DNA of 64,000 bases from an uncultured Acidobacteriota bacterium (GCA_963741955.1 CAVUKB010000007.1:928001-992000), one strand, 5' to 3'; shown: positions 1-64,000, counted from the first letter of the stretch. Notes: generated from the letters alone by a model not told the origin. Made by a program: numbers and translations.

Positions 1-228
1 CTCCGTCGTCGCCGCGGCATACGCCTGAACGTAGGAAGCGGCAGCTTCCGGCGCGGTCTGGTACCAGAGCACGCTGTTGAGCAGCGCCGCTGATGGATTC
101 GCCGGCGCCGCTGCCACCGGAACGGCAGCGGGAGTCGTGACCACGCCGGTGGTGCATCCGCACAGGACGGCGAGGGTGATGGCGACGATCATTGCGGGGC
201 GGGTGAGGACACCTGGTCTGGCAGTCAT
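1..228 (-). CDS. Class C acid phosphatase / 5'-nucleotidase e(P4)-like lipoprotein, N-terminal part (runs off window)
   Basis: Translated by hand: MTARPG...LAVLCGC (lipobox-like)...LLNSVLWYQTAPEAAASYVQAY, resembling the e(P4) N-terminal motif; RBS GAAGGAG upstream. Confidence 0.65.
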   Translation of the reverse strand, partial: MTARPGVLTRPAMIVAITLAVLCGCTTGVVTTPAAVPVAAAPANPSAALLNSVLWYQTAPEAAASYVQAYAAATTE

Positions 229-428
229 CGGCTCTCCTTCGGGATTCTCGACAGCGGGCAATTGATGCTCCGCGAATCCTACACAGTTTTCTTCCGAAAG
301 GGCGACAACTCCCGGCCGCCGCCCGGCCATTTCGAAATAGAATCGCCTCCGGCCCGGCTCTCTCACCCCGCCTCCGCAGCAGAGACGGTGTGAGAAGTCC
401 GGGAGAGCGTCGAAGGAGACCTCATCGA

Positions 429-3056
429 ATGTGTGGTGTGATCGGACTCACGACCGGGAAGTATCGAAAAGACCTCGGCATCCTTGCCGCGGAGCTCCTC
501 AAGACTCTCGAGTACCGCGGCTACGACTCGACCGGCGCAGCGGTGCAGGGTGAGGGTGAAGAGATCGTGCTTCGCAAAGGCGTCGGCGCTCCCTCGGTGA
601 TGGTCGACAAGCTCGGGATCGTCGCGCTCGGTGGATCGATCATGTGCGGACAGGTTCGCTGGGCGACGTTCGGTTCGGTCGACGAAGTGAACGCACAGCC
701 GCACGAGGTCCGTTGCAGAACCCACCTGTACGGCGCGCACAACGGCAACGTCACCAACTGCGATGACCTCAAGGCGTGGCTCCTCTCCGAAGGGCATCGG
801 GTCCTCTCCGACAACGATGGCGAGATGGTGGTCCATGCCGTCGAGCATTATTTCGCTCGTGAGCTCGAGAGGCGCGGCGTCACGACTGACGGCGTCGCGA
901 GGCGCGAAGCAATGCGCGCTGCGATCGTCGCGGCGAGCGCGAAGCTGAAGGGCTCGTACGCGGCGGTGATCGTCGACCCCGTCTCCCGCGTCCTCTGGGC
1001 CATCAAGGAGGGGTCAAGTCTTTACTTCGGATTCGGACACGACGAAAAGGACGGTGACTTCGCGATCGCCTCGTCGGATCTTTCGTCCGTGCTCAAGCTC
1101 ACGCGCGTGCTCGTTCCCCTCGCTGAGGGAGAGCTCATCGAGTACACCCCCGACTCGTGGCGGGTTCACACGATTCGTGCACGGGGCACTCTCGCCGCCG
1201 GAGCGGCGGTCGAGCGCCAGCCGTCGCGAAGCCGGTTGCAGGCGAAGGACGCCGCTCTTCTTCCTCAGTACGAATCGTTCATGGAACAGGAGATCGCCGC
1301 GCAGGAAGAGACCTGCCGCCGGATCGAGTCGCTCTTCAGCGGAGGATCGGAAGCGTCGCACGCGCTGACTCCCTACCTGCACGCGATCGGCGCTGACGAC
1401 CGCGCCGCGATCCAGAGGACGCTGCAGGAGCTCCGCGATGAATACGACGACAACCGGATCCGGGAGCGCTTCCATGCGCTGATGACGCTCCCGTCGTGGA
1501 AGCGCCTGGTGTCGGGCATTCCTGCCGCGGTCCGGGAAGCGGGGATCGACGCGACCATACCCGAGCTGAGCGAGCGCCTGGTGAGTCTCGAGTCGGGACT
1601 CCTCGCGGATCTGATGGCGATGGCGCGCGACCGCGACGAGCTATTCTCGGTTCGTCTCCTCGATGTGATGATCGAGCGGGAGGAGATGACGGAGTTCGAT
1701 TCGGCGGTGGAGTCGTTTCTGGATGCCTGCGAAGGGAGTCTTCATCGTGGCGGGAGAATCTTCGTCGTCTGCTGCGGCAGCTCGTACCATGCCGCGCTCG
1801 CGGGATCTGTGTTCTTCAACGAGCTCGCGCGCGCGGAGCTGATCCCGGTACTTCCAGGCGAGTTTCGCGGCCGTTTCGCGAGCTCTCTCCGGCGCGACGA
1901 CCTGGTCGTGGCGGTGAGCCAGAGCGGAGAGACGAAGGATCTGGTCGACGTGATGAATCTGGTCATCCGGAGCGGACTTCCCATCCGCCGCGTCGCGATC
2001 GTGAACAACGTCTCATCCACGCTCGGACAGGAGAAGTGCGACACTGTCCTTCCGCTTCGCTGCGGTCCCGAGATCGCCGTCCCCGCGACGAAGAGCTTCA
2101 TGAATCAGATGGCGATGTTCTATTCGCTGGCGATCGCTCTCGGACGTCGGCGCGTCGACAAGCTCGACCTCGCCTCTGCGGCACGAGAGGCTCTGCGCCA
2201 CGAGCTCGAGTCGCGATCGGAGCGGATCGGAGAGCTCTCGAACCTGGTTCGGGAGACGCTCGCCTGCACCGAACAGGACGTGGAAGCCGCAGCCAAGCTC
2301 CTCTTCCTCTCTCCGAGTATGCACATCCTCGCTACACGTCTCCTCGCGCTTGCGAAAGAAGGGGCGCTGAAGATCCGGGAGGTGGTGCTGAATCACACCG
2401 AGGGGTTCGAGGCCTCCGAGTTCAAGCACGGACCGAACACGATTCTCGGCGTGAACACGATCTTCGGGCTGGAGGGCGTGATCCGTCTGACCCGCGCCAT
2501 CGGGCGACGGACCGACGAAGCGCTGCGGCTCGCCGCCGCCGAAGGCCTGCCGTTGCAGTCGGGACGGAAGATCGTCGCTTCACTTTCGGATGCGGTGCTC
2601 GCTCCCGCGACCCCGTTCTCTCTCGATCCACGCGAGCGGGTGATCTTCGATCGGGTGAACGCCGGAAGCGACGGAATCTCCGAGCTCTATCAGGATTATC
2701 CTCTGATCTTCGTCACCGGCCCTGACGAGACGGATGTGAACCTCACGGTGTCGCAGGTGAACACGCACAAGATCCGCGGTGCGGCGTGCGTCATGATCGC
2801 CGAGGAGAATGCGGCGTTGCGGCAGGCGGTGACGAAGCCGCCGGCGGACAACCCCCGCTATCAGTCGGTCTGCATCACCCTTCCGCGGACTGGCGACAAC
2901 CTGATGGTGCTCTTCTCGGCGACGGTGGTGCTGCAGCGGCTCGCGTTGCGGATGTCGCTCCTCAAGCAGTCGTATCTCGAGAAGATCGGCTTCCGTGACC
3001 ACGGCGTGCACCCCGACGTGCCGAAGAATGTGAGCAAGTCGATCACGGTGGACTAG
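429..3056 (+). CDS. glmS: Glutamine-fructose-6-phosphate transaminase, long form (~875 aa)
   Basis: MCGV N-terminal Cys, LEYRGYDS, RWAT, HNG, SQSGET, GPEIAVPATK, FKHGP, PKNVSKSITVD C-terminus; RBS AAGGAG before 429. Confidence 0.9.
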   Translation: MCGVIGLTTGKYRKDLGILAAELLKTLEYRGYDSTGAAVQGEGEEIVLRKGVGAPSVMVDKLGIVALGGSIMCGQVRWATFGSVDEVNAQPHEVRCRTHLYGAHNGNVTNCDDLKAWLLSEGHRVLSDNDGEMVVHAVEHYFARELERRGVTTDGVARREAMRAAIVAASAKLKGSYAAVIVDPVSRVLWAIKEGSSLYFGFGHDEKDGDFAIASSDLSSVLKLTRVLVPLAEGELIEYTPDSWRVHTIRARGTLAAGAAVERQPSRSRLQAKDAALLPQYESFMEQEIAAQEETCRRIESLFSGGSEASHALTPYLHAIGADDRAAIQRTLQELRDEYDDNRIRERFHALMTLPSWKRLVSGIPAAVREAGIDATIPELSERLVSLESGLLADLMAMARDRDELFSVRLLDVMIEREEMTEFDSAVESFLDACEGSLHRGGRIFVVCCGSSYHAALAGSVFFNELARAELIPVLPGEFRGRFASSLRRDDLVVAVSQSGETKDLVDVMNLVIRSGLPIRRVAIVNNVSSTLGQEKCDTVLPLRCGPEIAVPATKSFMNQMAMFYSLAIALGRRRVDKLDLASAAREALRHELESRSERIGELSNLVRETLACTEQDVEAAAKLLFLSPSMHILATRLLALAKEGALKIREVVLNHTEGFEASEFKHGPNTILGVNTIFGLEGVIRLTRAIGRRTDEALRLAAAEGLPLQSGRKIVASLSDAVLAPATPFSLDPRERVIFDRVNAGSDGISELYQDYPLIFVTGPDETDVNLTVSQVNTHKIRGAACVMIAEENAALRQAVTKPPADNPRYQSVCITLPRTGDNLMVLFSATVVLQRLALRMSLLKQSYLEKIGFRDHGVHPDVPKNVSKSITVD

Positions 3057-3300
3057 CCCTGGACTAGCCCGCATTTCTCACGCTGTGTTTGCCATGGGGG
3101 TGCGGATCATCCGATCCGCCTCGACGATCGTGTTGAGCTCGATGAAGGCAGCGGCTGCGGCTGGACGCGGAGCGTTCGTGGCGTATTGGGAGACCGGCTT
3201 CGCTTCTGCCGAAGACGAGGTTGATGTTGCGGTCGCGTGCGTGCCGTGATCCGTGCGGCGGATCAGAGGATCCGCACCCCTCGGGGTGTATTCCACATCT

Positions 3301-4293
3301 CTACGTCTCCCACCGCCGGAAGAAGAGCGCCTCCTTCTTCACCGGCTCGGCCTTCGCGGTGAGGGCCGCCAGCTGCGGCTGCGATAGAGGAGTGAACCCT
3401 TTCGCGATCCGGACGTTCTCCTCCAGCTGGGCGATGCTGTCGCATCCGATGATCACCGTCGACACCGGGAGGGAGAGGGTGTAGCGCATCGCTTCCGGCA
3501 TGGAGAGCGCGCCGAGAATCCGGCCGCGGGCAGGGATCTTCATCCCGATGATCCCCATCTCCTTTTCTACCGCGAGAGGGAGGAGCTCTTCCTGGAAGCT
3601 GAGGTGATGAGGGTCGGCGGCATTCACCGCCATCAGCACCGTGTCGAACGGGAAGCGCCGGATTGCGGAGAGGAGGACGCCGGGATCCGCGTGGCCGGTC
3701 ACTCCGATGAAGCGGACGATCTTCTGCTCCCGCGCTTCGATCAGTGCCTTCACCGCCCCGTCGGGCGCGAAGATCCGATCGATCTCCTCGGGGCGGGAGA
3801 GATTGTGGATCTGCCAGAGATCGATGTGGTCGGTCTGGAGGAGCTGGAGCGACTTCTCGAGAAGCCGCAGTGAACCCTCGCGCGTGCGGTCGTGGGTCTT
3901 CGTGGCGAGGAAGGCCTCGTTGCGGCGGTGCTTCATCACCCGCCCGACGTACTGTTCGCTCCATCGCTTCTCGCCGCCGTAGCGGGCGGAGGTGTCGACG
4001 TAGTTCACACCGAGGTCGAGCGCGCGCTCGACGATGGGGACGGCCACGTCGAAATTGTCGGGCTTCTCGACCGAGGCCTGGCCGCCGAGTGAGAAGATGC
4101 CGACACGGTAGCCGGTGCGCCCGAGATTGCGGGTCGGCATCGCGCCGGAAGTGATGTGGTTGTCGGGGAGTGGCGGCAGGGCCTTCGGTTCACCCGCCAC
4201 CAGATCGCGGGCGAGGAAGCCGACGGTGGCGGCTGCGCCGAGCTTGAGGACGTCACGCCGTTCAATCCGGAACTTCTCGTCGGAGTCGTTCAT
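3301..4293 (-). CDS. Aldo/keto reductase with Tat-like signal
   Basis: RRDVLK twin-arginine, MPTRNLGRTG, GVNYVDTS.RY, LATKT, DHIDLWQIH. Confidence 0.9.
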   Translation of the reverse strand: MNDSDEKFRIERRDVLKLGAAATVGFLARDLVAGEPKALPPLPDNHITSGAMPTRNLGRTGYRVGIFSLGGQASVEKPDNFDVAVPIVERALDLGVNYVDTSARYGGEKRWSEQYVGRVMKHRRNEAFLATKTHDRTREGSLRLLEKSLQLLQTDHIDLWQIHNLSRPEEIDRIFAPDGAVKALIEAREQKIVRFIGVTGHADPGVLLSAIRRFPFDTVLMAVNAADPHHLSFQEELLPLAVEKEMGIIGMKIPARGRILGALSMPEAMRYTLSLPVSTVIIGCDSIAQLEENVRIAKGFTPLSQPQLAALTAKAEPVKKEALFFRRWET

Positions 4294-4505
4294 CAGGTCG
4301 CTCCTTCCATGAGCAAGGTAGGGCCGGAGAGGAAGGAGGCGCAAGGGTGAGCGTGAAGAGCGAACGTCCCGTCGCACTCCGGAGGCGTGCGAATCGAACC
4401 GCGATTGACGATCGGCCACGATCCGAACGCCGACCGCGGCGTGCGGCGCCTCCGGGCTGCGTGTACAATTTCTCGACCGAATCGCCGTTCGCTCTGGAGG
4501 TACGA

Positions 4506-5381
4506 ATGAAGCGCATCGCCACATTCATCGCCATCGCTGTTCTCGCTCCGACTCTCGCTCTCGCGCAGACCGACTGGTCGAAAGTCGAGGTGAAGGCGAC
4601 GAAGCTCGCCGGAAACGTGTGGATGCTCCGGGGCGCGGGGGGAAACATCGGCGTCTCCGCCGGGCCGGACGGCGTGCTGATCGTCGACGACCAGTTCGCG
4701 CCGCTCGCGGAGAAGATCCATGCGGCGCTGAAGGAGATCAATCCCGGCAAGCTGAAGTTCGTCCTGAACACGCACTTCCACGGTGACCACACCGGAGGGA
4801 ACGTGGTCTTCGGCCTGGAAGCGCCGGTCATCGCGCAGACGAACGTCCGAAAGCGTCTCGAGGTGCCGGAGGACGTGCACGGAATGCACTTCGACGCGCT
4901 TCCGGAGAACGCGCTTCCGGTGGTCACGTTCGACCGCTCACTCTCGATCCACTTCAACGGAGAAGAGATCGAGGTGATTCATTACCCGCACGGCCACACC
5001 GACGGCGACAGCGTGATCTTCTTCACCGGATCGAACGTGATCCACATGGGGGACGACTTCTGGAACGGGATGTTCCCGTTCGTCGATCTCGAGAACGGCG
5101 GGAACGTCGACGGGATGATCCATGCAGTGGACTCCGCGCTGGAGAAGGCCTCGCCGGGAGCGAAGATCATCCCCGGTCACGGGCCGCTCGGAAGCATCGC
5201 CGATCTCGAGGCATTCCGCAGCATGCTCGTGGAGACGACTCGCATTGTCCGTGGAGAGATGGCCGAGGGGAAGACTCTCGACGAGATGAAGAAGGCCGGG
5301 CTCCCGGAACAATTTCAGAAGTGGAGTACGAAGTTCATCGACACCTCTGCCTGGATCGAAACAATCTATAAAAGAAAGTGA
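4506..5381 (+). CDS. Secreted MBL-fold metallo-hydrolase (cyclase-like)
   Basis: Signal peptide, THFHGDHTGGN, GHTDGD, IIPGHG; RBS GGAGG. Confidence 0.9.
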   Translation: MKRIATFIAIAVLAPTLALAQTDWSKVEVKATKLAGNVWMLRGAGGNIGVSAGPDGVLIVDDQFAPLAEKIHAALKEINPGKLKFVLNTHFHGDHTGGNVVFGLEAPVIAQTNVRKRLEVPEDVHGMHFDALPENALPVVTFDRSLSIHFNGEEIEVIHYPHGHTDGDSVIFFTGSNVIHMGDDFWNGMFPFVDLENGGNVDGMIHAVDSALEKASPGAKIIPGHGPLGSIADLEAFRSMLVETTRIVRGEMAEGKTLDEMKKAGLPEQFQKWSTKFIDTSAWIETIYKRK

Positions 5382-5489
5382 CATCTATTATCTATTATCT
5401 ATTATCTAAGATCTATTATCATCGTATATTACATTCATTAAATAGATATCAGATAATAGATAATAGATGATCGATGATCGATGTCACTT
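5376..5489. repeat. AT-rich imperfect inverted repeat built of TCTATTA/TAATAGA heptamers
   Basis: AAGTGACATC...GATGTCACTT ends; ATCTATT tandem units mirrored by AATAGAT units. Confidence 0.8.
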
Positions 5490-6112
5490 GCTTCTTCGTC
5501 TGCACTCCGGATCTCTGCACGATCCGCGAGCGCGTCGCCGCAGAATGAGGTGAATCGCGGGGACGCGCAGGAAGCGCAGCGCGTCCAACCGGTCGCTCAT
5601 CCCGAGGTTCATCGCCGCGGCGAGAAGGACCGTCCTCACTCCGGATCGCGTCTTCGGAAGCATCAGAATCGTCAACCTCGCGGTTCGGCCGACGATTCCG
5701 CAGGCAGCTTCCCCGTGAGGGGGGTGCAGATCCTCCGATCTGCCGCGCGAATCGCGTTCGAGCGCAATGAGAGGGCGCCGTCGGCAGAGGCGAAGCCGCG
5801 CTCGCGTGGATCGCGAGTCCCACCGACGCTCCGCGGAGCGCCACAGTCTCCGTCTTCGTCGGTTTCGACCCGATGATCGCGCCGGATCAGAGGATCCGCA
5901 CCCCTCGGAGATCAGGGCTGATCCCCTCTCCTGGAAAATCGGCGTCACTGAGAGTGTGAAGACCGCAAGTCCTCCCGTCGGATTCCCCTACACCCTCGTC
6001 GGGAATGGCCACATAGCCTTTGCCGCCCCCGCTCTCTAATAAGTAAACAGAAATTCACATAAACGACTGCAGCGGCTGGGTATACGCATCGCCACCTTGT
6101 ACCCGTCGAAAG

Positions 6113-6127
6113 CGGCACGACTCTTGA
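6113..6127 (+). promoter_or_regulatory. Putative sigma54 -24/-12 promoter of the Qrc-like operon
   Basis: CGGCAC-N5-TTGA versus consensus TGGCAC-N5-TTGC, about 90 bp upstream of the first gene; a sigma54 activator is encoded nearby. Confidence 0.5.
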
Positions 6128-6215
6128 CCTTTCCGTCAGTGAACGCGAGCTCCCGGACCGCCCGGGAGCGAGGCGCGAGGCCGGATCGCCCGGCCGGAAA
6201 TTCAGGAGGTGTAAC

Positions 6216-6458
6216 GTGTTCGGTATCGACCTGATGGACCCTGAAACGATGTGGCTGAACATCACCAACGTCGTCCTCGGTGTCGTGACCTTCCTTTGTG
6301 TCGGTGCGGTCCTCTGGGGGATCGGAGCCGAGGTCCTCGCGCGACTCGCCCACCGGGCGGCAGTGTCCCGCCCCCTCGACGACCACGCGTTCGCAGTCCC
6401 CGGACTCGGTCTGACCATGGCCGACGGCGGAAAGAAAGAACACCAGCCGAAGAAGTAA
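6216..6458 (+). CDS. Small single-TM membrane protein with C-terminal GLTMADGG motif
   Basis: RBS AGGAGG, one hydrophobic helix, first gene of the operon. Confidence 0.75.
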   Translation: MFGIDLMDPETMWLNITNVVLGVVTFLCVGAVLWGIGAEVLARLAHRAAVSRPLDDHAFAVPGLGLTMADGGKKEHQPKK

Positions 6459-6500
6459 CACCATTTCTCACCGGACGCCGTTCGGCGACTGGAGGGGACC

Positions 6501-7526
6501 ATGCAATGCCCGTTTCTGAGGGAATCCCGAGGCAGGTACTGCGACGCGTCGAAGTACCGCAAGCTCATTCTCGACGCAGGGAGCGACGTCACCTCCGAGC
6601 GCTGCTCTTCGCCGGAGTGGGTCCTCTGTTCCGCCGCCCGATCGCAGCCTGGCGCATCCCGCATGCAGTGCCCGTTTCTGAGGGAGCGGAACGTGGAGTA
6701 CTGCGCAGCGGCGGCGGTCCCCAAATACGTACCGGCGAGCAATGCACTCATGTCGCGATGTAAGTCGGACGGTCATCTTTACTGCGAGCTCTATCTCTCC
6801 TTTGCGGATCCCGAGGGGCGGCGGCAGCCGGATCGTGGCGCGCCGCTCCCGGATGACGGAGGCCGGGTTCCCGTGCCGGCCTCTCCCTCCGACTCGCGCG
6901 ATCCGAAATGTGCGCCGCATCCCGGATCCCTCGGACCACCACTGGTCGACGGGATGCCGGTTCCGACGAACCTCGCCTACGCGCCGAACCACATGTGGCT
7001 CTGCATCGCCGAGGACGGCCAGTGCCACGTCGGAATCGACGCGCTTCTGGCGCGCGTGGTCGACTCGGTCGAGAAGATCGACTATCTCCTCACCCGAACC
7101 ACCGGCCGTCCCGTGGCGATACTGACGGTCCGGGGAGTCGACCTGCAGCTGGTCTTCCCGAACCCTCTCGCTTCGGTTTCCGCGAACCTTCACCTCCGTA
7201 CCGTTCCGGAGAGGCTGACCGCCGACCCTTACGGTGCGGGGTGGCTGTTCGAAGGAGAGCAGCCGCAGACGCCGTCTCCACATTCGTTCTCCGGTGAGGG
7301 ATTGATTCCCGGCGCTCTCGCCCCCGAGTGGATCCGCGACGAGTCGGAGCGCCTCTCACACTACGCGCACGACCTCGTCGCGACGCGCGACGAAAGCGGA
7401 GCGACGCTTCTCGCCGACGGCGGGAGAATCGTCGGTCCGCTCGCTCCCGTGCTCGACCGCGAACAGCTCGTGGCGCTCTTCACTGAATTCTTTTCATCCC
7501 CGACGGGATGGCGGAGGACGTGGTGA
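6501..7526 (+). CDS. GcvH-like (H-protein fold) protein with duplicated N-terminal Cys-rich domain, lacking the lipoyl-Lys
   Basis: Two MQCPFLRE...YC repeats; YAPNHMWL, VGID, DPYGAGWLF H-protein motifs. Confidence 0.75.
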   Translation: MQCPFLRESRGRYCDASKYRKLILDAGSDVTSERCSSPEWVLCSAARSQPGASRMQCPFLRERNVEYCAAAAVPKYVPASNALMSRCKSDGHLYCELYLSFADPEGRRQPDRGAPLPDDGGRVPVPASPSDSRDPKCAPHPGSLGPPLVDGMPVPTNLAYAPNHMWLCIAEDGQCHVGIDALLARVVDSVEKIDYLLTRTTGRPVAILTVRGVDLQLVFPNPLASVSANLHLRTVPERLTADPYGAGWLFEGEQPQTPSPHSFSGEGLIPGALAPEWIRDESERLSHYAHDLVATRDESGATLLADGGRIVGPLAPVLDREQLVALFTEFFSSPTGWRRTW

Positions 7527-8110
7527 CCATTCGATCTCTGATCACGTTCGGGTCCGGCCTGCTGGCTGCGCTCGCATTCGGCTGGATCGCATTTCCGCAA
7601 CTTCTTTACCGAACTGCGGAGCAGCCGGTTCAGTTCAATCACGCGATCCACACCGGCGAGACCGGTGGCCTCGCGTGCGAGGATTGCCACTCGCTCGGAG
7701 AGGACGGCAACTTCTCCGGCCTTCCAACGCTCGAACAGTGTGCCGGCTGCCATTCCTCGGCTCTCGGTGAGACCGCGGAGGAGAAACGCTTCATCGAGAA
7801 GTACGTCACACCGGGACGCGAAGTGCCGTGGCTCGTCTACTCGAGGCAACCCGAAAACGTCTACTTTTCCCATGCAGCGCATCTGAAGCTCGCGAAGCTC
7901 GAGTGCCGGCAATGCCACGGCGCGCAAGGCACGAGCACGCGGCTGCGGCCTTTCGCGGTCGACCGGATCAGTACCTACAGCCGCGACATCGACGGTCCGG
8001 GCATCCTCCTCGCCCGTGACGTCGCGGCTCCCGGGATGAAGATGCACGACTGCGCACGCTGCCATCGCGAACGGGGAGTTCGCGAGGGCTGCCTCACCTG
8101 TCACAAGTGA
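7523..8110 (+). CDS. qrcA: Membrane-anchored pentaheme cytochrome c (QrcA-like)
   Basis: N-terminal TM, QPVQFNH, five CxxCH motifs, QPENVYFSH; GTGA overlap with the upstream gene. Confidence 0.8.
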   Translation: MTIRSLITFGSGLLAALAFGWIAFPQLLYRTAEQPVQFNHAIHTGETGGLACEDCHSLGEDGNFSGLPTLEQCAGCHSSALGETAEEKRFIEKYVTPGREVPWLVYSRQPENVYFSHAAHLKLAKLECRQCHGAQGTSTRLRPFAVDRISTYSRDIDGPGILLARDVAAPGMKMHDCARCHRERGVREGCLTCHK

Positions 8111-8123
8111 ATGGGGTGAATCC

Positions 8124-10253
8124 ATGAAATTCGACCTGACTCGGCGAGACGTACTCCGATTCGCCGGAGGTGCGGTGGCCGGAACGGCCATCTCTCCCGC
8201 CCCCTGGAAGGCGATCGACGACCTCGCGATCTGGACTCAGAACTGGAGCTGGATGCCTCGACCTCCTGAGGGACCTCGAAGCACCAGACCGGTGAGCTGC
8301 GCGCTCTGCCCGGCCGGTTGTGCGGCACAGGCCCGCTGCGTCGGCGGTTTTCCGGTGAGCCTTCATCCTGCAAGCGCCGGCGCTGCGCCACTCTGCCCGC
8401 TGGGACAGACCGCCCATCACCTTCGATTTCATCCGGCTCGACTCTCCCGCCCCACTCGTCTGGTCCGCTACCCCGAGGGGCTCAGGCGCATCCCGGTGCA
8501 GCTCGATGCAGTGCTCGCCTCCGCAGCGGCGGGGACGCGCGCTCGCGGAGGGATGGCCGTACTCGATCTTCGTCCTGAACGAAGCGTCTCGTGGGCGTGG
8601 CGCGTCGTTCTCGCTCGCGTCCCCGGCGGCGGCACGTACATTCCGTCGCCGGGGCGTGACGGGGTCAGCCTCGGTATGGCTCTTGGAACCAATTCCGGAG
8701 ACCTGACCCCACTCGCGCTCGACCTCGAGCATTCCCGAACGATCCTCAGCTTCGGTGCACCGCTGCTGGAAGGGGCGAGTGCTCCGCAACTGCTCGCTCT
8801 CAGAAATGGTGCAGAGCCGCCCCGCATCATTCAGGTCGAACCTCACCGTTCGGCCACCGCACAGATGGCGGAACGCTGGCTCGCGCTCCGCCCCGGAACC
8901 GAGCGCATTCTCGCCCTCGGCCTGGGCCGTCAGCTGATCGCGGCCGGTGCCGTCACTCCGGCAGCCATGGCACGGCCTGACTTCAGCGAGTACGCAGAGA
9001 TCGTGGCAGGCTTCACTCCGGCCCGGGTCGCCGCGCTCACCGGACTCGATCCGAATGACGTCGTCGCGACCGCCCGCGAGCTCGCGACGGCCGGCACGGC
9101 TGCGCTCGTGCTTCCCGGTGAAGATCCGGCGGGTGGCCGATTCGGCGCGACGACCGAGGCCGCGATCCTGGCGCTCGACATCATCCTCGGGACTGCGGGT
9201 CCCGACGGAAGCATCGTGGTTCGAAACGAGCTCCCGGCGCCGGTGGAAGGAGCCGAGCTCGCGCCCGTTCGGGAGCTCGATCGCATTCCGGATCGATCGC
9301 TCGGACTTCTCATCGTCGACGCGTCGGCAGGCGATGCTCCCATCCCCTGGCCCGCGATCGAGCGCAAACTCCTTCGCGGGGCCCGAGTCATCGCATTGAG
9401 TCCGTTCCTCGCCGGTTCGTCCGCGCGCGCCGACTACGTCGTCCCGACCCCCACGTTCCTCGAGAGCGTGGCGGAGGTTCCCGGACCGTACCAGTCGCCT
9501 CGCCCGGAGCTCGCGATCTCTCCCGCGATCGCCGAGCCGGTCCATGGAACGACCGACCCGGCCGCGTTCATCCGCGCCTTTGCCACTGCGAGCGGAATCC
9601 CGCTCGACGGGGAGTGGAGACGGACCGAAGATCTGATCCGGTTGCGTGCCGATCGGATCCAGCGGAGCGGTGAGGGTCGGGTCTCCAGTCCATTCGATGG
9701 GTCTGAGACCGCGGTCCGCGATCTCGGCTCCGACGTGATGTTCGATGCCCTGGTGGCCGGGGCCCGGTGGCGAGGGGAGAAGGGGGCCCTCCCGGCGCCT
9801 CCATCCCTCCTCGGTGGAGAGGGCCCGGCTCTTCGCGCGATTCTGGCGGACGAGCAGATCGAGTCGATGCGGGAGCCGCAGTTCGATCTCACCGTCGTAC
9901 CGCGTGCCTCGCGGGACGTCGCATCCACCGCGGTGGTCTCGCCGCTGATGACGAAACTCTATCGCGAATCGGGACTCCGCCGCATTCCGGGCACCGCCGC
10001 GATCCATCCTGCGACCGCAAAGAACCTCGGGATGAGAAGCGGACGGATGGCGCGGATCGAGACGGCGTCGGGATCGGCTCGGGTACGGATTCTGATCGAC
10101 CGGGCGGTGCTCCCCGGCGTGGTGGAGCTGGAAGTCGCTCCCGATGCTCCGGCACTCGGCGACGGTCCCGCTCGCGGAACGTCGCTTCTGGATCTCTGCG
10201 TCGACGGATCGCTCGGATGGCGTCGTGCGGCGGCACGACTGGTGGAGGGATAA
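8124..10253 (+). CDS. qrcB: Molybdopterin-oxidoreductase-fold subunit (QrcB-like)
   Basis: Tat TRRDVLRF, AIWTQNWSW, CALCPAGC...CPLG, C-terminal molydop-binding-like IHPATA..LG. Confidence 0.75.
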   Translation: MKFDLTRRDVLRFAGGAVAGTAISPAPWKAIDDLAIWTQNWSWMPRPPEGPRSTRPVSCALCPAGCAAQARCVGGFPVSLHPASAGAAPLCPLGQTAHHLRFHPARLSRPTRLVRYPEGLRRIPVQLDAVLASAAAGTRARGGMAVLDLRPERSVSWAWRVVLARVPGGGTYIPSPGRDGVSLGMALGTNSGDLTPLALDLEHSRTILSFGAPLLEGASAPQLLALRNGAEPPRIIQVEPHRSATAQMAERWLALRPGTERILALGLGRQLIAAGAVTPAAMARPDFSEYAEIVAGFTPARVAALTGLDPNDVVATARELATAGTAALVLPGEDPAGGRFGATTEAAILALDIILGTAGPDGSIVVRNELPAPVEGAELAPVRELDRIPDRSLGLLIVDASAGDAPIPWPAIERKLLRGARVIALSPFLAGSSARADYVVPTPTFLESVAEVPGPYQSPRPELAISPAIAEPVHGTTDPAAFIRAFATASGIPLDGEWRRTEDLIRLRADRIQRSGEGRVSSPFDGSETAVRDLGSDVMFDALVAGARWRGEKGALPAPPSLLGGEGPALRAILADEQIESMREPQFDLTVVPRASRDVASTAVVSPLMTKLYRESGLRRIPGTAAIHPATAKNLGMRSGRMARIETASGSARVRILIDRAVLPGVVELEVAPDAPALGDGPARGTSLLDLCVDGSLGWRRAAARLVEG

Positions 10254-11027
10254 ATGAGCTCCGCGGAAAAACCGAATCATCGCTACGGCATGGTGATCGA
10301 CCTCGATCGCTGCTCCGGATGCGGCGCCTGCGCGACGGCGTGCGCGGTGGAGAACAACGTTCCGCCGGCGCGGCCCGAAGCGAATGACCGCACCGGCCTC
10401 ACCTGGATGCGCGTTTATCGCGCCGAGAACGGCGAAGATCTTGCGGACGGCCGCGGAGTGTTCATCCCCGTCCTCTGCCAGCAGTGCGAGACCAACACGC
10501 CATGCGTGGCGGTCTGCCCGCAGAACGCGGTCGACGTCAGCCCGGAGACGGGGGTGGTGAGTCAGATCCCGGCCCGCTGTCTCGGATGCCGCTACTGCAT
10601 GGCGGCGTGCCCGTTCCACACCCGCTATTTCAACTGGTTCGATCCGAAGTGGCCTGCCGGGATGGAAGCGACGCTGAATCCCGACGTCTCGGTCCGGATG
10701 CGCGGCGTGGTCGAGAAGTGCAACCTCTGTCACGCGCGCTGGCAGGCGGCGAAGGCGAAGGCCGCGGTCGCCGGGAAGCGCGAGATCGATCCCGCGGACT
10801 ACGTCCCTGCCTGTGTGGAGTCCTGCCCGACCCGCGCGATCGTCTTCGGCGATCTCGACGATGCCGGAAGCGGGGTGGCGAAGGCCGCGAAACAGCGGGA
10901 TGCGTTCCGCCTTCTCGCCCGACTCGGTACCGGAACGAAGATTTTCTACCGTTCGCGCCGGCCCTGGGTGCGCCGTCTCGCAGATGGCGACCTCGCACAG
11001 AGGGAGAAGGAGGTGTCTCGTGTCTGA
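10254..11027 (+). CDS. qrcC: 4Fe-4S dicluster subunit (QrcC/NrfC-like)
   Basis: YGMVIDLDRCSGCGAC, CQQC, CLGCRYCMAACP, EKCNLC, PACVESCP. Confidence 0.85.
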   Translation: MSSAEKPNHRYGMVIDLDRCSGCGACATACAVENNVPPARPEANDRTGLTWMRVYRAENGEDLADGRGVFIPVLCQQCETNTPCVAVCPQNAVDVSPETGVVSQIPARCLGCRYCMAACPFHTRYFNWFDPKWPAGMEATLNPDVSVRMRGVVEKCNLCHARWQAAKAKAAVAGKREIDPADYVPACVESCPTRAIVFGDLDDAGSGVAKAAKQRDAFRLLARLGTGTKIFYRSRRPWVRRLADGDLAQREKEVSRV

Positions 11028-12252
11028 AGCCTTGATCCGACGCGGCGTTCAGCGCTGCTCCCGCGGAAGGTTTCTGGCGTGGCTGGCGCCGTGGGCAGTG
11101 CTGCTGGCGGTTGGCGTCTTCGCGATCGGTCTCTGTCTCGTCGAAGGATTGAACCAGACCAACATGGACAACCGCTTCGCGTTCGGCCTCTGGATCTTCC
11201 TCGACCTGACCGTGATCGCGCTCGGCGCCGGTGCGTTCTTCACCGGCTTCCTCCTCTACATCCTCCGCCGTCACGAGCTGAAGGCGGTGATCAACAGTGC
11301 GGTGGTGATCGGCTTCATCTGCTACTCCGGCGCGGTGCTGGTGCTGATGGTCGACGTCGGCCAGCCCCTGCGTGCGTGGTTCACGTTCTGGCATCCGAAC
11401 GTCCATTCGATGCTCACCGAGGTGACGTTCTGCATCACGTGCTACCTCACGGTGCTGGCGATCGAATATCTCCCGATCATCCTGAAGAACCGCGAGGTTC
11501 GGAAGGTGCCGTCGTATCTCGTCTTCGAGCATCAGCTGCACAAGGCGATGCCGATCCTCGCTGCGACGGGAGCGTTCCTCTCGTTCTTTCACCAGGGATC
11601 GCTCGGAGGTCTGTACGGAGTTCTGCAGGGTCGGCCGTTCGCATTCCGCGAAGGGATCGCGATCTGGCCGACCACGTTCTTCCTCTTCATCCTCTCGGCA
11701 ATCGCGGCCGGACCGGCCTTCGTCCTCCTCACCACCTGGACGGTCTCGAAGATCACCAGGAAGACTCTCGTGAAGCAGGAGGTGTTGCAGCTGCTGTCGA
11801 AGATCTCCGGCTGGCTGCTGATCGTCTACGTCGGGCTGAAGAGCCTCGACACGCTCGGATGGCTGAACGGGACCGCACCGCGGACGGGAATCGTCCCGGC
11901 GCGCTTCTACGGATGGGAGCCATTCGGGAGCTGGATCCTCTTCACCGAGATCGTCCTGCTCGGGCTCGTCCCGGGACTGATGTTCCTGTCACGGCGCACC
12001 AGGGAGAGCACGGGGTGGATGGTCACTGCCTCCGTTCTCGTCTGCGCAGGTGTGGCGCTGAACCGGTTCGTGATGACCATTCAGACTCTCGCGCTCCCGA
12101 CCCTCGAGTTCGATCGTTTCATGCTCTATTTCCCGAGCTGGCAGGAAGTCGCGGCATTCGCCGCAGTGATCGCCTACGGGGTGATTCTCTACTCCGTCTC
12201 GTTCCGTTACCTGACCCTCTTTCCGCAGGAGCGGGAGCTCCAGCAGAGATGA
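11020..12252 (+). CDS. qrcD: NrfD/PsrC-family integral membrane subunit (QrcD-like)
   Basis: Multiple TM helices, FGLWIFLDL, DVGQPLR, HQGSLGG, NRFVMTIQ; GTG start after AAGGAGG. Confidence 0.85.
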   Translation: MSEALIRRGVQRCSRGRFLAWLAPWAVLLAVGVFAIGLCLVEGLNQTNMDNRFAFGLWIFLDLTVIALGAGAFFTGFLLYILRRHELKAVINSAVVIGFICYSGAVLVLMVDVGQPLRAWFTFWHPNVHSMLTEVTFCITCYLTVLAIEYLPIILKNREVRKVPSYLVFEHQLHKAMPILAATGAFLSFFHQGSLGGLYGVLQGRPFAFREGIAIWPTTFFLFILSAIAAGPAFVLLTTWTVSKITRKTLVKQEVLQLLSKISGWLLIVYVGLKSLDTLGWLNGTAPRTGIVPARFYGWEPFGSWILFTEIVLLGLVPGLMFLSRRTRESTGWMVTASVLVCAGVALNRFVMTIQTLALPTLEFDRFMLYFPSWQEVAAFAAVIAYGVILYSVSFRYLTLFPQERELQQR

Positions 12253-12269
12253 GGTCGAGGAGGTATTGA

Positions 12270-13097
12270 ATGTTTCCCGGCATTTATGAATTCAACTGGG
12301 ACGCGCCCCACATCATCTTTCTGGGTGTCTTCTACCTGGTGCTGGTGATCGTCTTCTCGACGCTCTTCATCTCGCTTTTCCGCTCGATTCGCGATTTGCG
12401 GCAGGGCCGCGTCGATGCGATCCGCTGGCACACCGACTTCGAGGATCTCCCGGCCGCCGCGCGAAAGTGCCGGCACGAGATCGTGGGCGACGTCGCCTCC
12501 CGCGTCTGTGTCAATGCGTTCCGGTGTGACCGCTGCGCCGATCACGCCCGTCTCGAGGCGGAGCACCCTTCACGTCCGGGAGCACTGGAGCCGGCGGTGG
12601 CAGGATTCGCTCTCCCTGCGGACCGGCTCTACCACCGCGGCCATACCTGGGTGCGCCCCGAAGAGGACGGGACGATGACCATCGGACTCGACGATCTCGG
12701 GCGGCGACTGAGCGGGGAGCGGGAGTCTTTCGAGCTTCCACGGCCCGGGACGAGACTCCACGCGAACGGAGAAGGATGGATCGTTCGGCAGAGGGGGATC
12801 ACGCTCCGCGTGCAGTCGCCGGTCGCCGGCGAAGTGATTGCAACCGGTGACGCGGGAGACGAGTGGGTACTGAAGATCCGTCCGGAGAGCGACCCGCCGG
12901 AGACGAGACACCTCCTCACTCCGGTAGAAGCTCGCTCGTGGATGCTGCGCGAAGTGGAACGGCTGCAGCTCGCACTCGGATCGGCGGGCCTCGGCGCGAC
13001 GCTCGCCGACGGCGGAACGCCGGTCGAGAATCTCTCCGAGATCATTCCCCCCGACCGTCTCGACGACGTCCTCGGCGACGTCTTCCTCGACCCGTAG
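12270..13097 (+). CDS. Membrane-anchored GcvH-like protein with Cys-rich motif, lacking the lipoyl-Lys
   Basis: N-terminal TM, CRH...C...CDRC, LYHRGHTWV, IGLDD, SPVAGEV. Confidence 0.75.
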   Translation: MFPGIYEFNWDAPHIIFLGVFYLVLVIVFSTLFISLFRSIRDLRQGRVDAIRWHTDFEDLPAAARKCRHEIVGDVASRVCVNAFRCDRCADHARLEAEHPSRPGALEPAVAGFALPADRLYHRGHTWVRPEEDGTMTIGLDDLGRRLSGERESFELPRPGTRLHANGEGWIVRQRGITLRVQSPVAGEVIATGDAGDEWVLKIRPESDPPETRHLLTPVEARSWMLREVERLQLALGSAGLGATLADGGTPVENLSEIIPPDRLDDVLGDVFLDP

Positions 13098-13105
13098 ATG
13101 CGGTA

Positions 13106-13538
13106 GCCCCGCAGGGGCGATTGACGGATTCCGGACGGAAAGACCGCGGAGGCAAAGCCCCGTAGGGGCGATTGACAATAGCCCAGGGCGCAGCCCTGGG
13201 GTGACGTGCGGACGAAATCCCTGTTCGACAGCCCCGGAGGGGCGATTGAAAATAGCCCAGGGCGCAGCCCTGGGATGTCAACGGAAAGCTCGCGGTGGCA
13301 AAGCCCCGTAGGGGCGATTGACAGTAGCCCAGGGCGCAGCCCTGGGGTGTCAACGGAAAGACCGCGGAGGCGGAGCCCCGTAGGGGCGATTGACAGTAGC
13401 CCAGGGCGCAGCCCTGGGGTGTCAACGGAAAGCTCGCGGTGGCAAAGCCCCGTAGGGGCGATTGAAAATAGCCCAGGACGCAGTCCTGGGATGACGACGG
13501 AAAGACCATGGTTGCGGAGCCCCGGAGGGGCGATTGAG
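13106..13538. repeat. REP-like palindrome array (~72-bp period, about 7 units) downstream of the RAYT
   Basis: Repeated AGCCCCGTAGGGGCGATTGA-N-TAGCCCAGGGCGCAGCCCTGGG. Confidence 0.9.
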
Positions 13539-13991
13539 TCATCCCCACACGTACTTCGGATCGTATTCGATCCCGTGGACGTCGAGGAACTCCAGAAACT
13601 CCTCCTGAAACGTCTTCGCCTTGTGATGCTTCTCCTGATTACGGATGTACTGCTCGGTCTTCTCCCGCGCGGAGATACTGAGGCTGAACGCGCCGTATCC
13701 TTCCTGCCATGCGAATCCGTGCGCACGGGGAAATGTCTCTTTCACGAACTTCGACGAACCGGCCTTGATCAACTGCATCGCCCTCGCGATGGAAATCTTC
13801 GCGGGGATCGAAAGAAGGATGTGCGCGTGGTCGAAATAGCCTCCGACTTCCAGAGCGCGCATTTCGTTCTCGCGAGCAATGCCTCCGATAAAGGGCCAGA
13901 GTCGCTCGCGAAGGTCTCGCTCGAGAAAGGGTTCACGGTTCTTCGTGCTGAAGATGCAGTGCACAAGACAGCTCGTGAAGGTATGTCCCAT
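13539..13991 (-). mobile_element. tnpA: IS200-like Y1 HUH transposase, REP-associated (RAYT)
   Basis: HCIFSTKNR, DHAHIL (HUH), WQEGYGAFS, YIRNQ..HH; flanked by REP arrays. Confidence 0.9.
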
Positions 13992-14011
13992 CGTGGTATC
14001 AACTCCTCGAT

Positions 14012-14277
14012 TCAATCGCCCCTCCGGGGCTCATCGATTTTACACGACGCTTGATGCGACCCCAGGACTGCGTCCTGGGCTATTGTCAATCGCCCCTACG
14101 GGGCTCGGGATGATGGCGATGATTGTATGGGAACCGGCATCCTGACCCCAGGACTGCGTCCTGGGCTATTGTCAATCGCCCCTCCGGGGCTCGTGATGAC
14201 CGGGATGATTGTATTGGGATCGCCATCCTGACCCCAGGACTTCGTCCTGGGCTATTGTCAATCGCCCCTACGGGGCT
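14012..14277. repeat. REP-like array in inverted orientation (~86-bp period, 4 units)
   Basis: CCCAGGACTGCGTCCTGGGCTATTGTCAATCGCCCCTACGGGGCT repeated. Confidence 0.9.
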
Positions 14278-14326
14278 ACCCCCGACCCCCGACCCCTGAT
14301 CTCTGCTCCCCGCCCCCCCCGGCCCG

Positions 14327-15697
<1,371 letters not shown>

Positions 15698-16261
15698 GAT
15701 CGGGTTCTCCGTCCTGCGAAACGGCGGCGGTGCGTGACGCTGCGAGCGCGTCGTGGAGAAGCAGCTCGCAGTCGCCGCAGAAGCCGTCGCCTTTCGCGTC
15801 GAGTTTCCGGATGTCGGTCGAAAGAGCCATGGTGCACTGCGGGTTCTCGCAATGCGTCAGGCCATAGGCGTGTCCGATCTCGTGCAGCACTTCCTTCCGG
15901 ACACGCAGGAGGAAGAGCGATGGATTCGAGGGAAGACCGTAGAACTCCTGACGCAGCCGGGCGAATGAAAGAATCGCTGCGGGTCCGTCGAGCTGCGCCT
16001 GTCCGTAGACGAACGAGAGCATGGGGATGAAGAGATCGCGTTCGGTCAGGACGAGGAGCTTTTCCGCGGCCGCGGGGCGGCGCGGGATCGCGTCGCGCAG
16101 AATCAGGGTCGAACTGTATTGGGACCGCGCAGGATCGAACGCGTACTCCGGCTCGGGAAGCGGCTCGAGCCGCCGGATTGCGACGCCGAGAACCGACTCG
16201 AGGGACCGCGAAGCCCAGGCCGCTGCATTCGCCTCCACCATTCCTGCCTCCACCACCGCGA

Positions 16262-17902
16262 TCAGACCCACCGCGACTCTTCCAATCCCGTCTTCGCAGC
16301 CGCGGGCGCCGACGGGGTGGTCTCCGCGACGTCGTTCGTGCGCGGCAGCGACACGTGGAACGAGGTTCCTTCGCCGACGTGACTGGTGACCTCGATCTCT
16401 CCGTTGTGTGCCTTCACGATCCCGTACACCACCGCGAGTCCGAGTCCCACCCCTTTGCCTTCTTCCTTGGTGGTGAAGAAGGGATCGAAAATCTTCGAGA
16501 GAAGCTCCGAGGGAATCCCCGCGCCGGTATCGGAGACTTCGAGCAGCACGTGCTCCTCGTCGTGCGAGGTCTTCACCGTCACCTTCCCTCCTCCTTTCAG
16601 CGCCTCGGCGCCGTTCAGGAGAAGGTTGATCACTACCTGCTGGATTTGCGACGGATCGCAGCGAAGCGTGGGGAGCTTCTCGTCCAGCTGCAGGTCGAGT
16701 GCGACGTTCGCGAGCTGCAGTTTGTGCGCGACGAGCGACACGGTGGTCCGGATCACCGCGTTGAGATCTCCTTCGATGTTCTGCGGCTTCGAGCGGCGGG
16801 AAAAGGAGAGGAGATCCGAGACGATCCGGCCGACCCGGGAGGTCTCGGTCGAGACCTGCTCGAGGTAGCGGCGGAACTCGGCGATCCGTGCGGGAGGAAT
16901 GCCGTCGTCCTTCAGGATCCGCTGCATCAGCATGGAGAGATTCAGGACACCGGAGAGAGGATTGTTGATCTCGTGCGCCACGCTGGCGGCGAGCTCGCCG
17001 AGAGACGCGAGACGGTCGGTCTGGATCAGCTTCTGCTGGGCGATCTTGAGCTGCCGGGTCCGTTCCTCGACTTTCGATTCGAGCTTCTGAGTGAACTCCG
17101 CGTTCTGGTCCATCGCGAGCTTGAGCCGCTCGCGCATCAGGTTGAATGATCGCGCCAGATGCTCGAACTCCTCGCTCGAGCGGATCTCGATCGGCTGGTC
17201 GAGCTGCATCTCGCTGATCGACTTCGTCGCCGCGATCAGACGGCGGATCGGCTTGTCGATCACGTTGTGGGTGAAGATCAGGAGGAAGATCACGATCAGC
17301 GTGATCTCGCCGGCGGTGAGGAGGCCGGTGCGGAGCCGGATCGCGCTCATGTCCTCATCGATCCGCGACGCGTCGAGGGTGAGGTCGAGAACGCCGAGAA
17401 CTCTGACGCTGGCGGGGTGCGCGTGGCACGAAGCCTGGCTGCACGAAGGCTCGTTGTAGATGGGGGTGATCATGGCGATGGCGCGGGTGCCGTCGGGACG
17501 GCGGAACATCCGGGCGCGCGAGGGAACGTCGACCTTGACCAGCGGCCTCGCCGCGGCGTGGCAGGGGGAGCAGACCTCCGCACTCTCATCGACGTGAATC
17601 TTCTCCGTCGGAGTGGTGGAGAACATCAGGCGCCCGTCCTTGTTGAACATCCGGATCAGGGAGATCCCCTGCTTGTCGGCGATGGTCTTCATCACCTCGT
17701 AGCTCGCCTGGCGATGGTCGGCGAGCATGGATTGCCAGGTCGCGCTGGTGATGCTGCGCGAGAGCTGGTCGGCGCCGAGGACCATGCTCTCGACCAGCTG
17801 GCGCTCCTGGCTCTTCAGATTGGCGTAGAGCGAGAACGTGGTGACGATCAGGGCGATGACTGCGAGCGCGAGAATCAGCTTCGTCGCGAGGCGCCGAGGC
17901 AC
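16262..17902 (-). CDS. Membrane sensor histidine kinase with putative heme-c sensor domain and HAMP
   Basis: Two TMs, periplasmic CSPCH and CSQASCH, VAHEINNPL, NLLLN, DTGAGI, FFTTK, GLGL; GTG start after GGAGG. Confidence 0.9.
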   Translation of the reverse strand: MPRRLATKLILALAVIALIVTTFSLYANLKSQERQLVESMVLGADQLSRSITSATWQSMLADHRQASYEVMKTIADKQGISLIRMFNKDGRLMFSTTPTEKIHVDESAEVCSPCHAAARPLVKVDVPSRARMFRRPDGTRAIAMITPIYNEPSCSQASCHAHPASVRVLGVLDLTLDASRIDEDMSAIRLRTGLLTAGEITLIVIFLLIFTHNVIDKPIRRLIAATKSISEMQLDQPIEIRSSEEFEHLARSFNLMRERLKLAMDQNAEFTQKLESKVEERTRQLKIAQQKLIQTDRLASLGELAASVAHEINNPLSGVLNLSMLMQRILKDDGIPPARIAEFRRYLEQVSTETSRVGRIVSDLLSFSRRSKPQNIEGDLNAVIRTTVSLVAHKLQLANVALDLQLDEKLPTLRCDPSQIQQVVINLLLNGAEALKGGGKVTVKTSHDEEHVLLEVSDTGAGIPSELLSKIFDPFFTTKEEGKGVGLGLAVVYGIVKAHNGEIEVTSHVGEGTSFHVSLPRTNDVAETTPSAPAAAKTGLEESRWV

Positions 17903-18013
17903 GATTCCACCTCCATGGGGCGACTCCCTTCCATAATTTAATCCCTGTTTACGTTTGGGTCCGGTCATCCGAACCGAGCGGATGTGACGCGGAGGAGAAG
18001 ACGACTGCAGAAT

Positions 18014-18278
18014 GGAGAAGACGAATGCAGAATGCAGAGTTCAGAATGAAGAATTGAGAAGGGGAAAGGGTCGAGCCGGGCGGCGTCGAGCGGGGAGGGG
18101 GGAGGGGAGCGACGAGCGGGGAGCGACGAGCGGAGAGGGGGGGAGGCGAGCGGCGAGGCACGATAAATTCAGGCGCCACCGGCGGGCAATTCAGGCGCCG
18201 CCCGTGAAATGACTCCGTTGTCCGTTCTCCCTTCTCAATTCTGAATTCTGAATTCTGCATTCTGCATTCGTCTTCTCC
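18014..18278. repeat. Long inverted repeat of heptamer arrays (AGAATGC/AGAATTC vs ATTCTGA/ATTCTGC)
   Basis: GGAGAAGACGAATGCAGAATGCAG... mirrored by ...CTGCATTCTGCATTCGTCTTCTCC. Confidence 0.8.
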
Positions 18279-18414
18279 TCCGGTCCGGATCCTCCGATCC
18301 GCCGCGTGAATCAGATTCGCGCGTGGAAGGGGAGCCTGGGGGAGAAGCGGAGCGAATTCGAAATTCGAAAATCCTGCGGAATACCCGCGCCGCCCGCGCC
18401 GTTACTCGGGGTCC

Positions 18415-18443
18415 TTGACGCGAGAGGGCACGACGGAGATAAT
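18415..18443 (+). promoter_or_regulatory. Sigma70 promoter for the tRNA
   Basis: TTGACG-17 nt-GATAAT, 75 bp upstream of the tRNA. Confidence 0.65.
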
Positions 18444-18518
18444 CCCCCCTCGCGAGCGCGGCCCGGAATCAGTGGGCACGGCGCGGAAGCAACCGGCACC
18501 GCCGGATGTTGACAGTGA

Positions 18519-18596
<78 letters not shown>

Positions 18597-18608
18597 CTGA
18601 AATCGAGC

Positions 18609-18636
18609 GAACGCCGCCGCGAGGCGGCGTTTCTTT
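18609..18636 (+). terminator. Intrinsic terminator after the tRNA (repeated in each array unit)
   Basis: GAACGCCGCC-GCGA-GGCGGCGTTTC followed by TTT. Confidence 0.7.
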
Positions 18637-18697
18637 GCAAAGAGAGGGTCTCGATCCGGCAGAGTTCGAGAGGGGCTCATAATCCCGCAAGGCGGGA

Positions 18698-18728
<31 letters not shown>

Positions 18729-18829
18729 CTGAAATCGAGCGAACGCCGCCGCGAGGCGGCGTTTCTTTGCAAGGAGAGGGTCTCGATCCGGCAGAGTTCG
18801 AGAAAGGCTCATAATCCCGCAAGGCGGGA

Positions 18830-18860
<31 letters not shown>

Positions 18861-18961
18861 CTGAAATCGAGCGAACGCCGCCGCGAGGCGGCGTTTCTTT
18901 GCAAGGAGAGGGTCTCGATCCGGCAGAGTTCGAGAAAGGCTCATAATCCCGCAAGGCGGGA

Positions 18962-18992
<31 letters not shown>

Positions 18993-19038
18993 CTGAAATC
19001 GAGCGAACGCCGCCGCGAGGCGGCGTTTCCTGTTTCAC

Positions 19039-19332
19039 ATGTCACGGGTGAGCCAACAGCCATACTCGTTGTACGTCCTCTGGAGCGAGCGAGGTCGTCG
19101 GTTCTACATCGGAATCAGCGAAGATCCAGGTCGCCGATTGGAGCAGCACAACTCGGACGAGAACAAGGGATGGACGCGTAGGTACGCCCCCTGGAAGATG
19201 GCTCACGTCGAGAGATTCGAAACGTACGCGGACGCGCGGCGGCGAGAGATCGAATTGAAAGCGCAGAAGAGAGGCTGCGGATTTTTCGAGAAGACCGGCC
19301 TCGACCCCACCGAATTCGGGTTGGGCTCATAA
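19039..19332 (+). CDS. Small stand-alone GIY-YIG nuclease
   Basis: LYVLWS....FYIG.S.D..RRL.QHN, ARRREIELK. Confidence 0.9.
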   Translation: MSRVSQQPYSLYVLWSERGRRFYIGISEDPGRRLEQHNSDENKGWTRRYAPWKMAHVERFETYADARRREIELKAQKRGCGFFEKTGLDPTEFGLGS

Positions 19333-19347
19333 TCCCGCAAGGCGGGA

Positions 19348-19378
<31 letters not shown>

Positions 19379-19479
19379 CTGAAATCGAGCGAACGCCGCC
19401 GCGAGGCGGCGTTTCTTTGCAAAGAGAGGGTCTCGATCCGGCGGAGTTCGAGAGGGGCTCATAATCCCGCAAGGCGGGA

Positions 19480-19510
<31 letters not shown>

Positions 19511-19625
19511 CTGAAATCGAGCGAACGCCGCCGCGAGGCGGCGTTTTTGTTCTCTTTCTCTGGAAATCCACTCGGCCGACACTTCTCGCTCTGCTACGGG
19601 TCCTGATCTGTGCCAGACTGACAAT

Positions 19626-20681
19626 GTGGACGAACCATTCATCGCGCGGTTGGAGCAGAGCTGCGATACGAAGTGGCATGCCATTGACCGGGCCGCCGAA
19701 CGTACGCAGACGGAATTGCGCCGGATCGGAACGGCTCTCGCGAAGTTCGACGATCCTTCGACCTCAATCATCGCAACAGGTTCGTACGGTCGAGGTGAGG
19801 TGACTGGGAAAAGCGATCTGGACTGGATTCTCCTCATCGACGGCCCTTCGGATCCCAACCATCTCAAGCTTGCTCGCGGTATCGAAAGCGAGTTGGCGAA
19901 GATGGAGATCAAGTCTCCTGGACCGACCGGGACGTTCGGCTCCCTGGTCGACAGCCACGAGCTCGTTCATCACATCGGCGGTACGAGTGATACCAACGAG
20001 AATCTCACGAGGCGGGTGCTCCTCCTGACCGAATCGGTGGCGCTCACTCACCCCGAAATCAGGGAACGGGTGATCCGAAATGTCCTCTCTCGGTACGTAG
20101 TTCACGATCGTCCGATCGCCAGCCGCTCCGACCGCAAACCAAGCCGCATTCCACATTTTCTGTTGAACGATGTGGTGCGCTACTGGCGCACGATTGCTTC
20201 GGATTTCGCTTCGAAGATGTGGGAACGAGCGGGAGAGGGATGGGCGATTCGAAATGTGAAGCTTCGATTCTCCAGGAAACTGATCTTCGTAGCCGGACTT
20301 CTAACGTGCTTTTCCGCCGAAATCCTCAGGCCGGTTCCACTCGAGGGTGCTTCAGACGACGAAGCCTTCTTCGTTCTCCTGGCCGACTTCATCCGTGAAC
20401 AGAGCAACCTGCAGCCACTGGAAAAGCTGGCTCGAACGATTCTTCCGTATCCCGAGACGGCCCTGAAAATTCTGGGGCCGTATGATTTCTTTCTTTCGAT
20501 CCTCGATGACGAATCCGAACGGGAGGTGCTTGAAAAGGTCACCTTCGAGCAGGCGCCATCGAATGAGATCTATAATCGACTTCGGGACCGAAGCCAGGAA
20601 TTCCGTGACGGTATCGAGAGGCTGTTCTTCGACGACGATCCGGATTTGCGGCGACTGATTCGAAAGGTGGGGGTGTTCTGA
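19626..20681 (+). CDS. Pol-beta superfamily nucleotidyltransferase with helical C-terminal region
   Basis: TGSYGRGEVTGKSDLD motif; LTRRVLLLTES, LLNDVVRYWRT, RNVKLRFSRK. Confidence 0.75.
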   Translation: MDEPFIARLEQSCDTKWHAIDRAAERTQTELRRIGTALAKFDDPSTSIIATGSYGRGEVTGKSDLDWILLIDGPSDPNHLKLARGIESELAKMEIKSPGPTGTFGSLVDSHELVHHIGGTSDTNENLTRRVLLLTESVALTHPEIRERVIRNVLSRYVVHDRPIASRSDRKPSRIPHFLLNDVVRYWRTIASDFASKMWERAGEGWAIRNVKLRFSRKLIFVAGLLTCFSAEILRPVPLEGASDDEAFFVLLADFIREQSNLQPLEKLARTILPYPETALKILGPYDFFLSILDDESEREVLEKVTFEQAPSNEIYNRLRDRSQEFRDGIERLFFDDDPDLRRLIRKVGVF

Positions 20682-21418
20682 TGCGGGGAGTCGGATTCTC
20701 GACCGGGGCTCTCGCGAAAGGCGACTTCGCGAAAGGAGTATCGCTTCAGAATGCGCGTCCCGAACTTCGCGCGATCGAACTGTCCGCTCTGCGAGAGCAC
20801 GAGCTTCCGCAGCTGGCCCTGGGCTTCAGGAATCTCGATCTCACGCGCGCCACGTATATTTCGATCCACGCTCCGAGCAAGCTGCGCGAGTTTTCCGAAC
20901 ACCGGGTCCTGGAGCTCCTTTCCGATCTCCCGGCGAAGTGGCCCATCATCGTCCATCCCGAGATTGTCGAGACACCGGAGCTCTGGCGCACGCTCGGAAG
21001 CCGCCTCTGCCTCGAGAACATGGACAACCGGAAACCGAACGGCCGAACGCTGGAAGAGGTTCGGCAACTCCTCTCCGAGTTCCCGGAGGCATCGTTCTGC
21101 CTCGACCTCGGACACGCCCGTCAGATCGATCCAACCATGGCCACTGCAATGCGGATGGCGCTCGAGTTCGGCGACCGACTCAGGCAGATCCACGTGAGTG
21201 AAGTCGGTCTCCGGGGCGAACATCTTCCGCTCGGCGCGCTGGCGATCTATGCGTTTCAGCTGGTCGCGCCGTTGCTCCCAGCCGAATGCCCGGTGATCAT
21301 CGAATCGGTGGTTCCGGAGGCGGCAATTGAGAGTGAGATCCGGAAGATCCTGGCGCTTTTCGGCAGAGAAGGCGGGTCGAACTGGTCCCTCGAAGAGGCC
21401 GCAGCCCTCGCGAGTTGA
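20681..21418 (+). CDS. Metal-dependent TIM-barrel protein (AP endonuclease 2 / xylose isomerase-like)
   Basis: IELSA, SIHAP, IVHP, CLENMD, CLDLGH, QIHVSE, IIES; TGATG coupling to the NTase gene. Confidence 0.7.
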   Translation: MRGVGFSTGALAKGDFAKGVSLQNARPELRAIELSALREHELPQLALGFRNLDLTRATYISIHAPSKLREFSEHRVLELLSDLPAKWPIIVHPEIVETPELWRTLGSRLCLENMDNRKPNGRTLEEVRQLLSEFPEASFCLDLGHARQIDPTMATAMRMALEFGDRLRQIHVSEVGLRGEHLPLGALAIYAFQLVAPLLPAECPVIIESVVPEAAIESEIRKILALFGREGGSNWSLEEAAALAS

Positions 21419-21506
21419 TTCTCCCGAGATCGCGCCGTCCGCGGAGGCTGCTTTAAACTTTGGTCGCCCGGACGCTCAGGTCGAGCGACCTCGAATTGAT
21501 ACCTTC

Positions 21507-21689
21507 GACGTCGACTCGTTCCGCCCGCTCGATCGCCTCGCGTTCGAAGGGAAGCGCACCAAGGGACAGGTCGAGCTCGACACCGGAGCGGTGGCGCATC
21601 AGAAGGACATGCGTGCGGCGGGAAAACTCGATGGCGTCGCTAAAACGAAGCCGAAGCGGGCGCCGGTCTCGATCAGAGACTCAGCGTCG
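21507..21689 (-). pseudogene. Internal duplicate fragment of the nucleotidyltransferase gene at 23172-23744
   Basis: Near identical to 23394-23583, with a 7-bp deletion (TGCGGGG). Confidence 0.85.
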
Positions 21690-21889
21690 CGCTCGCCGCG
21701 ATTTTCGCGAGAGGCAACAGAGACATATATCTCGCGCCCGTGCTCCCAGTTCGCCCTCATCGGCGACTGGATGGTCTTGACCGACGACGCTTCGCTCCTT
21801 CTGTGCGGAGCCTTCGTGGGGAACTCAAGCGAAGAAGGGTCGGGAATGATGAAGCCTGCACCTCGGTGCAACGGCGAAGGCGCGAGCTT

Positions 21890-22501
21890 TCACCAGCCCG
21901 TAGGTTTGTGGATCGCGCCGTTCGCGTCTTCGAGGATGGTAGGAAGCTGCGAGTCGGTCAGCGCCCATTTGCGGACGTCCTTCACGAAGCTTGCGCAGTT
22001 CCGCAATGCGACCGACTGCCTCCGGTGGGGATTGATCACCCCGACCGCCTTCGCGAGATGCTTGCGCACCGCACGAACAGGTGCGACGAGATCAGAATCG
22101 TTCGAAACGATCGCGGCCACGTCGAAGTTGTCCAGGAATCCATCGACGAGGAGCTCCGTCGCGAGATTCACGTCGGAGCCCTTCTCCTTCATGTCAATCA
22201 CCTCGACGGTTCCCTTGCCGCTGGCCAGCGGCCGGCGAACGGGATGGGACTGGAACGACCCGAGAAAGACGTCGATCTCCGGCACGGTGGCGAGTGCGCG
22301 GAGGTAGGTTTGCTGTCGGACTTGCTTGATGGAGTCGGAGGAGGACGGCTTAACCATCGCGGTGAAGTACTTCACTCGCACGACCTCGTTCTTCGGGAGC
22401 ATCGCCTGAGCGAAGCGAAAGAGGTTGAGCCAGCGGTACGGCGTTCCCTTGATGCAGCCGTAGTAGAAGTTGAAACCATCGATGTAGCAGATCGTCTTCA
22501 T
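21890..22501 (-). CDS. NYN domain (LabA/DUF88, PIN-like) protein
   Basis: YIDGFNFYYG, KYFTA, EKGSDVNLA, SNDSDL, KP..W C-terminus. Confidence 0.9.
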   Translation of the reverse strand: MKTICYIDGFNFYYGCIKGTPYRWLNLFRFAQAMLPKNEVVRVKYFTAMVKPSSSDSIKQVRQQTYLRALATVPEIDVFLGSFQSHPVRRPLASGKGTVEVIDMKEKGSDVNLATELLVDGFLDNFDVAAIVSNDSDLVAPVRAVRKHLAKAVGVINPHRRQSVALRNCASFVKDVRKWALTDSQLPTILEDANGAIHKPTGW

Positions 22502-22680
22502 GGCCGGAAAAAAGCAGAGGCCGCCGTGAGGCGGCCCCGCGCCCTCCGCCGAAGCAGGAGGGGTGATTGGCCAGATGATATGCCCTTGTCCTATCGGGGT
22601 CAACGCCGTCGGGGGCATTCTCGCGTCCTCGTTGCATCTTCGGGGGGCCCATGACAGCCCTGAGAAGGAGTGGGTGACGA

Positions 22681-22840
22681 ATGGACCTTTCTCATCGCGG
22701 ACACCTTCACCGGTAGCCTGACGTCCCGCAACGGCGACGAGCAGAAAGCGGTGAAGACCACTGCGGTCGATCTGCAGATCGATCGGTGAATCCGGGGATG
22801 CAGTTCCATCGGTTGAGCAAGCCGAAGAATCCGAATTTCA
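22681..22840 (+). pseudogene. Frameshifted N-terminal remnant of a UvrD-like helicase family gene
   Basis: Across frameshifts reads IADTFTGSL..GDEQKAVKTTAVDLQ..NPGMQFHRL.K.K.PNF, recalled as the N-terminus of a UvrD-type family; RBS AAGGAG. Confidence 0.55.
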
Positions 22841-23171
22841 AACTGCGGGGAAATGGGGCCAGGCCTTCGCCTGTCGGTTCGTCCCCCTATGCCGCTGTCG
22901 TAGCGGCACTTCGGTTGTGCTGTATCGGCGCGGAGTGTCCTCCATGGTCGTCCGGAATGGTCGTCTGAGACTGCCAGAGGCGGCGTGTTCACTCGGGACC
23001 TGTTCCACGAGGATCAGGACCCTCGGCATTTCGCGAAATCAGAGGGACCCTCGATCGGCTCGCACGGCCACTTCGACTCGAGTTTCGCGGAGCGGTGTAC
23101 CTCGTCACCCGGCGCGGCTACGAGCCGTTTCAATTCGCGGAGAAGTCGTCTTCGTGCAGGAGAGATCAGCT

Positions 23172-23744
23172 TCAGTGCTTGCGTCGCTTCAGGAGATTCT
23201 GCAGCTCGTCGAAGATCTCAGGCATCTCCAGCACGGCAGAGAACTGGCGAACCCAGCCGCGGATTCGATCGAGATCGAGATCACTGTGACTGTCGACCAT
23301 GCCGGCAATGTCGGCGATGTCCTGCGGGCGGCGGGCCAGTGCCTTCATGATGATGAGGTCTTCGGCCGAGGCGATGGAGATCTCGAGTCCGCGGACGTCG
23401 ACTCGTTCCGCCCGCTCGATCGCCTCGCGTTCGAAGGGAAGCGCGCCAAGGGACAGGTCGAGCTCGACACCGGAGCGGTGGCGCATCAGAAGGACATGCG
23501 TGCGGCGGGAAAACTCGATGGCGTCGCTAATGCGGGGAACGAAGCCGAAGCGGGCGCCGGTCTCGATCAGAGACTCAGCGTCGGCACCGATCACCACCGC
23601 GTCGACGTCCTCGGTCAATCGCGGCTGGCCCTGAAGCCCCGCGGCGACGCCGCCGATGATCGTCGCCTCGAGGCCTTCACCATCGATCCAGCGCATCAGG
23701 TCGGCGAGCGTTGCACGAAGAGGATCAATGGAATCGTCCGTCAC
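23172..23744 (-). CDS. Nucleotidyltransferase (DUF6036/AbiEii-like), putative toxin-antitoxin component
   Basis: IIGGVA..LQGQPRLTEDVD, EDLIIMK..A.RPQD..DI. Confidence 0.8.
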   Translation of the reverse strand: MTDDSIDPLRATLADLMRWIDGEGLEATIIGGVAAGLQGQPRLTEDVDAVVIGADAESLIETGARFGFVPRISDAIEFSRRTHVLLMRHRSGVELDLSLGALPFEREAIERAERVDVRGLEISIASAEDLIIMKALARRPQDIADIAGMVDSHSDLDLDRIRGWVRQFSAVLEMPEIFDELQNLLKRRKH

Positions 23745-23971
23745 AGTTTTTCCATTCGGGACCGCAACTGACGCCAGATCTCGCGGACCCTTCGATCACC
23801 CTCGGCACGACGAGAGAGATCGAACAACGACGCCGACCTCATCAGCCGTCCGATTCGCGACAACTTCTCTTCCGGCGTCATCGTCGCCACCGAGCGCTTC
23901 TGGCGAGCATTGGCCGCCTCGAGGCCCTCGAGCCACGTGACCAGCTCCTCGCGATCGACTGGCGGCTGCAT
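23741..23971 (-). CDS. Small partner protein of the NTase (putative antitoxin)
   Basis: MTPEEKL motif, ATGA overlap with the NTase gene. Confidence 0.6.
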   Translation of the reverse strand: MQPPVDREELVTWLEGLEAANARQKRSVATMTPEEKLSRIGRLMRSASLFDLSRRAEGDRRVREIWRQLRSRMEKL

Positions 23972-24030
23972 CGGGTGAGTTTATCACCCGGAGAACCCCA
24001 GGGTCCTTCGGACAACCGGAGACACCCTAG

Positions 24031-24189
24031 GAGTCTGCGCGGTAGAAACGTCCGTAGCGAGAAAGCGGAGCAGCGAGGCCAAATTCGTTCGGATTTGAGG
24101 TGCGTAGCGGTGGCTACTCGCCGAAAATCCGGACGGATTTGGACCGCTGATCCGTTTTCGCAGCAGGACAGTTTCTATCGCGCAGACTC
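24031..24189. mobile_element. 159-bp MITE with IS1182-type ends
   Basis: TIRs GAGTCTGCGCGGTAGAAAC / GTTTCTATCGCGCAGACTC flanked by CTAG duplications; same ends as the IS at 29632-31222. Confidence 0.85.
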
Positions 24190-24552
24190 CTAGGCCGACG
24201 CGGAAAAATGGGGCCCGGACTACGGGGAAATCGGGCCAGGCCTTCGCCTGTCGGTTCTTCGATCCGATCGAACGCCCTGCGGAGACGCTCACTTGAACCG
24301 CAGGGGAGGGCATCGGCACATCAACTCCCGGAGACTCAGGTCACGAAATCACAGTTCGGCGAGGTGGCTTTCAGGAGAGCGTCAAGCTTCTCGACGGTCG
24401 GAACGGCGTCACCGCGCTCACAGCGGGCGTACGCGTTCCGCGACGAGGCACCGAGCCGCGAGGCGATCTCACGAAGGGATCGTCCGCTCGCGCGCGCGAC
24501 ATCGGCTCCCTACACGCCACCGGCAACGAACGACACCGCGTCTCATCATCCA

Positions 24553-24578
24553 TTGACACCTGACCTGTCACATGTCAA
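24553..24578 (+). promoter_or_regulatory. -35 box and palindromic operator of the Phd-VapC operon
   Basis: TTGACA...TGACCTGTCA...TGTCAA nested inverted repeat just upstream of the ATG. Confidence 0.55.
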
Positions 24579-24588
24579 GCTCATTGTC

Positions 24589-24852
24589 ATGAAGACGATC
24601 AACGCCCTCGAGATGCGTCAATCCCTCGGGAAGGTGCTGCGACAGCTCGAGAAGGGCTCCGGACCGGTGCTCGTGGAACAGCGGCGGCACCCGGTGGCGG
24701 TGCTCATCAGCCTCGAGGACTATCAGAAACGCTTCGCCGATCGCGACGCGGACGAGAAGAGAAAAGAGATCGTCGCGAGGATCCGCGAGTTGAAATTCAA
24801 GGCTCCCGCCGGAGAGACGACGCTCGATCTGCTGAGGAACATCCGGTCGTGA
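24589..24852 (+). CDS. Phd/YefM-family antitoxin
   Basis: MKTINALEMRQSLGKVL...PVAVLISLEDY. Confidence 0.85.
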   Translation: MKTINALEMRQSLGKVLRQLEKGSGPVLVEQRRHPVAVLISLEDYQKRFADRDADEKRKEIVARIRELKFKAPAGETTLDLLRNIRS

Positions 24853-25253
24853 TCGTTCTGGATGCCTCCGTCGCGCTGAAGTGGTTCGCGCCGGACGAGC
24901 CGCTCGCGGCAGCGGCGTCGAGAGTTCTCGACGAAGTGGAACGAGCGCCGCAGCAGTTCCTGGTTCCCGACATTTTCATGGCTGAATGTCTCGCGGTCCT
25001 CTGTCGGATGCGCGGCGCCACTGCCGAAAAGGTGCAGGAGGCCGTCGAGCTTCTCGAGTCCCTGGGAATGTCCCACATCCCGGTCGGACACGAGGTGCTG
25101 CAGCTCGCTGCTCGCTATGCGCTGGAATGGAAGTTGTCGGGATATGACGCGATCTACGTTGCTCTCGCATCGCTGAGTGGCGCCACCTGGCTCACCGCCG
25201 ACCAGCGCGCCGCGCGGCGCGTGAAGGTGAACGTTCTGGCGCGGGTGCTCTGA
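24849..25253 (+). CDS. vapC: VapC PIN-domain toxin
   Basis: IVLDASVALKW, YDAIYVALA, LTAD; GTGA overlap. Confidence 0.9.
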   Translation: MIVLDASVALKWFAPDEPLAAAASRVLDEVERAPQQFLVPDIFMAECLAVLCRMRGATAEKVQEAVELLESLGMSHIPVGHEVLQLAARYALEWKLSGYDAIYVALASLSGATWLTADQRAARRVKVNVLARVL

Positions 25254-25275
25254 CAACGACGCGAGAACCTCGTAC

Positions 25276-25343
25276 GAGCCGAGCCCAGCCCCGAGCCTCG
25301 AGCCCCGAGCCCCGAGCCTCGAGCCCCGAGCCTCGAGCCTCCC
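25276..25343. repeat. Heptamer tandem repeat (CGAGCCC/CGAGCCT) between convergent genes
   Basis: About 8 imperfect copies visible. Confidence 0.8.
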
Positions 25344-25347
25344 GCCT

Positions 25348-25824
25348 CTACCTCTCCGACGCCATCTTCCTGAAGAACTCCTCGGCCCGCTTGTTCGTCT
25401 CCGCGTCCGTCAGGTCCTCTTTCCGCGTGGCGATCCACCAGACGTACCCCTCCGGGTCGGCGACGGCGCCGGCGCGGTCGCCCCAGAACTGGTCGTCGAT
25501 CGGCATCTGCACCTTCGCTCCTGCGCCGACGGCGCGCGCGAAGAGGGTGTCGCTGTCGTTGACGAAGAGCCACAACCCGGCCGCCGAGCCGCCGAAGCTC
25601 TTCGGCCCCTTGCTGCCACCCATGGCGTCGTTGACCATGAACCTCGAGTCGCCGATCTTCAGCTCGGCATGCATGATCTTCCCGTCCGGACCGACGCTGC
25701 GGCTGATCTCCTCCGCGCCGAGCGCCTTCCGGTACCACTCGATCGTCCCTGCGGCATCGTCGAGCGTCAGTTGCGGCGTGATGGTGTGATACCCCTCGGG
25801 GACTGGGCGCGCTGCCTTGGCCAT
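25348..25824 (-). CDS. VOC/PhnB-like glyoxalase family protein
   Basis: PEGYHTITP.L, IMHAELKIGDS, DQFWGDR, DPEG..W. Confidence 0.9.
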   Translation of the reverse strand: MAKAARPVPEGYHTITPQLTLDDAAGTIEWYRKALGAEEISRSVGPDGKIMHAELKIGDSRFMVNDAMGGSKGPKSFGGSAAGLWLFVNDSDTLFARAVGAGAKVQMPIDDQFWGDRAGAVADPEGYVWWIATRKEDLTDAETNKRAEEFFRKMASER

Positions 25825-25951
25825 CGAAACTCCTCCCGCAGCGCGGTCATGCAAGTCGAATGCACGAGCTCGTGAGCGCATCGGGAAAAGTTGCCAGGAG
25901 AACCGCGGAAGGCAATATCGTGATGGGTGGAGCCGTTACTGGCACTTGCTA

Positions 25952-25979
25952 TTGACATGATAACCCCAGAGGTTAATAT
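25952..25979 (+). promoter_or_regulatory. higBA promoter with inverted-repeat operator
   Basis: TTGACA-16 nt-TAATAT enclosing TAACC-N5-GGTTA. Confidence 0.6.
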
Positions 25980-25991
25980 GCCTGATCTCGA

Positions 25992-26330
25992 GTGGACTTA
26001 TCATTCAAGAACACGGCCCTTCGGAACCTGTGTGACAGCGACAAGCTGCTGCAGAAGCGCTTTGGAGCCGAAGGCATGAAGAAGATCAGGCAGCGGCTCG
26101 ACGAGTTCAACGCTGCGGAGAATCTCGCTGTGATCGGACTGCTCCCTGGCCCGCGATGCGAGGAACTGAAAGGCAGCCGGACGGGGCAACTCTCGGTCCG
26201 CGCGCACGGAGGCTTTCGCATCATCTTCCGCCCGGCGCAGGAGCCGCCGCCGACCAAACCCGATGGAGGGCTGGACTGGAAGTCGGTCACAGCGCTCCAC
26301 GTACTTTCGATCGAGGACTACCATGACTGA
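25992..26330 (+). CDS. higB: HigB-like (RelE superfamily) toxin
   Basis: RCEELKG.R.GQLSV...FRIIF.P...DGGLDW..V.....IEDYH. Confidence 0.8.
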   Translation: MDLSFKNTALRNLCDSDKLLQKRFGAEGMKKIRQRLDEFNAAENLAVIGLLPGPRCEELKGSRTGQLSVRAHGGFRIIFRPAQEPPPTKPDGGLDWKSVTALHVLSIEDYHD

Positions 26331-27414
26331 TTTCCCCAGGACCCAGTACGCCCCCTCGCGGGTCTCCCCGCCGGGAGACACACTCGCCGAGACGTTGGAG
26401 GAGATCGGGATGTCTCAGGCGGAGCTCGCACGCCGGATGGGGCGGCCCACGAAGACGATCAATGAGATCGTCCAGGCGAAGACGGCCATCCTCCCGGAGA
26501 CGGCATTCCAGCTGGAGACAGTACTCGGCATTCCGGCGTCATTCTGGCTGGCACGCGAAACGGCATACCGGACCTGGCTCGCCCAGGAGGCGCGCGACAC
26601 TGCGGATATCGCGCCCGAGACGGTCGAGTGGGCTGGCCGGTTCCCTTGCAAGGAAATGGCGAAACGAGGCTGGATCGAAACGCGCGCGAAGAAGATCGAC
26701 TACGTTCAAGGCCTCTTCTCGTTCTTTGGTGTCGCGTCCGTTTCCGCCTGGGAGGCCACCTGGAACCGGCCGGAAGTCGCTTTCCGCCGGTCACTGACGA
26801 AGGAGGGCAACCGGTTCGCAGTTTCGGCCTGGCTTCGCAGGGGTGAAATCGAGGCAGCGAGCGAGAAGGCAGCGCCGTATGACGCGACCGCCTTTCGGAA
26901 CGCGCTCGAGTACTGCCGCACGTTGACTACGGCGGAGCCGGAGCTGTTCCGCTCGGAAATCGAGAAGGCGTGTGCCAGTTCCGGAGTCACAGTTCTGTTC
27001 GTGCGCGAACTTCCGAGCGCATCCGTCTCCGGCGCTGCACGCTGGCTCACGACGAAGCGGGCGCTGATCCAGCTCACATTGCGCTTCAAGACCGATGACC
27101 AACTCTGGTTCTCGTTTTTCCATGAAGCTGCACACGTCCTGCTGCACCCGAAGAAGGGCATCTTCGTCGACAACGGGCAGGGAACTTCCACGCAGGAAAA
27201 AGAAGCGGATGCGTTCGCGGGCAATATGCTGATTCCAGATGACGCGTTCGACGAGTTCACGCACGTCCGTCCAGTCTCGGCGCAGCGCGTTGAGGCGTTC
27301 GCCGCGAAGCAAGGCATCGCGCCCGGCATCGTCGTTGGGCGCCTCCAGCATGAGCACATCCTCCCCTTCAATCAGCTGAATCACTTGAAGCGGCGGCTGG
27401 CATGGACGGACTGA
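26323..27414 (+). CDS. higA: HigA HTH antitoxin fused to an ImmA/IrrE metallopeptidase domain
   Basis: PPGDTL.E.LE..GMSQAELA; WFSFFHEAAHVLLH, EKEADAFA. Confidence 0.85.
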   Translation: MTDFPRTQYAPSRVSPPGDTLAETLEEIGMSQAELARRMGRPTKTINEIVQAKTAILPETAFQLETVLGIPASFWLARETAYRTWLAQEARDTADIAPETVEWAGRFPCKEMAKRGWIETRAKKIDYVQGLFSFFGVASVSAWEATWNRPEVAFRRSLTKEGNRFAVSAWLRRGEIEAASEKAAPYDATAFRNALEYCRTLTTAEPELFRSEIEKACASSGVTVLFVRELPSASVSGAARWLTTKRALIQLTLRFKTDDQLWFSFFHEAAHVLLHPKKGIFVDNGQGTSTQEKEADAFAGNMLIPDDAFDEFTHVRPVSAQRVEAFAAKQGIAPGIVVGRLQHEHILPFNQLNHLKRRLAWTD

Positions 27415-27591
27415 CCGGCGTCTGCGCACGCTTTTTCGGGATTTCCGAAGCGGAGCTCTGACCCTCGCCTTCCCCCTGACCCTCGCCTTCACTCGCTTTC
27501 ACCTGCCTGAGCCGGCGGACGAAAGCCATAGCCACATACCACCTCCGACCGCCCCCGCCCGGCCCGGCGTTTGCGTGAGATGATGGAGCGT

Positions 27592-29547
27592 ATGGCATCG
27601 ACCTCACCGTTCTCCGCCCTCGGCCTTTCCGACTCGATCGTGAAGACGCTCGAGGCCCTCGGCTACGAATCGCCGACACCGATTCAGGAAAAGACCATTC
27701 CGCTCCTTCTCGCGGGCCGTGACGTCATCGGACAGGCCCAGACCGGCACCGGGAAGACTGCAGCGTTCGCCCTCCCCATCCTCCAGAAGATCGACCCTTC
27801 GCGACGGGAGACCCAGGCGCTCGTGCTCACGCCGACGCGCGAGCTGGCCATGCAGGTCGCCGAGGCCGTTCATTCGTATGCGCACGGGATGCCGGAAGTG
27901 TCGGTTGTCCCGGTCTACGGCGGAGCACCCATCGTGCACCAGCTCAAGCGGCTCCAGCGCGGCGTCCAGATCGTCGTCGGTACGCCGGGGCGGCTCATCG
28001 ACCACCTCGATCGCGGCTCGCTGAAACTCGACTCGATCCGCCTGCTCGTCCTGGACGAGGCAGACGAGATGTTGAAGATGGGCTTTATCGACGATGTCGA
28101 GCGGATCCTCAGCGCGACTCCGCCGTCGCGACAGGTCGCGCTCTTCTCCGCCACCATGCCTGCGGCGGTGGTGCGCATCGCCCAGCGTCACATGCCCGAA
28201 TCCGAGCGAGTCGAGATCGAGCACAAGTCCGTGACCGCGCCGGACATCGAGCAGCGCTTTCTGAACGTCTCGGAAGGGCAGAAGCTCGACGTGCTGACGC
28301 AGATCCTGGAGATCGAAGAGAGCGAGGCCACGCTCGTCTTCCGGCGCACGAAGAACGGTGCCGCCGAGCTGGCGGAGAAGCTGGAGGCTCGCGGCTTTCC
28401 CGCCGAGGCCATGCACGGCGACATGAAGCAGGGGGAGCGCGAGAGCGTGATCCGGAGGCTGCGGGCCGGCACGGTCGAGATCGTGGTGGCGACGGATGTG
28501 GCCGCGCGCGGTCTCGACGTCGAGCAGATCGAGCACGTCGTCAACTACGACATCCCGTACGACGTCGAAGCGTACGTGCATCGCATCGGCCGCACCGGAC
28601 GAGCCGGGCGCAGCGGCATGGCCACGCTGTTCATCACGCCGCGCGAGCGGAAGATGATGCGCGAGATCGAGCGCTTCACCAGGACGCCGATCAAGCCGAT
28701 GAAGATGCCGACCGTGGCCGACGTGGCCGAGCGCAGGGTGGCGGCGCTGAAGGAAACGATGCGCGCGTCGATCCGGGAGGGCGATCTCGATCTCTACGTG
28801 CAGTTCGTGGAACAGCTCGCGGAAGAAGGTCCGTACGATCTGGCCGAAGTCGCGGCGGCCGCGGCGAAGCTGGCGGCGACGGCGCGGCCGATCGCCGAGC
28901 AGCAGAAGTCCGTGCCTGGCCTCTCAGCGGAGACGCCCGTCGCGGAGACATCCCCGGGCGCGCGAGGCGGCGGCGGTCATCGGCGCGAGCGCCCGCCGGC
29001 CTTCCGAAGCGAGCGAGGCCCGGCGCCGCGCGGCGAGCGAGCTCCCACCCGTCGTGGCGCGGAGGGGCGGGTGCGGCTGGTGATGGCGGTCGGCAATCGG
29101 GACGGCATCCGACCGGCGGACGTGGTGGGGTCGATTGCGAACGAGGCGGACGTGCCGGGACGCGACATCGGACCGATCGAGATCCGGGATGAGGTCACAT
29201 TCGTCACCGTACCGGAGCATCGGGCCGAACAGATCCTGGAGCGGCTGGCCGGAGCGCGCTTCCGCGGACAGCCGGTGAACCTCCGTCCCGCGGCCGGCGA
29301 GGACGAGAACGCGCCCGCTCCGCGACCGCGCCGTTTCGCGGAAGACCGTCCGGAGGGGCGGCCGCCCCGGAAGCCGTTTCGCCCGGGAGCGCCGCGCCAC
29401 GAGCGAGGAGCCTCCGAACGAGCCGGCGGCGCGCGAAAAAAGCCGTTCCGCCCCGGCGCACCCGGCGGAAGTCCCGGCCGCGCGAAGCGCGACGAGACCC
29501 CGCGCCGCCCGCCACCGCCCGGCGGCAAAGGCAGCCGGCGCAAATAG
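27592..29547 (+). CDS. deaD: DEAD-box RNA helicase DeaD/CsdA
   Basis: Q motif, AQTGTGKT, PTRELA, DEAD, SAT, HRIGRTGRAG, DbpA-type RNA-binding domain, basic tail. Confidence 0.92.
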   Translation: MASTSPFSALGLSDSIVKTLEALGYESPTPIQEKTIPLLLAGRDVIGQAQTGTGKTAAFALPILQKIDPSRRETQALVLTPTRELAMQVAEAVHSYAHGMPEVSVVPVYGGAPIVHQLKRLQRGVQIVVGTPGRLIDHLDRGSLKLDSIRLLVLDEADEMLKMGFIDDVERILSATPPSRQVALFSATMPAAVVRIAQRHMPESERVEIEHKSVTAPDIEQRFLNVSEGQKLDVLTQILEIEESEATLVFRRTKNGAAELAEKLEARGFPAEAMHGDMKQGERESVIRRLRAGTVEIVVATDVAARGLDVEQIEHVVNYDIPYDVEAYVHRIGRTGRAGRSGMATLFITPRERKMMREIERFTRTPIKPMKMPTVADVAERRVAALKETMRASIREGDLDLYVQFVEQLAEEGPYDLAEVAAAAAKLAATARPIAEQQKSVPGLSAETPVAETSPGARGGGGHRRERPPAFRSERGPAPRGERAPTRRGAEGRVRLVMAVGNRDGIRPADVVGSIANEADVPGRDIGPIEIRDEVTFVTVPEHRAEQILERLAGARFRGQPVNLRPAAGEDENAPAPRPRRFAEDRPEGRPPRKPFRPGAPRHERGASERAGGARKKPFRPGAPGGSPGRAKRDETPRRPPPPGGKGSRRK

Positions 29548-29631
29548 CATGCTTCCCAACAGCCGGCGCGCTCACCGATGCGCCGATGAAGGAGAACGTG
29601 CCGATTCTCGTCCGTTCGATTCGGGAGCTAG

Positions 29632-31222
29632 GAGTCTGCGCGATAGGACGTAAGTTCGGCGCTTCCTGATGATCTCGGGTGACGTCCGCTCGCGAGCGGC
29701 AGAACCGGGCCATCGAAGCGCCTTGGGGTTGATGGAGCCGTTCTCGGGGAGGTGGCAGCGCGAAACACTTGCTCGGCGGGACTTTTCGGGGTTGGATACT
29801 GCTCTGCCGGGGCTATTCGACCGCAACCAGAGCGCTCATTCGCTTCAGATTGATCACCAGGCACACCAGAGCCCATTCGCCGGCAACTTTGCGCGTCCCG
29901 CGGAGACTGAATCGTCGAAAGCCGAGAACGTTTTTGACCCAGCCAAACACCGGCTCAACGATCGCCTTTCGCCGGCGATAGACCGCCTTGCCTGCAGGTG
30001 AGTCCAACTTCTGCTTCATCCGCAGAGTAGCGGGGAGCGTCGTCTCAGCTGCGGTTTCTTTGCCTTCTCGTCCGAGAGAAACATACGCATCGATCTTCTT
30101 CTCCTCCAACTCGATGAACGAGCTTTCCGACTTGTAACCGGTGTCGGCAACAACCTGGTCGGGGCTTGTTTCGCAATTCTGTTCGACCACCTCGACCAAA
30201 GGCACGAGTGATCCGCTGTCCGCCGCAGATTGTGTGATCTCGAATCCGACGATGAGTTGGTTATCGGCATCGACTGCGATCTGCGCGTTGTAGCACTGCT
30301 GAAATCCTTCCTGGGACTTCATGATTCGGCTCTCGGAATCGGTGAAGTTCTCTTGCGCTTTGTCCTCAGGTACGCCGAACTTCCGTTTGAATGGCTTACC
30401 CTTCTTCCTGGCCGGATCATCGTCGCCTTCGGAGCGACCAGCCTTCGTGTCCAGTTCCCGCTGTCGCTGTTCGAGTCGCTCTCGTGCATCTCTGATCTTT
30501 CGGATGCGTGTTTCCCGGCGCTGGAGCTCTTCGGGCAACTCATCCCCGCGTCGATCAACCCCGTACTCGGCATCCTCCCGGGCATCCTCTTCCGCCGCTG
30601 TGGCCAAAATCTCCGCGATCTCCTTCTCGAGCTTCGCTTCTTCCTTCTTCATCCGATCGTAGCTCATCGCCTTGTGCTTGCTGGCATTCGCTCGCACCTT
30701 CGACCCGTCGATTGCGATCCTCCCGAGCGTAACTAACCCTGCCTCCTGAGCGGTCCGAATGATCTGGACCAGCAATGAGCTGAATGCGTCCACGTTTTCA
30801 AGCCGAAAGTCGCAGATGGTCCGATGCGATGGAAAGTTCCCGGCTGCAAGATACCGGACGGCGATATCTTCATCGATCCGCCGGGCAATCTTGCGCGAGG
30901 AGAACGTTCCCGTCAGGTACGAATAGGTGATCAACTTGAGCATCATCCTCGGCTCGTAGGGCTGCTTCCGCCTGCCGTCGCCCTTGTACCGCTCGTAGAA
31001 TGCACTCAGATCAAGCTGATCGATCATGTCGGAAACGAAGTGCGCCAAGTGACCCTCAGGGAGCCACTCGTATGGCGAGGGCGGAAGCAGCAGCGACTGC
31101 TCCGGTCGGTATGGCCTATACGTGGTCGGCATGACCTAATCTTAACATATTATCGTTACTACTAACCATTCACCTTTTATCATGCCGATTTGCCGCGAAC
31201 CGGGTTTCTACCGCGCAGACTC
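29632..31222 (-). mobile_element. IS1182-family insertion sequence
   Basis: TIRs GAGTCTGCGCG.TAG, CTAG target duplication at 29628-29631 and 31223-31226. Confidence 0.9.
29813..31132 (-). CDS. IS1182-family DDE transposase
   Basis: WLPEGHLA, SSRKIA, IDGSKVRANAS, NFTD.ESRIM, YNAQ, ADTGY, YRRRK..VEPVFG. Confidence 0.93.
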   Translation of the reverse strand: MPTTYRPYRPEQSLLLPPSPYEWLPEGHLAHFVSDMIDQLDLSAFYERYKGDGRRKQPYEPRMMLKLITYSYLTGTFSSRKIARRIDEDIAVRYLAAGNFPSHRTICDFRLENVDAFSSLLVQIIRTAQEAGLVTLGRIAIDGSKVRANASKHKAMSYDRMKKEEAKLEKEIAEILATAAEEDAREDAEYGVDRRGDELPEELQRRETRIRKIRDARERLEQRQRELDTKAGRSEGDDDPARKKGKPFKRKFGVPEDKAQENFTDSESRIMKSQEGFQQCYNAQIAVDADNQLIVGFEITQSAADSGSLVPLVEVVEQNCETSPDQVVADTGYKSESSFIELEEKKIDAYVSLGREGKETAAETTLPATLRMKQKLDSPAGKAVYRRRKAIVEPVFGWVKNVLGFRRFSLRGTRKVAGEWALVCLVINLKRMSALVAVE

Positions 31223-31381
31223 CTAGCCCCCTTCTGCCCGCCTTCGGAGTAACGTGCTCCGACGGCGAGCGCGGAGGCGGCGTCGAGCTGGCGGATCTCG
31301 TCCGGGGATCGTCGAAGTGGTGAAGAAGGTCGCGAGGCCGAGGGGGGAGACCTCGAGGCCTCCGAGTGTTCGCTTCTGCAT
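31223..31381 (-). pseudogene. Internally deleted aldo/keto reductase remnant
   Basis: RBS plus MQKRTLGGLEVSPLGL (AKR N-terminus) joined out of frame to PDEIRQLDAA...GARYSE (AKR C-terminus). Confidence 0.6.
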
Positions 31382-31613
31382 GGATTCTCCTTTCGTCGCG
31401 CCGCGTCGCCAATTCCGGCGATCGGTATCGTATCAATGCGGGGATGCGAGCGCGCGTCGCATCGGAGGCGGCGGGATTTTTCCGCGACCCCTCCGTGGTC
31501 GAAATGGTGCTCGGGGCCAGGCTCCGGGGGTGGGCGCTTCGCGCCGACGCCCGGCTACCATACCTGACCCCTCCGGGGTCAGGTATCCAGAAGCTCGGCC
31601 ACGGGGATGTGCT

Positions 31614-33068
31614 TCACACTGTGAGGACGCTGATGGTCGGAATGCTCCGCTCGGGCAGCGGGTGGAACCCGGAGACGCGCAGCACCGCATCTCCATCCGA
31701 CGCCAGCTCGTGCTCCGCGACCAGACGCCGCGCGAGCTCATGCGGCTGATCCAGATCGTTCTCGCTCACCAGCACCGGGACCACGCCCCACAGAAGGTTC
31801 ATCACCCGGCACGCAGCGGGGCTCGCCGAGACGGCGAGGACGGGAGCGGCGGGACGCGCCGCGGAGACCATCCGCGCACTCGTTCCTCCCTGGGTGATCA
31901 CGAAGATCGCGCGCACCAGGAGATCGCGCGAGAGTTGCGCGGTCGCCCGAGCGATCGCGTCGCGCAGCGGAATGGGCGCGTGCGCCGGGGCATGATCGCC
32001 GATCGTTCCGAAGGCTCCTTCGCGCCACAGCCACCCCTCGGTCTCTCGCGCCACGCGGTCCATCGTCTCCACCGCCTTGACCGGGAACGCTCCCGAGGCC
32101 GTCTCGGCCGAGAGCATCACCGCGTCGGCGCCGTGCATCACCGCAGTCGAGACGTCCGAGACCTCTGCCCGCGTCGGACGCGCATTCGTCACCATCGACT
32201 CGAGCATCTGCGTCGCCACGATCACCGGACGCGCCTTCTCCCGTGCGAGATCGATCAGCTGCCCCTGGACGATCGGCACGGTCTCGGCCGGGAGCTCGAC
32301 GCCGAGGTCTCCGCGCGCGACCATGAGAGCGTCGGAAGCGTCGGTGATCGCGTCGATCTCCCGGAGCGCTTCCGGCTTCTCGATCTTGGAGATGATCGGT
32401 ACCGCGCGACCACTCGCGTTCACCAGCTCGCGCAGCTCGTCGACGTCGCTGCGGCGGCGGACGAACGAGAGGGCGAGAAGGTCGACCCCGAGCGCGATCG
32501 CGAACTCCGCGTCGTCGCGGTCTTTCGGGGTGAACGAGGCGGCGGAGACGGCGACGTCGGGGAGGTTCATCCCCTTGCGATTCTTCAGCGTCCCTCCCTG
32601 AATGACGTCGCACGCGATCTCGGTCCCCTCGATGGACGCCACCACGAGCTCGAGATTGCCGTCGTCGAGGAGGATGTGGTTGCCGGGAGAGACGTCGCGG
32701 GCGAGCGGCTCGTACTGCGAGGGGATGAGCCCCTGGTCGCCGGGAACGTCCCGCGTGGTGACGACGACGCGCGAACCGGAGGCGAGCTCGATCGATCCTT
32801 CCTTGAATGTACCGCAGCGGATCTTCGGACCGCAGAGGTCGGCGAAGACTGCGATCGGTCGGCGAAGGCGTTCGGCGGCCTCGCGAACGATTCGGTAGGC
32901 GAGGGTGTGGGAGTCGTGGTCGCCGTGGGACATGTTGAGGCGGAAGACGTCCGCGCCGGCGAGGATGAGACGCTCGACGACGCCGGGGTCGCACGATGCC
33001 GGCCCGATGGTCGCGACGATCTTCGTGCGGCGCTTCTTCAGCCCCTGACGGGTGAGCTCGACCGGCAT
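31614..33068 (-). CDS. pyk: Pyruvate kinase
   Basis: RRTKIVATIGP, RLNMSHG, DLCGPKIR, KIEK, MVARGDLGVE, ATQMLESM, PTRAEVSDV. Confidence 0.97.
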   Translation of the reverse strand: MPVELTRQGLKKRRTKIVATIGPASCDPGVVERLILAGADVFRLNMSHGDHDSHTLAYRIVREAAERLRRPIAVFADLCGPKIRCGTFKEGSIELASGSRVVVTTRDVPGDQGLIPSQYEPLARDVSPGNHILLDDGNLELVVASIEGTEIACDVIQGGTLKNRKGMNLPDVAVSAASFTPKDRDDAEFAIALGVDLLALSFVRRRSDVDELRELVNASGRAVPIISKIEKPEALREIDAITDASDALMVARGDLGVELPAETVPIVQGQLIDLAREKARPVIVATQMLESMVTNARPTRAEVSDVSTAVMHGADAVMLSAETASGAFPVKAVETMDRVARETEGWLWREGAFGTIGDHAPAHAPIPLRDAIARATAQLSRDLLVRAIFVITQGGTSARMVSAARPAAPVLAVSASPAACRVMNLLWGVVPVLVSENDLDQPHELARRLVAEHELASDGDAVLRVSGFHPLPERSIPTISVLTV

Positions 33069-33622
33069 CGCGGTACTCCTCTCGGCACTCTGTTGTGCGC
33101 CAAGAGTAGCAAAACGGTGGTTCGACCGTCCCGGTCGCATCGCCGGCGGGGATTTCCCGATGGGGTGCGGATCCTCCGATCCGCCGCGCGGAATGAGTTT
33201 CGGAGCGGGTCGAGAGGAGGTCGGTGGCAGAAGAGATACGGCTGGCGGCGCGACGCTCCGCGCTCAGCCGCAGTCTCCGTCTTGCACGCGTCGACACGAT
33301 CTTCGCGGCGGATCAGAGGATCCGCACCCCTCGGGTGCGGCCGCGTCCTCGCCGAGGAGTGGCATTCGGAGAGTCGATCGCGCCGTGCCGACAGCTCGGT
33401 CGCGATCGATGCTCCCGAAGTTCGCTGAGCCGTGCGCGCACCAGAAATTTCCGTCCGGGAGGCGCTACGGACATCAGCGACGGATGAACGCGCTTCGCGC
33501 CAGAGTTCACGCTTGCGCTCCGCGCGCCTCGTCCATACGCGGCGTCATCCGCCGTAACCGTACAGGGTCACGACGACGTCTCGGGCGAGAGCGTCAGGGC
33601 GCGGGCTTCGATCGGTCGCGGT

Positions 33623-34453
33623 CTACTGCTTCACCAGCTCCACGCGCCGGTTCATCGCCCGCCCTTCATCCGTCCCATTCGAGCCGACCGGCGCGAACGG
33701 GCCGTTGCCGAACCCGCGTAGACGCGCCGGCGCGACTCCCGCGGTGACCAGCGCCCGGATCACGGAGTCGGCGCGATCCTGCGAGAGCTTCAGATTCGAG
33801 TCGACGCTGCCGACCGTGTCGGTGTGGCCGACCACGAAGACTTTCAGTCCCGGATCGCCCTTCAGCAGTTTTGCGATCTCTCCCACCGCGTTCGCCGACT
33901 CGGGCTTCAACTCGGCTTTGCCGGTATCGAAGTAGATTCCATTCACCGCGGTGTGCCCGGTCGTCTTCAGGTCGTTTGCGAGAGCCGCGGCGTCCGCGAC
34001 GATGACCTGCTCCATCGCCTTAGGCCTGACGATCCGGATCCAGATCTTTCCGTTCCCCTTCTCGGCCTGGGCCCAGATCTCGCGTCCGTCGGCCGTGATG
34101 GTGCCGTTCACCCACCAGGTCGGGTTCACCCCCTGGATCTTCGCTCCGATCTTCCGGAGCGCGTTCTCGTAATTGCGCACCACTTCGAGTGCGGTGCGCT
34201 CGTCCTCGCGCCGGTCGACGGTGTACGTGATGAACGTCAGTTCCCCTTCCACCCTCCGTTTCGGAGGCTTGACGGTAAAGAAGTCGTAGGAGTCGAACGC
34301 CTTCTTCTCGCACTTTTCGATTCGGTAGTTCGGCATGCGGGTGGGGAACAGCGCATCGTCTTTGCAGCCTTTCGCATCGCCGGTCTGCGCGGCGGCCGGA
34401 AGGGCCAGCACCAATGCGGCCAGAATGAGCAGACACTTCTTTCCCGGTTTCAT
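33623..34453 (-). CDS. Secreted OmpA C-terminal domain protein
   Basis: Signal peptide; IYFDTGK, VVGHTD, LSQDRA, NRRVEL. Confidence 0.9.
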   Translation of the reverse strand: MKPGKKCLLILAALVLALPAAAQTGDAKGCKDDALFPTRMPNYRIEKCEKKAFDSYDFFTVKPPKRRVEGELTFITYTVDRREDERTALEVVRNYENALRKIGAKIQGVNPTWWVNGTITADGREIWAQAEKGNGKIWIRIVRPKAMEQVIVADAAALANDLKTTGHTAVNGIYFDTGKAELKPESANAVGEIAKLLKGDPGLKVFVVGHTDTVGSVDSNLKLSQDRADSVIRALVTAGVAPARLRGFGNGPFAPVGSNGTDEGRAMNRRVELVKQ

Positions 34454-34900
34454 CACGCACCTTCTCCTCTCGACGGGTTCGTCGAAGCGGCGCCGCCCGG
34501 GAACGCGACACCATGGCAAATCAACTGCTCATTGTAAGTCCGCACGCGCTTCGGGGGCTGGAGTTGGAGGCGAACGTCGCGGATCGTGTGGTGGGAGGCA
34601 CGCGGGGCGGGGCTACGGTTTCCGCCGCGGTGTGATTTGCGAGGAGGTTCGGGTTGATGGCGAAAGAGGGCTTCGCTTCTTCCGGGAGTGGGGGCGATGC
34701 GAAGGATGCGCATGAGCCGTGGTCGGCGCGGCGGATTACAAATCCGCACTCCGCGGTAGTTGGCAACCGACAAGTGCGAATTCCTCGGCGGTGGTGACCT
34801 TATTGAGCAATTCAAGCAATTGCTTGACGATGGTCGATTGAACTGCACGGCTACCGCTCGTCGACGAGCCCGAGGTACGATAGATTCCTGGAGGTTGATG

Positions 34901-35158
34901 ATGTCCGGTGAGATGCTCGACACCTCTCCCGATGCGAGGTGCGTCTATTTCGAAAGGCTTGCGGAAATGACCCCTTCGGAGCGGCTCGCCTTGATGAGAT
35001 CGGGCAATCGGATGATTCGCGGAATCGTCGAAGCGGCAATTCGAAGCGAGCACCCGGATATCTCGGAGGAAGAACTGCGAACCCGCGTCGCAGTGCGATT
35101 CTACGGGCGGGAAACCGTTGCGCGGGTGCTTGGAGACCTGCCGGCGGACGCCAGGTGA
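34901..35158 (+). CDS. Small partner protein (DTSP...MTPSERL type), putative antitoxin
   Basis: RBS GGAGG; GTGA overlap with the downstream NTase gene. Confidence 0.7.
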   Translation: MSGEMLDTSPDARCVYFERLAEMTPSERLALMRSGNRMIRGIVEAAIRSEHPDISEEELRTRVAVRFYGRETVARVLGDLPADAR

Positions 35159-35736
35159 GCTCGGCGGACGATGCCACGGCCGTTGCCGTACGTGTCGCAC
35201 GCTCTCTCGAGCGGGCAGGAATCGAATACGCGGTGGGTGGTAGCGTAGCAGCGAGCGCTCACGGCGAGCCGCGCGCCACACGCGATCTCGATTTTGCCAT
35301 TCGTCTCACTCCCCAGCTGATTCCGGCCTTCTTGAATGCCCTCGGTCCGGATTTCTCGGCAGACGAGGCCTCTTTCCGGCAGGCGATCCGAACCGGACGT
35401 GCGGTGAACGTTTTCTACCTCCCATTTTTCACGAAGATCGACTTCTTTGTTCGAGGTGACGCCGACTACGATCGTGCCGAGTTCTCGAGACGGATCCAGA
35501 TCGAAATCGCGCCGGGCGAGCAGATATTCGCCTCGAGCGCCGAGGACAACCTCCTCTGGAAATTGCGCTGGTACCGCATGGGGAACGAAGTTTCCGAGCA
35601 GCAATGGCGCGACGTCCTCGGTCTGATTCGTGTCAGTGGCGCGAGGATGGACGAGGAGTATCTCCGCCGATGGGCGATCCGGCACGGCATCGGCGATCTG
35701 CTGGAGCGGGCGTTGCGCCAGTCAGAGTCCCCGTAG
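35155..35736 (+). CDS. Nucleotidyltransferase-fold protein, putative toxin-antitoxin component
   Basis: YAVGGSVA...HGEPRATRDLD, ED..L.KL.WY..G..VSE.QWRD. Confidence 0.8.
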   Translation: MSSADDATAVAVRVARSLERAGIEYAVGGSVAASAHGEPRATRDLDFAIRLTPQLIPAFLNALGPDFSADEASFRQAIRTGRAVNVFYLPFFTKIDFFVRGDADYDRAEFSRRIQIEIAPGEQIFASSAEDNLLWKLRWYRMGNEVSEQQWRDVLGLIRVSGARMDEEYLRRWAIRHGIGDLLERALRQSESP

Positions 35737-35835
35737 GCTGCAGATTGGCGCCTTCCCTGGGAATATCACGTTCGTGGTGTGCGGCACGATTCGCCTGGAC
35801 CCAGTTCGGCATGTTGCGAGGCTTATCATGGGTCT

Positions 35836-37530
35836 ATGCCGCGAGCAACTCCGTTTCGTCTCGCGCGGCTCGTCTGCCTTGCCGTGCCGTTTCTTCTCAT
35901 TTTCCTCGTCGGATGCGCGTCAACGTCCACGGCTCCCCCGGAGCCCCCGGCGGTTGCGGATCTGGTGATCACGAACGCGAACGTCTTCACCGGCGACCCC
36001 GCGCGGCCTCATGCGCAGGCGGTCGCGATTCGAGACGCGAAGATCGTCGCGGTCGGTGATGACGCGGCGGTCGATCCGTTCGTCGTAGCATCGACGGAAG
36101 TGCTCGACGCTGGCGGTCGCCTGATGATTCCCGGTCTGAACGACGCGCACGTGCATTTCGGCGCGCGACCGGGCGGCTTCCGGCTCGAGCTCCCGTCGCC
36201 CGAGCCGACTCTCGACGAGGTGGTCGCCGCGCTGCGTCGCGTGGTCGCAACTGTGCCGCCCGGCGGATGGATCTACGGAGAGATCGGCGAGCGCGTGCTT
36301 GGCGACCCGGAGGCCACGCGCGATCTCTTCGACTCGATCGTGGGCGATCGGCCGCTGTTCCTGGAGGCCTACACCGGTCACGGCATTCTTCTCGACAGCG
36401 CATCACTGCGCGCACTCGGAATCGCGGAGGACGAGACCGACCCGATGGGAGGGACCTACGATCGCGACGCGAACGGCCGGCTGACCGGGAAGCTCGAGGA
36501 GTACGCGTGCTACGTCGCGAACCAACGGCTCACCGCGCTCGCGACGGACGCCGAGCGGCGCGACGCGCTCGCCGATCTCGCAAATCGTGCCGTTCGATAC
36601 GGCCTCACCACGCTGCAGGTGATGCCGTGGCTCCCGCTCGACGAATTCGTTTCTCTCGACACCCGCGCCGCGGTTCCGCTCCGGACCCGGGTGATGCAGC
36701 TCGCGACGACCACGCCGCAGCGCTGGAACACGGTGGACTACGCCCGCCGGCCCGCGTCGTTGCCGCCCCTTCTGACCGTGTCGGGAACGAAATGGATCCT
36801 CGATGGAACGCCGGTCGAGCGCGGCGCGGCGATGCGTCGTCCGTACGCTGACGAACCTTCAACGACCGGACGGCTCAACTTCGCGCCGGAGACTCTTCGC
36901 GAGATGCTCCGCGAGATCGGCGCGCGGCGCGATCAGCCGCTCGTCCATGCGGTCGGCGATCGGGCGATCGACACCTACCTCGACGCGCTGGAGGCGACCG
37001 GTGGTCCGGAGCTCTGGCGCCCACTGCGACCGCGCATCGAGCATGGCGACTTCCTCATTCATCCCGAACAGCTCGACGCCGTGCGTGCCCTCGGCGCGAT
37101 CGTCGTCCAGAATCCCTCGCACTTCATGGGCGACTTTCTCGCGCCGCGCTATGGCGCAGAGCTCGCGCACGCGGCGCAGCCGATGCGCACGCTGCTGCGG
37201 GATGAAATCCCTCTCGCGCTCGGATCGGACGGGCCTCTCAATCCTTTCCTGAACATCATGTTCGCCACGATGCACCCGGCGAATCCCGAAGAAGCGCTGA
37301 CGCGAGAGGAAGCGGTCGTCGCGTATACGCGGGGATCGGCGCGCGCTGAGCTCCGGGAGAACGAGCTCGGGACGATCGCTCCCGGGATGCTCGCGGATCT
37401 CGCCGTTCTCTCCCAGGACATCTTCGCGGTTCCTCCGCAGCGGCTCCCGGCGACCGAGAGCGTTCTGACGATCGTCGACGGGCGGATCGTCTGGGAGGCG
37501 GCGGGGACGGTCACGCGCCGGCAGCGATGA
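35836..37530 (+). CDS. YtcJ-like amidohydrolase lipoprotein
   Basis: Lipobox LVGC, PGLNDAHVH, K.ILDG, HAVGD, RIEH, GSD, G..ADL. Confidence 0.9.
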   Translation: MPRATPFRLARLVCLAVPFLLIFLVGCASTSTAPPEPPAVADLVITNANVFTGDPARPHAQAVAIRDAKIVAVGDDAAVDPFVVASTEVLDAGGRLMIPGLNDAHVHFGARPGGFRLELPSPEPTLDEVVAALRRVVATVPPGGWIYGEIGERVLGDPEATRDLFDSIVGDRPLFLEAYTGHGILLDSASLRALGIAEDETDPMGGTYDRDANGRLTGKLEEYACYVANQRLTALATDAERRDALADLANRAVRYGLTTLQVMPWLPLDEFVSLDTRAAVPLRTRVMQLATTTPQRWNTVDYARRPASLPPLLTVSGTKWILDGTPVERGAAMRRPYADEPSTTGRLNFAPETLREMLREIGARRDQPLVHAVGDRAIDTYLDALEATGGPELWRPLRPRIEHGDFLIHPEQLDAVRALGAIVVQNPSHFMGDFLAPRYGAELAHAAQPMRTLLRDEIPLALGSDGPLNPFLNIMFATMHPANPEEALTREEAVVAYTRGSARAELRENELGTIAPGMLADLAVLSQDIFAVPPQRLPATESVLTIVDGRIVWEAAGTVTRRQR

Positions 37531-38113
37531 GCGGAGCACGTCCCGCTCAGTTACCCGCGAGTGGGCCTGCACGGACCAGACGTCTCCATTGTTCAAAGCC
37601 ATCACAGAAGGCTTCGCTTCTGCCGGGATCGCGGGTGATGCGGCAGCCGCGCATGCGCCGCGCTTCGTCGCGGCGGATTGCGAATCCGCACCCCACGCGT
37701 CGAACGTGATCCCGCCGAGGAGTGCGGATCCCGCTCGGCGGGATCCGCGGCGAGAATCGTGTTGTACGCGACGAAGAGGGGAGTTGTGGTTTTCGCGAAG
37801 CGTCGGAGATTTCGGCGAGCCCGCTCCGCTTCTGCCACATGGCGAGGGGCGGCACGGCTTCCGCCGTGCCGGCCGCGGCGGAAGCCGCGGCGGCCCTCGG
37901 CGCGCGAAGGGCGCGTCTTCCTTGGAGTGTGTACGCGACGCGTCGGTGATTTCGGCGAGCCCGCTCCGCTGCTGCCGGGATCGCGGTGATGCGGCAGCCG
38001 CGCACGCGCCGCGATTCGCGCGGCGGATTGCGAATCCGCACTCCTCGGTCGTCTACGGACTGCTGAGGTCGCGGTTTCACGATTCTTGCATTCTCCGCGA
38101 TAGAATGCGCGGG

Positions 38114-38560
38114 ATGACAGTGACGCACGGCAGCACCGTCCTGCGCCGGCGTTTCGTGCGGGTGATCACGCGCCGCGCCGGTTCTTCGACCGGCACGACT
38201 TCCGTGGTTGCAGCGGCACGTCTCGCCCACGAGGAACTGATCGCCGCCCTCAGCCCGCTCATCGGTGGGGTCGCGGTCGAGGCGCTGTGGGAACGGGCAT
38301 TCGTGCTGGTCCAGAGGGAGTATCCAGCCGAGGAGCGGAGAGGCGAGAACCATACGCCGGATGAACCCTTTGCCCGGGTCACTCTCTGGCTGGAGAGGCA
38401 GGACGAAACCATCGCGACTGACGCTGCGGCTGCGATCTTCGCGACGTTTGCGGAATTGCTCGCCGCACTGATCGGGGAACCACTCACGACGCGCTACCTG
38501 AAAAAGGCGTATGGCGGCGTGTTTTCCATCAACGGGCCGCCAGGGAGGAAGAACAGATGA
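38114..38560 (+). CDS. Hypothetical helical protein upstream of the KaiC-like ATPase
   Basis: LSPLIGG...AL.ERA, LL..LIGEPLT; ATGA overlap with the next gene; start uncertain. Confidence 0.65.
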   Translation: MTVTHGSTVLRRRFVRVITRRAGSSTGTTSVVAAARLAHEELIAALSPLIGGVAVEALWERAFVLVQREYPAEERRGENHTPDEPFARVTLWLERQDETIATDAAAAIFATFAELLAALIGEPLTTRYLKKAYGGVFSINGPPGRKNR

Positions 38561-40059
38561 CGGACAAAGTCCCGATCCGGCAGCTCCGGACCACTGTGCC
38601 GGGGCTCGACGAGATAGTGGGCGGAGGCCTGCCGGAGTTCTCCTTCAATCTCATCGTCGGTCCGCCCGGCTCGGGCAAGACCACCCTCGCGCACCAGATC
38701 ATGTTCGGGCTCGCCACACCGGAGCGTCGAGCCGTGTATTTCACGGCCACGGGCGAACCTTCGCTGAAGATGCTGCGTTACCAGCAGCAGTATGACTTCT
38801 TCGATCTGGATCGCGTCGACAAATCGATCCGTTTCATCAGCGTCCAGCAGGACATCGTGAACGGAACGCTGGATCAGCTCTTCCAGAGAATCGTCGGGGA
38901 GGTCGAGACGACCGGCCCCGGACTGGTGTTCGTCGATTCCTTTCGCACGATCATGCAGATGTCCGAGAGATCGCAGAACGGAGAGCTGACCGGGGCGCAG
39001 AGCGTCGTGCAGCAACTTGCGATCCGGATGGCCGGATGGCAGGCCACGACGTTTCTCATCAGCGAACATCACACGGAAGCAGAACACGATCCGGCCTTCA
39101 CGGTGGCGGACGGGCTGTTGTGGTTGCACCAGAGTCTGGACCGCAATTCGATGGTCCGGAAAATCGAGGTGAAGAAAATGCGCGGGCAGGCGCCTGTCCC
39201 CGGCCTGCACACGTTCCGGATCACGAGCGAAGGCATCAACGTATTCCCGCGCGTCATCGTCGGTCCTCCCGACGCGCGAGGGCACGAGTCGCGCAAGCGT
39301 CTCGCGTTCGACATCGATCAGTTGGACGAGATGCTCGGCGGCGGCATTCCCGAGGGGTACTCCGTGCTGGTCGCCGGTCCTTCCGGTTCGGGTAAGAGCG
39401 TTCTGGCGACGGAGTTCATCATGGCCGGGATTCGCAACGACGAGCCCGGCGTCCTCGCCGTTTTCGAGAAACGTCCCTACGAGTATTCGCAGACGCCCCC
39501 GGGGGGTCGCGCGTTCGGACAGATGGTTCGGCAGGGGAAAGTCGGGATCATTCATTCGCGCCCGCTCGATCTCTCCATCGACGAGGCCCTGTACGAGATC
39601 GTCGAGCAGATTCAGCGCCTCAAAGCCCGCCGGCTGGTCGTCGATTCGCTTTCCGGGTTCGAGCTGGCTCTCGCGCCGACGTTTCGGGAGGAGTTTCGCG
39701 AATCGCTGTACCGCATGGTCGCCGTATTGACGGGGATGGGCGTGACGCTGATGATGACCGCCGAGCTGGAGGACAGTTACACCGACCTTCGCTTCAGCCC
39801 GCACGGTACGGCGTTCCTCACGGACGTCATCATCATGCAGCGCTACATCGAGCTGAAGGGTTGCCTGGAGCGGGTGATGTCGGTGGTGAAGGTGAGAGGC
39901 AGCGGACACAGCAAAGAGATCCGAGCTTTCGAGATCAACAGGACCGGCATTGTGATGGGCGAGCCTCTGACGGACTACGATGGTCTCCTCACGGGTCATC
40001 CCGCCGAGAAGGCGATTGCTGCTCCTCCGGGAAAGAAATCGCGAACGCGAAGGAGGTGA
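38557..40059 (+). CDS. KaiC-like double-domain RecA-family ATPase
   Basis: Two domains: GPPGSGKT / GPSGSGKS, VDS, KMRG / KVRG. Confidence 0.9.
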   Translation: MTDKVPIRQLRTTVPGLDEIVGGGLPEFSFNLIVGPPGSGKTTLAHQIMFGLATPERRAVYFTATGEPSLKMLRYQQQYDFFDLDRVDKSIRFISVQQDIVNGTLDQLFQRIVGEVETTGPGLVFVDSFRTIMQMSERSQNGELTGAQSVVQQLAIRMAGWQATTFLISEHHTEAEHDPAFTVADGLLWLHQSLDRNSMVRKIEVKKMRGQAPVPGLHTFRITSEGINVFPRVIVGPPDARGHESRKRLAFDIDQLDEMLGGGIPEGYSVLVAGPSGSGKSVLATEFIMAGIRNDEPGVLAVFEKRPYEYSQTPPGGRAFGQMVRQGKVGIIHSRPLDLSIDEALYEIVEQIQRLKARRLVVDSLSGFELALAPTFREEFRESLYRMVAVLTGMGVTLMMTAELEDSYTDLRFSPHGTAFLTDVIIMQRYIELKGCLERVMSVVKVRGSGHSKEIRAFEINRTGIVMGEPLTDYDGLLTGHPAEKAIAAPPGKKSRTRRR

Positions 40060-40061
40060 CG

Positions 40062-41000
40062 ATGACGGAACACCGTAAACAAAAGATGCCGCCCCCTCCT
40101 GATGACCAGAGGCGCGAGCAGGAGCAGGTGGGCCGGTCGCGGAAAGACGCGGCCGCCGCGAAGGAGGAGCGCGAGAACCGATTCCAGACTGTCGCCAGCG
40201 TCCGGGCGGAGTTCGAAGCGCTGACGAAGGCCCTCCGCGAAGCGAACGGGCATCTCGTGATGGCCAACCTTCGATCGCAAACGCTTGCCGAGCAGATGAA
40301 TGAGTTGTACGAAGAAGCAAGGCGCGCCATTCAGGCGAAAGACGATTTCTTCAGCACGATCTCGCACGAGTTGCGAACGCCTCTCACGTCGATCAAGGGG
40401 TGGGCGGATCTGCTGGCAGAAAGTCAGGACGTCGCGATAATCACCGAGGCGGCGCGCTCGATTGCCGCCAGCGCCGCGACGCAGGCCCGGCTCATCGATG
40501 ACCTGCTCGACGTCTCCAGAATCATGACCAACAAGTTCGCGATCGCCGAAGCGAGGTTGGACCTGGCGACGGTGATCGACGCCAGCGTGAGCGGAATCTG
40601 GCCCATCGCCATGGAGAAAGGCGTCTCGCTGAGAAAGCAGGTGACGGAGTCCGTTTTCGTCCAGGGTGACGAGGCGCGGCTGAGTCAGGTGCTCTCGAAC
40701 CTTCTGACCAACGCCATCAGATTCACTCCAGCCGATGCGCTGATCGAGATCCGTCTGTCGCGCGAGGGCTCGTTCGGGATCATCGATGTGTCCGACACGG
40801 GGGAGGGGATCTCGGCGGAGTTCCTCCCGTCGGTCTTCGATCGACGCGCCCAGGCCACCGAAAGACGCTTCGCCGGGCTGGGCCTCGGGCTGACCATCGT
40901 CAAGCACATCGTGGAGCTCCATCGCGGCTCGGTCACGGTGAGAAGCGAAGGGGAAGGGAAGGGCGCGACATTCACCGTTCGCATTCCGTCCTTGACATAG
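40062..41000 (+). CDS. Cytoplasmic histidine kinase (coiled coil, HisKA, HATPase)
   Basis: ISHELRTPL, NLLTNA, DTGEGI, GLGLGL; no TM or sensor domain. Confidence 0.9.
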   Translation: MTEHRKQKMPPPPDDQRREQEQVGRSRKDAAAAKEERENRFQTVASVRAEFEALTKALREANGHLVMANLRSQTLAEQMNELYEEARRAIQAKDDFFSTISHELRTPLTSIKGWADLLAESQDVAIITEAARSIAASAATQARLIDDLLDVSRIMTNKFAIAEARLDLATVIDASVSGIWPIAMEKGVSLRKQVTESVFVQGDEARLSQVLSNLLTNAIRFTPADALIEIRLSREGSFGIIDVSDTGEGISAEFLPSVFDRRAQATERRFAGLGLGLTIVKHIVELHRGSVTVRSEGEGKGATFTVRIPSLT

Positions 41001-41034
41001 CCGCGATGAGTGTGGCCGCACTTCGCCTTTTCGG

Positions 41035-41600
41035 ATCGTTGATCGATCCGCTCACGCAACTCGACGCGCGAGTCGGGACTCCCAAAGTTTGGTAAACCGT
41101 GCGTGACGCGCGAGTGGGTGCGTTTCACCAAACTTTTGGAGCTGCGCTGCGAAGACGATCCCGATGTCGGCACACGAGCCGCTCGAAGCTCGACCCCGGA
41201 TCCTTGAAAGTTCGGCCACGATGCTCGGCGACGATGTGGCCGAACTTTCGAGGACCACGGTTCGCCATTCGGGCAGCTGATCGAGCCGTTCACGCAGTTC
41301 GCCCCGCGAATCCGAACTCCAAAAGTTTGGTAGACCGTGCGTGACGCGCGAGTGGGTGCGTTTCACCAAACTTTTGGAGCTGCGCTGCGAAGACGATCCC
41401 GATGTCGGCACACGAGCCGCTCGAAGCTCGACCCCGGATCCTTGAAAGTTCGGCCACGATGCCTGGCCACGGTGTGGCCGAACTTTCAAGGACCAGGGTC
41501 CGCCTTTCGGACCGTTGATCGATCCGTTCACGCAGCTCGATCCGCGAATCCGGGCTCCCAAAGTCTTGGAAACCGTTCCAGACGCGCGAGTCACCCTTTT
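41035..41600. repeat. 238-bp tandem direct repeat (2 full copies plus a partial one) with internal palindromes
   Basis: GCGTGACGCGCGAG at 41101 and 41339; related partial copy at about 43495-43615. Confidence 0.85.
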
Positions 41601-41733
41601 CGAGCGATGGACCGAATGCCCGCAAGTTTCTCGGCTCCCTTCTCCAGAGTCGTCCAGGCCTGATGGTGTAGACTGGCCACGTGGTGGCGACTTTCCCTCT
41701 TCCCTCTCGTCCCGTCTACCATCAAGGAGAATT

Positions 41734-43455
41734 ATGAGCTCGCGCAGAAATTGGGTTCTCTTCGTCTCGGTCACGTTGTTCGTCCTGTTCGGCACCCCGG
41801 TATTCGCCGGCTTCTCGGGAACCGACCTGATTCTCCCCGCCGCGGGGCGCGTCCTCGGGGCAGGAGGTTCGGAGTTCCTCACCACGGGGTGGGTGACGAA
41901 CCCAAACGACGAGGCCGTCGACGTGCAGTACCAGTTCCTCGAAGCGGGCCAGGCAAATCCCAACCCGGTCACGGTGACCGACACCTTGAGCGCGGGGCAG
42001 ACGAAGACCTACGAGAACCTCGCGGAGACGCTCTTCGGCAGGAACGGCGTCCTCGGCGCGGTGAGGGTACGGTCGTCCGCGCGGATCCTCGCCTCTGCGC
42101 GCATCTACAGTCAGGCGCCCGGGGCCACGATCGCGAACACCAACGGCGCCTACTTTGCGGCGGTGCCGTCGAGCTTCGCCATCGGTCAGGGCGAACAGGC
42201 GTCGCTCCAGGGGGTCAGCCAGACCGCCGACTTCCGCTACAACTTCTTGATGGTGGAAGTGAGCGGAGTGCAGACCCTCGTGCAGGTTCGTCTGCGAGAC
42301 GGTGCTGGAGGGGAGCTGGCAACGAAGACCTACTCGCTGCGCCCCTGGGAGCAGATGCTCGTGAGCACGAGCGATCTCGCGCCCGGGATCATGGTGGACG
42401 GCGGCCGGATCGATGCGACGGTGGTAAGCGATCAAGGGCGCGCCATCCTCGCAGGATCGCTCGTCGCCAACGGCAGCCAGGACGCCACGGGGTTCGAGAT
42501 GAGCTTCAAGAGCGATCTGCTCGCTGAGAACGCACAGCGCGTCGTCTCGCTCAACGATCTGAGCGGCGTGCTCACGCTGACGGGAGGCCCCGGCGTCACG
42601 ATCACGCCGTCGGGAAGCAACATCAACATTGATGCGACCGGGGCGATCGGCCCGATGGGTCCCAGGGGACCGGCGGGACCAACGGGAGCTACGGGAGCGA
42701 CGGGTCCCATTGGACCCGCCGGAGCGATTGGACCGGCAGGTCCGGCAGGTCCGGTAGGAGCTACAGGAGCGACGGGTCCCATTGGACCAGCCGGAGCGAT
42801 TGGCCCGGCAGGCCCGGCAGGCCCGGCAGGGGCTACAGGAGCGACAGGTCCAGCGGGCCCGGCAGGCCCGGTAGGGGCCACAGGGGCGACAGGTCCTATC
42901 GGACCCACCGGCGCCACGGGACCGATCGGACCCACGGGTGCAACGGGCGCAACAGGTGCAACGGGACCCACCGGGGCAACCGGCGCCACGGGACCCATCG
43001 GACCCGCCGGGCCCGCCGGGGCCAACGGACTCATCGACTTCGCGCAGTTCTATGCGCTGATGCCTCCCGACAATGCCGCACCCGTTGCCCCTGGTACAGC
43101 TGTAGGATTTCCACAGGATGGGCCCAGCAGCGGCTCCGGGGTCATCGCCCGGATCAGTAGTTCCTCGTTCAATCTGGCCAGCATCGGGGTCTATCAGATT
43201 CAGTTTCTCGTGAGTGTGAGTGAGCCCGGACAGTTCGTGGTGACTTTGAACGGCGTCGAGCTCCCGTACACGGTCTTCGGCCGCGCGACGGGCACGAGCC
43301 AGATTGCAGGAAGCTGTCTCGTGGAGACGAGCGCGATCAACTCCATACTCACCATCCAAAACCCGGTGGGAAGCAGCACGGCGCTGACCGTTACACCGGT
43401 TGCCGGTGGAGTCGATCCTGCTGCCGCAAGTCTCGTGATCACACAGATCAAGTGA
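41734..43455 (+). CDS. Secreted collagen-like protein with BclA-like C-terminal domain
   Basis: Signal peptide, about 43 Gly-X-Y triplets, C-terminal beta-rich domain (GVYQI.F.VSV.E.GQ...LNG). Confidence 0.8.
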
Positions 43456-43657
43456 CTGTTTGTCGTCGATGATCGCCTGGCGATCTCGTACGGGTGGCCG
43501 ACCTTTCAAGGACCACGGTCTGCCATCCGGACCGTGGATCGATCCGCTCACGCGGCTCGACCCGCGAGTCGGGGCTCCCAAAGTTCGGTAAACCGAGCGT
43601 GACGCGCGAGTGGGGCCTCTCGAGCCAGACGTCGCCACTGTCCGACGTCCTCGCAGG

Positions 43658-44050
43658 AAGGCTTCGCTTCTGCCGGAGGGATGGTCTCGATCCGATCTGA
43701 ACACGACTGTCGAGGCGGATCAGAGGATCCGCGCCCCTCGGCGGCGTTCGTTTTGGGGTGCGAATCCTCCGATTCGCCGCGTAGACCTTGTTAGATACGA
43801 TGAAGACGGCGGCTGCGGCTGGACGCGGAGCGTTCGAGGTCATCGCGGAAAGGCTTCGCTTCTGCCGGAGGGATGGTCTCGATCCGATCTGAACACGACT
43901 GTCGAGGCGGATCAGAGGATCCGCGCCCCCTCGGCGACGTTCGTTTTGGGGTGCGAATCCTCCGATTCGCCGCGTAGATCTTGATAGATACGATGAAGAC
44001 GGCGGCTGCGGCTGGACGCGGAGCGTTCGAGGTCATCGCAGGAAGGCTTC
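43658..44050. repeat. 192-bp tandem duplication of a dispersed palindromic repeat family
   Basis: Two near-identical units containing GCGGATCAGAGGATCCGC. Confidence 0.85.
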
Positions 44051-44168
44051 GCGATTGCCCGGATCGTGGTGATACGACTGCCGCGCCTGAGCCGCGCTCG
44101 GCGCGGCGGATTACAAATCCGCACTCCAGAGGGATGCGACCTGGACGATCGTACCAACTCGATTCACT

Positions 44169-47100
44169 CTACTTCGATGAGGTCTTCTCCTCGGTCACGA
44201 TCAGCGCGGGGATCTTCGCTTCCGCTGCCATCGCGTTGAACGCGGGAAGGTCCGTCTTCCACACCGCGTCGATCTTCGCCAGCTCCGCGTCGATCTTCTG
44301 GTCGATCTCCTTCTTCACCGCGATCTGCTGCGCCGTCGGGGCGTTGTCTCCGACCGCAGCCGACGATCCGACTTCCGCGAGCTTGTTGTTCAACTTGATC
44401 GGGAAGTTCAGCGGATCTTCTTCCGCCTTGTTCTTCGTCTGGTACAGAGCTTCTTCCACCGCAGTCATCTTCTTGTCGATGTCCTTCGCCGTGTCGAGGA
44501 GCTTCTTCGCATCCTCGCGACCGGCGAGCCTCGTCTTCAGCTCGTCGAGCTGCGCGCGCACTTCGCGGATCTTCTTCACCGTGTCGTTCACGGTGGAGAG
44601 TCTGTTGCGCACGTCCATGAGAAACGCGAACTGCGCCTCGAGGTCCGCCTGCGTCGCGGACGAGCGCGGATCGGCAACCACCGTGAACGGCGCAGTGGCG
44701 GTCTTGTCGCCCACCGTGAGTCGCGCGGTATACGTCCCGGGGACGATCTTCGGTCCTTGCGTCTCGCCGCCCCAGAGGATCATTCCCTTGAACTCGTCGG
44801 CGTCCGGATAACGGAGATTCCAGACGAAACGGTTCATCCCCGGCACCACGTCCTTCAGTTTGTCCTTCTCTTTCTCTCCCGTCACGACGTGCCCTTCCTT
44901 CTCCCCGGGCACCGCCGCCTCGGCTTCTTCGCCCTTCTCCGCGGCGGCGGCCGCGGGAGACGGCGTTCCGTTCCCCATCGCCACCGCGACTTCCTTCGGC
45001 GCCTTCTCTCCTGCTTTGCCGCTGAATTCGCGGATCGCCTTGCCGTCCTGGTCGAGGAACGCGAGCTTCACGTCGGTCCCCTTCTTCACGCCGTCGAGCC
45101 AGTAGTGGACGACGACGCCGTTCGGAGGGTTCGTCCCCTGGTTGTGCGGCGCGCGGTATCCGAACGCCTGAAGCCGGATCGTGGGGTCAGGTGTGAAGAT
45201 GTGCATCGAATCGGCGGCGATCCCGTCGTTCATCTGGCGCAGCACGCCGAGGTCGTCGAGAATCCAGAAGCCGCGCCCCTCGGTGGCGGCGATGAGATCG
45301 TTGCCGTGCACCAGGAGATCGGTGACCGGAGTGATGGGGAGTTTCAGCTGCAACGGCTGCCACTTCGCGCCATCGTCGAACGAGACCCACACCCCTTTCT
45401 CCGTCCCTGCGTAGAGGAGCCCTTTGCGCTTCGGGTCGACGCGCACCACGCGGGTGAACTGATCGCGGTCGATGCCGCCGTCGATGCGGCTCCAGCTCTG
45501 ACCGTAATCAGTGGTCTTGTAGAGATACGGCTGGCCGTCGTCGGACTTGTACATCGTGCCGGCGACGTACGCCGACCCTGCGTCCCACGGGCTCGCGTCG
45601 ATCGCATTGATCATGATCCACTGCGGCATTCCCTTCGGAGTGACGTCGGCCCAGTGGGCGCCGCCGTCGCGGGTGACGTGAATCATGCCGTCGTCGGAAC
45701 CGGCCCAGAGGACCTTCGCATCGAGCGGTGACTCGGCGACCGCGAAGATCGTGCCGTAGTACTCGACGCTGGTGTTGTCCTTCGTGATCGGGCCGCCGGT
45801 CGGTCCCATCTTCGACGTGTCGTTGCGGGTGAGGTCGGGACTGATCTTCGTCCAGCTCGCGCCAGCGTCGCGGGACTCGAGGAGAACCTGCGACGCGGCG
45901 TACAGGACGTTCGGATCGTGCTTCGACGTGAGGATGGGGAAGTTCCACTGGAACCGATGCGCGAGATCCGCGTCGCCCCACCCCATCGGATTGTCGGGCC
46001 ACGGGTTGATGTCGCGCACCTCGCCGGTGCGATGGTTGAGCCGGATCAGGAGTCCGCCGTACGAGCCGCCGTAGACGACGTCGGGATCGTCCGGTTTGGC
46101 GACGATGTAGCCGCTCTCGCCGCCGGCGGTCGGCTCCCAGTCGTCCTCACCGATTCCCGGACCGGTGGAGCGGCTGCGGATCCGCAGCGCGCTGTTGTCC
46201 TGCTGCGCGCCGAGGAGCCGGTAGGGGAAGGCGGTGTCGGTGGAGACGCGGTAGATCTGCGCGGTGGGCTGGTTGTCTTCGGTGGTCCAGTTCGCGCCGC
46301 CGTCGACGGTGACGTTCACGCCGCCGTCGTTCGCTTCGATCATCCGGAGCGGGTCGTCGGGGGCGATCCAGAGGTCGTGGTTGTCTCCGTGCCGGGTGCG
46401 GATGGAGCTGAACGTCTTCCCGCCGTCCTTCGATTTGAGGAAGCGGACGTTGACGGCATAGACCGTCTCTTCGTCCTTCGGGTCGGCGAAGACGCGGCTG
46501 TAGTACCAGGCGCGCTGGGTCAGGTCGTGGCTGTCGCTGACCTTCTTCCAGCTCCTGCCTGCATCCTGGGAGCGGAAGAGGCCTCCCTCTTTCGCTTCGA
46601 CGATGGCGTAGAGGTTGTCGTGATTGGTCGGGGAGACGGTGATGCCGATCTTCCCGATCGGACCCTTCGGCATCCCGGGATGTCCGGTGAGGTCGGTCCA
46701 GGTGTCGCCCCCATCGGTGGACTTCCACAGACCTGACCCCTCACCGCCGCTCTCGAAGGAGTACGCGGTGCGGCGGACGCGCCAGGTGGTGGCGTAGAGA
46801 ATGCGGGAGTTGGTGGGATCGAGAATGAGATCGTCCGCACCGGCGTCGGGGCCGACGTAGAGTACGCGCTGCCAGTTCTTTCCGCCGTCTCTGGAGCGGT
46901 AGACGCCGCGCATCGGGTTGGGGCCGAAGAGGTGTCCGATCGCGGCGACGTAGACGAGATCGGGGTCGTGCGGGTCGATGCGGATGCGTCCGATGTGGCG
47001 GGAGTCGTCGAGTCCGACGTGGGTCCACGTCTTCCCGGCGTCGACGGATTTCCACACGCCGCTCCCGGCGGTGACGTTGCCGCGGACGGTCTCCTCGCCG

Positions 47101-47462
47101 GTGCCGGCATAGACGACGTTGGGGTCGGAATCCGCGACGGCGACGGCGCCGATCGAGCCGCCGAAGAAGCCGTCCGAGACGTTCGTCCAGTTCTCGCCGC
47201 CGTCGGTGGTCTTCCAGACCCCGCCGCCGGAAGAGCCGAAGTAGTAGACGTTCGGCTGGGAGGGGAGGCCGGTGACCGCGTCGGCGCGGCCGCCGCGGTA
47301 GGGTCCGATCTCGCGCCACTGGAGCGACTCGAAGAGGGCGGGATCGACGGCGGCTTTGGCGGAGTCCTTCGCGCTCTTCGCCGGGCGCGCGAGCGCGGGA
47401 AGGGCGAGAAGCATCAGGAGGGCGAATGTGGATACGACGGAACGTCGAACGGAAGGCATCAT
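44169..47462 (-). CDS. VPS10/BNR-repeat beta-propeller protein (glycosyl hydrolase-like)
   Basis: Signal peptide, WREIGPYRGGR, many S.D.G.TW Asp-boxes, C-terminal coiled region. Confidence 0.9.
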   Translation of the reverse strand: MMPSVRRSVVSTFALLMLLALPALARPAKSAKDSAKAAVDPALFESLQWREIGPYRGGRADAVTGLPSQPNVYYFGSSGGGVWKTTDGGENWTNVSDGFFGGSIGAVAVADSDPNVVYAGTGEETVRGNVTAGSGVWKSVDAGKTWTHVGLDDSRHIGRIRIDPHDPDLVYVAAIGHLFGPNPMRGVYRSRDGGKNWQRVLYVGPDAGADDLILDPTNSRILYATTWRVRRTAYSFESGGEGSGLWKSTDGGDTWTDLTGHPGMPKGPIGKIGITVSPTNHDNLYAIVEAKEGGLFRSQDAGRSWKKVSDSHDLTQRAWYYSRVFADPKDEETVYAVNVRFLKSKDGGKTFSSIRTRHGDNHDLWIAPDDPLRMIEANDGGVNVTVDGGANWTTEDNQPTAQIYRVSTDTAFPYRLLGAQQDNSALRIRSRSTGPGIGEDDWEPTAGGESGYIVAKPDDPDVVYGGSYGGLLIRLNHRTGEVRDINPWPDNPMGWGDADLAHRFQWNFPILTSKHDPNVLYAASQVLLESRDAGASWTKISPDLTRNDTSKMGPTGGPITKDNTSVEYYGTIFAVAESPLDAKVLWAGSDDGMIHVTRDGGAHWADVTPKGMPQWIMINAIDASPWDAGSAYVAGTMYKSDDGQPYLYKTTDYGQSWSRIDGGIDRDQFTRVVRVDPKRKGLLYAGTEKGVWVSFDDGAKWQPLQLKLPITPVTDLLVHGNDLIAATEGRGFWILDDLGVLRQMNDGIAADSMHIFTPDPTIRLQAFGYRAPHNQGTNPPNGVVVHYWLDGVKKGTDVKLAFLDQDGKAIREFSGKAGEKAPKEVAVAMGNGTPSPAAAAAEKGEEAEAAVPGEKEGHVVTGEKEKDKLKDVVPGMNRFVWNLRYPDADEFKGMILWGGETQGPKIVPGTYTARLTVGDKTATAPFTVVADPRSSATQADLEAQFAFLMDVRNRLSTVNDTVKKIREVRAQLDELKTRLAGREDAKKLLDTAKDIDKKMTAVEEALYQTKNKAEEDPLNFPIKLNNKLAEVGSSAAVGDNAPTAQQIAVKKEIDQKIDAELAKIDAVWKTDLPAFNAMAAEAKIPALIVTEEKTSSK

Positions 47463-47875
47463 CGGAATCTCCTGCGCGGTTCGGTGTCGGCGGCGTGAAC
47501 CGCGCTCGACACTATACCGCGTGCGAATCATCCGGTTTCCGATTTTAGGTTCACGCCGGAGATCCGTGCGTTCCGCTGTCGACGCGGAGTCGAAATTCCC
47601 GCAGGTCGCGCGAGCACACGGTGCTGCGTATGGGGAACGTGAGCCGGCTCGCGAGGCTCAGTCGTCGGTGTCGCCGATTTCAGCGGCGCGGCGGAAGACG
47701 TCTCGTATTTCATTCGCGCGCGACGCTGCACGATGGGTCTCCCCGCGGTCGACACCGTTCTGTTGAACTGCGGACGGCGCGTGATACGCTCTTCGTTTCA
47801 TCCCATGCCCGACTCCCGCCGGCGGATCCCCGTTCGGCACCGGATCGTGCTGAGTGCAGTTCCGCGGAGGTCTCG

Positions 47876-50800
47876 ATGAACATCAGGCTCAACTCGCCGC
47901 TGATCCGAACTCTGACGCTCGTGACCTTCGCGCTCACGGTTGGGGCGACCGCCCGCGCTGAAGCTCCATACTTCAGCAAGGCCTTTTCGCCTCAGGTCAT
48001 CGGGCCGGGAAGCGTGAGCACGCTGACCTTCACCATCAGTACCGCGGGGGAAGATTTTCCTGCGCCTGCCGACGATCTTGCCTTCACCGATGCGCTTCCT
48101 GCCGGGATGACTCTCGCGGCGCCGGCGATGGCCGGAACCGACTGTGCCGGAGGGGCGGTGAGTGCCCCCGACGGCGGATCGACGATCGGCTTCTCCGGTG
48201 GCCGGCTCGGGGTGGGGCTTCAGTGTCACGTCTGGGCCAACGTCACCGCTTCGACAGCCGGCACCTATACCAACGTGTCCGCCTCTCTGACGTCGGATCA
48301 GGGTGACAGCGGGACTGCCGCGGCGGACCTTACGGTGAGCTCGAGCCTCCCCCGATTCACCAAGGACTTTTCCCCTTCGACCGTGACCTTGAACCACGCC
48401 TCGACCCTGACGTTCACCATCGACGACTCCGCGATCCCGGCGTTCGTTGTCAGTCTCGGTTTTACGGACAATCTTCCGGCCGGTCTCCAGGTGGCCAGTC
48501 CGGCCAACGTCGTGAACACGTGCGGAGGCGCCGTCACCGCCACGGCCGGATCGAGCAGCATCTCTTTCGCAGGGGGATTTCTCGCCGCCAATGCGATCTG
48601 TTCGATCGCCGTGGACGTGATCCCGGTGCTCGCCGGGCAGATGGACAACGTGACCAGCGCCCTCACTTCGACCGCTGGAAATGGCGGAAAGGCATCGGCG
48701 TCGCTGCAGGTGCAGCAGAACGTTCTGGTCAAGGCGTTCACCGACGATCCGGTCGCGCCCGGAACGATGGGAACTCTGCAGTTCACGGTGACGAACTTCA
48801 ATCGATCCGACGCGATGAGCGGCGTTGCGTTCACGGACGATCTCGACGCGGCACTGAGTGGAATGGCTGCCGTCGGTCTCCCGCAGAACGACGTCTGCGG
48901 AGCGGGTTCCTCGCTCAGCGGCACCAGTCTGGTCAGTCTCACCGGGGGAACTCTCGGTGCAGGCGAATCCTGCACGTTCAGCGTGCCGTTCCAGGTGCCT
49001 GCTTCGACGAGCGCCGGAAGCTACGTGAATACCACCAGCTCCGTGTCGTACACAGTGGGGGGCGTGGGGCAGACGGGTCCCCCCGGATCCGATACGCTGC
49101 AGGTCGTCGCTTATCCATTGCTGACCAAGACGTTCACCGACGATCCGGTGGCTGCCGGCGGGACGGCGACGATGGAGTTCACGATCACCAATTCCGACCC
49201 GACGAATGCCGCCAGCGCGATCACGTTCACCGACAATCTGGCGAACATGCTCGCGGGAACGACCATCAATATGCTTCCCGCATCCGGGTTCTGTGGTGGC
49301 GGCTCGACCGCCATCCAGTACTCGCCGGCACCTGGAGAGTTCGGGCTGTTGGTGCAGGGCGCCTCGCTTCCGGCAGGAGGGAGTTGCACGTTCGATGTGG
49401 TTCTGAACGTTCCCGCAGGTGCAACGGCGGGAACGTACACGAACACGACCGCCCCGATCACGGCGACGGTCAACGCCACCAGCGTGACCGGCAAATCGGC
49501 CAGTGACGACCTCGTCGTCGCCTCGGCACCGCTGCTGAGGAAGAATTTCATCGACGATCCGGTCGAAGCCGGCAACACGGGAACCCTTCGGTTCACGCTC
49601 ACCGCGAACGCGAACGCGACGGGGAGCGTGACCGGAATCGGCTTCACCGACGACCTCGACGCCACCCTCTCCGGACTGGTGTCGACCGGCTTGCCTGTCG
49701 ACGGGTTCTGCGGCGCGGGTTCGACGTTGACCGGGACGTCGGTTCTGACGATGTCGGGCGGCATGCTGGCTCCCGGCGAGACGTGTACGTTCGACGTCGT
49801 GTTTCAGGTCCCCGCGGCTGCCTCGCCTGGAAGCTACACGAACACGACCAGCACCGTCAGTGCGATCGAGCTCGGTCTGCCGGTCACTGGAGCCGCCGCC
49901 AGCGACAGCCTGGTCGTGAGCAGACTTCAACTCACGAAGACGTTCGTCGGCGACCCGGTCGCCGCAGGAAGCAGCGTGGTGCTTCATTTCGACCTGACCA
50001 ACCAGAGCTCTCTCGGCGATTACACCAACATCGCTTTCACGGACAATCTCAGCTCCGCTCTCGCCGGACTGACGGCCACGGGGCTCCCGCTCAACGACGT
50101 CTGCGGTGTCGGCTCACAGATCACCGGCACCACCACTCTCGTATTCACCGGCGGCTCCGTCCCCGCTGGGAGCAGCTGTTCGTTCGACGTACCGCTGCAG
50201 GTGCCCGCGGCCGCCAGTGCCGGCGACTATTTCAACACCACCAGTGCCGTTGCCGCGGACTTCAATGCCAATCCTCAGACACTTTCGCCGGCGTCGGACG
50301 TTCTCTCGATCCGCGATCCGCTGACGCTGATGAAGGAATTCACGGACGACCCGGTCGCGCCGGGGGACACCGTCACGCTGCAGTTCACCATCTACGACAA
50401 CGTGGCCCAACCGGCGACCGGTATCAGCTTTACCGACGATCTCGACGCCGCGCTCTCAGGACTGGTCGCGGTCGGACTGCCGATGAACGACGTCTGCGGC
50501 GCGGGGTCGGTCCTGAGCGGAACCAGCGTGATCTCCCTGACCGGCGGCAATCTGCCGGCTTCCGGCACGTGCACGTTCCAGCTCACGCTTCAGGTTCCCG
50601 CGTCGGTTCCCGCGGGAACGTCTCCGGTCAACACCACCAGCCAGATCAGCGGGACGGTGGGCGGGAATTCATTCTCCGGTGCAGCGGCCTCGGACACGCT
50701 TCTCCTCGACTTCATCACGTTCGGTAAGGCGTTCGCCGGCGCCATCGGTGCAGGAGGAACGGTCGATCTGACGTTCACCATCGACAATCTCGATCCCTCG

Positions 50801-52729
50801 AATCCGGTCAGCGCCCTGAGTTTCACCGACGACCTCGGCGCGATGCTCAGCGGAGCCGTTGCGGTGGGACTCCCGATGAGCGACGCCTGCGGCGCAGGCT
50901 CGACGCTCTCCGGAACGTCGGTGCTGACACTGACCGGCGGCTCACTCGCCGCCGGTGGGACCTGCACCATCACCGTTCCGGTCCAGATTCCGGCGGCAGC
51001 GGCTCTCGGACCGTACACCAATACGAGCAGTGAGTTGCAGAGCGCGGGACTTCACGTGGCGGCACCCGCCACGGCGGTCCTCACCATCGAGCCGCCCCCG
51101 CTGTTCAGCAAGAGCTTCGCTCCCGCATCGATCCTGCCGGGCCAGCCGAGCACCCTGACGTTCACGATCGACGACTCGGCTGCCACAAACGCGGCCGGCG
51201 CCCTCGATTTCTCCGATGCTCTCCCTGCGGGCCTGACCGTCGCCACGCCGGCGAACGCTTCCACGACCTGCACCGGAGGAACTCTGACCGCAGCGTCGGG
51301 GAGCGGCTCGGTGAACTATGCCGGAGGGAGCGTCGCGGCGGGGTCGTCGTGCACTGTGCAGGTCGACGTCACCGCGAGCGCTGCCGGGTCGTACACGAAC
51401 GTCTCGGGTCCGCTCACCTCGTCATTCGGATCGAGTGGCACGGCGACGGCGAGCCTCCTCGTCTCGGAGGTCACGTTCGCGAAGTCATTCGTTCCCGGAC
51501 TCGCCCATGCCGGCGACACGATCCAGATGTCGTTCACTCTGACCAATCTCGATCCAGGCAACGCCGTTGCGAATCTCTCGTTCGGTGACGACCTCAACGC
51601 GATGCTCACTGGCGCGGTGGTCGCGGGTCTGCCGATGAACGACGTCTGCGGCGTCGGGTCGACTCTGTCGGGGACGTCGAACGTGACGCTGACCGGAGGC
51701 TCGCTCGCCGCCGGCGGAAGCTGCATCATCACGGTGCCGGTGCAGGTCCCTGCTGCTGCCGCTCTCGGAACCTACACCAATACCACCAGTGATCTTCTCC
51801 GCAGCGGGGTGCATCTCGCGAATCCCGCGTCGGCGAACCTCATCGTGGCGCTCGTACCGGCGTTCACCAAGACGTTCGCGCCAGCCGTGATCCCTTCGGG
51901 TCAGGTCAGCACCCTGACCTTCACGATCGACAACTCTGCGAGCGGAATTGCCGCGGACAACCTGGAGTTCAGCGATTCATTGCCCGCCGGGATGGTCATT
52001 GCGTCCCCAGCGAATGCCGCCACGACCTGCACTGGCGGGACCCTGACCGCCACCGCGGGGAGCGGCTCCGTGAGCTACAGCGGAGGAAGCGTTGCTGCAG
52101 CCGCGACGTGTACGGTGCAGACCGACGTGACGGCGAGCGGAGCCGGAACGTTCAGCAATACCTCCGGCGCGCTGACCTCGTCGCTCGGGTCGAGCGGCAC
52201 CGCGACGGCGGATCTCATCGTCTCACAGGTGACGTTCACGAAGTCGTTCTCTCCGACCGCCGTCCACCCCGGCGACACGGTGCAGCTCTCGTTCACTCTG
52301 ACCAACCTCGATCCGACCAACGCCGTTTCGGATCTCAGCTTCAGCGACGACCTCGATGCGATGATTCCCGGGCTGGTTGCGACGGGACTCCCGCAGAGCG
52401 ATGTCTGCGGCGCCGGATCACAGCTCAGCGGAACCTCTGTGGTCACCCTGACCGGAGGAACCCTACCCGCCGGCGGCCTCTGCACGTTCGCCCTGAATCT
52501 GGTCGTACCTGCAGGCACCGCCGATGGCACGTATGTCAATCACACCAGCAGCCTGACGTTCCGTGCCGGAGGTTCTCCCGTCGATGCAGGACCGGCGAGC
52601 GTCGCCGCGGCGAACCTGCAGGTCTCGACCGCAGTGATCGGAATTCCGGCTCTGAGCACGCACATGCTTCTACTGCTCGGGCTCCTGATGTCCATGGCTG
52701 CGCTACTGGTGGTGAATTTTCGGAAATGA
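47876..52729 (+). CDS. Large repetitive Ig-like (DUF11-type) surface protein with IPTL-CTERM-like sorting tail
   Basis: About 12 repeats K.F...V..G....L.FTI.N......FTD.L; C-terminal IPALS + TM + RK. Confidence 0.85.
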   Translation: MNIRLNSPLIRTLTLVTFALTVGATARAEAPYFSKAFSPQVIGPGSVSTLTFTISTAGEDFPAPADDLAFTDALPAGMTLAAPAMAGTDCAGGAVSAPDGGSTIGFSGGRLGVGLQCHVWANVTASTAGTYTNVSASLTSDQGDSGTAAADLTVSSSLPRFTKDFSPSTVTLNHASTLTFTIDDSAIPAFVVSLGFTDNLPAGLQVASPANVVNTCGGAVTATAGSSSISFAGGFLAANAICSIAVDVIPVLAGQMDNVTSALTSTAGNGGKASASLQVQQNVLVKAFTDDPVAPGTMGTLQFTVTNFNRSDAMSGVAFTDDLDAALSGMAAVGLPQNDVCGAGSSLSGTSLVSLTGGTLGAGESCTFSVPFQVPASTSAGSYVNTTSSVSYTVGGVGQTGPPGSDTLQVVAYPLLTKTFTDDPVAAGGTATMEFTITNSDPTNAASAITFTDNLANMLAGTTINMLPASGFCGGGSTAIQYSPAPGEFGLLVQGASLPAGGSCTFDVVLNVPAGATAGTYTNTTAPITATVNATSVTGKSASDDLVVASAPLLRKNFIDDPVEAGNTGTLRFTLTANANATGSVTGIGFTDDLDATLSGLVSTGLPVDGFCGAGSTLTGTSVLTMSGGMLAPGETCTFDVVFQVPAAASPGSYTNTTSTVSAIELGLPVTGAAASDSLVVSRLQLTKTFVGDPVAAGSSVVLHFDLTNQSSLGDYTNIAFTDNLSSALAGLTATGLPLNDVCGVGSQITGTTTLVFTGGSVPAGSSCSFDVPLQVPAAASAGDYFNTTSAVAADFNANPQTLSPASDVLSIRDPLTLMKEFTDDPVAPGDTVTLQFTIYDNVAQPATGISFTDDLDAALSGLVAVGLPMNDVCGAGSVLSGTSVISLTGGNLPASGTCTFQLTLQVPASVPAGTSPVNTTSQISGTVGGNSFSGAAASDTLLLDFITFGKAFAGAIGAGGTVDLTFTIDNLDPSNPVSALSFTDDLGAMLSGAVAVGLPMSDACGAGSTLSGTSVLTLTGGSLAAGGTCTITVPVQIPAAAALGPYTNTSSELQSAGLHVAAPATAVLTIEPPPLFSKSFAPASILPGQPSTLTFTIDDSAATNAAGALDFSDALPAGLTVATPANASTTCTGGTLTAASGSGSVNYAGGSVAAGSSCTVQVDVTASAAGSYTNVSGPLTSSFGSSGTATASLLVSEVTFAKSFVPGLAHAGDTIQMSFTLTNLDPGNAVANLSFGDDLNAMLTGAVVAGLPMNDVCGVGSTLSGTSNVTLTGGSLAAGGSCIITVPVQVPAAAALGTYTNTTSDLLRSGVHLANPASANLIVALVPAFTKTFAPAVIPSGQVSTLTFTIDNSASGIAADNLEFSDSLPAGMVIASPANAATTCTGGTLTATAGSGSVSYSGGSVAAAATCTVQTDVTASGAGTFSNTSGALTSSLGSSGTATADLIVSQVTFTKSFSPTAVHPGDTVQLSFTLTNLDPTNAVSDLSFSDDLDAMIPGLVATGLPQSDVCGAGSQLSGTSVVTLTGGTLPAGGLCTFALNLVVPAGTADGTYVNHTSSLTFRAGGSPVDAGPASVAAANLQVSTAVIGIPALSTHMLLLLGLLMSMAALLVVNFRK

Positions 52730-52951
52730 CCCGGAGAGAGCGCCGCGTACGCGGGCTTCCAGGAGGGTCGACCCGTAGCAGGTCGACGGTCGCCTCTCCC
52801 TCTCCCTCCCGGCGAGGCGGCCGGAGATGGACGTTCGCCGATCGGTCGGCCCCGCGGTGAAGGACACGGCGTCACCACGACCGACGATCGTCCGCGCGAG
52901 CGGATTCCGTTTGCGCGTGTCGTCGGCGGAAGGGACGGTACAATCCACTCC

Positions 52952-53746
52952 ATGCGCCTGTTGCCACTCGCAGTCGCGATCTTCCTCGCCACAGGCTCGT
53001 CGTCGCATCCTCCGGCGTCGCCGCTGCGGGTGATGACGTACAACATCCACGCGGGGAAGGACGCCGGCGGGGTCGACAATCTCGCGCGCGTCGCCGACGT
53101 GATCGCGAAGAGCGATGCGGAGATCGTTCTCCTCCAGGAGGTCGACCGGAACACGGCCCGCTCGGGAAACGTCGACCAGGCGGCCGAGCTCGAGCGGCTT
53201 ACCGGCTTCCACGCCGCGTTCGGAAAGTCGCTCGACTACCAGGGAGGAGAGTACGGGATCGCCATCCTCTCGCACTGGCCGATCACCCGGGCGACGACGG
53301 TGCATCTGCCGGTCGAGCCGACGCAGACGCGCGCGGGTGAATCGACCGAGCCGCGTGTCGCGCTGGTGATCGAGACGAAGACGCCGCTCGGCGCGCTCAC
53401 CGTCGTCGATACACATCTCGACGCATCGCGTGACGACCGCTACCGGCTCCAGGAAGTGCGCGAGCTCGTGTCGCTGGTGGGAGAGCAGAAGTCGTCGGAC
53501 ATCCTCGTCGGAGGTGACTTCAACTCGACTCCGACCAGCCGGATTCACGAAGTGATGATCGGGTCGGGACTCCGCGACGCATGGTCCGAATGCGCGAGCG
53601 CGGGTGAAGGCGCGACGTATCCCGCCGACACTCCCCGCGAGCGCATCGACTACCTCTACCTCGGCGACGCGTTTCACTGCGCGGCGGCGACCGTTCTCGA
53701 GACCCGGGCTTCGGACCATCGCCCGCTACTCGTCGAGCTGAGGTGA
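52952..53746 (+). CDS. Endonuclease/exonuclease/phosphatase family protein
   Basis: VMTYNIH, LQEVD, THL, GGDFN, RIDY, SDHRP. Confidence 0.92.
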   Translation: MRLLPLAVAIFLATGSSSHPPASPLRVMTYNIHAGKDAGGVDNLARVADVIAKSDAEIVLLQEVDRNTARSGNVDQAAELERLTGFHAAFGKSLDYQGGEYGIAILSHWPITRATTVHLPVEPTQTRAGESTEPRVALVIETKTPLGALTVVDTHLDASRDDRYRLQEVRELVSLVGEQKSSDILVGGDFNSTPTSRIHEVMIGSGLRDAWSECASAGEGATYPADTPRERIDYLYLGDAFHCAAATVLETRASDHRPLLVELR

Positions 53747-53877
53747 CTTCCGGCATCTGAGCGGCCAGGCTCCGCCACGCATGCATCGTTTTTTCTGAAC
53801 GCACAGAACGACCCTGTCGTGATTCGCGCGTTGATCCGGGATGGGAGACCGCCCTCAAGGCTCACACTCTTCGGCGA

Positions 53878-54378
53878 CTACTGCACGTCTTCGGACGCCC
53901 TCGGGTCGAACTGCGGAAGAAGGCGGTCACGGTCGTACGGTGGCGTTTCTTTCGGCGGGAGTGGCCGGTCGTCTTCCCGGAAGCTCTCCCGCTCGTCCTC
54001 GTCGGCGTAGTAACGGAGATAGATCTCGATGTCTTCTTCGCTGCAGCCGCCGATCGGACTGTAGAACCAGCCGCCCATCGGTGAGCCCGGAAGAATGGTC
54101 TCTTCCACGAGCACATGACCGACCAGATAGCGGTAAAGCTCACGGTCGCTGAGGTGGTTCGTCGACTCGACATAGATGCCGATCTCCGCCATCGCCTTCA
54201 GAATCGCCCAGAGGCGTTCGTAAAGCTTCGCGTCGTCGAGCGAGGTCTCGTCGGGGATCTCCACGCCGCGCGCGCGGAGGACCTCGATCGGCCTCTCCCC
54301 CTCTTCCTCGCCATCGTAGAAGCGGTCGATCCGCTCGATCTCTTCGATCGGATCATACTCGTCGTCGTTCGATTTCAT
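53878..54378 (-). CDS. Acidic hypothetical protein
   Basis: RBS GAGGTG; coherent ORF (TNHLSDRELY, YLRYYADE, PYDRDR.LP). Confidence 0.7.
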   Translation of the reverse strand: MKSNDDEYDPIEEIERIDRFYDGEEEGERPIEVLRARGVEIPDETSLDDAKLYERLWAILKAMAEIGIYVESTNHLSDRELYRYLVGHVLVEETILPGSPMGGWFYSPIGGCSEEDIEIYLRYYADEDERESFREDDRPLPPKETPPYDRDRLLPQFDPRASEDVQ

Positions 54379-54559
54379 CTCGTCACCTCGACGCGAGCTT
54401 CCCTCGGGTCGGTCGTCCAGTCAAGTGTTCTACTCCTCGTGGAATTTCCAGCCGAATGCGAATCACCTCTTCGCGCTGTTCGACCCGAACCACCCGAAAA
54501 CCGTGATTCGAAAGGAGAGAGCTGACCCCGGGACCTCGCGTGATCCTCGCGACCAGCGA

Positions 54560-55354
54560 TCAGGCAGCCGGCGCGGCCTGCTGTCTCGTACCGAGACGAA
54601 TCGCTTTCACGACGGCGATGATCCCGAAGATTACGAAGACCAACGCCCAGATCAGGGCGAGGATGTCGACGACGATCGCTCCGATCGCGTCGGTGATGCT
54701 GACGAGGAAAGAAGGGACGATTCCGTGCAGGAACGCGATCAGAATCGATGCGATGATGGAGGTCGCGTACATCACGAGAAGTCCGTATTGTCTAACGAAG
54801 CGCTGCTGGGCCAGGAGAAGGCACGCGCCGGCTCCGAGCTTCAGGAAAAGGATGAGAGAGAGGATGACGGCGGCTCCACCGCGGTCGAACGATCCGTAAA
54901 GTGCCATATACGCGATCGTTCCGAACGGGACGGCGAGAAAAAGGGTCAGCCGGACGGTCAGCTCGATGAGCAGGACAGGAATCTTCATCAGCGTCGCGAC
55001 AAGGACGAGGAACCCGGCGATCAGACCGATCAGCCCCTGAGTGCGGCCGTGAATGCGGTCTCCAACGACGATCGGAAGGGCAAGAAGGACAACGGTGAGT
55101 AGAAAGAGTCCATCCACGTAAGCCATGGTGTGAATGGCGAGACCGGGAGGGGTGTCGTGGGGTGTCGTCGCATCGCTCAGGTTCTTTTGGAGCTCCTGCT
55201 GTTCTTCGGGAGTCAAGCCCGCCAGATTGGCCGGCGCCGTTCGGGGAGGAGGGGGAACCTGCAGAAGAAGCGTCTCTCCGAGCTCCATGAGCACGGCCAG
55301 TGCGATCAGGACGAGAGCTAAGAACAGGAACGGCTTGCGCATCGAGTCGATCAT
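54560..55354 (-). CDS. Multi-pass membrane protein at the end of the CIS cluster
   Basis: About 6-7 hydrophobic helices; ATGA overlap with the upstream gene. Confidence 0.8.
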   Translation of the reverse strand: MIDSMRKPFLFLALVLIALAVLMELGETLLLQVPPPPRTAPANLAGLTPEEQQELQKNLSDATTPHDTPPGLAIHTMAYVDGLFLLTVVLLALPIVVGDRIHGRTQGLIGLIAGFLVLVATLMKIPVLLIELTVRLTLFLAVPFGTIAYMALYGSFDRGGAAVILSLILFLKLGAGACLLLAQQRFVRQYGLLVMYATSIIASILIAFLHGIVPSFLVSITDAIGAIVVDILALIWALVFVIFGIIAVVKAIRLGTRQQAAPAA

Positions 55355-55770
55355 CGGTCCTCCGCGACGAGACCGCAGTCGGCGCACCGTATGAACAAAG
55401 AGCCTCCGTCTCGCCGGATCGGGATGTGGGCAGGATCTTCCGGAGTAACCTTCATTCGAATGGCGTCACTGCTCCCCGCCGGGGTGTATCGGATCTCTGC
55501 CTCGCTGCCGGCCACCAGATGCAGGTGCGCTTTCCTGATCATCGACGAGGATTTCGCGACGGTCGCAACGCATCGGCCATCGACGTTCAGCAATCCCCCG
55601 ACCGCACAGGGGCCGGAGATCTCCGACATCCTGACCGGCCTGGAAGGGGCGATGCGTGCCAGTGTCTTCAGAATCCGTGGCGGATGTCGAACGTCGATCG
55701 TCCGCGAGTCGCCTCCACAAGCGACGGCGAGCGCGATCAGACTGATGGCGAGGAAGACATGACGTCGCAT
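55351..55770 (-). CDS. Putative lipoprotein
   Basis: Lipobox AVAC, RBS GGGAGG. Confidence 0.7.
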   Translation of the reverse strand: MRRHVFLAISLIALAVACGGDSRTIDVRHPPRILKTLARIAPSRPVRMSEISGPCAVGGLLNVDGRCVATVAKSSSMIRKAHLHLVAGSEAEIRYTPAGSSDAIRMKVTPEDPAHIPIRRDGGSLFIRCADCGLVAEDR

Positions 55771-55785
55771 CGTCCCTCCCGATCG

Positions 55786-55992
55786 TCAATGGTGCATGAT
55801 GAGTCCGGCGATGCTCGAGCCGATGACGACCAGCCCGATCACGACCATCAGGATCGTGTATCCGGGTGAACTGGCCGGCACCGCACCGCTCTCTCCTCTC
55901 GCGTTGCGAACGATGAGCGGCCCCCACTTGAAAATTCCGGCGAGGATGAAAACCACGCCGACGACGATTCCTATGATTGCTCCGACGACCAT
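55786..55992 (-). CDS. Small two-TM membrane protein
   Basis: Strong RBS GGAGGAGG, two hydrophobic helices. Confidence 0.7.
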   Translation of the reverse strand: MVVGAIIGIVVGVVFILAGIFKWGPLIVRNARGESGAVPASSPGYTILMVVIGLVVIGSSIAGLIMHH

Positions 55993-56005
55993 GCCTCCTC
56001 CTTCC

Positions 56006-56188
56006 TCATTTGGCTGCGATCATGATGATGCCGCCGACGACGAACGCTGCACTGAGCAGACCCTCGATGACCCGCAGAGCCGTGCTGTTGACGGCGTGTC
56101 CCTGTACGAATGCCGGAATGAACATGAAGATGGAATTGGCAATCCCGAACAGCCCGATCAGAATGAATACGATCCCGATGATGATCAT
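56006..56188 (-). CDS. Small two-TM membrane protein
   Basis: RBS GGGAGG, two hydrophobic helices. Confidence 0.7.
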   Translation of the reverse strand: MIIIGIVFILIGLFGIANSIFMFIPAFVQGHAVNSTALRVIEGLLSAAFVVGGIIMIAAK

Positions 56189-56309
56189 CTGCTTCCTCCC
56201 GTTCAGAACACGTCCCTAATCGCCGGTCACCCGTCATTCGAGTGGAGACGGCACCCGTAGTATCCTTCCATCGGCGCGGTCACACGGTCCAGGTATCGAC
56301 CTCTCGCGC

Positions 56310-57335
56310 TCAGTGAGACGGTAAGGTCATGCTCTTCTCCCTGAATATCTCGGCCTGTCTCTTCAAGAGTGGCGACATCTCTGAAATGTGTGGATCGAGG
56401 AGCCAGGGGTGGAACCGATTCTGTGCGATCACCACGGTCACATGACTCTGCCTGGCGACCTTCGAACCGGCCGGCGGTCTCAGGCCGATCACGGTTCCGA
56501 ACGATCCGTTCGCCACCACCGGAATGGGATCGGGAATGAGGCCGGCCTGATAGATCCGGAGCATTGCGGTGTCTCCCTTCAGGCCGTTGACCCGCGGGAC
56601 TGCAACTTCGTCTGCGACTTCCTCTTCCGAGACCGCCTGCTCGAGCCGAGCGGCCTCGGCATCCGAGAGTCGAGTCGCTTCGTCTTTCGCGAGATCGAGA
56701 GCGACCTGGCGGCGTGTCGCGACGGTCAATGTCACCAGACTGCCTTTCCCGGTCCTCTCGCCCTCACCGGGACTCTGATCGAGCACGATTCCTGCATCGA
56801 CTGTAGCGTCCTTCCGTCCGTCGAGGCCGACCTGAAATCCGGTTTCCTGTAGAGTTCTGATCGCGGCGATGAACGGCTCCCCGTTGACGCCCGGTACTAC
56901 TTTTCTCTGAAGCAGGTACCACACACTGATTCCGACCACGATCAGCACGACGGCGGCAGCGACCCAGATCCACCATAGTGACCTCTGGCCTTCGGCCACC
57001 TTGAAGTGGACCGTCGGACCCTCGTCGTACTCTTCGCCCGTCCTGCGAAGCGCCGAAGTCATGTCGAAGCGGAAGGCGTAAGTGCCGGCCTTGGTTCCCT
57101 GCGGGACCGCCACGTTCACGTCGAACTGATTGACTCCATTCGGCGTGAAGTCACGTTCGCTGTCTCCAGCGATGGTCAACCATTCCGCTTTGGTCGATCC
57201 CTGCGCGACGACTTTGGCCATGGCGCGATCGATCTGGCCGCTCACATTGGTGACCGTATATGCAACGGTCGTCTTCCCCGTAGCGTCCAGAGTCAGTGAC
57301 TGTGAGGGTGTGGTGATTGTGTATTTATGCGCCAT
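56310..57335 (-). CDS. Bitopic protein: N-terminal Ig-like domain, TM helix, two PASTA domains
   Basis: WWIWVAAA TM; VPGV.G...VLDQSP..G...G..VTL and VPRV.G...P.AG..V PASTA-like repeats. Confidence 0.75.
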   Translation of the reverse strand: MAHKYTITTPSQSLTLDATGKTTVAYTVTNVSGQIDRAMAKVVAQGSTKAEWLTIAGDSERDFTPNGVNQFDVNVAVPQGTKAGTYAFRFDMTSALRRTGEEYDEGPTVHFKVAEGQRSLWWIWVAAAVVLIVVGISVWYLLQRKVVPGVNGEPFIAAIRTLQETGFQVGLDGRKDATVDAGIVLDQSPGEGERTGKGSLVTLTVATRRQVALDLAKDEATRLSDAEAARLEQAVSEEEVADEVAVPRVNGLKGDTAMLRIYQAGLIPDPIPVVANGSFGTVIGLRPPAGSKVARQSHVTVVIAQNRFHPWLLDPHISEMSPLLKRQAEIFREKSMTLPSH

Positions 57336-57380
57336 GGCGGTTCTCCTGATCTCTCATTCGAGTTCATTCGTCGTGTCGCC

Positions 57381-58196
57381 TCATCCCAGCACTCGCCGGC
57401 TGGCAGCCAGAGCGTTGTCTCGGGCGGTCTGGTCGCGCGTCGCGGGAGGGACACAGACGTGATCGTCCGGCGACGCGTCCCGCCAAACGAACCCTTGGCG
57501 GCAGGAGTCCGGCCCCCAGGGCCCTCCATGAGGCGACCGGCGGCCGGCCGCGAGCTCGTTGTCGCGCGCTGCCTGCGCTCGCGTCTGAGGGGTGACGCAG
57601 ACGTGATCTTCGGGGAAGGCTTCACGCCAGACGAATCCTGTCTTGCAGGTATCCGGTCCATACGGAAGAACCGGAATCACTCTCGCCGGGTCGAATGTAT
57701 GAGTCGGGCCCGACGGCGGCGCAGGTACCGGGTCGGGGATCGGTGCGGGCCCCGGAGGATGCGGTCGAAAGGCGAGGTAACCTCCGACTCCCAGGACCAC
57801 GATTACGAGCGCTGCCGCGACCCAGATCCACCACCGGCTGTCGGGCTTCTTCGCGGTTGCACTCGCCGCGAACTTCACGATCGGCCCCTCTTCATGGTCT
57901 TCACCGGTTTTGCGTGCGGAGACGACGTCGAGGCGAAAGGCATACGAGCCGGCTGGTGTGCCGGAGGGGAGCTCGATGGCGACCACGTATTGATTCACTC
58001 CATTCACCGCGAACTCGCGGTCGCTCTCCCCTGCGATTGTCAACCAGGCGGCCTGCGTGGCGGCCTGTGGGACGACCAGAGCCATTCCGCGCTCCGGTGC
58101 CCCACTGACGTTGGTCACGGTGAATGCAATCTCGCCTTTACCGTTCGCGTCGAGCTGAATCGATTCTTGCGGTGTGGTGATCGTGAATTTGCGCAT
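57381..58196 (-). CDS. Bitopic protein: paralogous Ig-like domain, TM helix, Pro linker, two Cys-containing repeats
   Basis: N-terminus similar to the 56310 gene; GPD.C..GFVWR.A...DHVCV.P.TR.Q.ARDN.LAA.RR twice. Confidence 0.75.
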   Translation of the reverse strand: MRKFTITTPQESIQLDANGKGEIAFTVTNVSGAPERGMALVVPQAATQAAWLTIAGESDREFAVNGVNQYVVAIELPSGTPAGSYAFRLDVVSARKTGEDHEEGPIVKFAASATAKKPDSRWWIWVAAALVIVVLGVGGYLAFRPHPPGPAPIPDPVPAPPSGPTHTFDPARVIPVLPYGPDTCKTGFVWREAFPEDHVCVTPQTRAQAARDNELAAGRRSPHGGPWGPDSCRQGFVWRDASPDDHVCVPPATRDQTARDNALAASRRVLG

Positions 58197-58717
58197 CACT
58201 CCTCCCTGCTGGGACGTGTGACGTCGATCGTGCACGTCACATAGGCTGGTTTCTCCATCGCGACGATTCTTTCAATCAGATCGCGATGGGTCGTGGCTTC
58301 GGCCGGAATGTGGAGGTCGAAGTGGAACGGTCTCGTTCCTTCCTCGATGACGAATTCTCGACTGCCGGTGGCAACTGCGAGGATCTCGAGCAGCCCCTTG
58401 GTCGTGCCGCGCCACTTCCCGAGACGAGCCGCGGCGGCGACCAGCTCGCGCAGGCGCCCGGTCCCGGCACTGATACCGGCGGTGCCATCGGAGCGAAGCT
58501 CGAGGATCGGCTCCAGGCCGAGCCAGGACGCGAGAACGGGGACGAATGCATCCGGCGCGGTGAACGGGTTCAGCACGGCGCTGAATGTGGAGAGCACCCG
58601 TTCCGATGGGGCGTGCATCGATTCCATCACCCCGAGCAGTGCGGCAAGGGGAGGAGAGAAGTCCACCGTGCGCCGGATCACGGTCGGAAGGAGCTGGGCG
58701 ATCTGCTCCTGCTTCAT
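58196..58717 (-). CDS. Phage tail protein I-like baseplate wedge subunit (CIS)
   Basis: NP..AP..F...LASW, RGT..GL, EKPA.V. Confidence 0.8.
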   Translation of the reverse strand: MKQEQIAQLLPTVIRRTVDFSPPLAALLGVMESMHAPSERVLSTFSAVLNPFTAPDAFVPVLASWLGLEPILELRSDGTAGISAGTGRLRELVAAAARLGKWRGTTKGLLEILAVATGSREFVIEEGTRPFHFDLHIPAEATTHRDLIERIVAMEKPAYVTCTIDVTRPSREE

Positions 58718-61284
58718 CCGTTCTGCTCCCCTTCGACCACGATGTCGATCTGGTGCTCCGCCGTGCAGAAGAGCCAGGTGGAAGGAATGGTGACCTTGTC
58801 CGTGAACGCGGGTGACGAGCAGGGTTGAAACGTCGTGCCCCCGTCGACGCTCCGGTAGACCCCGCGGGGCCCGGCTGCCAGGAGCCAGTGTCCGGAAGGA
58901 TCGACCGCGACGGCGTAGACCGGCTCGAAACGCGTCAACTCCTGAATGGGGAGATTCGAGGAGACCTCGCTCGTGCTCCATCGTGCATTCGGCACCGACG
59001 TGTCGAGTGTGGCGACGCCGGCGCGTTGTGTCGCGGCATGAACGACCGAGCCGTAAAAGGCGAGGGACTGGCAACTTCCTCCATCCCACCCCTCGGAGAA
59101 CGGGACCCACTCTCCGCCTCCCTCCGGCGTTTCCCAGATGCGCCAGCGATGACAGCCCTTCCCCACCGCGCCGGGCGCGGCAACGCCCGCCCAGAGAAAG
59201 GCGTTCGGTCCTTCACTCTGCGTGGCCAGGACCCGTATGTCTTCTCCACTCAGTCCGATCGGCCGGAACGTGCCGGGGCGTCCGTTCTCGTTGGAGAGGT
59301 AGATTCCTCCGGTGTTGCGCGCTGCGACTGCGACGCTCGTCGCCCCCAGAGCACCGACGGAGGCCGCGACGCTCCAGAACCCGAGGTCCTGATTCGCAGA
59401 GTCGACCAGCACCTGGACCGCCGTCGCTCCTTCCTGCATCGAGAGCTCGTACAGACCCTTGATCGTGGCGAGCAGAAGGACCGGAGATCCATCCCGGCGA
59501 GTCCATTCGATGTCGTCCACTCCGTGTGCGATGTTCACGCTCTCCCGCCAGGTCTCACCGCAGTCGGTGGAGATGCGCACCACGGACGATTTGCGATCCC
59601 GGGCGACGCTGATTGCGGTAACCAGCCCCGGCGCCGCCGGATGCGACTCGATCATCGAAGCGTTCTCGCCCGGAAAGCGGCCGGACGTCTCCCATCCTTC
59701 GCCGGAGTCGGTGGTGCGGAAGAAGGAGTCCCCTGCCGCGGCATAGAAGGTCCGCGGCTGGTATGCGTCCGTGGCGACGCTGTTGACGTCTCGCTCCGGA
59801 ACCCGATCCACGACCAGCCGGACGTCATCCGCATATCGCACGGCGGGATCCGCGAGGAGAAGGTCGTAGATGTGGCCGATGCGAAGCGGGTCGCCGAAAT
59901 GCCACCCGGTCACCCTCCGTGGTGACGGAAGAGGAGTCAGGGTCTGGTGCAGTCGATCGATGATCCTCTCATGAACGCGAGCCGGATCTTCACCGCGGCG
60001 AATCACCACGTGGGCTTCGACCCGAATCGGTTTACAGCGCGCCCATGCCGCAACGACCTTCGTCCCCAACGGGCGGCGTTCATCGAGTGCGTGCTGCGCA
60101 CGATGCAGAGCCTCGTCAGTCTGATACTCGGCGAGAACCGCTTCGGTGACGCCCGCGCGACGCGCCTCGATCGGAATGCTCGGGACCATGAGCACCTCCA
60201 CCGTTCCAGGGCGGGCGTGCCTCCAGAGGTCTGCGCTGGTCAGGGCGATGGCTCGCTCGATGGCCCCGGACGAATTGGCCGCCACCCGCTCGAAATCGCG
60301 CGCCGTGACCGCTCGCTCGAGTGAGTGCAGCTCCTGGGGGCCACGCAACATCGCGTTCTCGTCGGACTCTGCATCGCGTCCGCCGACCGCCGGAGCAGGA
60401 TTGGTCACCTTGACCAGCGGGATCGCGTCCTTCAACACGGTGAGGGAATTCGCGACCACGTTTCCCGCGGCACCGCCGCCGCGGCGGTACCACAGCCGGA
60501 TCTCGGCCCCGCTGTCCGGAATCGCTCCCAGGGTTCCCGCGGTCTCGGCCAGCGTGTTGTCGGGTCTGCGCGCATGCACGGCCGACGCGAACGTGATGGT
60601 TCCGGCGAGCCGGTCCGTGATGTAGACGTAGGGGTCGCCGCCGGTCTCGGCGAAACTGGGAACCTCTCTCCACACCCGATAGCGCTTCCCTTCGTATGCG
60701 CGGATCGACGCACGGTCCGGCGCTTCCGCATCCTCGATCTGCACGCCGACCACGAGGTCGAGGTCATCACCGGTCGGCGCCACGATCGGCGGACGTTTCG
60801 CGCGGACGCGCAGTCCAGGCAGGCCACTCCCGACTCCGGCCAGCTCCGCGTCGACGTGATCGCAGTGGTATGCGACGACGTCGCCGGCTGCCGTGCCGGG
60901 AGCCAGCTCGAGCGGCTCGGAGGTGGTGAAGACCGGCGCCGATGACGTCCCGCTGCGTGCCAGCGTGATCCGAGTTCCGCGCGGGATCGTCACTCCGCCG
61001 CCTTCCTTCTCCCGCGTGAATCGAAGCCGGACCATCGCTGCGGAAGGCGGCCGCAGCGTCACGCCGACGAGACGAAGAAACTCGATGTACGCGCTCGCCG
61101 GCAGCTGGTTCAGCCGATACAGCATCACCTCGGTCAGATAGGCGAAGACATCGACCAGCACCATTCCGGGGTCGCTCACGGACCTGTCGGTCCAGTCCGG
61201 CGCCAGCCGGTCGATGACCTTGTTCGCCTCGATGACGAGCTGGTCGAATGTTCGATCGTCGAGTTTCGGTGGCGAGAGCGGCAT
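58714..61284 (-). CDS. Baseplate J-like protein with C-terminal BNR beta-propeller (CIS)
   Basis: PKLDDRTF, WTD...SDPG, YRLNQ, YRRGGG..GNV, GG.DAES, RAVT..DFE; Asp-boxes in the C-terminal third. Confidence 0.88.
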   Translation of the reverse strand: MPLSPPKLDDRTFDQLVIEANKVIDRLAPDWTDRSVSDPGMVLVDVFAYLTEVMLYRLNQLPASAYIEFLRLVGVTLRPPSAAMVRLRFTREKEGGGVTIPRGTRITLARSGTSSAPVFTTSEPLELAPGTAAGDVVAYHCDHVDAELAGVGSGLPGLRVRAKRPPIVAPTGDDLDLVVGVQIEDAEAPDRASIRAYEGKRYRVWREVPSFAETGGDPYVYITDRLAGTITFASAVHARRPDNTLAETAGTLGAIPDSGAEIRLWYRRGGGAAGNVVANSLTVLKDAIPLVKVTNPAPAVGGRDAESDENAMLRGPQELHSLERAVTARDFERVAANSSGAIERAIALTSADLWRHARPGTVEVLMVPSIPIEARRAGVTEAVLAEYQTDEALHRAQHALDERRPLGTKVVAAWARCKPIRVEAHVVIRRGEDPARVHERIIDRLHQTLTPLPSPRRVTGWHFGDPLRIGHIYDLLLADPAVRYADDVRLVVDRVPERDVNSVATDAYQPRTFYAAAGDSFFRTTDSGEGWETSGRFPGENASMIESHPAAPGLVTAISVARDRKSSVVRISTDCGETWRESVNIAHGVDDIEWTRRDGSPVLLLATIKGLYELSMQEGATAVQVLVDSANQDLGFWSVAASVGALGATSVAVAARNTGGIYLSNENGRPGTFRPIGLSGEDIRVLATQSEGPNAFLWAGVAAPGAVGKGCHRWRIWETPEGGGEWVPFSEGWDGGSCQSLAFYGSVVHAATQRAGVATLDTSVPNARWSTSEVSSNLPIQELTRFEPVYAVAVDPSGHWLLAAGPRGVYRSVDGGTTFQPCSSPAFTDKVTIPSTWLFCTAEHQIDIVVEGEQNG

Positions 61285-61704
61285 TCAGGATTCCTCCCCC
61301 GTCAGTGACATCGAGATGGCGATCTCGTCGACCCGTCGTGTGGCGCGGACGCGGTATTCCAGGCGGATGTCGAGCCTGGCCGGTTCGAACGGGTTCCGGC
61401 CGGCGTCGATCTCCGTGATCTCCACCCGTGGCTCGAACCTTTCGATGGCCTGCCGCACGTAGTGAATCGCGAGCCCTGCAGTGGTGTCGTCGTTCGGCCA
61501 GAACATCAGCCGATTGAGGCTGCAGCCGTAGGCCGGACGCATCACCCGCTCGCCATTGCGGGTGGTGAGCAGCAGCAGAATCGCCTGCCGTACGGCCGCC
61601 TGATTCGAAGTCATCGTGACGCCACCGGTCGGAGAGACGTGAAGTCCGGGGCTCTCGTCGTCGAGGTCCGGATGCGAGAATTCGAGCGTGCGGTACATTC
61701 TCAT
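61285..61704 (-). CDS. gp25/GPW baseplate protein (CIS)
   Basis: VRQAI..LL.T..GERVMRP.YG..L, EPRV. Confidence 0.9.
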   Translation of the reverse strand: MRMYRTLEFSHPDLDDESPGLHVSPTGGVTMTSNQAAVRQAILLLLTTRNGERVMRPAYGCSLNRLMFWPNDDTTAGLAIHYVRQAIERFEPRVEITEIDAGRNPFEPARLDIRLEYRVRATRRVDEIAISMSLTGEES

Positions 61705-62045
61705 GCTGGTTGCTCCGAGACGAACGACTGCCCGGCCTGCCGCACTTCGTACCTCACGACGCCGGGAGGGGTCCCGTCCGTGAAGCCGGTAACCTCGTCG
61801 AGACAGATTCGCCGTCCCTCGATGAGCAGAAGCGGCGAGTATCCGGTGATGACAGTCAGAGTCATCGTGCACGGCTTGATGGTCGGAGCGGTATTCGGAC
61901 ACCCCGAGATCGAACGGTTCTCGGGATCGCGCTCGACCAGCACCTTGCGTAGCCCGATCGTGACCAGATCCTGTGTGGCCTCGATCTTCACGTGTCCCAG
62001 CTCGTGTGTGCAGACGATGGCGGCGTCTTCGGTCAGAAGGAGCAT
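61701..62045 (-). CDS. PAAR-like spike-tip protein (CIS)
   Basis: C.H..G, I.GCP.....KPC, located immediately after vgrG. Confidence 0.7.
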   Translation of the reverse strand: MLLLTEDAAIVCTHELGHVKIEATQDLVTIGLRKVLVERDPENRSISGCPNTAPTIKPCTMTLTVITGYSPLLLIEGRRICLDEVTGFTDGTPPGVVRYEVRQAGQSFVSEQPA

Positions 62046-62047
62046 GC

Positions 62048-63538
62048 TCAACTCCCCCTCTCGAAATTCACCAGGCTGCCGCGCACGGTGATGGTGTGTC
62101 CCGACGCGTCGAGCTCGAGATCTCCGCTGGCGTGGATGGTGAGCTTCTCGGGCGCCAGCTCGACGTAGCTTCCCCCTTCGTCCTGCATCCGGATCGACCG
62201 GGAGAGATCGTCGAACATCAGCTTCTGTCCGCCGGGAGTGAGAAGACTGCATCGCCTCACCCGGCCCCCTTCGATGCCCGAGTCGGGTGGGCCATCGGGA
62301 TACAGTCCTCCGATCACGAAGCCGATCCCGGGCTCACCTCGAGGGAACATCGCCACCACGCGATCCTCCACGTCCGGAAGGGAGATCCATCCCTTGGCCG
62401 TGCCGGCACCGGTGGTGAGCACCGGCAGCCACTCGGTCTCGAGATCACCGCACGTCGGAAGGGACAGCTTCACGCGTCCGCGGCGCTCCGGGTCCTCCAC
62501 GCTCGTGACCACGCCGATGACCGCAGTGGCGGCGCGAGCGGTCGTGCGCGCGCGCGGCATTTCGCTCGAGATCCGAGAGATGAAGCCGTGCGCACGGCTG
62601 ACGATGTGATCGACCGTGGTGACGACCGCGCGATGGCCGTCGCCGTCCGTCACTCCCTCCACCTCCACCGCCGCTCCCGGTGTGAGCTCTGGATCTCCGA
62701 CGCAGGTTGCCCAGAGCCCCACCTCGCCTGCGGCGCGTCGCGCGAGGTCGCCGTTCGCGAGAGCTGACGCCTGTGCCTCGTCCGACAGCAGCTCGTCGGT
62801 CAGTGTCCGTTCGGTCGCCGCAACGGTCGCGAGCTCCTGTGGTACGGTCCGCGCGCGCTCGACACGCGCGTCATGCACCTCGACGAGACAGGGGTCCCAA
62901 CCGATGACCGTCACGCTGTCACATACGGTCTCCGCATTGAGCTCCAGGCGGACCTCGCGAAGGTTCTCGCCGAGCGTGAGCGGTCGTACGTCGTCGCCGG
63001 CCTGAAGCGGGAAGAGGCGGAGCGTGTCTCGTTCCACGAAGAAGTAGAGAGCGGAGCGCTCGCAGACGTCGGTGAGAAAATCGAGATCGGTTTGCCGATT
63101 CTGGATCAATCGTGTGAACGAGGGACCGTCAGGTCCCCGCACATCGAGTCCAAGGGGAGCCACGAGCTCTCGCGCGAGCGAGCCGGCAGTGAACCGGACC
63201 TGCGCCGCTACCCGCTGGGTCTTGCGCAGCCGATGCAGCACGTCATACGCGCGGAGCCGTACCTTCCGTCCCTCCGCGCGAGTCCACGAGTGCTCGAGTG
63301 CCGTGACCTCTCCGGAGAAGAGGGGAGGACGATCGCCGATCGTGACCTCCAGGGCCGCGCCGATCGAAGGAGCCGGCCCCCTCTCGCCGAGGACCTCCGA
63401 GAATGTGATCTCACAGGCCGTGGCGAGGGAGAGACGCTGGCGCACGAGAATAGAGGTCAACGCGTTGGCCCATCCGGCCGGTACGGCCGAGCCATCGAGT
63501 GCGATGTGAACCGCGGGAAGTGTCGCAACTGCGGTCAT
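62048..63538 (-). CDS. VgrG-like / gpD-gpV spike protein (CIS)
   Basis: LFSGEVTALE, Q..QTD.DFL, DPE..GRVK...P, LP.V.D.V...F..G....G.VIG.LY. Confidence 0.88.
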   Translation of the reverse strand: MTAVATLPAVHIALDGSAVPAGWANALTSILVRQRLSLATACEITFSEVLGERGPAPSIGAALEVTIGDRPPLFSGEVTALEHSWTRAEGRKVRLRAYDVLHRLRKTQRVAAQVRFTAGSLARELVAPLGLDVRGPDGPSFTRLIQNRQTDLDFLTDVCERSALYFFVERDTLRLFPLQAGDDVRPLTLGENLREVRLELNAETVCDSVTVIGWDPCLVEVHDARVERARTVPQELATVAATERTLTDELLSDEAQASALANGDLARRAAGEVGLWATCVGDPELTPGAAVEVEGVTDGDGHRAVVTTVDHIVSRAHGFISRISSEMPRARTTARAATAVIGVVTSVEDPERRGRVKLSLPTCGDLETEWLPVLTTGAGTAKGWISLPDVEDRVVAMFPRGEPGIGFVIGGLYPDGPPDSGIEGGRVRRCSLLTPGGQKLMFDDLSRSIRMQDEGGSYVELAPEKLTIHASGDLELDASGHTITVRGSLVNFERGS

Positions 63539-64000
63539 GCTCTCTCCAGCTCGTCGCGTGGCGGCATCCGGAGCAACTCTCCTGGAGTCAACCGCAGTGG
63601 ATCCTCGACGCCGTTGAGTGCTGCGATCGCTTTCCACAGAGAGGCGTCTCCGTAATAGCGATAGGCGATCTCGTCGAGACGTGCGACGGCAGGCGATTCG
63701 GAGGTCTCTCGAGGAGACTCAGGCGCGATTTCGTGGACGTGCGTCTCCTCCGGGCTTCCTGCCAGGAGGGGAGTCGGCGGCTCTGCCGAATTGTCGTCCT
63801 CGACGCGCAGGAGTCTCATCCGCAGCCACGAGCGCCCCGGTGCACCTTCGCCGTCGAACGACTCCAGCCGCTCTGCAATCGCGGCGATGACCGCACGCAC
63901 ATTCCACGTCTTTCCCCACACCAGGCGGACGAAGCGCGCGTTGCTCGCTCTCGAGTCGCCGTACGCTTCGCTCAGTCGCCAGAGCGGCCGGGTCAGTGTG
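63535..64000 (-). CDS. LysM-containing CIS tube-initiator-like protein (partial, runs off window)
   Basis: VWGK.W, G.P.R, RLD.IAY.YYGD...W..IA..N...DP..L.PG..L..P. Confidence 0.8.
   Translation of the reverse strand, partial: TLTRPLWRLSEAYGDSRASNARFVRLVWGKTWNVRAVIAAIAERLESFDGEGAPGRSWLRMRLLRVEDDNSAEPPTPLLAGSPEETHVHEIAPESPRETSESPAVARLDEIAYRYYGDASLWKAIAALNGVEDPLRLTPGELLRMPPRDELERA

What the first reader, a model, noticed from the sequence alone, without database searches (positions are those of the whole stretch)
6216..13097. Three accessory proteins of a Qrc-like operon share a G-x-T-x(1-2)-ADGG motif
Seen: the 80-aa membrane protein (PGLGLTMADGG, ~6400-6431), GcvH-like 1 (SGATLLADGG, ~7395-7424) and GcvH-like 2 (AGLGATLADGG, ~12985-13016) all carry this motif near the C-terminus, although the small protein is otherwise unrelated. 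Known: Desulfovibrio QrcABCD is a four-subunit cytochrome c3:menaquinone reductase without such partners. Inference: the motif is a shared docking, modification or cleavage signal that defines an uncharacterised accessory module for this respiratory complex.
Basis: partly seen in the sequence, partly recalled or inferred. Interest (0 to 1): 0.75.

Follow-up and report, generated by a model that had tools for sequence, protein, structure and literature searches.

The report
Conserved DGG-loop accessory module of Qrc
Three extra, inward-facing proteins that travel with a quinone-reducing respiratory complex in soil bacteria share one invariant Asp-Gly-Gly loop, and that loop also marks a wider protein family inherited together with a protease of unknown substrate and its regulatory switch, which gives a testable lead to what both do.

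Summary
The 80-aa membrane protein (6216-6458), GcvH-like 1 (6501-7526) and GcvH-like 2 (12270-13097) flank qrcABCD and each carry (L/M)ADGG. LGxTMADGG is invariant in 81 of 81 small-protein orthologues. LADGG is invariant in 56 of 56 intact GcvH-like 2. DGG is present in 75 of 77 GcvH-like 1. The G-x-T part is conserved only in the small protein; the shared core is x-D-G-G.

The seven-gene operon recurs in 56 of 59 related loci with enough flank. The two GcvH-likes are paralogues with an H-protein fold and no lipoyl lysine. Their DGG loop is the only invariant feature of a C-terminal extension found in a much wider family of membrane-tethered GcvH-like proteins.

In a 201-genome phylum sample, all 43 genomes with this family also encode an archaemetzincin, within 10 kb in 34. 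That gene usually sits in a sigma-54 two-component operon with a two-haem-motif kinase, often beside NrfC/NrfD modules.

The loop's role (docking, cleavage or modification) is unresolved. My best guess is a shared recognition loop, with the co-inherited archaemetzincin as the leading candidate partner.

The parts
6114..6127 (+). Sigma-54-type -24/-12 promoter-like site (GGCACG-N4-TTGA) about 90 nt upstream of the small gene
   Evidence: A strict GG..GC site lies upstream of the small gene in 18 of 79 orthologous loci. A relaxed pattern matches 30 of 78 upstream regions, against 0 of 72 coding controls and 0 of 78 reverse-complement controls.
6216..6458 (+). 80-aa single-pass membrane protein (N-out, C-in by the positive-inside rule). 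It has a conserved TM helix (WLNxTN..LG) and a cytoplasmic tail H-x-F-x-V-P-x-LGxTMADGG-E/K.
   Evidence: No Pfam or NCBIfam family matched. There are 547 50%-identity cluster representatives at E<=0.001.
6399..6431 (+). Motif PGLGLTMADGG of the small protein
6501..7526 (+). GcvH-like 1. It has two N-terminal Cys4 'CPFLxE..C' modules, no TM helix, an H-protein fold at 152-287, and a C-terminal extension with the DGG loop.
   Evidence: VIA Z 14.5, rmsd 2.2 over 128 residues to pea H-protein 1dxm_A.
7395..7424 (+). Motif SGATLLADGG of GcvH-like 1
   Evidence: pLDDT for the residue block 301-310 is 63, between blocks of 78 and 88.
7508..8110 (+). QrcA, a membrane-anchored multihaem cytochrome c
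   Evidence: NF041781 scores 221 bits against a cut-off of 180.
8124..10253 (+). QrcB-like molybdopterin-family subunit with a Tat-type RRDVLR signal
   Evidence: NF041783 scores 211.6 bits, below the cut-off of 440. Pfam Molydop_binding matched.
10254..11027 (+). QrcC-like 4Fe-4S subunit
   Evidence: NF041782 scores 345 bits, below the cut-off of 400.
11026..12252 (+). QrcD, an NrfD-type integral membrane subunit. The coordinates give the HMM-matched part of the ORF that opens at 10813.
   Evidence: NF041784 scores 592.6 bits against a cut-off of 570, over residues 72-476 of the ORF.
12270..13097 (+). GcvH-like 2. It has an N-terminal TM helix, a CRH..C..C..C..H module, an H-protein fold, and a C-terminal extension with LADGG exactly 26 residues from the end.
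12984..13016 (+). Motif AGLGATLADGG of GcvH-like 2, in a low-confidence loop (residues 239-246 have pLDDT below 50) between helices 218-236 and 261-271
14327..15697 (-). Sigma-54-dependent response regulator (receiver, AAA+ and HTH_8 domains)
   Evidence: It lies convergent and adjacent to the operon in 24 of 52 orthologous loci with at least 2 kb of flank.
15666..16271 (-). Archaemetzincin with an intact HEIGHAYGLTHC..C.M..CGDC motif and no signal peptide
   Evidence: NF033823 scores 149.5 bits against a cut-off of 145. The motif was read from the translation and compared with the consensus in the abstract of PMC3427221.
16262..17968 (-). Sensor histidine kinase (HAMP, HisKA, HATPase) with periplasmic CSPCH and CSQASCH haem-c-type motifs
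   Evidence: The CxxCH plus Cx4CH pair is present in 19 of 19 kinases of this unit that I examined.

Best explanation
The three motif-bearers are cytoplasm-facing accessory proteins of an NrfD-type quinone module, here a Qrc-type one.

GcvH-like 1 and 2 belong to a wide family of H-protein-fold proteins that have no lipoyl lysine. Family members are usually membrane-tethered and often carry Cys4 modules. The only invariant feature of their C-terminal extension is a D-G-G turn in a flexible loop between two helices. The small protein is a minimal carrier of the same loop: one conserved TM helix plus the loop.

The family is inherited as a unit with a sigma-54 two-component system. That system has a kinase with two haem-c-type motifs, an NtrC-type regulator and, between them, a cytoplasmic archaemetzincin. 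It probably switches the operon on from a sigma-54 promoter.

I take the DGG loop to be a shared recognition site presented to one common partner. The best candidate is the co-inherited archaemetzincin, which would bind or cut at the loop and so mature, release or turn over the accessory proteins.

Shown here: motif conservation, paralogy, fold, loss of the lipoyl lysine, synteny, phyletic co-occurrence, and co-expression with qrc in one MAG.

Inferred: membrane topology, attachment to QrcD, recognition by a common partner, and any role for the protease. My probabilities are about 0.45 for a shared recognition loop of the module and about 0.25 for the archaemetzincin as its partner.
For: **Conservation**
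- The motif is invariant in orthologues, with synonymous codon drift.
- D-G-G are the only invariant columns in a 27-sequence alignment of family C-terminal extensions with 34% mean column identity.

**Structure**
- The loop has low confidence while its flanks are confident. In GcvH-like 2, residues 239-246 have pLDDT below 50 in a model with mean 85.7. In GcvH-like 1, the residue block 301-310 scores 63.

**Similarity of the small protein to the family loop**
- Profile-profile comparisons align the small protein's tail on the family loop. Against GcvH-like 2: probability 75%, E 2.5e-5, 27 columns. Against the wide family: probability 57%, E 1e-4.
- In the whole genome read in six frames, the three best hits of the small-protein profile are the protein itself, its paralogue and the GcvH-like 2 loop.

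**Synteny**
- GcvH-like 1 follows the small gene in 79 of 80 loci. The full operon is present in 56 of 59 loci with at least 6.8 kb downstream.

**Link to archaemetzincin**
- All 43 genomes with the DGG extension are among the 66 of 201 genomes that have an archaemetzincin. In 34 of the 43 the two genes lie within 10 kb on one contig.
- Archaemetzincin was present in 17 of 23 long loci around family members, and NrfD in 12 of 23 (Pfam checks).
- The four archaemetzincin-only genomes I inspected have a solitary protease without kinase or regulator.
- The archaemetzincin keeps its catalytic motif (translation). Passages of PMC3427221 report a small closed S1' pocket and say natural substrates are unknown.

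**Expression**
- In MAG CO124 (locus L064), GcvH-like 1 has log2FC -4.73 with padj 0.003, and the kinase has -4.69 with padj 0.004. Both move with qrcD (-4.38, padj 0.018). The small gene has -3.11, not significant (supplementary files of PMC10564751). The paper's text says qrcABCD is transcribed under anoxic conditions.
Against: - No direct evidence of binding or cleavage exists.
- The co-occurrence singles out the whole gene unit, not the protease. The kinase and the regulator co-occur equally well.
- The archaemetzincin lies in the regulatory operon, not beside its supposed substrates. In MAG CO124 it had no recorded expression change (0, 0).
- A bacterial relative, CarG, works as a non-proteolytic transcription co-factor (passage of PMC3427221).
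- The same paper infers a basic or hydrophobic substrate from the groove's charge, whereas the loop carries an Asp.
- D-G-G could be a purely structural helix-cap or turn. The same four letters occur in the AAA+ core of the neighbouring regulator (ELADGGTLFLDE).
- The similarity between the small protein and the GcvH-likes spans only 20-27 columns at modest probability (42-75%).
- The 201 genomes are related, so the 43 of 43 overstates independence.
- I chose the 23 long loci from the listed full-length matches. They are not a random sample.
Confidence: 0.42

Rival explanations
1. Assembly or docking element with no protease involved. The DGG loops, together with the conserved TM helices of the small protein and GcvH-like 2, fix the accessory proteins to the cytoplasmic face of QrcD/NrfD or to one another. 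This would form a cytoplasmic cap that gates or stabilises the N-side proton path, or that links to cytoplasmic redox partners.
For: - The TM helices are highly conserved, with polar residues. In the small protein W13, N18, L21 and G22 are invariant and N15 and T17 nearly so. In GcvH-like 2 P3, F8, W10 and F17-G19 are nearly invariant.
- Gene spacing is tight: a 42-nt gap from the small gene to GcvH-like 1, an overlap between GcvH-like 1 and qrcA, and a 17-nt gap from qrcD to GcvH-like 2.
- NrfC/NrfD lie beside family members in 12 of 23 long loci and in 4 of the short ones.
- QrcD is reported to draw protons from the N side (abstract and passages of PMC6303296).
- One family member is fused to NuoG-like Fe-S domains beside NuoE/F-like genes (L114).
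Against: - Eight long loci have the family and the two-component/archaemetzincin unit but no NrfC/NrfD match in the locus at tblastn E<=1e-6.
- NrfD-type subunits carry no cofactor that could pass electrons to a cytoplasmic partner (established knowledge of the family).
- QrcD here aligns end to end with the canonical model, with no extra domain.
Confidence: 0.28
2. Signalling accessory. The GcvH-like proteins and the small protein are co-sensors of the two-component system (a 'three-component' arrangement). Their loop would contact the kinase or the sigma-54 regulator to report the state of the membrane or redox module.
For: - The two-component unit is the most constant neighbour. Archaemetzincin together with kinase and regulator is present in 17 of 23 long loci, often without any respiratory genes.
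- The kinase has two conserved haem-c-type motifs in 19 of 19 cases.
- Kinase and GcvH-like 1 are co-regulated in MAG CO124.
Against: - Nothing links the loop itself to the kinase or the regulator.
- Three carriers per operon is unusual for a co-sensor.
- The operon position, flanking the structural genes, suggests subunits rather than regulators.
Confidence: 0.1
3. Modification or GG-exposure site. The Asp or the Gly-Gly would be covalently modified, or the chain would be cut after GG to expose a C-terminal Gly-Gly that is then activated, as in ThiS/MoaD/ubiquitin-like carriers. This would give the lipoyl-less H-protein fold a new swinging arm.
For: - The loop is flexible.
- The lipoyl lysine is lost (alignment) while the carrier fold is kept.
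- What follows GG in the small protein is a variable charged tail of 7-37 residues.
Against: - In both GcvH-likes the sequence after GG is conserved and of fixed length (26 residues in GcvH-like 2) and is modelled as a packed helix.
- No E1-like, JAMM or C39 gene was seen in the loci. I judged this by eye and did not search for them systematically.
Confidence: 0.07
4. No shared function. DGG would be only a structural turn of the GcvH-like extension, and the small protein's resemblance would be chance or convergence for unrelated reasons.
For: - The similarity is short (hhalign 20-27 columns; the in-script run gave only 42% probability).
- ADGG alone is common: 353 occurrences in the six-frame ORF space of the genome.
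- ADGG also occurs in the regulator's AAA+ core.
Against: - The small protein's motif is invariant across 81 orthologues.
- It sits in the same operon.
- It is the only long stretch of that protein, outside the TM helix, that is conserved.
- The genome-wide profile search puts the GcvH-like 2 loop third of all six-frame hits.
Confidence: 0.13

Closest known systems
QrcABCD menaquinone reductase of Desulfovibrio vulgaris
   Same: Same four subunits in the same order. QrcA and QrcD score above NCBIfam's equivalog cut-offs. There is a periplasmic cytochrome c, a molybdopterin-like subunit with a Tat signal, an Fe-S subunit and an NrfD-type membrane subunit.
   Different: - QrcB and QrcC score below their cut-offs (211.6 against 440; 345 against 400).
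- The host genome has no dsrA (0 matches in a genome 99.1% complete).
- The operon carries three extra cytoplasm-facing proteins and sits beside a sigma-54 two-component/archaemetzincin unit.
- The purified Desulfovibrio complex is described with four subunits (passages of PMC6303296).
Glycine cleavage H-protein (GcvH) and lipoate-binding GcvH-like carriers
   Same: Same fold. GcvH-like 2: Foldseek TM about 0.8 normalised to the target over about 126 residues. GcvH-like 1: VIA Z 14.5. The H.W motif at the start of the fold is kept.
   Different: - The lipoyl lysine is replaced; the position aligns to G/R in the hairpin.
- NCBIfam GcvH scores are 27-33 bits against a cut-off of 117.
- Additions: a TM anchor or Cys4 modules at the N-terminus and a roughly 60-residue C-terminal extension with the DGG loop.
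- The genomic context is respiratory and regulatory, not glycine cleavage.
Archaemetzincins (AmzA, AMZ-tk) and CarG of Myxococcus
   Same: The neighbouring protease passes NF033823 and keeps the extended HEXXHXXGXXHC..C.M..CXXC motif. Like CarG, it sits in a transcription-control context.
   Different: - Natural substrates are unknown for the family (passage of PMC3427221).
- Here it is embedded between a kinase and a sigma-54 regulator, and it co-occurs with the DGG family in 43 of 43 genomes.
- Unlike CarG, it keeps the catalytic Glu.
DsrMKJOP, HmcABCDEF and TmcABCD complexes of sulfate reducers (recalled)
   Same: Periplasmic cytochrome c or Fe-S modules and an NrfD-type membrane subunit are combined with cytoplasm-facing subunits.
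   Different: Those complexes have a haem-b membrane subunit and an HdrD-like CCG protein that carry electrons across the membrane. Here no haem-b subunit or CCG protein was seen, and the cytoplasmic proteins are H-protein folds.

Membership tests
QrcABCD menaquinone reductase | Four genes qrcA-D in order, each matching its NCBIfam equivalog model above the cut-off | tested here: inconclusive
   The order is met. QrcA scores 221 against a cut-off of 180 and QrcD 592.6 against 570, so both pass. QrcB scores 211.6 against 440 and QrcC 345 against 400, so both are below.
QrcABCD menaquinone reductase | Cytochrome c3:menaquinone oxidoreductase activity, electrogenic | not testable with these tools
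   This needs biochemistry. The host lacks dsrA, so the physiological donor may differ.
Glycine cleavage H-protein | H-protein fold | tested here: met
Glycine cleavage H-protein | Lipoyl-lysine in the hairpin (ESVKA-type) | tested here: not met
   The phmmer alignment to E. coli H-protein puts G/R at the lysine position. No lysine is invariant there in 30 orthologues.
Glycine cleavage H-protein | Score above the NCBIfam GcvH cut-off | tested here: not met
   27 and 33.3 bits against a cut-off of 117.
Archaemetzincin (neighbouring gene) | NF033823 above the cut-off, plus the HEXXHXXGXXH and Cys4 motif | tested here: met
   149.5 bits against a cut-off of 145. HEIGHAYGLTHCENPQCTM...CGDC was read. 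The spacer before CXXC is 16 residues by my count, against 17 in the published consensus.
Double-glycine leader or ubiquitin-like GG-terminus systems | Cleavage after GG by a dedicated peptidase and an activating enzyme or exporter encoded nearby | not tested
   No such gene was noticed in the loci I mapped. No systematic search was made, and cleavage cannot be tested here.
Sigma-54 (bEBP) two-component control of the operon | NtrC-type regulator adjacent, plus a -24/-12 promoter upstream of the first gene | tested here: met
   Sigma54_activat matched at 2e-70. Promoter-like sites occur in 30 of 78 upstream regions against 0 in both controls. The window's own site has GA instead of GC at -12.

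The most novel reading that the evidence does not exclude
The DGG loop is the natural recognition and cleavage site of the bacterial archaemetzincin encoded in the sigma-54 two-component operon. Under this reading the haem-sensing kinase switches on the operon, and the protease then clips the membrane-tethered GcvH-like proteins and the small protein at the loop. That step would mature or release the cytoplasmic cap of NrfD-type quinone modules. It would give a first physiological substrate for the archaemetzincin family and a first function for lipoyl-less H-protein folds in respiration.
Probability: 0.22. Interest if true: 0.85.

Novelty: new variant of a known kind. Interest (0 to 1): 0.68.

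Why it matters
**For Qrc and NrfD-type modules.** Qrc is textbook as a four-subunit, periplasm-only quinone reductase. Here, and in related loci from Acidobacteriota, Ignavibacteria/Bacteroidota, KSB1 and one Chloroflexota-labelled MAG (record titles), it comes with three conserved cytoplasm-facing proteins that nobody seems to have described. If they are subunits, NrfD-type modules have a cytoplasmic face that current models lack.

**For archaemetzincins.** Their natural substrates are reported as unknown (passage of PMC3427221). A 43-of-43 phyletic link and frequent adjacency to one protein family with a single invariant exposed loop turns that open question into a simple peptide-cleavage or binding experiment.

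**For annotation.** These proteins are widely labelled 'glycine cleavage system H protein', which is misleading for metabolic reconstructions of soil and peat Acidobacteriota.

**Literature searches.** Full-text searches found no paper for 'QrcABCD' with 'glycine cleavage', 'GcvH' with 'NrfD', or 'archaemetzincin' with 'two-component'.

Tried and rejected
- **Complex prediction.** The small protein with GcvH-like 1, both as alignments, gave no verdict (score 0.00 in two runs, controls not run). This says nothing either way.
- **Sequencing runs.** No RNA holder was listed. I did not lay reads.
- **Earlier findings of this scan.** Nothing by place or by sequence.
- **Protein Atlas.** For the small protein it returned only its own hypothetical clusters. 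For the N-terminal Cys modules of GcvH-like 1 there was no usable feature hit.
- **VIA wide search with the GcvH-like 1 model.** Nothing clear appeared for residues 1-140 (best Z 2.8). That part was barely tested, so its fold stays open.
- **Search for fused forms of the small protein.** The 'longer' search and long hits gave P0387, P0383 and P0366. Read by eye, these are frameshifted or read-through gene calls joining the small gene to GcvH-like 1, not real fusions. The other longer hits are MFS transporters at E 0.5 or worse.
- **Papers.** PMC2906268 is not held. A search for the Desulfovibrio locus tags flanking qrc found nothing. I therefore could not check whether canonical Desulfobacterota qrc loci lack these genes.
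- **Rejected idea: the small ORF as a leader or an RNA-level element.** Codons drift synonymously while the peptide is invariant.
- **Rejected idea: the GcvH-likes as lipoyl carriers.** The lysine is absent.

Full report
**What is in the window**

On the + strand lie seven co-directional genes:
- a small ORF (6216-6458, 80 aa);
- GcvH-like 1 (6501-7526, 341 aa);
- qrcA (7508-8110), qrcB (8124-10253), qrcC (10254-11027) and qrcD (about 11026-12252);
- GcvH-like 2 (12270-13097, 275 aa).

Spacing is tight. There is a 42-nt gap after the small gene, the GcvH-like 1 and qrcA ORFs overlap, and 17 nt separate qrcD from GcvH-like 2.

NCBIfam places QrcA (221 bits against a cut-off of 180) and QrcD (592.6 against 570) above their equivalog cut-offs. 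QrcC (345 against 400) and QrcB (211.6 against 440) fall below. Pfam agrees on the domain families.

Convergent on the - strand are three further genes:
- a sigma-54-dependent response regulator (14327-15697);
- an archaemetzincin (15666-16271; NF033823 at 149.5 bits against 145);
- a HAMP/HisKA histidine kinase (16262-17968).

**The observation**

ADGG as such is not unusual at DNA level. There are 6 matches against 4.49 expected, and 32 of 100 shuffles reach 6.

The extended form is unusual. T[LMIV]{1,2}ADGG occurs 5 times in 7.9 million residues of six-frame ORFs of the whole 5.4-Mb genome. Three of these are in this operon. A fourth is a 94-aa paralogue of the small protein on contig C4.

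**Conservation of the small protein**

It has no Pfam or NCBIfam family but many relatives:
- 146 proteins at E<=1 among 148 candidates in the 90%-identity collection;
- 547 representatives at E<=0.001 in the 50%-identity library, where all of the best 150 listed are 70-262 aa long.

I aligned 30 sequences picked from the 120 listed. The invariant columns are W13, N18, L21 and G22 in the TM helix, and L64, G65, T67, M68, A69, D70, G71 and G72 in the tail.

In the 80 genomic loci fetched with this alignment (274 confirmed matches, best 80 kept), plus the window, LGxTMADGG is present in 81 of 81. It is followed by E, K or R and then a variable charged tail. Every degenerate codon position of the motif varies synonymously. 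Selection therefore acts on the peptide.

**The two GcvH-likes**

They are paralogues. hhalign gives probability 98.8 and E 5.5e-17 over 164 columns, with the two motifs in register.

Both have the H-protein fold:
- GcvH-like 2: AF2 mean pLDDT 85.7; Foldseek TM about 0.8 normalised to the target over about 126 residues to E. coli and other H-proteins.
- GcvH-like 1: mean pLDDT 79.0; VIA Z 14.5, rmsd 2.2 over 128 residues to 1dxm_A.

Neither is a working H-protein. The lipoyl-lysine position aligns to G/R, no lysine is invariant there, and the NCBIfam GcvH scores are 27 and 33 bits against a cut-off of 117.

GcvH-like 2 has a conserved N-terminal TM helix and an invariant C67, C80, C86, C89, H69 and H92 module. 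GcvH-like 1 has no TM helix but eight invariant cysteines in two 'CPFLxE...C' repeats.

Motif counts:
- GcvH-like 2: LADGG in 56 of 56 after I dropped four rows that look split or frameshifted (L019, L055, L061, L083). Before dropping, ADGG was in 56 of 59. The motif is always 26 residues from the C-terminus.
- GcvH-like 1: DGG in 75 of 77, with A before it in 49.

In both models the motif sits in a loop of lower confidence between two confident helices. In GcvH-like 2, residues 239-246 are below pLDDT 50. In GcvH-like 1, the block 301-310 scores 63.

**Is the small protein's motif the same thing?**

Profile-profile comparison aligns only the tail:
- probability 42%, P 2.7e-4, 20 columns in my script;
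- probability 75%, E 2.5e-5, 27 columns with the tool's alignments;
- probability 57%, E 1e-4 against the wider family.

A profile of the small protein searched over the whole genome in six frames finds itself first, then the C4 paralogue (E 2.9e-4), then the GcvH-like 2 loop (E 0.37).

This is suggestive of common origin or convergence on one function. It is not proof.

**Topology (inference from sequence)**

The small protein and GcvH-like 2 have acidic N-termini and a run of Arg/His just after the TM helix. By the positive-inside rule their tails face the cytoplasm. GcvH-like 1 and the archaemetzincin have no signal or TM segment. All DGG loops and the protease would then share the cytoplasm, whereas QrcA, B and C are periplasmic.

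**Synteny**
- GcvH-like 1 follows the small gene within 400 nt in 79 of 80 loci (median gap 48 nt).
- Of 59 loci with at least 6.8 kb downstream, 56 have qrcABCD and GcvH-like 2.
- The exceptions are L024 (small gene alone) and L028 and L032 (small gene plus GcvH-like 1 only).
- By record title, the loci come mostly from Acidobacteriota MAGs, with some from Ignavibacteria/Bacteroidota, KSB1 and one Limnocylindrales-labelled MAG.
- The regulator and archaemetzincin lie directly beyond GcvH-like 2 in 24 of 52 loci with at least 2 kb of flank.

**The wider family**

The genome has a third, 'orphan' TM-anchored GcvH-like protein (L086 9115-9792) ending in ...ALAQDGG....

Searching it across 201 genomes of the phylum found canonical GcvH almost everywhere. 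It also found full-length relatives, often in tandem, in several dozen genomes.

I aligned the last 85 residues of 27 diverse members. D, G, G are the only invariant columns, at 34% mean column identity.

A profile of that alignment matches 56 of 201 genomes. In 13 of these the match stops before the DGG column; I read these as the end of ordinary H-proteins and set them aside. That leaves 43 genomes: 42 with a full match and one cut by a contig end. QrcD was found in only 2 of the 201.

**Link to archaemetzincin and NrfCD**

The archaemetzincin model matches 66 of the 201 genomes, and all 43 DGG-family genomes are among them. The resulting table is 43 with both, 0 with the family only, 23 with the protease only, and 135 with neither.

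Comparing coordinates by hand, 34 of the 43 have the two genes within 10 kb on one contig. Most of the other nine are on short contigs.

The genomes are related, so this is not 43 independent events. Three unpublished genomes (G152, G049, G024) are in the denominators only.

I mapped 23 longer loci around family members, chosen from the listed full-length matches and therefore not a random sample:
- archaemetzincin with kinase and regulator is present in 17;
- NrfD is present in 12 (NrfC with it in 11);
- two loci have neither (L116, and the contig-limited L121).

Pfam confirmed one variant, in L101: kinase, archaemetzincin, two TM-GcvH-likes, cytochrome c, NrfC-like, NrfD. The regulator placed between the kinase and the archaemetzincin is known only from the tblastn map. 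In L099 Pfam confirmed the sigma-54 regulator, the kinase and the NrfC-like and NrfD proteins.

In L114 the family domain is fused to NuoG-like 2Fe-2S/4Fe-4S domains next to NuoE- and NuoF-like genes. The Cys modules of GcvH-like 1 and 2 also occur there as a free-standing protein.

Four genomes with archaemetzincin but without the family show a solitary protease gene, with no kinase or regulator.

The window's genome has a second NrfC-NrfD-kinase-regulator-archaemetzincin unit on contig C6 (L126). Orthologues of its 'orphan' GcvH-like sit next to NrfC-NrfD in other genomes (L091, L093-L095).

**Regulation**

All 19 kinases of this unit that I examined carry CxxCH and Cx4CH about 43 residues apart in the predicted periplasmic part. 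That points to a two-haem redox or ligand sensor.

A strict sigma-54 -24/-12 site lies 29-96 nt upstream of the small gene in 18 of 79 loci. A relaxed pattern hits 30 of 78 upstream regions, against 0 of 72 coding controls and 0 of 78 reverse-complement controls. The window has GGCACGACTCTTGA at 6114-6127.

**Expression**

Locus L064 is contig NODE_1 of MAG CO124, studied in PMC10564751. The text (passage) says qrcABCD was transcribed under anoxic conditions.

Supplementary file 2 (passages) gives the following; ns means not significant.

| Gene no. | Product | log2 fold change | adjusted P |
|---|---|---|---|
| 00042 | kinase | -4.69 | 0.0038 |
| 00043 | archaemetzincin | 0 | 1 |
| 00044 | regulator | -1.97 | ns |
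| 00048 | GcvH-like 2 | 0 | 1 |
| 00049 | qrcD | -4.38 | 0.018 |
| 00050 | qrcC | -1.15 | ns |
| 00051 | qrcB | -4.11 | 0.058 |
| 00052 | qrcA | -3.59 | 0.137 |
| 00053 | GcvH-like 1 | -4.73 | 0.003 |
| 00054 | small protein | -3.11 | ns |

GcvH-like 1 and the kinase therefore move with qrc. The data are thin for the others. I did not read the whole supplement.

**What it most likely is**

The three proteins are a conserved cytoplasm-facing accessory set of a Qrc-type member of the NrfCD module family. The DGG loop is the defining, exposed, invariant feature of the GcvH-like family that supplies two of them. The small protein presents the same loop on a bare TM anchor.

The family, the sigma-54/haem-kinase switch and the archaemetzincin are inherited together, while the redox module beside them varies (Qrc, cytochrome c-NrfCD, NrfCD, NuoEFG-like, or none nearby). 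I therefore read the loop as a recognition site for a partner common to all these contexts.

The protease is the most natural such partner:
- it is in the same compartment;
- it has an intact active site;
- its family has no known substrate and a small closed S1' pocket (passages of PMC3427221);
- at least one family member is an active endoprotease (abstract and passages of PMC4681839).

This step is inference. The co-occurrence fits the kinase or the regulator equally well. A structural or docking role on NrfD or between the accessory proteins remains a strong rival.

**Novelty**

Full-text searches found nothing that links Qrc or NrfD with GcvH-like proteins, or archaemetzincin with two-component systems. 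One search lists 35 papers that mention archaemetzincin; I saw 25 as listings and read passages of three. Public annotations call these proteins 'glycine cleavage system H protein' or 'hypothetical'.

I file this as a new variant of a known kind: a known respiratory module with an undescribed accessory and regulatory set.

Noticed in passing
window 16262-17968 (-), and kinases in L018, L020, L063, L099-L120 and L126: The sensor kinase of the unit carries CxxCH and Cx4CH motifs about 43 residues apart in its predicted periplasmic part, in 19 of 19 kinases examined. This looks like a two-haem c-type sensor domain. Pfam sees only a weak Mcp40H-20_sensor match.
   Followed up: partly
window 14979-14989 (-), inside the response regulator: A fourth ADGG occurs in ELADGGTLFLDE of the sigma-54 AAA+ domain. 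From memory this is the usual segment before Walker B in this regulator family, so the bare four letters also occur in an unrelated fold next door.
   Followed up: no
G000 contig C6, L126 9938-15461 (-): The same genome has a second NrfC-NrfD-kinase-regulator-archaemetzincin unit with no DGG gene in the 20-kb stretch. A TM-GcvH-like with AQDGG (L086 9115-9792) and a 94-aa small-protein paralogue with LGVTMADGG and a YEDEPMDE tail (L085 9902-10186, -) lie elsewhere and may serve it in trans.
   Followed up: partly
L114 8824-12913 (-): A NuoE-like gene, a NuoF-like gene and a NuoG-like 2Fe-2S/4Fe-4S protein fused to the GcvH-like/ADGG domain lie between the kinase and the regulator. Beside them is a free-standing 170-aa protein made of one 'CPFLxE' module and two 'C(R/K)YML.G.V....C..NY.C..C' modules, the same modules as in GcvH-like 1 and 2.
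   Followed up: partly
window 13100-14300: An IS200-like Y1 transposase (13539-14015, -, Pfam Y1_Tnp 4e-25) is flanked by arrays of a short repeat that translates as ...PGLRPGLLSIAPTGL... in several frames. It looks like a REP/RAYT-type element inserted between the operon and the regulator.
   Followed up: no
window 18519-19912: tRNA-Met (18519-18595) is followed by several repeated copies of a segment that translates as ...AGAGFEPAIPPCGIMS..., and by a GIY-YIG ORF (19039-19332). These may be repeated tRNA-end fragments from integration events.
   Followed up: no
whole genome G000: No dsrA match was found in a genome 99.1% complete, so this Qrc-type complex works outside dissimilatory sulfate or sulfite reduction.
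   Followed up: partly
database proteins P0383, P0366 and P0387: Apparent fusions of the small protein with GcvH-like 1 in public protein sets are frameshifted or read-through gene calls. Such entries could mislead domain-architecture surveys.
   Followed up: yes
L028 and L032, 9001-10258: In two Terriglobia/Bryobacteraceae MAGs the small gene and GcvH-like 1 stand as a pair with no qrc genes in 8 kb downstream. The neighbours are unrelated or unassigned.
   Followed up: partly
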